DNA from: Escherichia coli | GTDB taxonomy: Bacteria; Pseudomonadota; Gammaproteobacteria; Enterobacterales; Enterobacteriaceae | NCBI RefSeq assembly: GCF_003334765.1 | Contig: NZ_QOWT01000010.1 | DNA length: 64,000 nt | Strand: one strand, 5' to 3' | Part shown: piece after piece, positions 1-64,000 of the stretch | Numbering within the stretch: position 1 is the first letter of the stretch | Layout: each line of letters starts with the position of its first letter | Notes under the pieces: model-generated | Told to the model about the DNA's origin: nothing | Seen by the model: the letters and a program-made list of their open reading frames with translations, nothing else | Database searches by the model: none | Translations under genes and position numbers: made by a program

Positions 1-7984: not shown

Positions 7985-8980
7985 ATGAAAAAGAAAAGAC
8001 CCGTACTTCAGGATGTGGCTGACCGTGTAGGCGTGACCAAAATGACGGTCAGCCGTTTTTTACGCAACCCGGAGCAGGTTTCCGTCGCTCTACGCGGCAA
8101 GATTGCCGCGGCTCTTGATGAACTGGGCTATATTCCCAATCGTGCGCCCGATATCCTCTCTAACGCCACCAGCCGGGCGATTGGCGTCCTGTTACCTTCT
8201 CTCACCAACCAGGTTTTCGCGGAAGTATTACGCGGAATCGAAAGCGTCACCGACGCGCACGGTTATCAGACCATGCTGGCGCACTACGGTTATAAACCGG
8301 AAATGGAGCAAGAACGCCTCGAATCCATGCTCTCCTGGAATATCGACGGCCTGATCCTCACCGAACGTACCCACACGCCGCGCACCTTAAAGATGATTGA
8401 AGTGGCGGGTATTCCCGTGGTGGAACTGATGGACAGCAAGTCGCCATGCCTTGATATCGCCGTCGGTTTTGATAACTTTGAAGCAGCACGCCAGATGACC
8501 ACTGCCATTATTGCTCGCGGGCATCGCCACATTGCCTATCTCGGCGCACGTCTCGACGAACGTACTATCATCAAACAGAAGGGATACGAACAGGCGATGC
8601 TGGATGCAGGCCTGGTGCCATATAGCGTGATGGTTGAGCAATCTTCTTCTTACTCTTCCGGTATTGAACTGATTCGCCAGGCGCGGCGGGAATATCCGCA
8701 GCTGGATGGCGTGTTCTGTACGAATGATGACCTGGCGGTCGGCGCGGCGTTTGAATGTCAGCGTCTGGGGTTAAAAGTTCCTGACGATATGGCGATTGCC
8801 GGTTTCCACGGTCATGACATTGGTCAGGTGATGGAGCCACGACTTGCGAGCGTGCTGACGCCGCGTGAGCGGATGGGCAGTATTGGCGCTGAACGCCTGC
8901 TGGCGCGTATTCGTGGCGAATCTGTGACACCGAAAATGTTAGATTTAGGTTTCACCTTGTCACCGGGCGGATCTATTTAA
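7985..8980 (+). CDS. gntR: LacI-family gluconate repressor
   Basis: 331-aa ORF with an N-terminal helix-turn-helix (VTKMTVSRFLRN) and a periplasmic-binding-protein-like core. Confidence 0.95.
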   Translation: MKKKRPVLQDVADRVGVTKMTVSRFLRNPEQVSVALRGKIAAALDELGYIPNRAPDILSNATSRAIGVLLPSLTNQVFAEVLRGIESVTDAHGYQTMLAHYGYKPEMEQERLESMLSWNIDGLILTERTHTPRTLKMIEVAGIPVVELMDSKSPCLDIAVGFDNFEAARQMTTAIIARGHRHIAYLGARLDERTIIKQKGYEQAMLDAGLVPYSVMVEQSSSYSSGIELIRQARREYPQLDGVFCTNDDLAVGAAFECQRLGLKVPDDMAIAGFHGHDIGQVMEPRLASVLTPRERMGSIGAERLLARIRGESVTPKMLDLGFTLSPGGSI

Positions 8981-9059
8981 GCCCACAAATTTGAAGTAGC
9001 TCACACTTATACACTTAAGGCATGGATGGATATTGCTTCTGATATTGTCCGGCTGGACA

Positions 9060-9088
9060 ATGTTACCGATAACAGTTACCCGTAACAT
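9060..9088 (+). promoter_or_regulatory. Two adjacent GntR operator-like palindromes in the gntK promoter region
   Basis: ATGTTACCGATAACAG and AGTTACCCGTAACAT, both close to the ATGTTACCGATAACAT-type GntR operator palindrome. Confidence 0.7.
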
Positions 9089-9118
9089 TTTTAATTCTTG
9101 TATTGTGGGGGCACCACT

Positions 9119-9646
9119 TTGAGCACGACTAACCATGATCACCACATTTACGTCTTGATGGGCGTATCGGGCAGCGGCAAATCTGCGGTCGCCAGTGAAG
9201 TGGCGCATCAACTTCATGCCGCGTTTCTTGATGGCGATTTCCTCCATCCACGGCGCAATATCGAAAAAATGGCGTCTGGCGAACCACTGAATGACGACGA
9301 TCGCAAACCGTGGTTGCAGGCGCTGAACGACGCCGCGTTTGCTATGCAGCGCACTAATAAAGTGTCGCTGATCGTCTGTTCTGCATTGAAAAAACACTAT
9401 CGCGACTTGCTGCGTGAAGGTAATCCGAATCTCTCTTTCATCTATTTGAAAGGCGATTTTGATGTGATTGAAAGCCGCCTGAAAGCGCGCAAAGGCCATT
9501 TCTTTAAAACCCAAATGTTGGTGACGCAGTTTGAAACGCTGCAGGAGCCGGGTGCGGACGAAACCGATGTACTGGTGGTGGATATCGATCAACCGCTGGA
9601 AGGTGTTGTGGCAAGCACCATTGAGGTTATTAAAAAAGGCAAATAA
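9119..9646 (+). CDS. gntK: Gluconokinase (thermoresistant)
   Basis: ORF 9098-9646 trimmed to the second TTG, giving (M)STTNHDHHIYVLMGVSGSGKS... (175 aa); P-loop present. Confidence 0.9.
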   Translation: MSTTNHDHHIYVLMGVSGSGKSAVASEVAHQLHAAFLDGDFLHPRRNIEKMASGEPLNDDDRKPWLQALNDAAFAMQRTNKVSLIVCSALKKHYRDLLREGNPNLSFIYLKGDFDVIESRLKARKGHFFKTQMLVTQFETLQEPGADETDVLVVDIDQPLEGVVASTIEVIKKGK

Positions 9647-9649
9647 GTA

Positions 9650-10990
9650 GTGACTACATTAACGCTTGTTTTAACAGCAGTAGGGTCTGTTTTACTGCTG
9701 CTGTTTTTAGTCATGAAGGCGCGTATGCACGCTTTCCTGGCTTTAATGGTGGTGTCCATGGGGGCTGGCCTTTTTTCTGGTATGCCGCTCGATAAAATCG
9801 CAGCGACGATGGAAAAAGGGATGGGAGGCACCCTCGGCTTCCTGGCGGTGGTTGTCGCCCTGGGAGCTATGTTTGGCAAGATCTTACATGAAACCGGCGC
9901 AGTCGATCAGATTGCCGTCAAAATGCTCAAATCCTTCGGTCACAGCCGCGCGCATTATGCCATCGGCCTTGCGGGGCTGGTCTGTGCGCTACCGCTGTTC
10001 TTTGAAGTGGCGATAGTTCTGCTGATTAGCGTTGCTTTCTCAATGGCGCGCCACACCGGTACGAACCTGGTGAAGCTGGTAATCCCATTATTTGCAGGCG
10101 TGGCGGCAGCGGCGGCATTTCTGGTGCCTGGACCAGCGCCGATGCTGCTGGCATCGCAGATGAATGCCGACTTTGGCTGGATGATCCTGATTGGCCTGTG
10201 TGCGGCAATTCCGGGAATGATTATTGCCGGGCCGCTGTGGGGTAACTTCATCAGCCGTTACGTTGAGCTGCATATTCCTGACGACATCAGCGAACCGCAT
10301 CTCGGCGAAGGCAAAATGCCATCTTTCGGATTCAGCCTGTCGCTGATCCTGCTGCCGCTGGTGCTGGTAGGGCTGAAAACCATTGCCGCGCGTTTTGTGC
10401 CGGAAGGATCAACTGCTTACGAATGGTTTGAGTTTATCGGTCATCCGTTTACCGCGATTCTGGTTGCTTGTCTGGTGGCGATTTACGGTCTGGCAATGCG
10501 TCAGGGCATGCCAAAAGACAAAGTGATGGAGATTTGCGGTCACGCGCTGCAACCGGCGGGGATCATTCTGCTGGTGATTGGTGCGGGCGGCGTGTTCAAA
10601 CAGGTGCTGGTTGACTCTGGCGTAGGTCCGGCACTGGGCGAAGCGTTAACCGGCATGGGCCTGCCGATTGCTATCACCTGCTTCGTGCTGGCAGCTGCAG
10701 TGCGCATCATTCAGGGTTCTGCCACCGTAGCCTGTTTAACGGCGGTAGGACTGGTGATGCCGGTTATTGAACAACTGAACTACTCCGGTGCGCAAATGGC
10801 GGCGCTGTCGATTTGTATCGCTGGTGGTTCGATTGTTGTCAGCCACGTTAACGACGCCGGTTTCTGGTTGTTCGGTAAATTTACCGGCGCGACCGAAGCC
10901 GAAACGCTGAAAACCTGGACCATGATGGAAACCATCCTCGGCACTGTCGGTGCCATCGTTGGGATGATTGCGTTCCAGCTGTTGAGTTAA
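9650..10990 (+). CDS. gntU: Low-affinity gluconate:H+ symporter (GntP family)
   Basis: 446-aa polytopic membrane ORF, GTG start, directly after gntK. Confidence 0.9.
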   Translation: MTTLTLVLTAVGSVLLLLFLVMKARMHAFLALMVVSMGAGLFSGMPLDKIAATMEKGMGGTLGFLAVVVALGAMFGKILHETGAVDQIAVKMLKSFGHSRAHYAIGLAGLVCALPLFFEVAIVLLISVAFSMARHTGTNLVKLVIPLFAGVAAAAAFLVPGPAPMLLASQMNADFGWMILIGLCAAIPGMIIAGPLWGNFISRYVELHIPDDISEPHLGEGKMPSFGFSLSLILLPLVLVGLKTIAARFVPEGSTAYEWFEFIGHPFTAILVACLVAIYGLAMRQGMPKDKVMEICGHALQPAGIILLVIGAGGVFKQVLVDSGVGPALGEALTGMGLPIAITCFVLAAAVRIIQGSATVACLTAVGLVMPVIEQLNYSGAQMAALSICIAGGSIVVSHVNDAGFWLFGKFTGATEAETLKTWTMMETILGTVGAIVGMIAFQLLS

Positions 10991-10999
10991 GTTTGTTCG

Positions 11000-11030
11000 C
11001 CCGGTAGTTGTGACGCTACCGGGTTCTTTT
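11000..11030 (+). terminator. Rho-independent terminator after gntU
   Basis: Stem CCCGGTAG / CTACCGGG followed by TTCTTTT. Confidence 0.65.
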
Positions 11031-11046
11031 CGAAAAACTCTCCTCG

Positions 11047-11640
11047 TTACCCCTTCATCCACATTCGAATGCCGTCGAGGAACATCTGGGTTGCCATCAT
11101 CACCAGAATCAATCCCATCAGGCGTTCAAGTGCGTTCACCCCTTTCTCGCCCAGCAGACGTAAAAATAGCGAAGACTGTAGCAGGATGACAAAGGTGCCG
11201 CCCCAGGCCAGCAGCAGAGCAATCACCAGATGCCCCATCTGATTCGGGTACTGATGAGACAACAACATCAGCGTGGCGAGAATAGTCGGCCCGGCGACTA
11301 ACGGAATTGCCAACGGCACGATAAATGGCTCTTCACCTGCCGGAAGCCCGCTGCTATTTCCTGAAGCGCTGGGGAAAATCATTTTAATGGCGATCAGAAA
11401 CAGAATGATGCCGCCAGAAATGGAGACGGTTTCTGCTCGTAGGCTAAGAAATGCCAGAATTTTCTCACCCGCAAACAGGAACACCAGCATCACCAGGAGA
11501 GCAATAAGCAACTCTCGCACCATGATTGCCCGCCGTCTTTTCGGTTCAGTATGTTTCAGTACGGACATGAAAATAGGTAGGTTTCCGAGCGGATCCATAA
11601 TCAGGATCAATAAAACTGCTGCAGAAATGATTTCATTCAT
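11047..11640 (-). CDS. yhgN: MarC-family (UPF0056) inner-membrane protein
   Basis: 197-aa hydrophobic ORF; synteny between gntU and asd. Confidence 0.85.
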   Translation of the reverse strand: MNEIISAAVLLILIMDPLGNLPIFMSVLKHTEPKRRRAIMVRELLIALLVMLVFLFAGEKILAFLSLRAETVSISGGIILFLIAIKMIFPSASGNSSGLPAGEEPFIVPLAIPLVAGPTILATLMLLSHQYPNQMGHLVIALLLAWGGTFVILLQSSLFLRLLGEKGVNALERLMGLILVMMATQMFLDGIRMWMKG

Positions 11641-11832
11641 AACTCAAATTCCCTGATAATTGCCGCGGACTTTCTGCGTGCTAACAAAGCAGGATAAGTC
11701 GCATTACTGATGGCTTCGCTATCATTGATTAATTTCACTTGCGACTTTGGCTGCTTTTTGTATGGTGAAAGATGTGCCAAGAGGAGACCGGCACATTTAT
11801 ACAGCACACATCTTTGCAGGAAAAAAACGCTT

Positions 11833-12936
11833 ATGAAAAATGTTGGTTTTATCGGCTGGCGCGGTATGGTCGGCTCCGTTCTCATGCAACGCATGGTTGA
11901 AGAGCGCGACTTCGACGCCATTCGCCCTGTCTTCTTTTCTACTTCTCAGCTTGGCCAGGCTGCGCCGTCTTTTGGCGGAACCACTGGCACACTTCAGGAT
12001 GCCTTTGATCTGGAGGCGCTAAAGGCCCTCGATATCATTGTGACCTGTCAGGGCGGCGATTATACCAACGAAATCTATCCAAAGCTTCGTGAAAGCGGAT
12101 GGCAAGGTTACTGGATTGACGCAGCATCGTCTCTGCGCATGAAAGATGACGCCATCATCATTCTTGACCCCGTCAATCAGGACGTCATTACCGACGGATT
12201 AAATAATGGCATCAGGACTTTTGTTGGCGGTAACTGTACCGTAAGCCTGATGTTGATGTCGTTGGGTGGTTTATTCGCCAATGATCTTGTTGATTGGGTG
12301 TCCGTTGCAACCTACCAGGCCGCTTCCGGCGGTGGTGCGCGACATATGCGTGAGTTATTAACCCAGATGGGCCATCTGTATGGCCATGTGGCAGATGAAC
12401 TCGCGACCCCGTCCTCTGCTATTCTCGATATCGAACGCAAAGTCACAACCTTAACCCGTAGCGGTGAGCTGCCGGTGGATAACTTTGGCGTGCCGCTGGC
12501 GGGTAGCCTGATTCCGTGGATCGACAAACAGCTCGATAACGGTCAGAGCCGCGAAGAGTGGAAAGGGCAGGCGGAAACCAACAAGATCCTCAACACATCT
12601 TCCGTAATTCCGGTAGATGGTTTATGTGTGCGTGTCGGGGCATTGCGCTGCCACAGCCAGGCATTCACTATTAAATTGAAAAAAGATGTGTCTATTCCGA
12701 CCGTGGAAGAACTGCTGGCTGCGCACAATCCGTGGGCGAAAGTCGTTCCGAACGATCGGGAAATCACTATGCGTGAGCTAACCCCAGCTGCCGTTACCGG
12801 CACGCTGACCACGCCGGTAGGCCGCCTGCGTAAGCTGAATATGGGACCAGAGTTCCTGTCAGCCTTTACCGTGGGCGACCAGCTGCTGTGGGGGGCCGCG
12901 GAGCCGCTGCGTCGGATGCTTCGTCAACTGGCGTAA
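11833..12936 (+). CDS. asd: Aspartate-semialdehyde dehydrogenase
   Basis: ORF 11710-12936 trimmed to [21 protein letters not shown]... (367 aa). Confidence 0.95.
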
Positions 12937-13208
12937 TCTTTATTCATTAAATCTGGGGCGCGATGCCGCCCCTGTTAGTGCGTAATACAGGAGTAAGCGC
13001 AGATGTTTCATGATTTACCGGGAGTTAAATAGAGCATTGGCTATTCTTTAAGGGTGGCTGAATACATGAGTATTCACAGCCTTACCTGAAGTGAGGACGA
13101 CGCAGAGAGGATGCACAGAGTGCTGCGCCGTTCAGGTCAAAAAAATGTCACAACCAGAAGTCAAAAATCCAATTGGATGGGGTGACACAATAAAACAGGA
13201 AGACAAGC

Positions 13209-15395
13209 ATGTCCGATCGTATCGATAGAGACGTGATTAACGCGCTAATTGCAGGCCATTTTGCGGATCCTTTTTCCGTACTGGGAATGCATAAAACCAC
13301 CGCGGGACTGGAAGTCCGTGCCCTTTTACCCGACGCTACCGATGTGTGGGTGATTGAACCGAAAACCGGGCGCAAACTCGCAAAACTGGAGTGTCTCGAC
13401 TCACGGGGATTCTTTAGCGGCGTCATTCCGCGACGTAAGAATTTTTTCCGCTATCAGTTGGCTGTTGTCTGGCATGGTCAGCAAAACCTGATTGATGATC
13501 CTTACCGTTTTGGTCCGCTAATCCAGGAAATGGATGCCTGGCTATTATCTGAAGGTACTCACCTGCGCCCGTATGAAACCTTAGGCGCGCATGCAGATAC
13601 TATGGATGGCGTCACAGGTACGCGTTTCTCTGTCTGGGCTCCAAACGCCCGTCGGGTCTCGGTGGTTGGGCAATTCAACTACTGGGACGGTCGCCGTCAC
13701 CCGATGCGCCTGCGTAAAGAGAGCGGCATCTGGGAACTGTTTATCCCTGGGGCGCATAACGGTCAGCTCTATAAATACGAGATGATTGATGCCAATGGCA
13801 ACTTGCGTCTGAAGTCCGACCCTTATGCCTTTGAAGCGCAAATGCGCCCGGAAACCGCGTCTCTTATTTGCGGGCTGCCGGAAAAGGTTGTACAGACTGA
13901 AGAGCGCAAAAAAGCGAATCAGTTTGATGCGCCAATCTCTATTTATGAAGTTCACCTGGGTTCCTGGCGTCGCCACACCGACAACAATTTCTGGTTGAGC
14001 TACCGCGAGCTGGCCGATCAACTGGTGCCTTATGCTAAATGGATGGGCTTTACCCACCTCGAACTACTGCCCATTAACGAGCATCCCTTCGATGGCAGTT
14101 GGGGTTATCAGCCAACCGGCCTGTATGCGCCAACCCGCCGTTTTGGTACTCGCGACGACTTCCGTTATTTCATTGATGCCGCACACGCAGCTGGTCTGAA
14201 CGTGATTCTCGACTGGGTGCCAGGCCACTTCCCGACTGATGACTTTGCGCTTGCCGAATTTGATGGCACGAACTTGTATGAACACAGCGATCCGCGTGAA
14301 GGCTATCATCAGGACTGGAACACGCTGATCTACAACTATGGTCGCCGTGAAGTCAGTAACTTCCTCGTCGGTAACGCGCTTTACTGGATTGAACGTTTTG
14401 GTATTGATGCGCTGCGCGTCGATGCGGTGGCGTCAATGATTTATCGCGACTACAGCCGTAAAGAGGGGGAGTGGATCCCGAACGAATTTGGCGGGCGCGA
14501 GAATCTTGAAGCGATTGAATTCTTGCGTAATACCAACCGTATTCTTGGTGAGCAGGTTTCCGGTGCGGTGACAATGGCTGAGGAGTCTACCGATTTCCCT
14601 GGCGTTTCTCGTCCGCAGGATATGGGCGGTCTGGGCTTCTGGTACAAGTGGAACCTCGGCTGGATGCATGACACCCTGGACTACATGAAGCTCGACCCGG
14701 TTTATCGTCAGTATCATCACGATAAACTGACCTTCGGGATTCTCTACAACTACACTGAAAACTTCGTCCTGCCGTTGTCGCATGATGAAGTGGTCCACGG
14801 TAAAAAATCGATTCTCGACCGCATGCCGGGCGACGCATGGCAGAAATTCGCGAACCTGCGCGCCTACTATGGCTGGATGTGGGCATTCCCGGGCAAGAAA
14901 CTACTGTTCATGGGTAACGAATTTGCCCAGGGCCGCGAGTGGAACCATGACGCCAGCCTCGACTGGCATCTGTTGGAAGGCGGCGATAACTGGCACCACG
15001 GTGTCCAGCGTCTGGTGCGCGATCTGAACCTCACCTACCGCCACCATAAAGCAATGCATGAACTGGATTTTGACCCGTACGGCTTTGAATGGCTGGTGGT
15101 GGATGACAAAGAACGCTCGGTGCTGATCTTTGTGCGTCGCGATAAAGAGGGTAACGAAATCATCGTTGCCAGTAACTTTACGCCGGTACCGCGTCATGAT
15201 TATCGCTTCGGCATAAACCAGCCGGGCAAATGGCGTGAAATCCTCAATACCGATTCCATGCACTATCACGGCAGTAATGCAGGCAATGGCGGCACGGTAC
15301 ACAGCGATGAGATTGCCAGCCACGGTCGTCAGCATTCACTAAGCCTGACGCTACCACCGCTGGCCACTATCTGGCTGGTTCGGGAGGCAGAATGA
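13209..15395 (+). CDS. glgB: 1,4-alpha-glucan branching enzyme
   Basis: 728-aa ORF, GH13 family; first gene of the glgBX-glgCAP cluster. Confidence 0.97.
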
Positions 15396-17365
15396 CACAA
15401 CTCGCCATTGGCAAACCCGCTCCCCTCGGCGCGCATTACGACGGTCAGGGCGTCAACTTCACACTTTTCTCCGCTCATGCCGAGCGGGTAGAACTGTGTG
15501 TCTTTGACGCCAATGGCCAGGAACATCGCTATGACTTGCCAGGGCACAGTGGCGACATTTGGCACGGTTATCTGCCGGATGCGCGCCCGGGTTTGCGTTA
15601 TGGTTATCGCGTTCATGGCCCCTGGCAACCCGCCGAGGGGCATCGCTTTAACCCGGCGAAGTTGTTGATTGATCCTTGCGCGCGGCAAATTGACGGGGAG
15701 TTTAAAGATAACCCGCTGCTGCACGCCGGTCATAATGAACCTGACTATCGCGACAACGCCGCCATTGCGCCGAAATGCGTAGTGGTGGTTGATCACTATG
15801 ACTGGGAAGATGATGCCCCGCCGCGCACGCCGTGGGGCAGCACCATCATTTATGAAGCCCATGTCAAAGGATTAACGTACTTGCACCCGGAGATCCCGGT
15901 CGAGATCCGTGGCACTTATAAAGCCCTCGGGCATCCGGTGATGATCAACTATTTGAAACAATTGGGCATTACCGCGCTGGAACTGCTGCCAGTGGCGCAG
16001 TTTGCCAGTGAACCACGTCTGCAACGCATGGGGCTAAGTAACTACTGGGGTTACAACCCGGTGGCGATGTTTGCGCTGCATCCGGCGTATGCCTGCTCGC
16101 CAGAAACGGCGCTGGATGAGTTTCGCGATGCAATCAAAGCACTGCATAAAGCGGGTATCGAAGTCATTCTTGATATCGTGCTCAACCATAGTGCGGAACT
16201 GGACCTCGACGGCCCGTTATTCTCGCTGCGTGGGATCGATAACCGTAGCTATTATTGGATAAGAGAAGACGGCGATTATCACAACTGGACCGGTTGCGGC
16301 AACACGCTCAATTTGAGTCATCCGGCGGTGGTGGATTATGCCAGCGCCTGCCTGCGTTATTGGGTAGAAACCTGCCACGTCGATGGTTTCCGCTTTGATC
16401 TGGCGGCAGTCATGGGCCGTACGCCAGAGTTCCGTCAGGATGCGCCGTTGTTTACCGCTATCCAGAACTGCCCGGTGCTCTCGCAGGTGAAGTTAATTGC
16501 TGAACCGTGGGATATCGCTCCTGGTGGTTATCAGGTGGGAAATTTCCCGCCGCTGTTTGCCGAGTGGAACGATCATTTCCGCGATGCTGCCCGTCGTTTC
16601 TGGCTACATTATGATTTGCCTCTGGGGGCGTTTGCCGGGCGTTTTGCTGCCTCCAGCGATGTTTTTAAACGTAATGGTCGTCTGCCGAGTGCCGCGATTA
16701 ATCTCGTCACCGCGCATGACGGTTTTACGCTTCGCGACTGCGTTTGCTTCAACCATAAACACAATGAAGCAAACGGAGAAGAAAATCGCGACGGGACCAA
16801 CAACAATTACAGTAACAATCATGGTAAAGAAGGGTTAGGCGGTTCTCTTGACCTGGTTGAACGGCGGCGCGACAGCATTCACGCCCTGTTAACAACGTTG
16901 TTGCTCTCCCAGGGTACGCCGATGTTACTGGCCGGTGACGAACATGGTCACAGCCAGCATGGCAATAACAATGCCTACTGTCAGGATAACCAATTAACCT
17001 GGTTGGACTGGTCGCAGGCAAGCAGTGGTTTAACCGCATTTACCGCCGCGTTAATCCATCTGCGCAAGCGCATTCCCGCTTTGGTGGAGAATCGCTGGTG
17101 GGAAGAAGGCGACGGCAATGTCCGTTGGCTAAATCGATATGCTCAACCTTTAAGCACGGATGAGTGGCAAAACGGGCCGAAACAGCTGCAAATTCTGCTC
17201 TCGGATCGCTTTTTGATCGCAATTAACGCCACGCTTGAGGTAACAGAGATTGTTTTACCTGCTGGGGAGTGGCACGCCATTCCCCCATTCGCTGGAGAGG
17301 ATAACCCAGTGATTACGGCTGTCTGGCAGGGACCTGCACACGGATTGTGTGTGTTCCAGAGATGA
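15392..17365 (+). CDS. glgX: Glycogen debranching enzyme
   Basis: 657-aa ORF, GH13; start overlaps the glgB stop by 4 bp. Confidence 0.97.
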
Positions 17366-17380
17366 TAAAAAAGGAGTTAG
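17337..17380 (+). promoter_or_regulatory. glgC leader with CsrA-binding hairpin and Shine-Dalgarno GGA site
   Basis: CACACGGATTGTGTG forms a stem CACAC / GTGTG with GGA in the loop; a second GGA lies in the SD (AAGGAG) just before the glgC ATG. This is the published CsrA target architecture. Confidence 0.6.
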
Positions 17381-17382
17381 TC

Positions 17383-18678
17383 ATGGTTAGTTTAGAGAAG
17401 AACGATCACTTAATGTTGGCGCGCCAGCTGCCATTGAAATCTGTTGCCCTGATACTGGCGGGAGGACGTGGTACCCGCCTGAAGGATTTAACCAATAAGC
17501 GAGCAAAACCGGCCGTACACTTCGGCGGTAAGTTCCGCATTATCGACTTTGCGCTGTCTAACTGCATCAACTCCGGGATCCGTCGTATGGGCGTGATCAC
17601 CCAGTACCAGTCCCACACTCTGGTGCAGCACATTCAGCGCGGCTGGTCATTCTTCAATGAAGAAATGAACGAGTTTGTCGATCTGCTGCCAGCACAGCAG
17701 AGAATGAAAGGGGAAAACTGGTATCGCGGCACCGCAGATGCGGTCACCCAAAACCTCGACATTATCCGCCGTTATAAAGCGGAATACGTGGTGATCCTGG
17801 CGGGCGACCATATCTACAAGCAAGACTACTCGCGTATGCTTATCGATCACGTCGAAAAAGGCGCACGTTGCACCGTTGCTTGTATGCCAGTACCGATTGA
17901 AGAAGCCTCCGCATTTGGCGTTATGGCGGTTGATGAGAACGATAAAATTATCGAATTCGTTGAAAAACCTGCTAACCCGCCGTCAATGCCGAACGATCCG
18001 AGCAAATCTCTGGCGAGTATGGGTATCTACGTCTTTGACGCCGACTATCTGTATGAACTGCTGGAAGAAGACGATCGCGATGAGAACTCCAGCCACGACT
18101 TTGGCAAAGATTTGATTCCCAAGATCACCGAAGCCGGTCTGGCCTATGCGCACCCGTTCCCGCTCTCTTGCGTACAATCCGACCCGGATGCCGAGCCGTA
18201 CTGGCGCGATGTGGGTACGCTGGAAGCTTACTGGAAAGCGAACCTCGATCTGGCCTCTGTGGTGCCGGAACTGGATATGTACGATCGCAATTGGCCAATT
18301 CGCACCTACAATGAATCATTACCGCCAGCGAAATTCGTGCAGGATCGCTCCGGTAGCCACGGGATGACCCTTAACTCACTGGTTTCCGGCGGTTGTGTGA
18401 TCTCCGGTTCGGTGGTGGTGCAGTCCGTTCTGTTCTCGCGCGTTCGCGTGAATTCATTCTGCAACATTGATTCCGCCGTATTGTTACCGGAAGTATGGGT
18501 AGGTCGCTCGTGCCGTCTGCGCCGCTGCGTCATCGATCGTGCTTGTGTTATTCCGGAAGGCATGGTGATTGGTGAAAACGCAGAGGAAGATGCACGTCGT
18601 TTCTATCGTTCAGAAGAAGGCATCGTGCTGGTAACGCGCGAAATGCTACGGAAGTTAGGGCATAAACAGGAGCGATAA
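17383..18678 (+). CDS. glgC: Glucose-1-phosphate adenylyltransferase
   Basis: ORF 17347-18678 trimmed to [33 protein letters not shown]... (431 aa). Confidence 0.97.
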
Positions 18679-20111
18679 TGCAGGTTTTACATGTATGTTC
18701 AGAGATGTTCCCGCTGCTTAAAACCGGCGGTCTGGCTGATGTTATTGGGGCATTACCCGCAGCACAAATCGCAGACGGCGTTGACGCTCGCGTACTGTTG
18801 CCTGCATTTCCCGATATTCGCCGTGGCGTGATCGATGCGCAGGTAGTATCCCGTCGTGATACCTTCGCCGGACATATCACGCTGTTGTTCGGTCATTACA
18901 ACGGGGTTGGCATTTACCTGATTGACGCGCCGCATCTCTATGATCGTCCGGGAAGCCCGTATCACGATACCAACTTATTTGCCTATACCGACAACGTATT
19001 GCGTTTTGCGCTGCTGGGGTGGGTTGGGGCAGAAATGGCCAGCGGGCTTGACCCATTCTGGCGTCCTGATGTGGTGCATGCGCACGACTGGCATGCAGGC
19101 CTTGCGCCTGCGTATCTGGCGGCGCGCGGGCGTCCGGCGAAGTCGGTGTTTACTGTGCACAACCTGGCCTATCAAGGCATGTTTTATGCACATCACATGA
19201 ATGACATCCAATTGCCATGGTCATTCTTTAATATTCATGGGCTGGAATTCAACGGACAAATCTCTTTCCTGAAGGCCGGTCTGTACTATGCCGATCACAT
19301 TACGGCGGTCAGTCCAACCTACGCTCGCGAGATCACCGAACCGCAGTTTGCCTACGGTATGGAAGGTCTGTTGCAACAGCGTCACCGTGAAGGGCGTCTT
19401 TCCGGCGTACTGAACGGCGTGGACGAGAAAATCTGGAGTCCAGAGACGGACTTACTGTTGGCCTCGCGTTACACCCGCGATACGTTGGAAGATAAAGCGG
19501 AAAATAAGCGCCAGTTACAAATCGCAATGGGGCTTAAGGTTGACGATAAAGTGCCGCTTTTTGCAGTGGTGAGCCGTCTGACCAGCCAGAAAGGTCTCGA
19601 CCTGGTGCTGGAAGCCTTACCGGGTCTTCTGGAGCAGGGCGGGCAGCTGGCGCTACTCGGCGCGGGCGATCCGGTGCTGCAGGAAGGTTTCCTTGCGGCG
19701 GCAGCGGAATACCCCGGTCAGGTGGGCGTTCAGATTGGCTATCACGAAGCATTTTCGCATCGCATTATGGGCGGCGCGGACGTCATTCTGGTGCCCAGCC
19801 GTTTTGAACCGTGCGGCTTAACGCAACTTTATGGATTGAAGTACGGTACGCTGCCGTTAGTGCGGCGCACCGGTGGGCTTGCTGATACGGTTTCTGACTG
19901 TTCTCTTGAGAACCTTGCAGATGGCGTCGCCAGTGGGTTTGTCTTTGAAGATAGTAATGCCTGGTCGCTGTTACGGGCTATTCGACGTGCTTTTGTACTG
20001 TGGTCCCGTCCTTCACTGTGGCGGTTTGTGCAACGTCAGGCTATGGCAATGGATTTTAGCTGGCAGGTCGCGGCGAAGTCGTACCGTGAGCTTTACTATC
20101 GCTTGAAATAG
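18678..20111 (+). CDS. glgA: Glycogen synthase
   Basis: 477-aa [25 protein letters not shown]...; ATG overlaps the glgC stop (TAATG). Confidence 0.97.
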
Positions 20112-22577
<2,466 letters not shown>

Positions 22578-22593
22578 GTTCACCAATAAATAG

Positions 22594-22620
22594 AACGGGG
22601 CCAAAGGGTCCCGTTTTTTT
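22594..22620 (+). terminator. Rho-independent terminator after glgP
   Basis: AACGGGGCC aaag GGTCCCGTT hairpin followed by TTTTTTT. Confidence 0.75.
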
Positions 22621-22693
22621 CCGCCATCATTTCGGAAAAGTGTCCAGAAGGGGCAAGGGGACTCGGGGAGTATAATTTCACCATTCAAAAAGA

Positions 22694-22987
22694 ATGGAAA
22701 GAATAATGCAAAACAGAAAATGGATTTTGACCTCGCTGGTAATGACTTTTTTCGGCATCCCCATACTGGCGCAATTTTTGGCGGTGGTTATTGCCATGCT
22801 GGGTGTCGGACTTGCCGGTATTATTGAAGTTTGTAATATCCTTATCACGCCAACAATTTACCTTCTGCTCAAAATTTTTATGCTGGCGCTGGGCGCATTA
22901 ATGCTATTTTTCTCGGGGCGAGTGGGGAACGTGCCTGAGTTTTGTTACGTTGGGTATGATGGCGTGGGCTTTGCGGTAATTCCCTGA
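22694..22987 (+). CDS. Hypothetical small hydrophobic protein (possibly the yzgL-position ORF)
   Basis: 97-aa ORF with two or three predicted membrane-spanning stretches, between the glgP terminator and a REP cluster; weak ribosome-binding site, so coding status is uncertain. Confidence 0.3.
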   Translation: MERIMQNRKWILTSLVMTFFGIPILAQFLAVVIAMLGVGLAGIIEVCNILITPTIYLLLKIFMLALGALMLFFSGRVGNVPEFCYVGYDGVGFAVIP

Positions 22988-23030
22988 ATTAAAAAGTAGG
23001 TTAGATTTTTGACAAAGTGCGCTTTGTTCA

Positions 23031-23131
23031 TGCCGGATGCGACGTGAACGTCTTATCTGGCCTACAAGACCATGCAAATTCAATATATTGCATAAACCAC
23101 GTAGGCCTGATAAGCGTAGCGCATCAGGCAG
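23031..23131. repeat. REP/BIME cluster (two inverted REP units)
   Basis: TGCCGGATGCGACGTGAACGTCTTATCTGGCCTAC ... GTAGGCCTGATAAGCGTAGCGCATCAGGCAG; typical REP consensus elements in inverted orientation. Confidence 0.8.
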
Positions 23132-23192
23132 TTTTGTGTTTGTCATCAGTCTCAGGCCAGATTGAAATCTGACCTGATCACCTTACGTTAAT

Positions 23193-24698
23193 TTACGACG
23201 CCAGCGATAACCTCTGCTGCGTATACTCCACCAGCCACTGACTCACACGAGATTGTTGATCCGCATTTAGCCACATGCCTTGTTTTGTGCGACGCCACAG
23301 GGCGTCGTCGGCGCGGCGGACCCATTCGTGATCCACCAGGTATTTCAGCTCCGCTTCGTAGAACTCATGACCGAAATCTTCCCCGAGATCGCTTACCGTT
23401 CCCGCATTGCCGAGCAGCAGCTCGCTGTTGCTGCCGTAAGTGCGAGCGTAATGACGCGCCAGCGATTCAGTCAGGAACGGATAGCGGCGGCGCAGGCGAG
23501 CGGCATAATCGTCGCGGTCGCCTTCAATGGCGCCACCCGGTAGCACACTCTCTTTCGTCCATGCCGGGCCAATACCCTGATAATACGGCGTTAGTTTTTC
23601 CAGCGCATGTTCCGCCAGTTTTCGGTAGGTGGTCAGCTTACCGCCGAATACCGACAGCAGCGGTGCTTTGCCATTTTCATCATGAATATCAAGGGTGTAA
23701 TCACGGGTAATAGCCTGCGGCGAGTCGGACTCATCATCACACAGCGGACGCACACCGGAGTAGGTCCAGACGATATCGTCACGGCTTAACTGCTTTTTAA
23801 AGTGCGTGTTATACACATTCAGCAGGTAATTGATTTCACTCTCTTCAATCTTCACCGCTTTCGGATCGCCTTTGTACTCGACATCGGTAGTGCCGATGAT
23901 GGAAAACTCGTCCATCCACGGGATCACGAACACAATACGTTTATCTTCGTTTTGCAGAATGTAGGCTTGCTTCTGGGTATGCACGCGCGGCACCACAATA
24001 TGGCTGCCTTTGATCAGGCGAATGCCATAAGGCGAAGGCAGATGCATCCCGTCGTCGAAGAACTGTTTCACCCACGGGCCGGTGGCGTTAACCAAGCCGC
24101 GCGCTTGCCAGCTATATTTTTTGCCGGTATCGATATCTTCCGCTTCCACAATCCACAGGCCGTTTTCGCGGCGAGCAGAGGTGGCGCGAGTCCGAGTAAG
24201 CACTTCGCCGCCTTTACGCACCACCATCTGGGCGTTGGCGAGTACCAGACGGGCGTCGTCTACCCAACAGTCAGAATATTCGAATCCGCGCTTAATTTCC
24301 GGTTTTAACACTGAATTTGCGCCAAAACGCAAACCAGTTGATCCCGGCAAGCTGGTGCGTTTACCCAGATGATCGTACATAAACAGACCAATGCGAATCA
24401 TCCACGCCGGGCGCAGATGCGGACGATGTGGCAGGCGAAAACGCATCGGGAAGGCGATATGCGGGGCCATTTTCAGCAGCACTTCACGTTCAGCCAGCGC
24501 CTCGCTGACCAGGCGGAATTCATAGTGCTCAAGGTAGCGCAGGCCACCGTGAATGAGTTTTGAACTGGCGGAAGAGGTCGCGCAAGCGAGATCCTGCGCC
24601 TCCAGCATCAGCACGGATAAACCGCGTCCAGCGGCGTCTGCCGCGATACCAGCACCATTGATGCCGCCCCCTATCACAATCAGATCTTTGGTTTCCAT
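23193..24698 (-). CDS. glpD: Aerobic glycerol-3-phosphate dehydrogenase
   Basis: ORF 23193-24713 trimmed to METKDLIVIGGGINGAGIAADAAGRGL... (501 aa); FAD-binding GxGxxG motif. Confidence 0.95.
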   Translation of the reverse strand: METKDLIVIGGGINGAGIAADAAGRGLSVLMLEAQDLACATSSASSKLIHGGLRYLEHYEFRLVSEALAEREVLLKMAPHIAFPMRFRLPHRPHLRPAWMIRIGLFMYDHLGKRTSLPGSTGLRFGANSVLKPEIKRGFEYSDCWVDDARLVLANAQMVVRKGGEVLTRTRATSARRENGLWIVEAEDIDTGKKYSWQARGLVNATGPWVKQFFDDGMHLPSPYGIRLIKGSHIVVPRVHTQKQAYILQNEDKRIVFVIPWMDEFSIIGTTDVEYKGDPKAVKIEESEINYLLNVYNTHFKKQLSRDDIVWTYSGVRPLCDDESDSPQAITRDYTLDIHDENGKAPLLSVFGGKLTTYRKLAEHALEKLTPYYQGIGPAWTKESVLPGGAIEGDRDDYAARLRRRYPFLTESLARHYARTYGSNSELLLGNAGTVSDLGEDFGHEFYEAELKYLVDHEWVRRADDALWRRTKQGMWLNADQQSRVSQWLVEYTQQRLSLAS

Positions 24699-24731
24699 GC
24701 TGCCCTCATTCACTTTCGTTAAAGCTCATAA

Positions 24732-24749
24732 ATGTTCGTTATCGAACAT
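24732..24749. promoter_or_regulatory. GlpR operator palindrome in the divergent glpD / glpEGR control region
   Basis: ATGTTCGTTATCGAACAT, a near-perfect inverted repeat matching the GlpR operator half-site TGTTCGATA. Confidence 0.7.
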
Positions 24750-24809
24750 ATTAGCAAAGAATCGCGCTTTAGGTAACATTGAAAAAACATTTTAGAGTGA
24801 TATGTATAA

Positions 24810-25214
<405 letters not shown>

Positions 25215-25246
25215 CGCTTTATACTGTCCCCTTTTGTGTGGAATAA

Positions 25247-26089
<843 letters not shown>

Positions 26090-26105
26090 TTCCAGGGATT
26101 TATAA

Positions 26106-26864
26106 ATGAAACAAACACAACGTCACAACGGTATTATCGAACTGGTTAAACAGCAGGGTTATGTCAGTACCGAAGAGCTGGTAGAGCATTTCTCCGTCAG
26201 CCCGCAGACTATTCGCCGCGACCTCAATGAGCTGGCGGAGCAAAACCTGATCCTGCGCCATCATGGCGGTGCGGCGCTGCCTTCCAGTTCGGTTAACACG
26301 CCGTGGCACGATCGCAAGGCCACCCAGACCGAAGAAAAAGAGCGCATCGCCCGCAAAGTGGCGGAGCAAATCCCCAATGGCTCGACGCTGTTTATCGATA
26401 TCGGCACCACGCCGGAAGCGGTAGCGCACGCACTGCTCAATCACAGCAATTTGCGCATTGTCACCAACAATCTCAACGTTGCTAACACGTTGATGGTAAA
26501 AGAAGATTTTCGCATCATTCTCGCCGGTGGCGAATTACGCAGCCGCGATGGCGGGATCATTGGCGAAGCGACGCTCGATTTTATCTCCCAGTTCCGCCTT
26601 GATTTCGGCATTCTGGGGATAAGCGGCATCGATAGCGACGGCTCGCTGCTGGAGTTCGATTACCACGAAGTTCGCACCAAACGCGCCATTATTGAGAACT
26701 CGCGCCACGTTATGCTGGTTGTCGATCACTCGAAATTTGGCCGTAACGCGATGGTCAATATGGGCAGCATCAGCATGGTAGATGCCGTCTACACCGACGC
26801 CCCGCCGCCAGTAAGCGTGATGCAGGTGCTGACGGACCACCATATTCAACTGGAGCTGTGCTGA
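26106..26864 (+). CDS. glpR: DeoR-family glycerol-3-phosphate regulon repressor
   Basis: 252-aa ORF MKQTQRHNGIIELVKQQGYVSTEELVEHFSVSPQTIRRDL... Confidence 0.95.
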   Translation: MKQTQRHNGIIELVKQQGYVSTEELVEHFSVSPQTIRRDLNELAEQNLILRHHGGAALPSSSVNTPWHDRKATQTEEKERIARKVAEQIPNGSTLFIDIGTTPEAVAHALLNHSNLRIVTNNLNVANTLMVKEDFRIILAGGELRSRDGGIIGEATLDFISQFRLDFGILGISGIDSDGSLLEFDYHEVRTKRAIIENSRHVMLVVDHSKFGRNAMVNMGSISMVDAVYTDAPPPVSVMQVLTDHHIQLELC

Positions 26865-28444
26865 TCCTGCACGGCTTCCCACGTCAGACCAAAACGCGCC
26901 AGGTATTTGCGTAGCCGATCCGCGTCATTGACGCTGGCTTTGCCCTGGCGCGAAACGTCAAAAAGCTGGCGTCCGGCTGCGGAAAGCGACTTTGCCTGGC
27001 GGCAGATAGCGATAACGTGTTCCAGTTGCATACGGTCGAAGAGATCGATGTTTTCTGCCTCTGCGCCCAGCAACGCCGTAAGCGCGGAGGGGCGGCTCTC
27101 CTGCCAGTTATAGCGCAGACGGTTTATCTCATCTTCAACCACGTCCAGAGTGATGCGTCCGCTAGTGGCAAAGGTGGCCATCCGCGTGACGCTGGCAGAA
27201 AGTTCGCGAAAGTTACCGCGCCATGTTGCCTGGGGAGAGGTCGCAAAAGCCAACCAGGCGCGCCGCGCTTCGGTGTTAAAACGCACGCTGTCGCCAGTGA
27301 GTGAGGCGTGGCGCTCCACTTCATAATCCAGGTTCGGTTCAATATCTTCCTGGCGCTGGCGTAGACCCGGCAGGGTGAAGGTCCAGAGATTGATCCGCGC
27401 GTACAGATCTTCGCGAAATTTGCCTTCGGCAACCAGCTGGCGCAAATCGCGCACCGTTCCGGCGATAAGCTGAAAATCACTGCTCACCTGGCGATCGCTG
27501 CCAAACGGGTAAAAGGTTTTCTCTTCAATGGCTTTCAGCAGCATTGCCTGTTCGTCTGCGCCCAGTTCGCCAATCTCATCAAGAAACAACATTCCGCCGT
27601 TGGCGCTGCGTAATAAACCTTCACGAGATTCCCGCGCCCCGGTAAACGCGCCTTTTACATGACCAAACAGCGTCGACATGGCGGTATCGCCGCGCAGGGT
27701 GGCGCAGTTCACTTCCACAAACGCGCCGCTAAACTGATGCCGCGCCTGTTTTAACTCGAAGATGCGTCGCGCCAGAAATGACTTGCCCGCGCCGGTTGGA
27801 CCGTTAAGCAGAATCGGCGCGCGGGATTTGATCGCCACTTTTTCGATCTGCTCAATCATGCGGTTGAAGTGGGGGTTACGCGTGGCAATGCCGGACTTAA
27901 GAAAATCAAGCGTTTGCTGGCGTTCCTCGGCAAAGCGGCTGGCGATGGCGTTATAACGGCTTAAATCGAGATCGATAATCGTTACTTCACCTGGGCCGCG
28001 CGGCTGTTCTTTTTTGCGCGGAGGTGAAGATTGTATCAGCCGGGCGGGCAGGTAACGCGCTTCTGCCAGCAGAAACCAGCAAATCTGCGCGACGTGGGTA
28101 CCGGTGGTGATGTGAATTAAATAGTCTTCTTTTTCTGGCTGAAACTCGTAACCACGGGCGAAATCATGCAGGCAGGCGTAGACCTCTTCGAAATCCCACG
28201 GGTTATGCAGTTCAATCTCAACGCTCACCACTTCTGTTTCTGGCGAAACGCTGGCGATATCGCGTTTAAGCGTTTCAAATAGCGAGCGCGAGCGGGCGTC
28301 GTGCAACAATTCCAGTCGATCGATGACCAACGATTCTTGCTGGCATAAACAGAGTGTCGGACGCCATTTTGACCAGCGCTGACTGCCGCGCCCGGCATAA
28401 TCCAGTACGGTACCGACAAAGCCAAAAGCCACTGTTTTACGCAT
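26846..28444 (-). CDS. rtcR: Sigma54-dependent transcriptional activator of rtcBA
   Basis: 532-aa ORF with an AAA+ sigma54-interaction domain ([14 protein letters not shown] motif) and a C-terminal HTH; divergent from rtcB. Confidence 0.95.
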
Positions 28445-28578
28445 CTTAGATATCCTTATAAAAGACGATATTTCATTATCGGTAAATTGGCTTTGCGGGA
28501 AATCTCCGGTTACGGACGTAAAGATATAATCTTTTTTAAAACAATGAATTAAAAAATTAAGCTGCTTATTTAATTTTC

Positions 28579-28594
28579 TGGCACGACGGTTGCA
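28579..28594 (+). promoter_or_regulatory. Sigma54 (-24/-12) promoter of rtcBA
   Basis: TGGCACGACGGTTGCA matches TGGCAC-N5-TTGCA exactly, about 40 bp upstream of the rtcB ATG. Confidence 0.8.
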
Positions 28595-28632
28595 ATTATC
28601 AGGACAGCAAACAACGAAAAGAGAAAAACAAA

Positions 28633-29859
28633 ATGAATTACGAATTACTGACCACTGAAAATGCCCCGGTAAAAATGTGGACCAAAGGCGTGCTGGTAGA
28701 GGCCGATGCGCGTCAGCAACTTATTAATACGGCGAAGATGCCGTTTATTTTCAAACATATTGCGGTAATGCCTGATGTACACCTGGGTAAAGGTTCCACC
28801 ATTGGTAGCGTGATCCCGACCAAAGGGGCGATTATTCCGGCGGCGGTGGGCGTGGATATTGGCTGTGGAATGAACGCGCTGCGTACCGCGTTAACGGCGG
28901 AAGACCTGCCTGAAAACCTGGCAGAGCTGCGTCAGGCGATTGAAACGGCCGTGCCGCACGGGCGTACCACTGGCCGTTGTAAACGTGATAAAGGTGCCTG
29001 GGAAAATCCACCTGTTAACGTCGATGCTAAATGGGCTGAGCTTGAAGCCGGTTATCAGTGGTTAACGCAAAAATATCCCCGTTTCCTGAATACCAATAAC
29101 TATAAACACCTGGGAACGCTGGGAACCGGTAACCACTTTATTGAAATCTGCCTTGATGAGTCGGACCAGGTGTGGATTATGCTGCACTCCGGTTCACGCG
29201 GAATTGGTAACGCCATCGGGACTTACTTTATCGATCTGGCACAAAAAGAGATGCAGGAAACGCTTGAGACGTTGCCGTCGCGTGATCTGGCGTACTTTAT
29301 GGAAGGTACGGAATACTTTGATGATTACCTGAAAGCCGTGGCCTGGGCGCAGCTTTTTGCCAGCCTTAACCGCGATGCGATGATGGAAAACGTGGTAACG
29401 GCATTGCAGAGCATTACGCAGAAAACGGTCAGACAGCCACAAACGCTGGCGATGGAAGAGATCAACTGTCACCACAACTATGTGCAAAAAGAACAGCACT
29501 TTGGTGAAGAGATCTACGTGACGCGTAAAGGCGCGGTGTCTGCGCGTGCTGGTCAATATGGAATTATTCCCGGTTCGATGGGAGCAAAAAGCTTTATCGT
29601 CCGTGGGCTGGGAAATGAAGAGTCGTTCTGTTCGTGCAGCCACGGTGCCGGGCGGGTAATGAGCCGAACTAAAGCGAAAAAACTGTTCAGCGTGGAAGAT
29701 CAAATTCGTGCCACCGCGCATGTGGAATGCCGTAAAGATGCCGAAGTGATCGACGAAATCCCGATGGCGTATAAAGATATTGATGCGGTGATGGCGGCAC
29801 AAAGCGATCTGGTGGAAGTTATCTATACCCTGCGTCAGGTGGTGTGCGTAAAAGGATAA
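28633..29859 (+). CDS. rtcB: RNA-splicing ligase RtcB
   Basis: 408-aa ORF MNYELLTTENAPVKMWTKGV... with conserved metal-binding His/Cys residues. Confidence 0.95.
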   Translation: MNYELLTTENAPVKMWTKGVLVEADARQQLINTAKMPFIFKHIAVMPDVHLGKGSTIGSVIPTKGAIIPAAVGVDIGCGMNALRTALTAEDLPENLAELRQAIETAVPHGRTTGRCKRDKGAWENPPVNVDAKWAELEAGYQWLTQKYPRFLNTNNYKHLGTLGTGNHFIEICLDESDQVWIMLHSGSRGIGNAIGTYFIDLAQKEMQETLETLPSRDLAYFMEGTEYFDDYLKAVAWAQLFASLNRDAMMENVVTALQSITQKTVRQPQTLAMEEINCHHNYVQKEQHFGEEIYVTRKGAVSARAGQYGIIPGSMGAKSFIVRGLGNEESFCSCSHGAGRVMSRTKAKKLFSVEDQIRATAHVECRKDAEVIDEIPMAYKDIDAVMAAQSDLVEVIYTLRQVVCVKG

Positions 29860-30879
<1,020 letters not shown>

Positions 30880-30892
30880 TGCAGAGATGTAA

Positions 30893-30918
30893 GCCGGATC
30901 TGGCGCGTTATCCGGCTA
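30893..30918. repeat. REP-like palindromic hairpin between convergent rtcA and malT (probable terminator structure)
   Basis: GCCGGATCTGGCGCGTTATCCGGC, a degenerate REP-type palindrome. Confidence 0.4.
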
Positions 30919-30921
30919 AAC

Positions 30922-33633
<2,712 letters not shown>

Positions 33634-34138
33634 TCACTTCACTGTGGAAAATGAGGAAATATTATTTTTTTTGCGCTTCGTAATTAATGGTTATAAGGTC
33701 GGCCAGAAACCTTTCTAATGCAAGCGATGACGTTTTTTTATGTGTCTGAATTTGCACTGTGTCACAATTCCAAATCTTTATTAACAACTCACCTAAAACG
33801 ACGCTGATCCAGCGTGAATACTGGTTTCCCTTATGTTCATCAGATTCATTTAAGCAAGGGTTTCTTCTTCATTCCTGATGAAAGTGCCATCTAAAAAGAT
33901 GATCTTAATAAATCTATTAAGAATGAGATGGAGCACACTGGATATTTTACTTATGAAACTGTTTCACTCCTTTACTTAATTTATAGAGTTACCTTCCGCT
34001 TTTTGAAAATACGCAACGGCCATTTTTTGCACTTAGATACAGATTTTCTGCGCTGTATTGCATTGATTTGATGCTAATCCTGTGGTTTGCACTAGCTTTA
34101 AGTGGTTGAGATCACATTTCCTTGCTCATCCCCGCAAC

Positions 34139-34167
34139 TCCTCCCTGCCTAATCCCCCGCAGGATGA
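34139..34167 (+). promoter_or_regulatory. MalT boxes in the malPQ promoter
   Basis: GGATGA on the plus strand and GGAGGA on the minus strand (TCCTCC) about 70-100 bp upstream of the malP ATG; matches the MalT box consensus GGA(T/G)GA. Confidence 0.55.
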
Positions 34168-34214
34168 GGAAGGTCAACATCGAGCCTGGCAAACTAGCGA
34201 TAACGTTGTGTTGA

Positions 34215-36632
<2,418 letters not shown>

Positions 36633-36641
36633 GGAAGCTCG

Positions 36642-38726
36642 ATGGAAAGCAAACGTCTGGATAATGCCGCGCTGGCGGCGGGGATTAGCCCCAATTACAT
36701 CAATGCCCACGGTAAACCGCAGTCGATTAGCGCCGAAACCAAACGGCGTTTGCTTGACGCGATGCATCAACGTACCGCCACGAAAGTGGCGGTAACGCCA
36801 GTCCCGAATGTCATGGTTTATACCAGCGGCAAAAAAATGCCGATGGTGGTGGAGGGCAGCGGCGAATATAGCTGGCTGCTGACCACCGAAGAAGGAACGC
36901 AGTACAAAGGCCATGTAACGGGGGGCAAAGCGTTCAATCTACCGACGAAGCTGCCGGAAGGTTATCACACGCTGACACTCACCCAGGACGACCAGCGCGC
37001 GCATTGCCGGGTGATTGTCGCCCCGAAACGCTGTTACGAACCGCAGGCGTTGCTGAATAAACAAAAGCTGTGGGGTGCCTGCGTTCAGCTTTATACGCTG
37101 CGATCGGAAAAAAACTGGGGTATTGGGGATTTTGGCGATCTCAAAGCGATGCTGGTGGATGTGGCAAAACGTGGCGGGTCGTTCATTGGCCTGAACCCGA
37201 TTCATGCGCTCTATCCGGCAAATCCGGAGAGCGCCAGCCCATACAGCCCGTCTTCTCGCCGTTGGCTGAATGTGATTTATATCGACGTTAACGCCGTTGA
37301 AGATTTCCATCTTAGCGAAGAGGCTCAGGCCTGGTGGCAGTTGCCGACCACGCAACAGACGCTGCAACAGGCGCGCGATGCCGACTGGGTCGATTACTCC
37401 ACGGTTACCGCCCTAAAAATGACAGCATTACGAATGGCGTGGAAAGGTTTCGCGCAACGTGATGATGAGCAGATGGCCGCGTTTCGCCAGTTTGTTGCAG
37501 AGCAGGGCGACAGCCTGTTCTGGCAGGCAGCCTTTGATGCGCTACATGCCCAGCAAGTGAAAGAGGACGAAATGCGCTGGGGCTGGCCTGCATGGCCAGA
37601 GATGTATCAGAACGTGGATTCACCAGAAGTGCGTCAGTTCTGCGAAGAACATCGTGATGACGTCGATTTTTATCTCTGGTTGCAGTGGCTGGCTTACAGC
37701 CAGTTTGCCGCCTGCTGGGAGATAAGCCAGGGCTATGAAATGCCGATTGGCTTGTATCGTGATCTGGCGGTTGGCGTAGCGGAAGGTGGGGCGGAAACCT
37801 GGTGTGACCGTGAACTATATTGCCTGAAAGCATCGGTTGGCGCGCCGCCGGATATCCTCGGCCCGTTGGGGCAGAACTGGGGATTACCGCCAATGGACCC
37901 GCATATCATCACCGCGCGTGCCTATGAACCGTTTATCGAGCTGTTGCGTGCCAATATGCAAAACTGCGGCGCATTACGAATTGACCATGTGATGTCGATG
38001 CTGCGTTTGTGGTGGATACCGTATGGCGAGACGGCAGATCAGGGCGCGTATGTTCACTATCCGGTGGATGATCTGCTCTCGATTCTGGCACTCGAAAGTA
38101 AACGTCATCGCTGTATGGTGATTGGTGAAGATCTCGGTACCGTACCGGTAGAGATTGTCGGTAAGCTGCGCAGCAGCGGTGTGTACTCTTACAAAGTGCT
38201 CTATTTCGAAAACGACCACGAGAAGACGTTCCGTGCACCGAAAGCGTATCCGGAGCAGTCGATGGCGGTTGCGGCGACACATGACCTGCCAACGCTGCGC
38301 GGTTACTGGGAGAGCGGGGATCTAACGCTGGGCAAAACCCTGGGGCTGTATCCGGATGAAGTGGTACTGCGCGGTCTGTATCAGGATCGCGAACTGGCGA
38401 AGCAAGGGCTGCTGGATGCACTGCATAAATATGGTTGTCTGCCGAAACGTGCCGGGCATAAGGCATCGTTGATGTCGATGACGCCGACGCTGAACCGTGG
38501 TTTGCAGCGCTACATTGCCGACAGTAACAGTGCTCTGTTAGGACTACAGCCGGAAGACTGGCTGGATATGGCCGAACCGGTGAATATTCCTGGCACCAGT
38601 TACCAGTATAAAAACTGGCGACGCAAGCTTTCCGCAACGCTTGAGTCGATGTTTGCCGATGATGGCGTGAACAAGTTGCTGAAGGATTTGGACAGACGGC
38701 GCAGAGCTGCAGCGAAGAAGAAGTAG
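36642..38726 (+). CDS. malQ: 4-alpha-glucanotransferase (amylomaltase)
   Basis: 694-aa ORF MESKRLDNAALAAGISPNYINAHGKPQ...; GH77. Confidence 0.97.
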   Translation: MESKRLDNAALAAGISPNYINAHGKPQSISAETKRRLLDAMHQRTATKVAVTPVPNVMVYTSGKKMPMVVEGSGEYSWLLTTEEGTQYKGHVTGGKAFNLPTKLPEGYHTLTLTQDDQRAHCRVIVAPKRCYEPQALLNKQKLWGACVQLYTLRSEKNWGIGDFGDLKAMLVDVAKRGGSFIGLNPIHALYPANPESASPYSPSSRRWLNVIYIDVNAVEDFHLSEEAQAWWQLPTTQQTLQQARDADWVDYSTVTALKMTALRMAWKGFAQRDDEQMAAFRQFVAEQGDSLFWQAAFDALHAQQVKEDEMRWGWPAWPEMYQNVDSPEVRQFCEEHRDDVDFYLWLQWLAYSQFAACWEISQGYEMPIGLYRDLAVGVAEGGAETWCDRELYCLKASVGAPPDILGPLGQNWGLPPMDPHIITARAYEPFIELLRANMQNCGALRIDHVMSMLRLWWIPYGETADQGAYVHYPVDDLLSILALESKRHRCMVIGEDLGTVPVEIVGKLRSSGVYSYKVLYFENDHEKTFRAPKAYPEQSMAVAATHDLPTLRGYWESGDLTLGKTLGLYPDEVVLRGLYQDRELAKQGLLDALHKYGCLPKRAGHKASLMSMTPTLNRGLQRYIADSNSALLGLQPEDWLDMAEPVNIPGTSYQYKNWRRKLSATLESMFADDGVNKLLKDLDRRRRAAAKKK

Positions 38727-38736
38727 AGTGCGGTTG

Positions 38737-38826
38737 ATGCCGGATGCGATGCTTGACGCGTCTTATCCGGCCTACTAATTCATCCCGAATCGTAGGCCGG
38801 ATAAGGCGGTCACGCCGCATCCGGCA
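38737..38826. repeat. REP/BIME cluster between malQ and gntT
   Basis: GATGCCGGATGCGATGCTTGACGCGTCTTATCCGGCCTAC ... GTAGGCCGGATAAGGCGGTCACGCCGCATCCGGCAG; two inverted REP units. Confidence 0.8.
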
Positions 38827-38836
38827 GTCAGTGTTA

Positions 38837-40153
38837 TCAAATCACCATATTCAGCAGCAGACAGCCTACCAGACCGCACACCGAGATAATGGTTTCCAGC
38901 ATCGACCAGGATTTGATGGTCTCGCCGATAGTCAGGTTAAAGTACTCTTTGAACAGCCAGAAGCCCGGATCGTTCACATGAGAGAAAATCACACTACCGG
39001 AACCAACCGCAATAACCATCAGCTCCGGGCTAACACCCGTCGTTGCAATCAGCGGTGCCGCGATACCACCCGCAGTGATTGCCGCAACGGTTGCGGAACC
39101 CAGCGCGATACGCAGTACGGCAGCAATCGACCAGGCCATCAGCAGCGGAGAAATGTTGGTTTCGTGCATCATGGAAGCAATGTATTTGTCCACGCCGCTG
39201 TCTACCAGCACCTGCTTGAACGCACCGCCACCACCGATGATCAACAGCATCATCGCAATGATTTTGATGGAAGAAACCAGCGTGTCGTTAATCTGATCCA
39301 TTGAACGACCACGGTTTAGACCAAAGGTGAACATCGCAATCAGCACGGCAATCAGCGTTGCCATTACCGGGTCACCGAGGAACTCCGCTACCGGCAGGAA
39401 AGCGTGACCTTTCGGCAGGATCATTTCGGCAATCGCACGCATCGCCATCAGTACTACCGGCACCAGAGAGGTCCAGACGCTGACGCCAAAGCTCGGCATC
39501 TCTTCTTCGCTGAAGGTTTTCGCGCTGTAGAGACCTTCCGGAATTGGCTTATCGATACCTTTCAACACGCGAGCGTAAACCGGACCGGCGAGAATCACGG
39601 TCGGGATTGCCAGAATAGTACCGTACAGCAGGGTTTTACCCATATCGGCATTGAAAATGGTGGCAATCGCAGTCGGACCCGGATGCGGTGGCAGGAAGCC
39701 GTGGGTCACAGACAGTGCAGCCGCCATTGGTACACCAACATACAGCAGTGGAATATTCGCAGAAGCCGCGATGGTAAACACCAGCGGCAGCATCAGCACA
39801 AAGCCCACTTCATAGAACAGGGCAAAACCAACGGTAAAACCGGTCAGTACCACCGCCCACTGGATGTGTTTTTTACCAAATTTGGCAATCAGCGTGGTGG
39901 CGATACGTTGTGCGCCACCGCAGTCTGCCAGCATTTTGCCCAGCATTGCGCCAAAACCCATGATCAGGGCAAGGCTACCGAGCGTCCCGCCGACACCGGC
40001 TTTGATGGAGCCAATAACTTTATCCAGCGGCATTCCTTGCATTAATCCAACAGCAAGCGCCACGAGGACGAGAGCGATGAAGCCGTTCATTTTGAAGCGG
40101 ATCATCAGGAGCAACAACAAGATTACACCGATAGCAACAATGACTAATGGCAT
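38837..40153 (-). CDS. gntT: High-affinity gluconate:H+ symporter (GntP family)
   Basis: 438-aa polytopic membrane ORF, paralogous to gntU. Confidence 0.95.
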   Translation of the reverse strand: MPLVIVAIGVILLLLLMIRFKMNGFIALVLVALAVGLMQGMPLDKVIGSIKAGVGGTLGSLALIMGFGAMLGKMLADCGGAQRIATTLIAKFGKKHIQWAVVLTGFTVGFALFYEVGFVLMLPLVFTIAASANIPLLYVGVPMAAALSVTHGFLPPHPGPTAIATIFNADMGKTLLYGTILAIPTVILAGPVYARVLKGIDKPIPEGLYSAKTFSEEEMPSFGVSVWTSLVPVVLMAMRAIAEMILPKGHAFLPVAEFLGDPVMATLIAVLIAMFTFGLNRGRSMDQINDTLVSSIKIIAMMLLIIGGGGAFKQVLVDSGVDKYIASMMHETNISPLLMAWSIAAVLRIALGSATVAAITAGGIAAPLIATTGVSPELMVIAVGSGSVIFSHVNDPGFWLFKEYFNLTIGETIKSWSMLETIISVCGLVGCLLLNMVI

Positions 40154-40313
40154 GATTTACCTGGCCTTTCATTTGTTATGGGTAACGTCAATTTTCTGAC
40201 GACAAACTCTAATTATCCCAATCGGGAACAGAGATATTGCGGCACCACGACTGATACCCACTAAAACTAATTATTGTAGTCAGATGTCAGGAGTATGTTT
40301 GGTACCCATGTGA

Positions 40314-40329
40314 ATGATACGGGTAACAT
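40314..40329 (-). promoter_or_regulatory. GntR operator-like palindrome upstream of gntT
   Basis: Minus-strand ATGTTACCCGTATCAT about 160 bp upstream of the gntT start, close to the GntR operator consensus. Confidence 0.6.
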
Positions 40330-40456
40330 CTGGCGTTTGAGAATCACCAGAGCGGGGTAAATTTAAATTATGAGAGGTTGGTCATATTATCGCGGGGAAA
40401 CGAACCGAGGATTTGACAAAGCAATGCTGCGCCAACGTCTGGCACATGTTCAACGT

Positions 40457-40512
<56 letters not shown>

Positions 40513-41088
40513 TTAGTAGTAGGAGTGTTCGCCGCGCTGGTGTTCGGTGAGATCGCGCACACCTTTCAGCTCCGGGAATTCGTTCAGCAGCTGCTTCTCG
40601 ATCCCTTCTTTCAGCGTCACATCGACCATGGAACAACCGTTACAGCCGCCGCCAAATTGCAGAATGGCGTAACCGTCTTCGGTGATTTCCATCAGCGAAA
40701 CGCGACCACCGTGACCAGCAAGCTGTGGGTTGATCTGCGACTGCAGCATATACTCCACGCGCTCCATCAGCGGTGCATCGTCTGCCACTTTACGCATTTT
40801 GGCGTTCGGGGCTTTCAGCGTTAACTGGGAACCCAACTGGTCGGTAACAAAATCGATCTCTGCATCTTCCAGGTATGGTGCGCTTAACTCATCAACATAC
40901 GCGGTCAGCAGGTCAAATTTCAGGGCTGTGTCGGTGGCTTCCACAGCGTCCGGCGGACAATAAGAAACGCCACATTCAGCGTTAGGCGTGCCAGGGTTAA
41001 TCACAAATACGCGGATTTGTGTCCCTTCTTCCTGATTTGCCAGCAGTTTGGCAAAGTGCGCTTGTGCAGCATCGGAAATACGGATCAT
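40513..41088 (-). CDS. nfuA: Fe/S biogenesis protein NfuA
   Basis: 191-aa [19 protein letters not shown]... with the C-terminal Nfu CxxC motif ([15 protein letters not shown]). Confidence 0.95.
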
Positions 41089-41146
41089 AGTAATGGCCTA
41101 ATAGTTGACTATTTTAGTTGGTTATAATACGCCCATCATCGAGGCT

Positions 41147-42638
<1,492 letters not shown>

Positions 42639-42666
42639 GTGGCTTTTGAAATGGCGAGACAGAACT

Positions 42667-43545
42667 TTACTGACTCGCCGCAGCCAACTCTTCTTCTGAC
42701 AGCCCGGTAAAGCGCATGATGTCTGCAAGAGGAACTCCGGATTCAAGCATTATTTTGGCTATATGCAGGGCTTTGGATTGTTCCCCCTCCTGCCGCAATC
42801 TTTCCGCAATAGTCATTAAACTCTCCTTGTGTTTCGGTGAACGTTCGGCAACGCCGTCGATAAAATCGTTAAAACGTACAGCGTCGCCAGTTTGCAGTAT
42901 GTAATTAAACAGCCCTTTGATTTGTCTGTCATTAGCGTATCCACTACTTAATAAGCAGGCCATTTGCTCTACCAGCCCCATCAGGTCGCGTTGACGAATA
43001 TGTTTTTGAATTAACTCCAGCAGCGCCATACGTCGGTGCTGCATGATTTCATCATCAGGCATGACGGTGACATCAATCAGCGGAAATGCGGAGGCATAAA
43101 GCTGCCTTGCCAGTTTGGGATCGGCGAAACAATCCAGCCAACACAGCGAATAGGGATAGGGGCTTTCAATACCGTGGTAAAACAACAATGGCACCACCAT
43201 CGGCAACGTTTTGTATCCAGCATCAAGGTGATTTTGCATTGCGGCAATAGCGTAACGCATCATGCGAAATGCGATCAGTTTGTTTGAGGTGCTTTGATGT
43301 TCAATCAGACAATAGATGTATCCTGGTCCTTGTTCCGTTTTCACCGACCACAGCACATCGGAATAGCTTTCACGCAGATCGTCATCAATAAAGCTGCTCG
43401 ACTCCAGCTTGAGGGTTTTCATATCACAAAGCGCGTGAATGGGTGCCGGTAAATGAAACGCAAGAAAATCACGAGCCGTGTCCGGTTGGCGTAAAAAGAG
43501 TTTGAACAGCGCATCGTGTGGGGTGGAACTCTGCTTTTTGCTCAT
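42667..43545 (-). CDS. yhgA: Rpn-family recombination-promoting nuclease (PD-(D/E)XK transposase-like)
   Basis: 292-aa [31 protein letters not shown]...; matches the recalled YhgA (RpnA). Confidence 0.85.
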
Positions 43546-43690
43546 GGCGTTCCTTCACCTGTTGTTTGAATGCCGCGACTCTACGCGCCACTCCACACCT
43601 GTGTATTAGCGAGTTTTCATCCCTGCGAGATGCTTTCAAAGGAACTTACGCCGTGCTGCAAGAGTTGCATTTTTATGGAAAGCCGCACGC

Positions 43691-43723
43691 AAAAAAGCCC
43701 GGATGCAGACGCATACCGGGCTT
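43691..43723 (-). terminator. Rho-independent terminator after feoABC
   Basis: On the minus strand, AAGCCCGG...CCGGGCTT hairpin followed by TTTTTTGC, directly downstream of feoC. Confidence 0.7.
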
Positions 43724-43747
43724 TCCAAAACAGGCGATGGAGTAAGG

Positions 43748-43984
43748 TTAACGCAGCGCCCACCACTCGCGCAGACAGGCTTTTCCTTCCGGGCAGCTTT
43801 TACAACTGCCAGAGAGGCAGCCGTCAGGTTCTTCCTGAATCCGCACGGCTTTGCCCATACTTTCCAGTTGTTGCAGCATGGCGTTAATCATTGGCTGTGG
43901 AGTGTTCAATGTCTGGCTTATCTGGGCCGCTTCCATACGGCCCCGTAACGCCAGCAAATCGCGCACCTGAATAAGTGAAGCCAT
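43748..43984 (-). CDS. feoC: Ferrous-iron transport regulator-like protein FeoC
   Basis: ORF trimmed to [26 protein letters not shown]... (78 aa) with a C-terminal Cys cluster. Confidence 0.9.
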
Positions 43985-46305
43985 TAATGGCAATCACCGG
44001 TGGTGCTGGCTGCGCAGCAACTGCTTACCGACTTGCGGGTTGCCAGCAGTTCGATATCCACCCGGCTACGCGCGCGGCGCAGCAGACCGATAACCACGAT
44101 GTTAAACAGGATAACCGCCAGAATGCACACCAGGCTGTAAGTTGGATGCTGACTGTAGCTGGCGACCTGATAGAACAATGTTGCCAGTGAGTAAGCGATA
44201 TTCAGCCCCCACAGGATGGAGAAGCCCATCCAGCCACGGCTTGATTCACGGGCGATAGCCCCCATCACCGAGATACATGGTACATACAGCAGGACGAAAA
44301 TCAGGTAGCTGTAAGCTGCTGCTGCGCTACCGAATTTCTGATCCATCACGCCCATCGCCCCGGTACCCATTTCGCCGTCGCCTTTGCTGGCTTCAATGGG
44401 GTTCATCAGTACGCTAAGGCTGAAGGTGTCTTTCAGGCTCTGCCAGGTTTCATCTATCGCACTGAACAGCTCTTCACCGAGGTTAAATTCTGCCGGATTG
44501 AACTCTTCGTCCTGAATATTTTCTGCGGTGTAGAGGGTGTTGAGCGTACCCACTACCACTTCTTTCGCCATGGCACCTGTAAACAGGCCAACCGTTGCCT
44601 GCCAGTTATCTTCATGCACGCCAATTGGCTTGAAGACCGGGGTGATCACCCGGCTGACGGACGCCAGCGCCGAGTCGTTGATGTTATCGACGATTTTCCC
44701 GCTCAGCGAGAAGCTGTTGAAAGCGCTCAGGAAAATGCTGACGATGATGATCACTTTACCAGCACGCAGAACGAAGCCTTTCAGACGCTGCCAGGTCTGG
44801 ATAATCAGGCTTTTAACGTGTGGTACATGATAGACCGGCAACTCCATGACAAACGGCGTCGCTTCACCGCGCATGATGGTGTACTTGAGCATCAGGCCAG
44901 TCAGCACCGCCATCACAATACCCAGCATATACAGCGAGAAGACCGCCAGCGCACCGTTCTGCCCGAAGAAGGCAGCCGCGAATACTGCGAAGATAGCCAG
45001 ACGCGCGCCGCAGGACATAAACGGTGCCATCATGATGGTCATCAGACGTTCACGCGGTGCATCAAGCGTACGTGCACCCATTACCGACGGTACGTTACAA
45101 CCGAAACCGACGATCAGCGGCACAAAGGATTTCCCCGGCAAGCCCAGCGCCTGCATCAGACGGTCCATCACAAACGCCGCACGCGCCATATACCCGGAGT
45201 CCTCAAGGAAGGAGAGGAACAGGTACATCATGCCAATCTGCGGCACCAGTGGCAGCACGGTGTTAATGCCGCCACCCAGGCCCTGGGCGAGGAAGATAGT
45301 CAGCCAGTCCGGGAAGTGGAGCGTGTAGCCAATCCATTGAATACCATGCACAAATAGCGCCACGGAGCCGACGTCAAACAGCGGCTGTAACGCCCCGCCG
45401 ATGTTGATAGCCAGCAGGAACATCAGGTACATCACAAAGAGGAAAATCGGCAGACCGAGGAAACGGTTGAGCACGATTTTATCTACCGCAGTGGTGAAAC
45501 GGCTGGGTTCTGCCGTCAGGGTGTTGCTTACCACATCACAGATGGCAGCAATGCACTGGTAACGCGCATCGGCAATGTGCAGCGCCGGATCGTCCATCTC
45601 ATTACGCAGACGGGCGAGGGCGGCATCCAGATGCTGCGACGCTTCACCGGCGTAGGCGCGGCTGTAGATATCGCCTTCCAGCATTTGCAGGCCCAGCCAG
45701 CGACGTTGTTTCAGCGGGATGTCGGAAGGCATCACTTTTGCCAGTGAATCTGCTTCGTTGAGCAGCGGCTGTGCGTAATGCACCAGTTCCACATTCTCGT
45801 TAGCTTTATAGCGATCAATCGCCAGCTTGAGCGCTTCAATACCGCGACCACGGGTTGAAACCAGCGGGATCACCGGACAGCCCAGACGCGCCGACAGAGC
45901 ATCAATTTCAATACGAATATTTTGCTTCTCGGCAATGTCGAGCATGTTCAGTGCCACAATGCAGGGAATGCCGAGTTCCAGCAGTTGTAGCGTCAGGTAC
46001 AGGTTACGCTCAAGGTTAGACGCATCCACCACGTTAATCAGCAGGTCGGCGTCGCCACTCAAAATGTAGTGACAGGCGATTTGCTCATCGAGCGAGGTCT
46101 GCGATGAGATGGTGGTCAGAGAATAGGTGCCGGGCAGGTCCACCAGCGTGACCTGATGATCGGTGGTGGAGAATTGCCCTTCTTTACGTTCGACGGTAAC
46201 GCCAGCCCAGTTACCTACACGCTGACGTGAGCCAGTGAGCTGGTTAAATAACGTTGTCTTGCCAGAATTTGGATTACCAATTAAGCCAATGGTTAATTTT
46301 TTCAT
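43984..46305 (-). CDS. feoB: Ferrous iron transporter FeoB (GTPase-permease)
   Basis: ORF 43984-46317 trimmed to [25 protein letters not shown]... (773 aa); N-terminal G-domain and polytopic C-terminal permease. Confidence 0.97.
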
Positions 46306-46321
46306 TGTTGTTATCACCGTA

Positions 46322-46549
46322 TTAACAGGAAACCGCTTCCACTTCTAATAAGGCCAGATCTTTTTTGCGTAATACCAGGCTCACACGACGGGTTTCGATA
46401 TGAATGGGGTCGCCGAGTGGAGCGACGCGCACCACATTAAAAGAGGAGCCAGGTAACATGCCAAGAGAAAGCAGTTTTTGGCGATATGCCGGGCTGATTT
46501 CACGGGAAAAGCCAGTGATTTTCCACGCAGTATCTGGAGTGTATTGCAT
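46322..46549 (-). CDS. feoA: Ferrous iron transport protein FeoA
   Basis: 75-aa [38 protein letters not shown]... Confidence 0.95.
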
Positions 46550-46657
46550 AGGTGCCTACTTGTTTCTCATTAACTGGATAACTACCTCATGGGGCGTTTG
46601 ACAGCGACATGAGACCAGATGATTTGCCAACAAAGGAGAGATTAAATAATCAACAAC

Positions 46658-46752
46658 ACAATGATAATGAGAATGGTTTCTATCAGCAATACTTAAAATG
46701 TGTGCGAATGTTGGTTTGAATAATAATCTGACTCAATGTTGATGTGGCTCAA
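46658..46752 (-). promoter_or_regulatory. feoA upstream control region with candidate Fur box and FNR site
   Basis: AATGATAATGAGAATGG (Fur-like, about 46660-46678) and TTGATGTGGCTCAA (TTGAT-N4-xTCAA, FNR-like, 46739-46752) within the AT-rich leader upstream of feoA; exact positions not verified. Confidence 0.4.
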
Positions 46753-46887
46753 GGTTATATCGCAGCGAAAATATAATTCGAATAGTGAATTACCCGGACT
46801 GGCTAATGTTTAATTAAGGTTTCAGTTGTTAATGAAATGATAAATATTGCCGGAATATATTATGAGTTTGGCTGTGGAATAAAAATG

Positions 46888-47000
46888 CCGGAGATATTCT
46901 CCGGCACTTTTATGTCAGGCAAGGCGTTCGTTGCCAGATGCGGCGTGAACGCCTTATCTGCCCTACGATTTCGTGCAAATTCGAACCGTAGGCCAGTACG
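46888..47000. repeat. Terminator hairpin plus REP-like elements downstream of tex
   Basis: GCCGGAGATATTCTCCGGC hairpin (T-run on the minus strand), then REP-like GCCAGATGCGGCGTGAACGCCTTATCTGCCCTAC and GTAGGCCAGTACGGGCG. Confidence 0.6.
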
Positions 47001-47005
47001 GGCGT

Positions 47006-49327
47006 TTAACGTTTTTTGCCCATTGCCGCCGCCAGCGCATCCATCATCGCGCTATTACCGGCAGGCTGCGCTTCACGACCGCGTGGTTTGGCTGCCGGGC
47101 GGTTGTTTTGCGGGCGTTCATTACCGCCGCCGCGACGAGCGTTGGTTTCGCCAGGCTGCTCATCCAGGCGCATAGTCAGGGCGATACGTTTACGCTGAAG
47201 ATCCACTTCCAGCACTTTCACCTTCACAATGTCGCCCGCTTTCACCACGGTATGCGGATCTTCCACAAACTTGTTCGACAATGAAGAGATGTGAACCAGG
47301 CCGTCCTGATGCACGCCAATATCGACAAACGCGCCAAAGTTGGTGACGTTGGTCACTGCGCCTTCGAGGATCATACCCGGTTGCAGGTCGTTCATTGTCT
47401 CGACGCCATCGGCAAACTGAGCGGTTTTAAATTCCGGACGCGGATCGCGACCCGGTTTTTCCAGCTCTTTGATGATGTCGGTTACCGTCGGCACACCGAA
47501 TTTCTCATCAGTAAAGTCAGACGCTTTCAGGTTACGCAGTTCGCTGCTGTTACCCATCAGATCTTTCAGTGCCTGCTGTGTTGCTGCCAGAATGCGTTCC
47601 ACCACCGGATAGGCTTCCGGGTGAACGGTAGACGCGTCCAGCGGGTTATCACCGTGGTTAATGCGCAAGAAGCCCGCGCACTGCTCGAAGGCTTTCGGCC
47701 CCAGACGGCTCACTTTTAACAGTTGCTGACGGTTCTGGAACTGACCGTTCTCATCGCGCCAGGCAACGATGTTTTGCGCCATCATGCGCGTCAGGCCCGC
47801 CACGCGGGTTAACAGCGGAACAGAAGCAGTGTTGAGATCGACGCCAACGGCGTTTACGCAGTCTTCTACTACTGCGTCCAGTTTGCGGGCCAGTTGCGTC
47901 TGGCTGACGTCATGCTGATACTGACCTACGCCGATAGATTTCGGATCGATTTTCACCAGCTCCGCCAGCGGATCCTGCAAACGGCGGGCGATAGACACCG
48001 CGCCACGCAGCGAAACGTCGAGATCCGGGAACTCCTGTGCAGCCAGCTCGGAAGCCGAGTAAACCGACGCGCCTGCTTCGCTGACGATTACTTTCTGCGC
48101 GGTCACTTTCGGGAACTGCTTCTGCACATCGAGATAGAAACGCTCAGTTTCGCGGGAAGCTGTACCGTTACCGATCGCTACCAGTTCAACGTTATGTTTT
48201 TCACACAGCGCAGCAACGGTCATCGCTGCTTTTGCGGCCTGTCCGGTGTGCGGGTAAATGGTGTCGGTCGCCACCAGTTTGCCAGTGGCATCGACCACCG
48301 CCACTTTTACCCCAGTACGCAGACCCGGATCGAGGCCCATCGTTGCACGCAGTCCGGCAGGGGCCGCCATCAGCAGATCGTGCAGGTTACGGGCAAAGAC
48401 GTTGATTGCTTCATCTTCCGCACGTTCGCGCACGGTGCCCATCAGTTCGGTTTCCAGATGCATCAGCACCTTGATGCGCCACGTCCAGCTCACCACGCCT
48501 TTGCGCCAGCTATCCGCCGGGGCATTGTTCAGGCGCAGGCCAAGGTGATCCATGATGATTTGCTCGCAATAGCTCTCTTTGGGCGGCTCATCGAACTGTG
48601 GATCGGCATTCAGCGAAAGCTGAAGTACGCCTTCGTTACGCCCACGGAACATCGCCAGCGCGCGGTGAGAAGGCACCGTGGACAACGGTTCGTGATGATC
48701 GAAATAGTCGCGGAATTTCGCCCCTTCCTCTTCTTTACCGCTCACCACCGTAGAAACCAAATGCGCGTTCTTCCACAGATAATCACGCACTTTCGCCAGC
48801 AGCGCGGCATCTTCGGCAAACCGTTCCATCAGGATATAGCGCGCGCCATCCAGCGCGGCTTTGGTATCTGCCACGCCTTTATCGGCATCAACATATTGTG
48901 CAGCGGCGACTTCTGGCGTGTGTGACGGATCGCTCCACAGCAGGTCAGCCAACGGCTCAAGCCCTGCTTCAATGGCGATTTGCCCGCGGGTGCGGCGTTT
49001 AGGTTTGTAGGGCAGGTAGAGGTCTTCGAGTTCGGTTTTGCTTAGGGTGGCGTTGATGGCCTTCGCCAGATCATCGGTGAGTTTGCCTTGCTCGGAAATG
49101 GACTTGAGGATCGCCTGACGTCTCTCTTCCAGCTCGCGCAGATAGCTCAGACGCGTTTCCAGATTACGCAGCTGCGTGTCATCCAGACCGCCGGTGATTT
49201 CCTTACGATAACGTGCGATAAACGGCACGGTATTCCCTTCGTCAAGCAGGCGAACGGCAGCGTCAACCTGTTCCGGGCGCGCCTGAATTTCACCCGCAAT
49301 AATGCGGCAGAACGAATCATTCATCAT
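47006..49327 (-). CDS. tex: Transcription accessory protein Tex (YqgF/HhH/S1 domains)
   Basis: 773-aa [46 protein letters not shown]... with a C-terminal S1 domain. Confidence 0.95.
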
Positions 49328-49423
49328 GGTTTGAGTTCATCTTTTCGGATCAAAAATCAGGGGATAGTTATACGGACTGGCTGGCAAAAATGCCAGCCAT
49401 CGGCAGGAGGTTAAGACTCTTCC

Positions 49424-49900
49424 TTACGGTTTCACGTACTCGATAGCATTAACATACCAGCTCGCTTCCCCGGCAGGGGTATTCACCACCGCCAGATCGC
49501 CGACTTCTTTTTTCAGCAATGCGCGGGCCATCGGGGAATCGATAGAGATGTAATCTTTACGGCCAAAAATTTCATCGTAGCCGACAATACGGAAACGGTG
49601 AGTCACGCCATCGTCGTTTTCAATCTCCACCCACGCGCCAAAAAAGACTTTGCCTTCCTGCTGAGGGGAGTAATCGACGATTTTGAGATTTTCCAGGCAT
49701 TTAGTGAGATAGCGCACGCGACGGTCGATTTCACGCAGACGCTTTTTATTATACTGATAGTCAGCATTTTCGCTGCGGTCGCCCAGACTTGCGGCCCAGG
49801 TCACCTTTTTTGTGACCTCCGGGCGTTCTTCACGCCAGAGATAATTAAGCTCTTGTTTGAGTTTTTCATACCCTTCCCGGGTAACCAGGGGCGTTTTCAT
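49424..49900 (-). CDS. greB: Transcript cleavage factor GreB
   Basis: ORF trimmed to MKTPLVTREGYEKLKQELNYLWREERPEV... (158 aa). Confidence 0.95.
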   Translation of the reverse strand: MKTPLVTREGYEKLKQELNYLWREERPEVTKKVTWAASLGDRSENADYQYNKKRLREIDRRVRYLTKCLENLKIVDYSPQQEGKVFFGAWVEIENDDGVTHRFRIVGYDEIFGRKDYISIDSPMARALLKKEVGDLAVVNTPAGEASWYVNAIEYVKP

Positions 49901-50127
49901 CTCGTTGATTCCCTTTGTCTGTTTGATAATGCGCACATTGGGTATAACGTGATCATATCAACAGAATCAATAATGTTTCGCCGAATAAATTGTATACTTA
50001 AGCTGCTGTTTAATATGCTTTGTAACAATTTAGGCTGAAATTCATACCAGATTTAGCTGGTGACGAACGTGAGCTTTTTTAAGAATACACGCTTACAAAT
50101 TGTTGCGAACCTTTGGGAGTACAAACA

Positions 50128-52196
<2,069 letters not shown>

Positions 52197-52200
52197 ATAA

Positions 52201-52224
52201 ACGGGAGGCGAAGGTGCCTCCCGT
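52201..52224. terminator. Bidirectional rho-independent terminator between convergent envZ and pckA
   Basis: ACGGGAGGC gaaggt GCCTCCCGT with T-rich flanks on both strands. Confidence 0.75.
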
Positions 52225-52271
52225 TTTGCTTTCTATAAGATACTGGATAGATATTCTCCAGCTTCAAATCA

Positions 52272-53894
52272 TTACAGTTTCGGACCAGCCGCTACCAGCG
52301 CGGCACCCGCAGGGGTGTCGGTGTATTTATCGAAGTTGTCGATAAACAGTTTCGCCAGGGTTTCGGCTTTTTCCTGCCACTGTTCCGGAGAAGCGTAGGT
52401 GTTACGCGGATCGAGAATCTTCGTGTCTACGCCCGGCAGTTCGGTTGGGATCGCCAGGTTAAACATCGGCAGAGTGAAGGTTTCTGCATTATCCAGCGAA
52501 CCGTTGAGGATGGCGTCGATAATGGCGCGGGTATCTTTAATCGAGATACGTTTGCCAGTGCCGTTCCAGCCAGTGTTAACCAGATAAGCCTGCGCGCCCG
52601 CCGCCTGCATACGTTTCACCAGCACTTCTGCGTACTGAGTCGGGTGCAGCGACAGGAATGCCGCGCCGAAGCAAGCGGAGAAGGTTGGCGTCGGTTCGGT
52701 GATGCCACGCTCAGTACCGGCCAGTTTGGCGGTGAAGCCAGAGAGGAAGTGATACTGGGTTTGATCGGCAGTCAGGCGAGAAACCGGCGGCAACACGCCG
52801 AAAGCATCAGCAGTCAGGAAGATAACCTTAGTCGCGTGGCCCGCTTTGGAAACCGGCTTAACAATGTTATCGATGTGATAGATCGGATAAGAAACGCGGG
52901 TGTTCTCGGTTTTTGAACCATCATCAAAGTCGATAGTGCCATCTTCACGCACGGTGACGTTTTCCAGCAACGCATCACGACGGATAGCGTTGTAGATTTC
53001 AGGTTCCGCTTCTTTCGACAGCTTGATAGTTTTTGCGTAGCAGCCGCCTTCGAAGTTAAACACGCCGTCATCGTCCCAGCCGTGTTCGTCATCGCCAATC
53101 AGGCGACGTTTCGGGTCGGTGGAAAGGGTGGTTTTACCGGTGCCGGAAAGGCCGAAGAACACCGCAACATCGCCTTTCTCACCAACGTTGGCGGAGCAGT
53201 GCATAGAAGCGATACCTTTCAGCGGCAGCAGGTAGTTCATCATCGAGAACATCCCTTTCTTCATTTCGCCGCCGTACCAGGTGCCGCCAATCAGCTGCAT
53301 GCGCTCGGTCAGGTTAAACGCCACGAAGTTTTCGGAGTTGAGACCCTGTTCTTTCCACTGCGGGTTAGTGCACTTCGCGCCGTTCATAACGATAAAGTCT
53401 GGTTTGAAACCTGCCAGTTCTTCATCGCTCGGGCGAATAAACATGTTTTTGACAAAATGCGCCTGCCAGGCCACTTCGGTGATGAAACGGACGGAAAGAC
53501 GAGTATCCGGGTTCGCACCACAGAAAGCGTCGACAACGAACAGACGTTTGCCGGAAAGCTGCCTGGTCACCAGGCCTTTCAGATGCTGCCAGGTTTCCGG
53601 AGAGAGAGGTTTGTTGTCGTTCTTACCTTTGCCTTTGTCTGCCCACCAGAAAGTATCGCGAGTGGTATCGTCACGGACGATATACTTATCTTTTGGTGAA
53701 CGACCGGTGAAGATCCCGGTATCGACGGCAACGGCACCCAGATTAGTTAACACCCCGCGCTCATAACCTGTCAGGCTCGGATCGAGCTCTTCCTGATACA
53801 GCAGGTCGTAGCTTGGGTTGTAAACGATATCATGTACGTCACTGATACCATAAGCCTCGAGTTCTTGCGGGGTCAAACCATTGTTAACGCGCAT
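52272..53894 (-). CDS. pckA: Phosphoenolpyruvate carboxykinase (ATP)
   Basis: ORF 52272-53963 trimmed to [30 protein letters not shown]... (540 aa); P-loop GLSGTGKTT. Confidence 0.97.
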
Positions 53895-54272
53895 TTCACT
53901 GCTCCTTAGCCAATATGTATTGCCTGAATAGTAAAGTCTTTTTGGGGGTGTTAACCGCGACAAGGCTCATAGATTTACGTATCTGGAGAAATTCATATTT
54001 GACAAAAAACTCCGTGATTCCTGTCACGAAACGGTTGCTATTATCGCAGAAATAGCATTTTAGGTGTGGAAAATGTTCTCAAAAGGTTAAATCTTGGTTT
54101 ATATGGCGGGAATATTGTGAGTGGAATCGCATTCCTGAATGAAATTGATGCAAATTCAACCGGTAAAGTATCGATTCACCACGCTAACTTTTTTTGATTA
54201 TTTTCTGAAAAAAGCAAAATACTACTGCCCGGATGCGATAATTAACCCACCTTTTGATTCTGGATAACCAAC

Positions 54273-55997
54273 ATGGATAACGTTGAACTTTCACCCGCAA
54301 CACGCTGGGGGATGATTGCTACCGGATTACTTCAGGGTCTGGTTTGCTACCTGCTGATCGCCTGGCTTTCCGGAAAAAATCACAGTTGGATTGTTTATGG
54401 CGTGCCTGCGACCGTCGCGTTTTCATCCGTTTTACTCTTCTCCGTGATCTCTTTTAAACAGAAGCGCCTTTGGGGATGGCTGGCGCTAGTGTTTATTGCC
54501 ACGCTGGGGATGAGCGGCTGGCTGAAGTGGCAAACTGATGGCATGAACCCCTGGAGAGCTGAAAAGGCGCTTTGGGATTTTGGTTGCTATCTGCTGTTGA
54601 TGGCAATGTTGTTGCTACCGTGGATACAACAAAGCCTTCGCATCCGCAATGACAGTAGCCGCTATCGCTATTTTTACCAGTCAGTATGGCATAACGTACT
54701 TATATTACTGGTGATTTTTCTCGCCAATGGCTTGACGTGGCTGGTGCTTTTACTGTGGAGTGAGTTGTTTAAACTTGTTGGCATCACGTTTTTCAATACG
54801 CTCTTTTTTGCAACCGACTGGTTTATTTATCTCACGTTAGGTCTGGTTACCGCGCTGGCGGTGATCCTCGCGCGAACACAGTCACGTTTAATCGACTCTA
54901 TTCAAAAGTTGTTCACGTTAATCGCCACGGGGTTGCTGCCGTTAGTATCATTGCTAACCCTGATGTTTATCATCACCCTGCCGTTTACGGGCCTGAGCGC
55001 GATTTCTCGCCACATCTCCGCCGCCGGGTTGCTGTTGACGCTGGCCTTTTTGCAATTGATCTTAATGGCTATTGTCCGCGATCCGCAAAAAGCGTCACTT
55101 CCCTGGACAGGGCCGTTGCGTTGCCTGATTAAAACCGCTTTGCTGGTTGCTCCGCTGTATGTGTTCGTCGCCGCCTGGGCGTTATGGCTGCGGGTCGCTC
55201 AGTACGGCTGGACTGTCGACCGCTTGCAGGGCGTGCTGGCGGTGCTGGTGTTACTGGTGTGGTCGCTGGGGTATTTTGTCAGCATCGTCTGGCGTAAAGG
55301 GCAAAATCCCGTTGTTCTTCAGGGCAAAGTGAACCTTGCGGTTTCGTTATTGGTGTTGGTGATACTGGTGCTTCTTAATTCGCCGGTGCTGGACAGTATG
55401 CGCATTAGCGTGAACAGCCATATGGCGCGTTATCAGAGCGGCAAAAACACGTCAGACCAGGTAACTATCTACATGCTCGAGCAGAGCGGTCGCTATGGAC
55501 GTGCTGCGCTTGAGTCGCTGAAAAGCGATGCCGGGTTTATGAAAGACCCGAAACGCGCGCGGGATCTGCTGATGGCGTTAGATGGAGAGCAACATCTTCA
55601 GCAACAGGTATCGGAAAAAGTATTAGCCGATAATGTGTTAATTGCCCCTGGTTCTGTTAAACCTGATGCGACATTCTGGTCGGCCTTAATCCAGGATCGC
55701 TATAACGTGATGACCTGTATTGAAAAAGACGCCTGCGTCCTGGTCGAGCAAGATCTGAATAGTGATGGTCAGGCGGAGCGGATCCTGTTTGCTTTTAATG
55801 ATGACAGAGTCATTGTCTATGGCTTTGACTCAGACAGAAAAGAATGGGACGCGCTTGATATGAGTTTACTTCCGAACGAAATAACGAAAGAAAAATTACT
55901 CACAGCTGCGAAGGATGGAAAACTGGGGACGAAGCCTAAAGCGTGGCGCGATCTTGTAGTGGATGGTGAAAGGCTGAATGTGAATCTGAATGAGTGA
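54273..55997 (+). CDS. yhgE: Polytopic inner-membrane protein of unknown function
   Basis: 574-aa ORF, hydrophobic N-terminal two-thirds and soluble C-terminal third; synteny. Confidence 0.85.
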
Positions 55998-56020
55998 CAA
56001 AGCGCATCAGGTGTATTAGT

Positions 56021-56050
56021 CGTAAAATCCGGCAGAGCCCTCTCTGCCGG
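56021..56050 (-). terminator. Hairpin terminator downstream of hslR-hslO
   Basis: CCGGCAGAG ccct CTCTGCCGG stem-loop; on the minus strand it is followed by ATTTTACG. Confidence 0.5.
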
Positions 56051-56059
56051 ACATACTCA

Positions 56060-56938
56060 TTAATGAACTTGCGGATCTGCCGGAGACGCGTTGTTGCGGA
56101 TTTCAGCAATATCCATCGCATTGAACAGATAGTGGTTACCGCAGTAATCACAATGCATGTCAATTTCGCCATCTTCCGCCAGGATGCTATCAACTTCTTC
56201 ATCAGGCAGCGTTTTCAGCGCATCGGCGCAACGTTCACGCGAGCAGGTGCATTTGAACTCCACATCCTGCGGATCGTAAACCGTCACCTCTTCTTCGTGA
56301 TACAAACGCCACAACACTTCGTTTGCCGGTAAGGTCAGCAGTTCTTCGGTTTTGATGGTTTCGGTTAGCGTCGCCAGGTGGTCAAAGTCGTCCTGCTGGG
56401 CATTTTGCGCAGGCATTACCTGCAACAACATACCGCCTGCAGCCGGTTTGCCGTCTACGTCGCCGGTGCGAATAAACAGGCGCGTCGGCAGCTGTTCAGA
56501 ACGCATAAAGTAATCTTCCAGGCAGGCCGCCAGGGTATCACCTTCCAGACCAACTACGCCCTGATAGCGTTCGCCTTCGCTCGGGGTAATGGTGATCACC
56601 ACGTAACCATTGCCGACCAGCGTTTTCAGGTCGGCATTTTCTGGAATTTCGCCCTGCACGCGCGCCACACCGCGCATCTGCTGGTTATTGTTACCGTTAA
56701 TAACCGCCAGATTCATCGGACCGTCGCCCTGCAGCTGTACGGTGATATCACCATCAAACTTCAGCGTAGCGGTTAACAGGCTGGTCGCAACCAGCAGTTC
56801 TGCCAGCACGTTTTTAACGGGCTGCGGATAATCGTGGTTCTCAAGGATCTGTTGCAGGGTTTCCGAAACGGTTACCAGTTCGCCGCGCACGGCAAAGTTT
56901 TCAAACAGATAGCGATGTAATTGGTCATGTTGCGGCAT
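56060..56938 (-). CDS. hslO: Redox-regulated chaperone Hsp33
   Basis: ORF trimmed to [22 protein letters not shown]... (292 aa); C-terminal zinc centre CxC...CxxC (CTCSRERC...CDYCGNHY). Confidence 0.95.
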
Positions 56939-56962
56939 AATCATCTCTCTTGCAGGTGACAG

Positions 56963-64000: not shown

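Follow-up and report, generated by a model that had tools for sequence, protein, structure and literature searches.

The known CsrA operator of Escherichia coli glgC is partly encoded in the last codons of glgX

The junction between glgX and glgC in Escherichia coli carries the CsrA translational operator of glgC, a reading to which we assign a probability of about 0.93. The operator is real and conserved, but it is already known and was described decades ago. The original prediction, made from the DNA letters, had pointed to a CsrA-binding leader that shows one GGA in a hairpin loop and another in the Shine-Dalgarno sequence while overlapping the 3' end of glgX. This core reading is borne out and matches published accounts (PMC7652899, PMC2896534, PMC6028588). 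As a bare pattern, the hairpin occurs at chance frequency. The comparative data, consisting of codon bias, covariation and consensus-fold rank, place the element above chance and show selection at the RNA level.

Organization of the locus

The window, meaning the whole 64-kb stretch of DNA that was analysed, is the asd-glgBXCAP region of E. coli. The 701 bp around the site have a match of at least 99% identity in every one of 5426 complete E. coli genomes, with the genes annotated as glgX and glgC. The features of the junction are as follows.

17250-17382, + strand: untranslated glgC leader of the published binding assays, containing six GGA; 5' end deduced
17264-17286, + strand: hairpin A of the leader (GGGGAGUGGC/GCCAUUCCCC), a putative element from folds
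17291-17310, + strand: hairpin B of the leader, from folds, covariation and GGA retention
17336-17352, + strand: hairpin C, high-affinity CsrA site, from folds, RNAalifold, the Gly651 codon and literature
17363-17368, + strand: glgX stop TGA followed by an in-frame TAA, from sequence, ORF list and RefSeq annotation
17371-17376, + strand: glgC Shine-Dalgarno AAGGAG with a second, lower-affinity CsrA GGA (17373-17375), from sequence and literature
17383-17385, + strand: glgC start codon ATG, from RefSeq annotation of the identical region and the ORF list
17383-18678, + strand: glgC coding sequence, from the same two sources

An in-frame ATG at 17362, which overlaps the glgX stop, was considered as an alternative start and rejected because it is not conserved. 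The primers and the designation "+46 to +179" in PMC2896534 correspond to 17295-17428, so that +1 falls at about 17250, some 133 nt ahead of the glgC ATG. Six GGA fall within 136 nt of the leader, a density reached by just 0.6% of 136-nt windows in the 64 kb.

A GGA-loop hairpin upstream of the Shine-Dalgarno sequence

Hairpin C is located in the final ten codons of glgX, spanning GlgX codons 649-654 (A-H-G-L-C-V). Its letters are those originally predicted (CACAC at 17337-17341, GGATT at 17342-17346, GTGTG at 17347-17351), and folding of 17320-17390 recovers it in both the minimum free energy (MFE) and the centroid structures. The MFE and centroid structures of the full 151-nt leader contain it as well. 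Both folds extend it by one pair over the first description, giving a 6-bp stem (GCACAC/GUGUGU) and a 5-nt GGAUU loop that holds GGA at 17342-17344. Moreover, RNAalifold returns it as the consensus for 31 and for 39 sequences, and the GGA is single-stranded in the short loop in the MFE, centroid and 39-sequence consensus structures, as in CsrA/RsmA operators. The isolated hairpin has a dG of -7.9 kcal/mol (z = -2.1), and the fold z-scores of the 71-nt stretch (-0.46) and the 151-nt leader (-0.78) are non-significant. Folding also predicts a lower helix in E. coli (GGGAC/GUUCC), which was dropped from the model as it is not conserved across the compared species. The sequence 3' of the hairpin is GUUCCAGAGAUGA.

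SELEX (Dubey 2005, in the summary given by PMC7652899) yielded RUACARGGAUGU as the consensus ligand of CsrA, placed in a hairpin loop. By our own count, GCACACGGAUUG agrees with this consensus at 8 of 12 positions, ACA and GGA among them, and mismatches it at others. Like the SELEX ligands, the glgC hairpin combines ACA with GGA, places GGA in the loop and has a short stem. Unlike them, it has a 5-nt rather than the typical 6-nt loop, a stem of 6 bp where most ligands have at most four contiguous pairs, and an extra U ahead of GU.

The second GGA overlaps the Shine-Dalgarno sequence of the regulated gene, again as in CsrA/RsmA operators. AAGGAG is separated from the glgC ATG by 6 nt, and the folds of both 17320-17390 and the 151-nt leader leave it unpaired. 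The original prediction had put both GGA elements inside glgX. That holds for the hairpin alone, since glgX ends with the TGA at 17363-17365, 11 nt past hairpin C and 5 nt ahead of AAGGAG; the Shine-Dalgarno sequence sits outside, in the 17-nt glgX-glgC intergenic spacer. The starts of the two GGA are 31 nt apart, leaving an interval of 28 nt, which lies in the range of 10-63 nt (optimum above 18 nt) over which one CsrA dimer can bridge two sites (PMC7652899).

Evidence for selection at the RNA level

Simple occurrence says little about function. Across the window, 5-bp hairpins with GGA in the loop number 24 on the plus strand and 18 on the minus strand, and shuffles give 20 +/- 4. The full pattern of hairpin, Shine-Dalgarno GGA and start codon has seven other matches in the window, in six distinct places. 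One match, at 46409, was checked; it runs antisense to feoA and was discarded as a chance match.

The encoded peptide further complicates any reading of the stem. Ala-His-Gly-Val/Leu-Cys-Val corresponds to GCN CAY GGN NNN UGY GUN, which is self-complementary, and first and second codon positions of the conserved Ala-His-x-x-Cys-Val dictate four of the six pairs. Additionally, Serratia, Yersinia and Pantoea retain the same stem with no GGA in the loop, so the stem alone is no proof of RNA function. Together with the chance rate of GGA-loop hairpins, these facts favour a hairpin that is a mere by-product of the GlgX C-terminal peptide, with no role as RNA. We nevertheless judge this explanation very unlikely, as it conflicts with codon choice, with the behaviour of the free pairs, with the rank of the leader fold and with published binding and mutational data. 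The peptide probably explains the origin of the stem, but not the retention of GGA and the synonymous pairs.

Codon choice was compared across 38 Enterobacteriaceae species, as were the pairs, and consensus folds were computed from 31 and 39 sequences. The loop codon of Gly651 is the rare GGA in 32 of the 38 species (84%), against a mean GGA use of 12.6%, which is the highest GGA share among 49 conserved Gly columns of glgX. Only three Gly columns of glgX are dominated by GGA, and two of them lie inside the leader. The GGA is thus conserved beyond coding need, within Enterobacteriaceae only.

Both stem pairs of hairpin C that are free to vary at synonymous sites do so in a compensating fashion, remaining paired as A-U, G-U or G-C in one case and through C-G and U-A variants in the other. 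In 39 sequences, pair 17338/17350 is GC in 25, GU in 8, AU in 4 and AC in 2, and pair 17341/17347 is CG in 32, UA, UG and GU in one each, and broken in 4. The covariation score of 0.181 is attained by none of 500 shuffles, a control that ignores phylogeny, and the signal is limited to two or three pairs in a handful of lineages. Furthermore, leader windows rank first and second of 207 along glgX for consensus folding energy (-22.8; mean -3.8, sd 4.5), making the leader the top-ranked conserved structure of the gene. The runner-up fold (16918-16963), set within a conserved GH13 motif and free of two-sided covariation, was judged protein-driven.

Other hairpins of the leader

Hairpin B is a second GGA-loop hairpin, 43 nt upstream of hairpin C. 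It has the stem GCUGG/CCAGU and a 10-nt loop, AGAGGAUAAC, with GGA at 17299-17301, which is retained in 32 of 38 species. Its pair 17293/17308, formed by the third positions of Ala634 and Pro639, is CG in 34 species and UA in 4; the change is compensatory and appears in Escherichia and, separately, in Citrobacter sp. L008. Glu636 is encoded by GAG in 90%, ranking second among 20 Glu columns. From these features we infer that hairpin B is likely an additional CsrA site. In hairpin A, the GGA at 17266-17268 is buried in the stem; 95% of cells are paired across 38 species, and changes are one-sided only.

Distribution among Enterobacterales

The original prediction had named two refutations, folds that fail to support the hairpin and non-conservation of the GGA motifs. 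Neither came about, as folding recovers the hairpin and the motifs are kept within Enterobacteriaceae. A GGA in the Shine-Dalgarno region, at about -10, is found in 78 of 80 related loci. Most Enterobacteriaceae loci have the loop GGA, at about -41. None of the roughly 37 loci from other Enterobacterales families does, and the sampled Erwiniaceae, Yersiniaceae and Pectobacteriaceae all lack it. Where the stem persists without it, the loop reads CUCGAUU in Serratia and Yersinia and GGCGU or GGUGU in Pantoea. The high-affinity GGA therefore appears, from these sequence comparisons, to be confined to Enterobacteriaceae. This pattern fits the reported lack of glycogen over-accumulation in a csrA mutant of Erwinia amylovora (PMC5109040).

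Promoter, terminator and family searches

The original prediction also placed a glgCAP promoter within 17337-17383, and this part failed. A scan of 16800-17600 for sigma-70 -35/-10 elements at 16-18 nt spacing gave no sites, although weak activator-dependent promoters would escape such a scan. By eye, TTGATC (17213-17218) and TAACAG (17241-17246) match poorly and are badly spaced, so no promoter is claimed there. The predicted span is downstream of the deduced +1; with the leader starting at about 17250, a glgCAP promoter, if one exists, would lie at least 87 nt upstream of the span.

The very existence of a separate glgCAP promoter is disputed. By the summary in PMC4154780, Montero 2011 argues for a single glgBXCAP operon, and PMC10819704 and PMC3141248 treat a glgC promoter as real. 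Older literature puts glgC promoters inside glgX, and some reviews still give a sigma-70 promoter for glgC. On that basis, conservation of the span could reflect binding of RNA polymerase or an activator to DNA. The chance of this is practically negligible. CsrA sites must be transcribed, so their promoter has to be upstream of them, and the published leader does begin upstream of the span. The empty scan and the single-unit view of Montero also speak against it, as does the conservation itself, which is RNA-like with compensatory pairs.

The position of hairpin C at an operon-internal junction, just ahead of the glgX stop, together with a reported effect of CsrA on glgC mRNA stability (PMC7652899), could instead suit an inter-cistronic attenuator or terminator, or an element of RNA processing or stability, rather than a protein-binding operator. 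We regard this as extremely unlikely. No U-tract follows the hairpin, and a scan of 16800-17600 for intrinsic terminator-like sites (GC-rich stem with U-tract) was empty. The stem is short (-7.9 kcal/mol), and selection acts on the loop GGA, not on stem strength. A search of Rfam with 15000-19000 on both strands (E <= 1) returned no match, and none is expected if the leader has no family.

Relation to known CsrA operators

The CsrA operator reading agrees with experiment. Direct CsrA binding and CsrA-dependent translational repression are published for glgC (PMC6028588, PMC7652899 and PMC2896534). In the last two, the two primary CsrA sites, the hairpin GGA and the Shine-Dalgarno GGA, are credited to the experiments of Baker 2002 and Mercante 2009, and the later summaries disagree on the number of sites, giving "two primary" or "four". 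Mutation of the ACGGA site in a reporter altered repression (PMC6028588). The main text of Potts 2017 (PMC5694010) does not mention glg. The element analysed here is the glgC leader operator of Baker et al. 2002 and Mercante et al. 2009, at the same locus and without difference.

The operators of cstA, ColE7 cel, hcnA and sopD2 share with glgC a GGA in a short hairpin loop, a GGA that overlaps the Shine-Dalgarno sequence and the mechanism of ribosome exclusion. By their descriptions, these operators have their sites within the regulated gene itself, in its leader or the early part of its coding region. In glgC, by contrast, the high-affinity hairpin and the remaining leader are embedded in codons of the upstream gene glgX, so that synonymous positions carry the RNA signal.

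Proposed mechanism and significance

Anatomy, spacing, conservation, codon bias and covariation were computed here, and CsrA binding, dimer bridging, ribosome exclusion and the effects of ACGGA mutation come from the literature. On the operator reading, one RNA-binding surface of a CsrA dimer takes the loop GGA of hairpin C. The tethered dimer can then reach the weaker Shine-Dalgarno GGA downstream with its second surface. CsrA bound there excludes the 30S subunit, blocking glgC translation and secondarily destabilising the mRNA. When the CsrB and CsrC sRNAs sequester CsrA, the Shine-Dalgarno sequence becomes free and ADP-glucose pyrophosphorylase is made, leading to glycogen synthesis. The RNA function is written in the synonymous positions that the peptide leaves available, namely the GGA codon for Gly and two third-position pairs.

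A broader proposal is tentative and, in our estimate, rather unlikely to hold in full. It states that the operator is an invention specific to Enterobacteriaceae, in which a peptide-encoded palindrome was made into a CsrA site by fixing a GGA codon and two synonymous pairs, and that CsrA repression depends on glgX translation. For the first part, we infer an origin of the element within Enterobacteriaceae. For the second, each of the three leader hairpins is located within glgX codons, so ribosomes finishing glgX on a glgBXCAP mRNA would have to melt them and evict CsrA. If so, eviction would happen a few nucleotides upstream of glgC's Shine-Dalgarno sequence, and repression of glgC would differ between operon-length and any internally initiated transcripts.

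Translational repression by CsrA has its founding example in the glgC leader, and the finding thus adds no new mechanism. Its modest added value is evolutionary, as a case of regulatory RNA written into synonymous positions of an upstream gene, with a rare codon for Gly, compensation at two third-position pairs and the GGA-loop hairpin B as the evidence. Another question to which the locus is relevant is the source of glgC expression, either a promoter of its own or the glgBXCAP transcript only; in the latter case, translating ribosomes would traverse the operator. Finally, the apparent confinement of the high-affinity GGA to Enterobacteriaceae may be part of the reason that relatives such as Erwinia differ in how CsrA controls glycogen.

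The glgX-glgC junction and its hairpin

The 701 bases around the flagged span (17337-17383) are at least 99% identical in 5426 of 5426 complete E. coli genomes, and RefSeq annotation of the identical region gives the gene order asd, glgB, glgX, glgC, glgA, glgP. The features discussed below are as follows.

Features of the glgC leader and its flanking genes
15392-17365: glgX, with stop TGA at 17363-65 and a TAA directly after
17264-86: hairpin A (RNAalifold)
17291-17310: hairpin B, loop AGAGGAUAAC with GGA at 17299-301 (RNAalifold)
17336-52: hairpin C, the flagged hairpin (RNAalifold)
17337-41: CACAC arm of hairpin C (sequence)
17342-46: GGAUU loop of hairpin C (sequence)
17347-51: GUGUG arm of hairpin C (sequence)
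17371-76: AAGGAG, the glgC Shine-Dalgarno sequence, in the glgX-glgC spacer
17383: glgC start ATG

The original prediction described a hairpin CACAC-GGATT-GTGTG with GGA in its loop and a second GGA in the glgC Shine-Dalgarno sequence, both inside glgX. The hairpin is present at 17337-51 (...CCUG-CACAC-GGAUU-GUGUG-UGUUCCAGAGAUGAUAAAAAAGGAGUUAGUCAUG), and the second GGA lies within AAGGAG upstream of the ATG. Of these two elements only the hairpin is coding, spanning GlgX codons 649-654 (A-H-G-L-C-V); the Shine-Dalgarno sequence sits 3' of the stop codon, in the 17-nt spacer between the genes. At 17362-17368, a tandem TGA-TAA ends glgX, and a glgC-frame ATG overlaps the stop as ATGA, 7 codons 5' of the annotated start. 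As an alternative glgC start, this ATG lacks a Shine-Dalgarno sequence, is not conserved in other genera and is probably unused.

RNA folding of 17320-17390, which the original prediction proposed as a check, recovers hairpin C in the MFE structure and in the centroid alike; there it gains one pair (GCACAC/GUGUGU, 17336-52) and stacks on a lower helix, GGGAC/GUUCC. It is retained in a fold of the full 151-nt leader, and in isolation has a dG of -7.9 kcal/mol (z = -2.1). The GUGUGUG run within 17337-17353 offers the CACAC arm two pairing registers, with a loop of 5 nt or 7 nt; with the 3' partner slid by -2, 81% of alignment cells are still paired. A role as a terminator or processing element is scarcely credible for this hairpin, which has no U-tract; a scan of 16800-17600 predicted no terminator.

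The bare pattern is not above chance frequency. Counted over the whole 64-kb window, hairpins with a perfect 5-bp stem and GGA in a loop of 4-8 nt number 24 on the plus strand and 18 on the minus strand, versus 20 +/- 4 in shuffles. The fuller pattern of a hairpin followed by GGA and ATG/GTG has seven other matches in the window, at six distinct places; of these, the match at 46409 was checked and lies antisense to feoA. Fold z-scores are -0.46 for the 71-nt stretch and -0.78 for the 151-nt stretch. Because pattern and fold scores are at chance level, significance must rest on comparison and experiment.

Agreement with the published CsrA operator

In a passage citing Baker 2002 and Mercante 2009, PMC7652899 describes a CsrA dimer that is tethered by a high-affinity hairpin site and bridges to the Shine-Dalgarno sequence, blocking translation, with a bridging range of 10-63 nt and an optimum above 18 nt. 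PMC2896534 gives the same account of tethering and blocking. The published ACGGA site corresponds to 17340-44, and the 28 nt between the hairpin GGA and the Shine-Dalgarno GGA fall within the bridging range. Compared with the SELEX consensus RUACARGGAUGU (PMC7652899), the hairpin C site agrees at 8 of 12 positions, among them the invariant ACA and GGA. Summaries differ in the number of sites, given as "two primary" or "four" (PMC7652899, PMC2896534).

The best explanation, with a probability of roughly 0.93, is the published CsrA operator, which would act by ribosome exclusion. The proposed CsrA-binding leader is essentially right and agrees with both sources; its two errors of detail are the Shine-Dalgarno sequence placed inside glgX and the promoter placed in the span. 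The element is genuine and was described before, and what the synonymous-site and lineage analysis adds to it is modest and no discovery.

Codon choice and conserved structure

The glgC locus was taken from 80 species-representative Enterobacterales genomes, and glgX from 38 Enterobacteriaceae species was codon-aligned under protein guidance, without fitting to any RNA structure. At the loop glycine, Gly651, 32 of 38 species use GGA, a conservation limited to that family; over the 49 conserved glgX Gly columns GGA makes up 12.6% of codons, and no other column reaches the GGA fraction of Gly651. GGA dominates just three Gly columns, and columns 651 and 635 both fall within the last 23 codons (p ~0.015, hypergeometric, four Gly columns in the leader). 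At Glu636, the codon is GAG in 90% of species, which ranks second among 20 Glu columns and preserves the GGA at 17299-301 (kept in 32/38 species). Gly625, at hairpin A, is GGG in 89% of species, the top of the 49 Gly columns. The 136-nt leader holds six GGAs, a count found in only 0.6% of 136-nt windows of the 64 kb. The lowest synonymous-codon entropy of the alignment, below the leader's, lies at ~16220-16267 (codons 277-292), which contains the third GGA-dominated column, Gly281 (82%).

RNAalifold on the gap-free alignment recovers hairpins A, B and C. In hairpin C, the peptide forces four of six pairs (GCN CAY ... UGY GUN), and the other two link third codon positions: 17338/17350 is G-C 25, G-U 8, A-U 4 and mismatched 2, and 17341/17347 is C-G 32, U-A 1, U-G 1, G-U 1 and mismatched 4. 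Hairpin B has a 10-nt loop and lies 43 nt upstream of hairpin C; its pair 17293/17308, which joins the third, synonymous codon positions of Ala634 and Pro639, is C-G 34 and U-A 4. The double change is seen in Escherichia and once more, separately, in a single Citrobacter. We infer that the loop GGA of hairpin B may well be one of the further CsrA sites that have been published. Hairpin A, near the leader's 5' end, has the stem GGGGAGUGGC/GCCAUUCCCC, which buries the GGA at 17266-68 and is 95% paired over 38 species with one-sided changes only. The E. coli lower helix GGGAC/GUUCC is not conserved across the Enterobacteriaceae alignment.

The covariation score is 0.181, versus 0.159 +/- 0.004 in shuffles; none of 500 shuffles reaches it, and slid registers score lower. 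This appears supportive, not decisive, since the shuffle control ignores phylogeny. Over 207 sliding 117-nt windows of the glgX alignment, consensus folding energy reaches its minimum in the two that cover the leader (-22.8 kcal/mol versus a glgX-wide mean of -3.8, sd 4.5). The runner-up, 16918-16963 (-18.1 kcal/mol), lies in a conserved GH13 motif, shows no two-sided covariation and is probably protein-driven. That hairpin C is merely a by-product of the GlgX C-terminal peptide would account for the origin of the stem, yet leaves the rare-codon fixation, compensated synonymous pairs and binding data unexplained, making it very unlikely.

Promoter and upstream translation

The original prediction also placed the glgCAP promoter in 17337-17383, where there is none. 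Logic alone rules out a promoter there, since the CsrA sites must themselves be transcribed. From PMC2896534, the leader +1 would lie near 17250, with the ATG at +134, so any promoter for it would be upstream of ~17250, at least 87 nt outside the span. A sigma-70 consensus scan of 16800-17600 detected no promoter; that it should miss a weak, activator-dependent one is unsurprising. Published accounts disagree: a glgC promoter is taken as real in PMC10819704 and PMC3141248, and the Pozueta-Romero group concludes that the genes make up a single glgBXCAP operon, in which glgC contains a sub-operonic promoter.

[quoted passage not shown] Repression may therefore hinge on the level of glgX translation and on which transcript carries glgC; that the effect measurably matters is possible but rather doubtful. 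The literature examined contained no discussion of such eviction.

Distribution across Enterobacterales

A loop GGA at about -41 relative to the glgC start is predicted in most Enterobacteriaceae loci and in none of ~37 loci from Pantoea, Mixta, Serratia, Yersinia, Pectobacterium, Dickeya, Hafnia and others.

Loci without a hairpin-loop GGA at the E. coli operator position
L040-L053, L073: Pantoea, Mixta and relatives
L054-L078: Serratia, Yersinia, Pectobacterium, Dickeya and others

glgX-glgC spacers of 54-81 nt, versus 10-17 nt, occur in Pseudocitrobacter, Trabulsiella and Klebsiella oxytoca (L011:2946-3000, L018:2919-3000, L025:2920-3000) and move the coding hairpin out to positions from -81 to -114. 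A new CCGC-GGAGG-GCGG hairpin lies at -38 in the spacer of L011, and that of L018 has an unusually good fold (z = -3.1). In Yersinia and Edaphovirga (L075, L077, L081) there is a second glgC-like gene, 74-78% identical; its N-terminus differs and no glgX lies upstream of it.

Pantoea keeps the stem, with GGC or GGU as the homologous Gly codon, and Serratia and Yersinia keep a GCGCA/UGCGU stem with the loop CUCGAUU. The lack of a loop GGA in these loci fits a report that glycogen is not over-accumulated by a csrA mutant of Erwinia amylovora (PMC5109040). Since the stem persists without GGA in Pantoea, Serratia and Yersinia, it is apparently the older feature, driven by the peptide, and the GGA apparently a later gain specific to Enterobacteriaceae.

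Follow-up and report, generated by a model that had tools for sequence, protein, structure and literature searches.

Positions 28579–28594 of the window, i.e., of the whole 64-kb stretch of Escherichia coli DNA that was analyzed, very probably hold the −24/−12 core of PrtcBA, the enhancer-dependent sigma-54 promoter of the rtcBA RNA-repair operon. The rtcBA promoter has already been characterized, and its recovery here is an ordinary finding and a correct annotation. Genschik et al. 1998 reportedly first described −24/−12 elements upstream of the mapped rtcBA start and are said to have shown the dependence of rtcBA on RtcR and sigma-54. The promoter itself changes nothing and stands as a confirmed entry of the E. 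coli sigma-54 regulon. In general terms, the rtc locus serves as a working model of CARF-domain signaling outside CRISPR and of stress-induced RNA repair, including tolerance to ribosome-targeting antibiotics. Beyond the literature that was examined, the only additions made here would be the proposed positions of an RtcR enhancer and of an IHF site, which may help in the design of reporters, in vitro transcription templates, and RtcR titration.

The annotated gene order around the core is glpD, glpE, glpG, glpR, rtcR (opposite strand), rtcB, rtcA, and malT (opposite strand), and positions 26000–31000 match several E. coli RefSeq genomes at 100%. The features of this neighborhood are as follows.

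26106–26864, plus strand: glpR, DeoR/GlpR repressor, 252 aa, intact (NCBIfam NF008154, 552.8 bits over the full length; RefSeq annotation)
26846–28444, minus strand: rtcR, sigma-54 enhancer-binding activator, 532 aa (NF038308, PF06956, PF00158)
28633–29859, plus strand: rtcB, RNA 3′-phosphate/2′,3′-cyclic-phosphate ligase, 408 aa (open reading frame, RefSeq annotation)
29863–30879, plus strand: rtcA, RNA 3′-terminal phosphate cyclase, 338 aa (NF003247, 780 bits versus a cut-off of 333; annotation)
30892–30917, no strand assigned: hairpin AGCCGGAT-N10-ATCCGGCT, read from the sequence, in the 42-bp gap between the convergent rtcA and malT stop codons
30922–33627, minus strand: malT (annotation)

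The glpR gene, which ends with a TGA at 26862–26864, is a convergent neighbor that lies outside the rtc module; its 3′ overlap with rtcR measures 19 bp when both stop codons are counted (26846–26864), exactly as the earlier note had it. In agreement with an rtcBA operon, rtcB is followed by rtcA on the same strand at tight spacing, and both diverge from rtcR. Only 3 nt separate the rtcB stop from the rtcA start, and an alternative ATG at 29860 abuts the rtcB stop (junction GGATAAATGATG), a layout that suggests translational coupling of the two genes. The rtcB product is named ‘RNA-splicing ligase RtcB’ in a 100%-identical RefSeq record and corresponds to b3421 in MG1655; its matches to RtcB-family NCBIfam models all fall under their curated cut-offs. 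The description of rtcR-rtcBA as a module of divergent activator, ligase, and cyclase, also put forward in the earlier note, thus stands by annotation, by NF038308 for RtcR, and by NF003247 for RtcA. Downstream of rtcA, the hairpin at 30892–30917, which we take to be REP-like and a terminator, is likely the end of the rtcBA transcript. An Rfam scan of 26000–31000 returned no family match, which argues that the E. coli rtc operon has neither Y RNAs nor leader elements.

The divergently encoded activator has the features expected of a sigma-54 partner. RtcR scored 852.4 bits against the NCBIfam equivalog NF038308 (cut-off 650) and is built, in Pfam terms, of an RtcR/CARF domain (PF06956, residues 2–185, 1.4e-85) and an AAA+ domain (PF00158, Sigma54_activat, residues 187–354, 9.4e-51), with a Walker A motif, GPTGAGKS, at 215 and the sigma-54-contacting GAFTGA at 265. 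The cognate AAA+ activator with GAFTGA that a sigma-54 promoter calls for is therefore present in divergent RtcR. No Pfam HTH was found in RtcR residues 444–532; in the literature, the RtcR C-terminal region is described as its DNA-binding domain.

Between the start codons of rtcR and rtcB, the following features were placed, with centers numbered from the predicted transcription start.

28453–28457, minus strand: probable rtcR Shine-Dalgarno AAGGA, 8 nt before the ATG
28457–28481, no strand assigned: candidate RtcR enhancer (UAS) TATAAAAGACGATATTTCATTATCG, from cross-species dyad enrichment
28500–28517, no strand assigned: Escherichia-only block AAATCTCCG(G/T)TTACGGAC, center about −94
28539–28551, plus strand: IHF-like site AAACAATGAATTA, one mismatch versus WATCAANNNNTTR, center about −60
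28579–28594, plus strand: sigma-54 promoter core TGGCACGACGGTTGCA, from the exact TGGCAC-N5-TTGCW match, ChIP-seq site OS35, and comparative data
28605, plus strand: predicted rtcBA transcription start (C), from the distances in PMC4591121 and the ApC/ATP priming in PMC9650030
28605–28632, plus strand: rtcBA 5′ leader, 28 nt, purine-rich, read from the sequence

The core lies 38 nt upstream of rtcB, within the 188-bp rtcR/rtcB intergenic gap, and comprises a −24 element TGGCAC, with its GG at 28580–28581, and a −12 element TTGCA, with its GC at 28592–28593. The 64-kb window contains no other exact match to TGGCAC-N5-TTGCW. The sigma-54 consensus and the correct spacing claimed for the core in the earlier note are both confirmed, the spacing being canonical. 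Exact matches are expected 0.10 times per window, and at least one arose in 10 of 100 dinucleotide shuffles. The earlier note had also proposed a weight-matrix scan for RpoN sites; with a matrix trained on the 41 other intergenic sites that Table 1 of PMC4591121 lists as bound by sigma-54 in E. coli, the core obtained the highest score in the window, 17.29 bits (training-site median 15.95), a value reached by 13 of 100 random 64-kb sequences. Relaxing the consensus to two or fewer mismatches gave 45 matches in the window versus 43.9 expected, and such matches are therefore uninformative. Taken by its letters and apart from its context, the core is a match at about p = 0.1 per window, i.e., only suggestive. 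It is the placement that makes the match non-random, since the chance expectation on the correct strand of the 188-bp gap is 0.10 × 188/128,000 positions, or about 1.5e-4.

Two further matrix matches were set aside. The second best in the window, at 4297–4313 on the minus strand (15.7 bits), lies in the Hcp/TssD-HNH gene region and was treated as chance because no activator is nearby and the site is absent from the ChIP-seq tables. An opposite-strand match at 28591–28607 (13.4 bits) reuses only the palindromic TTGCAA, without the −24 GG.

Published occupancy and transcription data bear directly on the same letters. The 17-mer CTGGCACGACGGTTGCA is site OS35 of the E. coli MG1655 sigma-54 ChIP-seq map (FAT 17), with rtcB as the downstream gene, an EcoCyc status of experimentally confirmed, and a distance of 28 nt from the predicted start to the rtcB start codon (PMC4591121). 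With an identical 17-mer bound and confirmed in this way, the proposal that the site drives rtcBA is upheld. In that map the start was set 19 bp past the motif center, which leads here to 28605, i.e., 28 nt before the ATG at 28633 and 12 nt past the C of the −12 GC, with A, C, and A at −1, +1, and +2 (28604–28606). The native promoter was transcribed in vitro using an ApC primer at −1/+1 and an ATP label (Kotta-Loizou et al., PMC9650030); the ACA at 28604–28606 fits ApC plus ATP, and thus PMC4591121 and PMC9650030 agree on the start. The leader that follows contains a weak Shine-Dalgarno-like AGAGA at 28620–28624. The epithet ‘textbook’, which the earlier note gave to this promoter, suits its core consensus but not its strength, as the native rtcBA promoter is very weak in vitro (PMC9650030). 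Compared to rtcBp of K-12, which is the same locus, the window shows no difference in the promoter: the rtcR-rtcB intergenic region is base-for-base identical to that of MG1655, and the 17-mer, the predicted start, and the 28-nt distance all agree. MG1655 glpR is annotated as a pseudogene, while glpR is intact in the window, so the window strain is not MG1655 itself.

We performed a comparative analysis of 34 loci selected by RtcR protein similarity and not by promoter sequence, of which 18, all full-length, were drawn from a scan that covered a single genome for each species and 16 came from plasmids or chromids. Most RtcR loci have rtcB or rtcBA on the divergent strand, and in 30 of the 34 a −24/−12 element was found on that strand, 122–213 nt from the rtcR start codon, with matrix scores of 11.5–18.9 bits; the scores on the rtcR-codirectional strand are far lower. 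The exceptions are loci from Desulfovibrio (L016), an Acinetobacter plasmid (L039), Variovorax (L040), and Phaeobacter (L041); at L039 and L040 the genes are arranged differently, and the RtcR proteins of L016 and L041 are more distant (43% and 48% identity). Within Escherichia, ten sequences were compared, namely six from E. coli (the window and MG1655 included) and four others, including E. albertii and E. whittamii. The core consensus positions are invariant in all ten, and the sole change within the 16-mer is at spacer base 28585 in one strain. Other polymorphisms among the sampled E. coli fall at 28602, 28606, 28483, and 28484, none of them at core positions.

Two competing accounts of the core deserve consideration. 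The motif might be a chance match to the sigma-54 consensus without promoter function, an idea that finds some footing in the frequency of exact matches (0.10 per window) and of equal matrix scores in random sequences; yet the exact sequence is occupied in published ChIP-seq and confirmed in EcoCyc, the core is invariant across Escherichia, has positional equivalents in most of the independently chosen RtcR loci, and adjoins the gene of a dedicated enhancer-binding activator. The occupancy and conservation data refute a chance match, whose probability we regard as negligible. Alternatively, sigma-54 might bind a poised, minor core while the main physiological expression of rtcBA comes from an RtcR-independent promoter. 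The weakness of the native promoter in vitro would fit, as would the finding that RtcB is not fully abolished in an rtcR-deficient strain (PMC5175333) and the RtcR-independent expression reported, and induction suggested, for Salmonella, the latter perhaps via alternative promoters (PMC9650030). From the residual RtcB and the Salmonella expression it follows that other transcription also reaches rtcB. However, the 175 nt upstream of rtcB, used as a reporter, gave RtcR-dependent activity (Engl et al., PMC5175333), and in Salmonella the equivalent core TGGCACGCTGGTTGCAAT is sigma-54-bound in ChIP-chip, and a constitutive activator raises expression of the operon 71-fold, an effect that depends on sigma-54. 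A scan of 28300–28750 found no sigma-70-type promoter at its threshold (a terminator scan of the same interval gave one terminator-like match, inside rtcB), and the conserved layout of enhancer, IHF site, and −24/−12 core argues for selection on the sigma-54 route. We therefore consider an RtcR-independent main promoter very unlikely and retain the core as that of PrtcBA.

The upstream elements of this promoter are less well defined. The rtc region is stated to contain an RtcR UAS and an IHF site in PMC9650030, which gives no sequence for either; its supplements name a UAS/nifH hybrid plasmid. A 2016 review gives the RtcR enhancer as ‘not known’, and a broad, unspecific literature search for papers on an RtcR footprint or palindrome found no enhancer sequence. 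The earlier note had pointed to 28445–28578 as the interval in which to look for an RtcR upstream activator sequence, and cross-species dyads now supply a candidate there, at 28457–28481. That the RtcR enhancer is this conserved array of GATA/TATC half-sites, spaced one helical turn apart and set against the rtcR start codon, is a proposal to which we give an even chance. In E. coli, the array consists of three half-sites 10 bp apart on one helix face (TATA at 28457, GATA at 28467, and TATC at 28477), i.e., TATA-N6-GATA-N6-TATC, in which two dyads share one half-site. Within it, CGATATTTCATTATCG at 28466–28481 is a perfect CGAT-N8-ATCG with its center at about −131 from the predicted start.

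The dyad was seen only through cross-species comparison; an inverted-repeat search of E. coli positions 28400–28660 returned only AT-rich repeats of low complementarity and missed the 4–5-bp dyad. All 4-mer dyads with spacers of 0–12 were searched in 14 non-redundant loci against 60 shuffles, and GATA-N6-TATC ranked first with 5 of the 14 loci, a count that no dyad attained in the 60 shuffles. As for the longer form, CGAT-N8-ATCG, a perfect copy was present at 6 of 30 non-redundant loci (shuffle mean 0.125, maximum 2), a figure that pertains to a motif defined post hoc from inspected sequences and to related loci that are not independent. Perfect copies occur in Escherichia (all but one of the ten sequences), Klebsiella, Intestinirhabdus, Superficieibacter, Ralstonia, and Phaeobacter, and copies with one mismatch in one Pseudomonas, one Burkholderia, and one Bosea. 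A natural variant, CGAG in place of CGAT at 28466–28469, was seen in the APEC strain E19019. The dyad always lies 22–33 nt from the rtcR start codon, while its spacers vary freely. In a held-out set, the dyad was present at the expected position in three of eight loci (shuffle mean 0.16; 0 of 2000 shuffles); counted anywhere in the gap, the same 3/8 compares to a shuffle mean of 1.0 and was reached in 125 of 2000 shuffles, which is not significant.

The stretch from the first dyad to the rtcR start holds a companion motif of opposite polarity, TATC-N6-GATA; 22 of 30 loci carry it when one mismatch is allowed (shuffle mean 2.3, maximum 8), and 8 carry it perfectly, versus a shuffle mean of 0.14. 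In other alpha-, beta-, and gammaproteobacteria, the related dyad TTATC-N6-GATAA extends over the ribosome-binding site of rtcR. No clear copy was seen at several deltaproteobacterial loci, although their RtcR has a conserved DNA-binding region. The dyad is AT-rich within an AT-rich region, and its half-sites partly overlap the conserved rtcR ribosome-binding region; a TATCC/ATCC block beside the rtcR start codon is conserved in nearly all orthologous loci. On the protein side, the C-terminal RtcR segment AGRxLFxVSR... is strongly conserved among orthologs wherever GATA/TATC dyads occur. Two RtcR-family proteins of Pseudomonas megaplasmids have a divergent C-terminal segment and, at the same place, different dyads, i.e., ATTCCACA-N16-TGTGGAAT and TCCATA-N17-TATGGA. 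If the array is indeed the enhancer, RtcR would activate rtcBA from about −131 while covering its own translation and transcription start, which would couple activation to autoregulation.

The dyads might instead be promoter or ribosome-binding signals of rtcR, or the operator of another regulator, with RtcR binding elsewhere, e.g., at 28500–28517. This concerns only the position of the enhancer and is a possibility to be taken seriously, if a somewhat doubtful one. In its favor, the half-sites on the left run into the Shine-Dalgarno region of rtcR, a clear dyad is missing from some loci whose RtcR has a conserved DNA-binding region, and on the minus strand the dyad reads GATAAT in enterics, resembling a −10 box. 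An rtcR −10 box was nonetheless rejected as the main explanation, since Ralstonia, Burkholderia, Bosea, and Phaeobacter keep the dyad but do not allow it to be read in this way; in Ralstonia and Phaeobacter, GC-rich spacers allow nothing like a −10 element. The block at 28500–28517 reads TCCGTTTACGGA in most strains, a short palindrome, and is invariant except for one G/T position in the ten Escherichia sequences, while its flanks vary; its conservation at about −94 would suit RtcR binding there, but it was not recognizable in Klebsiella, Intestinirhabdus, or Superficieibacter and is not conserved outside Escherichia. Moreover, the symmetry of the dyad is kept despite free spacers in alpha-, beta-, and gammaproteobacteria, its center at −130 to −156 is at the usual enhancer distance, and RtcR-family proteins with a different C-terminal region pair with different dyads at the same place, all of which speaks for the array at 28457–28481 as the candidate RtcR enhancer.

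Between this candidate and the −24 element falls the IHF-like sequence at 28539–28551, which we infer to be the candidate IHF site of PrtcBA. Of 22 non-redundant loci, 9 carry the perfect consensus WATCAANNNNTTR on the same strand as rtcB, with centers at −50 to −64 relative to the predicted start; shuffles averaged 0.26 such loci, and none of 1000 reached 9. The E. coli sequence takes the same position as the perfect sites of other genera and departs from them by one mismatch.

These elements can be joined into a proposed activation pathway. Sigma-54 RNA polymerase sits on the core as a closed complex that is unable to open by itself (its occupancy is known from published ChIP-seq). RtcR, whose divergent gene lies 134 nt upstream of the −24 element, would bind an upstream enhancer, presumably the phased TATA/GATA/TATC array at 28457–28481, centered at about −131 beside the rtcR ribosome-binding site. 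A bend at the IHF-like site (28539–28551, about −60), suggested by its position and conservation, would then join activator to polymerase. The CARF domain of RtcR keeps the AAA+ domain inactive, as constitutive N-terminal deletions in the literature show, until damaged RNA with a 2′,3′-cyclic phosphate end lifts the block; in Salmonella this RNA consists of tRNA halves or nicked tRNAs, and in E. coli RtcA and RtcB are needed as well. RtcR would then oligomerize, its GAFTGA loop would touch sigma-54, and ATP hydrolysis would open the promoter, as in the established family mechanism, so that transcription from about 28605 would yield the 28-nt leader followed by rtcB and rtcA.

The inducing signal was called incompletely understood in the earlier note. 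This remains a fair statement for E. coli, in which RtcA and RtcB are themselves needed for RtcR activation and tRNA fragments, although bound by the CARF domain in isolation, failed to activate the full-length protein in vitro (PMC9650030). The inducer is, however, better defined than that wording implies.

The closest known relative outside E. coli is Prsr of Salmonella Typhimurium (rsr-yrlBA-rtcBA, with divergent rtcR), whose core TGGCACGCTGGTTGCAAT compares to TGGCACGACGGTTGCAAT in E. coli. Both are served by the same activator, and sigma-54 occupancy and dependence have been demonstrated in Salmonella. The operons themselves differ: in Salmonella, rtcB is preceded by Rsr (Ro) and two Y RNAs and followed by a dinJ-yafQ cassette, whereas the E. 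coli operon consists of rtcB and rtcA only and, unlike that of Salmonella, has no Rfam RNA matches. Several of the loci compared above, such as L006, L018, and L009–L011, have about 2 kb between rtcR and rtcB, a spacing consistent with the Ro-containing form. Similar layouts are known from pspF-pspABCDE and norR-norVW, in which the activator is divergent from its target, an IHF site lies between enhancer and −24/−12 core, and the enhancer, about 100–150 bp upstream, overlaps the control region of the activator itself, as the candidate would here. The systems differ in what is sensed, i.e., damaged RNA by the CARF fold of RtcR versus the partner protein PspA or nitric oxide in the psp and nor systems. 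The candidate GATA/TATC half-sites also differ from the NorR (GT-N7-AC) and FhlA motifs (PMC4987338).

The rtcR-rtcB intergenic region was found in 4854 of 5426 complete E. coli genomes, and about 10.5% lack the rtc module. A loss this frequent, in roughly one complete genome out of ten, has to be kept in mind before Rtc phenotypes are extended from one E. coli strain to another. In one E. coli genome without the module, the loss is a single clean deletion of 26939–30739 with a 7-nt junction overlap, which removes the promoter and rtcB together with the greater part of both rtcR and rtcA.

In an alignment of 10 Escherichia sequences, one block of the rtcR-rtcB intergenic region is nearly unchanged, and the sequence flanking it is variable:

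28500-28517, AAATCTCCG(G/T)TTACGGAC, conserved block

In most strains, the block reads TCCGTTTACGGA, a short palindrome whose center lies at about -94 relative to the predicted rtcBA transcription start. No recognizable counterpart of the block was found in Klebsiella, Intestinirhabdus, or Superficieibacter. The intergenic region is the same as in K-12 MG1655 despite a difference next door: glpR (26106-26864) is intact here, encoding 252 aa, and is annotated as a pseudogene in MG1655.

The dyad of the candidate RtcR enhancer (CGAT-N8-ATCG, 28466-28481) has a natural variant in the APEC strain E19019, where the left half-site CGAT is replaced by CGAG at the position equivalent to window 28469, providing a ready-made test case for this candidate element. 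RtcR-family proteins with a different C-terminal DNA-binding segment (42-44% identity) are encoded at two Pseudomonas megaplasmid loci, L042 and L043. Both loci retain the divergent sigma-54 promoter, and other dyads (ATTCCACA-N16-TGTGGAAT and TCCATA-N17-TATGGA) lie close to the start codon of the rtcR-family gene, no more than 50 nt upstream of it.

Two further resemblances are probably fortuitous. The second-highest sigma-54 matrix score in the window (15.7 bits) belongs to TTGGCAGGCTACTTGCT, at 4297-4313 on the minus strand, within an Hcp/TssD-HNH gene region; this match is not among the sites of the published ChIP-seq tables (PMC4591121) and likely arose by chance. Similarly, the IHF-like site region AAAACAATGAATTA (28538-28551) recurs with 86% identity as AACAAAATGAATTA at 28627-28640, spanning the rtcB start codon; in AT-rich sequence, this likeness is probably accidental.

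Downstream, the 42-bp gap between the convergent rtcA and malT stop codons contains a hairpin that we take to be REP-like:

30892-30917, AGCCGGAT-N10-ATCCGGCT, hairpin

The rtc module is not universal in E. coli. Judged by the rtcR-rtcB intergenic region, present in 4854 of 5426 complete genomes, ~10.5% of complete E. coli genomes are without the whole module. In one module-less genome (locus L022), a single clean deletion corresponding to window 26939-30739, with a 7-nt overlap at the junction (L022 positions 4019-4025), has taken out rtcB, the promoter, and the greater part of both rtcR and rtcA, leaving as remnants 31 codons of rtcR and 47 codons of rtcA. Separately, insertion sequences (ISVsa5, IS1A) lie within the glpG-malT stretch that spans the rtc genes in some E. 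coli (strains BE311 and LF3-1).

Follow-up and report, generated by a model that had tools for sequence, protein, structure and literature searches.

The 456-bp non-coding gap between tex (yhgF) and feoA of Escherichia coli is very probably the already known feoABC control region joined to the 3' tail of tex, and these known parts account for its length. The regulatory content that the gap holds beyond Fur and FNR consists of further, already published transcription factor sites, and not of a small RNA (sRNA) or a small open reading frame (ORF). Within the window, i.e., the whole 64-kb stretch of DNA that was analysed, the gap matches the E. coli K-12 feoA promoter (feoAp; Fur, FNR, ArcA, OmpR, NagC, and NsrR) in locus and in sequence, and the published transcription start, promoter hexamers, Fur footprint, FNR 14-mer, and ArcA/OmpR motif all coincide with it. 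What we add are data on conservation and spacing across species.

Locus and composition of the gap

The gap spans positions 46550-47005 and is bounded by tex/yhgF on one side and feoA on the other (Table 1). Its length as given by the ORF coordinates agrees with the roughly 450 bp of non-coding sequence of the original prediction, and its AT-richness is evident from a G+C content of 31-42% over 46550-46900 versus 47-65% in the flanking genes. Positions 46540-47015 are 100% identical to E. coli K-12 MG1655 (NC_000913.3, 3539697-3540172), in which the genes are annotated as yhgF, feoA, feoB, and feoC; the predicted assignments of tex and feoA were thereby confirmed. By megablast, the gap was found in all complete E. 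coli genomes searched (5426/5426). Positions upstream of feoA are numbered from the A of its ATG (46549), so that -n corresponds to window position 46549+n. Published coordinates on the older MG1655 version (U00096.2) were shifted to NC_000913.3 by an offset of 1978, with which the coordinate of the FNR 14-mer agrees; W3110 coordinates were placed with the genome record of that strain.

From tex towards feoA, the 456 bp are made up of the tex 3' tail with hairpin, repetitive extragenic palindrome (REP), and terminator (~130 nt), an unconserved spacer (~30 nt), a response-regulator site (~45 nt), an unconserved linker (~50 nt), the FNR site (14 nt), a moderately conserved linker (~50 nt), the core promoter with the Fur box (~35 nt), and the feoA 5' untranslated region (UTR, 105 nt). 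The upstream regulatory DNA with the response-regulator and FNR sites comprises ~220 bp. The gap had been described as a long leader upstream of feoA; the gap is real, but by the published start only the 105 nt next to feoA are leader, and ~130 bp at the other end belong to the 3' end of tex.

Table 1. Features of the tex-feoA region in window coordinates.
Feature	Position	Strand	Basis or remark
tex/yhgF ORF	47006-49327	-	
Hairpin CCTACG-N19-CGTAGG, directly 3' of the tex stop codon	46962-46992	-	predicted stem; strain-variable
REP element, core GATAAGGCGTTCACGCCGCATC at 46937-46958	46930-46965	-	repeat count, fold
Intrinsic terminator of tex, AAAAGUGCCGGAGA-aua-UCUCCGGCA then UUUUUAUU	46877-46913	-	inverted repeat, terminator scan, fold
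ArcA direct-repeat site TTGTTAATGAAATGATAAATA	46826-46846	+	Park 2013; opposite-strand OmpR motif ttATCAtttcattAACA
Extension of the response-regulator site, CTGAAACCTTAATTAAACATTAG	46803-46825	-	identity 0.67 vs 0.28-0.31 on either side
FNR site TTGAGCCACATCAA	46739-46752	-	centre 196.5 bp upstream of ATG, ~-91.5 from start
Stretch between FNR site and -35 hexamer, including GATTATTATT and CCAACAttcgCACACA	46692-46738	-	identity 0.57
-35 hexamer TTGCTG	46684-46689	-	Mendoza-Vargas 2009 supplement
Fur box GATAGAAACCATTCTCATTATCATT	46659-46683	-	consensus match, ChIP-exo, conservation
-10 hexamer TATCAT	46661-46666	-	Mendoza-Vargas 2009 supplement
feoABC transcription start site, 105 nt 5' of ATG	46654	-	454 5'-end sequencing
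feoA 5' UTR, 105 nt	46550-46654	-	published start; weak Shine-Dalgarno sequence AAGUAGG
feoA ORF	46322-46549	-	
feoB	43984-46317		downstream of feoA

Conservation across Enterobacteriaceae

Retrieval of feoA loci from a single genome of each species gave 80 loci, 76 of which preserve the tex-feoA synteny with gaps of 256-745 bp. Across these 76 species, identity to E. coli was highest in the promoter/Fur block (-142 to -110; 0.90), followed by the FNR site (0.83), the ArcA/OmpR site (0.74), the Shine-Dalgarno region (-14 to -1; 0.73), the start-site-proximal part of the UTR (-109 to -90; 0.70), and the extension of the ArcA/OmpR site (0.67). Lower values were obtained for the linker between the FNR site and the -35 hexamer (0.57) and the middle of the UTR (-89 to -15; 0.45), and the lowest value of the feoA-proximal region for -253 to -206 (0.28). 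The tex tail with its REP and terminator reached 0.20-0.34.

Spacing is conserved along with sequence in the promoter-proximal part. The -10 hexamer is TATCAT in 65 species and the -35 hexamer is TTGATG, TTGCTG, or TTGAAG in 69, and the two are separated by 17 bp in 76/76. TTG...TCAA of the FNR half-sites is preserved in 74/76 species, and 71/76 agree with the consensus in 8 or more of its 10 positions at the aligned site. In 74/76 species, the FNR centre lies 84-85 bp from the -10 hexamer. The distance between the ArcA/OmpR block and the FNR site varies between 54 and 127 bp.

Core promoter and Fur box

A genome-wide 5'-end study reported a feoA start at -105 with -35 hexamer TTGCTG, a 17-bp spacer, and -10 hexamer TATCAT (Mendoza-Vargas 2009, PMC2760140), and the same two hexamers were read from the window sequence. 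The promoter scan did not pick up the feoA promoter, the -35 hexamer of which matches at only 3/6 positions. Park 2013 implies a start at -106, one base off, by locating the ArcA site at -191 to -171. The record of the start site consists of the one 454 entry and this implied value, which probably derive from the same source. The start-site tables published with Ettwiller 2016 and Kim 2012 have no entry for the locus; either feoA is silent under aerobic conditions or the tables are incomplete, both of which are possible.

The Fur box contains the -10 hexamer, abuts the -35 hexamer, and overlaps the promoter spacer, i.e., it lies over the core promoter. It includes the predicted Fur-like element AATGATAATGAGAATGG (46660-46676, plus strand). 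The 19-bp Fur consensus GATAATGATAATCATTATC is matched here at 13/19 positions in two registers, offset from each other by 6 bp (46657-46675 and 46663-46681). This match alone is not distinctive, with 23 positions at 13/19 and 28 at 13/19 or better in the 64-kb window. As a positive control, the best match of the window (16/19, 5674-5692) is located 32-50 bp upstream of the RyhB gene (5724-5788, Rfam). Occupancy in vivo is documented by Fur ChIP-exo peaks at 3538047-3538080 of MG1655 (U00096.2) and at 4100359-4100371 of W3110 (Gao 2023, PMC10164565), which map to -138 to -105 (46654-46687) and -118 to -106 (46655-46667) from the ATG, respectively. Fur occupied feoA only in iron-replete cells (condition 'R') in this study (Gao 2023, PMC10164565).

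We judge both the Fur and the FNR site to be real because they are conserved in 71-76 of the 76 species and occupied in vivo; taken individually, their consensus scores are at chance level in 64 kb. The Fur-like element is upheld by conservation and in vivo occupancy. The arrangement resembles other Fur-repressed sigma-70 promoters such as ryhB, where an array of Fur hexamers likewise covers the -10 hexamer and the start. Compared with the ryhB promoter, the consensus match at feoA is weaker (13/19 versus 16/19), and the feoA promoter also depends on distal activators.

FNR site

The plus-strand form of the FNR site, TTGATGTGGCTCAA, matches TTGAT-N4-ATCAA at 9/10 positions, and a scan of the 64-kb window returned eight matches with at most one mismatch versus 3.0 expected. 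The predicted pair of FNR-like half-sites held up, as it is conserved and coincides with a site known from published ChIP-seq data: the 14-mer TTGAGCCACATCAA was listed at U00096.2 position 3537982 with a matrix score of 14.6, and ChIP-seq peak positions at feoA are 3537996 and 3538050 (Myers 2013, PMC3688515). The same authors proposed that Fur masks the activation of feoABC by FNR in iron-replete medium (Myers 2013, PMC3688515).

The centre of the site at ~-91.5 is not that of a class II activator site (-41.5) and falls on the class I helix face. Natural FNR-activated promoters are mostly class II (-41.5). In its phase the feoA site agrees with class I activation of the FNR/CRP type (-61.5, -71.5, -82.5, and -92.5); it is far from the usual -41.5. 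FNR may contact RNA polymerase from here, or may act by countering Fur or H-NS. The fixed spacing between FNR site and promoter in the species comparison supports such a phase-dependent role from ~-91.5. We also considered class II activation by FNR, with transcription starting ~155 nt upstream of the ATG, and rejected it because there is no -10-like hexamer at the required spacing; the TATTAT that is conserved at -177 to -172 is separated from the FNR centre by only ~20 bp.

The linker between the FNR site and the -35 hexamer includes CCAACAttcgCACACA, a second predicted OmpR motif; a fragment with this motif alone was not shifted by unphosphorylated OmpR in an electrophoretic mobility shift assay (EMSA; Gerken 2020, PMC7315122).

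Distal response-regulator site and further inputs

Upstream of the FNR site, direct repeats TGTTAA-tgaaa-TGATAA, the starts of which are 11 bp apart, are present at 46828-46844. They belong to an ArcA site reported at U00096.2 3537888-3537908 with 17.6 bits, under a ChIP peak and at -191 to -171 from the start, and feoABC was classed as directly activated by ArcA (Park 2013, PMC3798270). An EMSA shift by OmpR requires a fragment with ttATCAtttcattAACA, 278-294 bp upstream of the ATG, and the same paper cites that RstA binds a similar motif upstream of feoA in Salmonella (Gerken 2020, PMC7315122). The conserved stretch adjoining the site, CTGAAACCTTAATTAAACATTAG, may on sequence grounds contain further half-sites. 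The variable distance between the ArcA/OmpR block and the FNR site is a poor fit to a simple contact model.

Other published inputs within the gap are an NsrR ChIP peak 95 bp upstream of feoA (PMC5320621), and an H-NS mark and an RpoD SELEX peak (PMC3946193). A database-derived list of feoABC regulators comprises FNR, OmpR, ArcA, Fur, and NagC and names no sRNA. The expectation of additional regulatory content beyond Fur and FNR was correct only to a limited degree: ArcA/OmpR, NsrR, H-NS, and NagC inputs exist, but all of them are already published.

feoA 5' UTR

In the UTR, ~15 nt at the 5' end and ~14 nt at the 3' end, the latter with the weak Shine-Dalgarno sequence, are conserved, and the middle is poorly conserved. 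Of this middle, ~65 nt are missing in Enterobacter, Leclercia, Lelliottia, Silvania, and Huaxiibacter, which have UTRs of ~35-40 nt. The E. coli UTR folds in an ordinary manner (z = -0.16, 126 nt tested), and no excess of folding was observed in 61 other species with a long UTR (mean z = -0.06). No Rfam family reached its gathering score in the gap, neither in a permissive search of 45800-47800 nor in a gathering-threshold search of the whole window, for which RyhB served as positive control; sub-threshold matches to several sRNA families at 46770-47011 were far below gathering scores and located on REP and terminator sequence.

In Escherichia, a seven-codon upstream ORF (uORF) encoding MSLSNAP (~46588-46611) overlaps a CUCAUG...CAUGAG stem. 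This uORF is without a Shine-Dalgarno sequence, its start codon is lost in Salmonella, and a uORF peptide conserved across species was not found, the peptides differing widely. An antisense ORF of 36 codons (46609-46719) is not conserved either; any antisense ORF of at least 25 codons was present in 24/76 species. The small ribosome-binding-site-like region that had been noted corresponds to AAGGAG at 46633-46638, which is on the plus strand and thus antisense to feoA. We read it as a chance occurrence because the nearest following start codons are at least 22 nt downstream and hence at no workable distance.

tex 3' tail

The tex tail comprises three hairpins and folds far better than shuffled sequence (z = -7.2). 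The stop-proximal hairpin is present in K-12-like strains and in E. albertii; O157:H7 and ST131 carry a 19-bp-shorter replacement, and in most E. coli genomes the megablast alignment of the gap begins at query position 48. The REP-like palindromes of the original prediction were verified by the core sequence, of which four copies with at most three mismatches are present in the 64-kb window versus none expected. The element is a GC-rich imperfect palindrome outside of genes, with further megablast places elsewhere in E. coli genomes and a sub-threshold Rfam match to the REP-derived naRNA4. It is not kept between genera (identity 0.32), and E. albertii has ~50 nt of extra sequence in the REP stretch. 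REP/BIME elements at the 3' ends of E. coli genes are likewise repeated, strain-variable palindromes between stop codon and terminator; unlike paired BIMEs, the K-12-type allele has a single REP here.

A tex terminator abutting this region had been postulated and is indeed recognizable as a hairpin followed by a T run. It consists of a 16-nt inverted repeat that is 94% complementary with a 3-nt loop, which forms a strong stem (9-16 bp) in the minimum-free-energy fold, and UUUUUAUU provides the U run on the tex strand. The terminator scan placed the hairpin on the plus strand, and the A tract at its 5' side makes the terminator look bidirectional. The 3'-end tables of Adams 2021, which are possibly incomplete or limited by growth condition, have no tex or feoA entry that would map an RNA 3' end to the tex U run.

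Alternative explanations

The middle of the UTR (~46565-46640) could be a clade-specific post-transcriptional element, tuning translation or stability as a leader peptide (MSLSNAP), through the hairpin UCUCAUG-N17-CAUGAGG, or as an sRNA target site. Such an element would act in addition to the control of feoABC at the level of transcription. It would fit that this part is identical across Escherichia and recurs in Citrobacter, with its 7-bp hairpin and seven-codon uORF: positions -70 to -1 are identical in E. coli, O157:H7, ST131, and E. albertii and the upstream linker varies, Citrobacter and Intestinirhabdus again have the CTCATG...CATGAG stem along with a short uORF of about the same length, and other genera with long UTRs show, as judged by eye, different GC-rich palindromes at about the same place. 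However, the fold is ordinary in E. coli as well as in the 61 other species, in Salmonella the stem is mismatched and the uORF has lost its start codon, and the uORF peptides diverge and are not preceded by a Shine-Dalgarno sequence. That the whole UTR middle can be lost in five genera argues against a family-wide RNA-level device, the Rfam searches and the regulator list produced no match and no sRNA, respectively, and published effects of CsrA on feoABC are largely indirect. We therefore consider a post-transcriptional element in the UTR very unlikely. An independent sRNA from the gap, as had also been suggested, appears extremely unlikely. It could be derived from the tex 3' UTR, which is highly structured and ends in a terminator, the usual build of such sRNAs, or be transcribed antisense on the plus strand from a promoter-like site at 46832-46861, just upstream of the hairpin, into the bidirectional-looking hairpin. 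The promoter scan returned this one site against 1.6 expected by chance, the sRNA-family matches at 46770-47011 have the scores and the location described above, and the tex tail is the least conserved part of the gap (0.2-0.34) and varies even among E. coli strains. The antisense ORF at 46609-46719 is not conserved, and no entry for this part of the gap or naming feoA was found in the Adams 2021 3'-end tables, the single data set searched, which is weak evidence given the poor aerobic expression of feoA and the possible incompleteness of the tables. Taken with the missing Rfam match, the ordinary fold, the lack of a conserved ORF, and the loss of the UTR middle in several genera, the prediction of a small ORF or sRNA in the gap was not sustained.

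We also regard as unlikely a second, upstream feoABC promoter in E. coli that would be served by the distal ArcA/OmpR block. Two promoters have been proposed for feoABC of Yersinia pestis, which likewise has a long regulatory region and a Fur-controlled proximal promoter; its authors see no detectable similarity between the Y. pestis and E. coli promoter regions, and E. coli differs in having one start on record and in that Fur repression works aerobically, too. The block is ~170-190 bp from the mapped start, which is far for direct activation, and an RpoD SELEX study predicts another hexamer pair, TTATCA-15-TTTAAT, in the gap (PMC3946193). Against this, the searched table gives a single feoA start, the promoter scan yielded no minus-strand site, and the stretch 3' of the ArcA/OmpR block (-253 to -206), with an identity of 0.28, is the least conserved feoA-proximal part. 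The known feoABC control region with one mapped promoter, together with the tex tail, remains our preferred reading.

Proposed mechanism

The elements with their conservation and spacing, the binding of Fur, FNR, and ArcA in vivo, the gel shift with OmpR, and the mapped start, as established here or in the cited papers, are consistent with the following model. A sigma-70 promoter (TTGCTG-17 bp-TATCAT) would initiate feoABC transcription 105 nt upstream of the ATG. When iron is plentiful, Fe2+-Fur on the hexamer array over the spacer, the -10 hexamer, and the start would block RNA polymerase, presumably by occlusion. In the absence of oxygen, FNR at ~-91.5 on the class I helix face would increase transcription, presumably in a phase-dependent, class I-like manner. 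Regulators of the OmpR/PhoB type at the direct-repeat site ~170-190 bp upstream of the start would add redox and envelope signals, through ArcA and OmpR in E. coli and possibly RstA in Salmonella. They possibly do so by countering Fur or H-NS instead of contacting RNA polymerase. NsrR, NagC, and H-NS would act as the further published inputs to feoABC. The feoA mRNA would carry the 105-nt 5' UTR, in which we recognise a weak Shine-Dalgarno sequence but no RNA device, and the tex transcript would end at the GC-rich hairpin and U run after the variable hairpin and the REP.

Biological significance

Enteric bacteria import ferrous iron mainly through FeoABC, which is important for gut growth and virulence. 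Its promoter is a textbook meeting of iron (Fur) and oxygen (FNR, ArcA) signals, and this picture is unchanged by our analysis. The cross-species conservation and spacing data are a modest addition and reveal a pattern for the family, in which sequence and exact spacing are preserved for the promoter, the Fur box, and the FNR site, the ArcA/OmpR block floats, and the middle of the UTR can be lost.

Sequence variation and candidate regulatory sites in the tex–feoA gap

The most strongly matching Fur-consensus site in the whole window, found by consensus scan, lies 32–50 bp upstream of the RyhB sRNA gene and served as the positive control for the scan. A lower-scoring match overlaps the ArcA/OmpR direct-repeat site in the gap upstream of feoA, and may be either fortuitous or a second, weak point of contact for Fur; published ChIP-exo rows for Fur give the proximal site only (Gao 2023, PMC10164565). 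Closer to the feoA start site, the conserved stretch AACATTCGCACACATTTTAA occupies the position expected for a bound class I activator. This stretch includes a second OmpR/RstA-like motif, for which no shift was seen with unphosphorylated OmpR (Gerken 2020, PMC7315122).

Features in the window
Feature	Position	Strand	Remarks
Fur-consensus match	5674-5692		16/19
RyhB sRNA gene	5724-5788	+	Rfam, 83 bits
REP core copy	23036-23057	-	1-2 mismatches to GATAAGGCGTTCACGCCGCATC
REP core copy	38800-38821	+	1-2 mismatches to GATAAGGCGTTCACGCCGCATC
Conserved stretch AACATTCGCACACATTTTAA	46692-46714		about -60 to -38 from start site
Fur-consensus match	46833-46851		12/19
Hairpin CCTACG-N19-CGTAGG	46962-46992		immediately past tex stop codon
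REP core copy	61209-61230	+	1-2 mismatches to GATAAGGCGTTCACGCCGCATC

At the tex end of the gap, the hairpin is strain-variable in E. coli: K-12-type strains carry it, as does E. albertii, and O157:H7 and ST131 have a 19-bp-shorter sequence in its place. In most E. coli genomes, alignment to the gap begins only at position 48. The REP core GATAAGGCGTTCACGCCGCATC of the tex 3' tail has three further copies elsewhere in the window.

Across genera, the feoA 5' UTR is only ~35–40 nt long in Leclercia, Lelliottia, Huaxiibacter, Silvania, and Enterobacter (feoA loci L040, L042, L063, L072, L079, and related loci). These genera lack the central ~65 nt seen in the UTRs of Escherichia, Salmonella, and Klebsiella, and retain the promoter, Fur box, and FNR spacing. 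The UTR of Klebsiella indica (locus L071) reaches ~238 nt, including a GC-rich, REP-like insertion of ~130 nt, and because of this insertion we conclude that the middle of the feoA UTR tolerates large changes.
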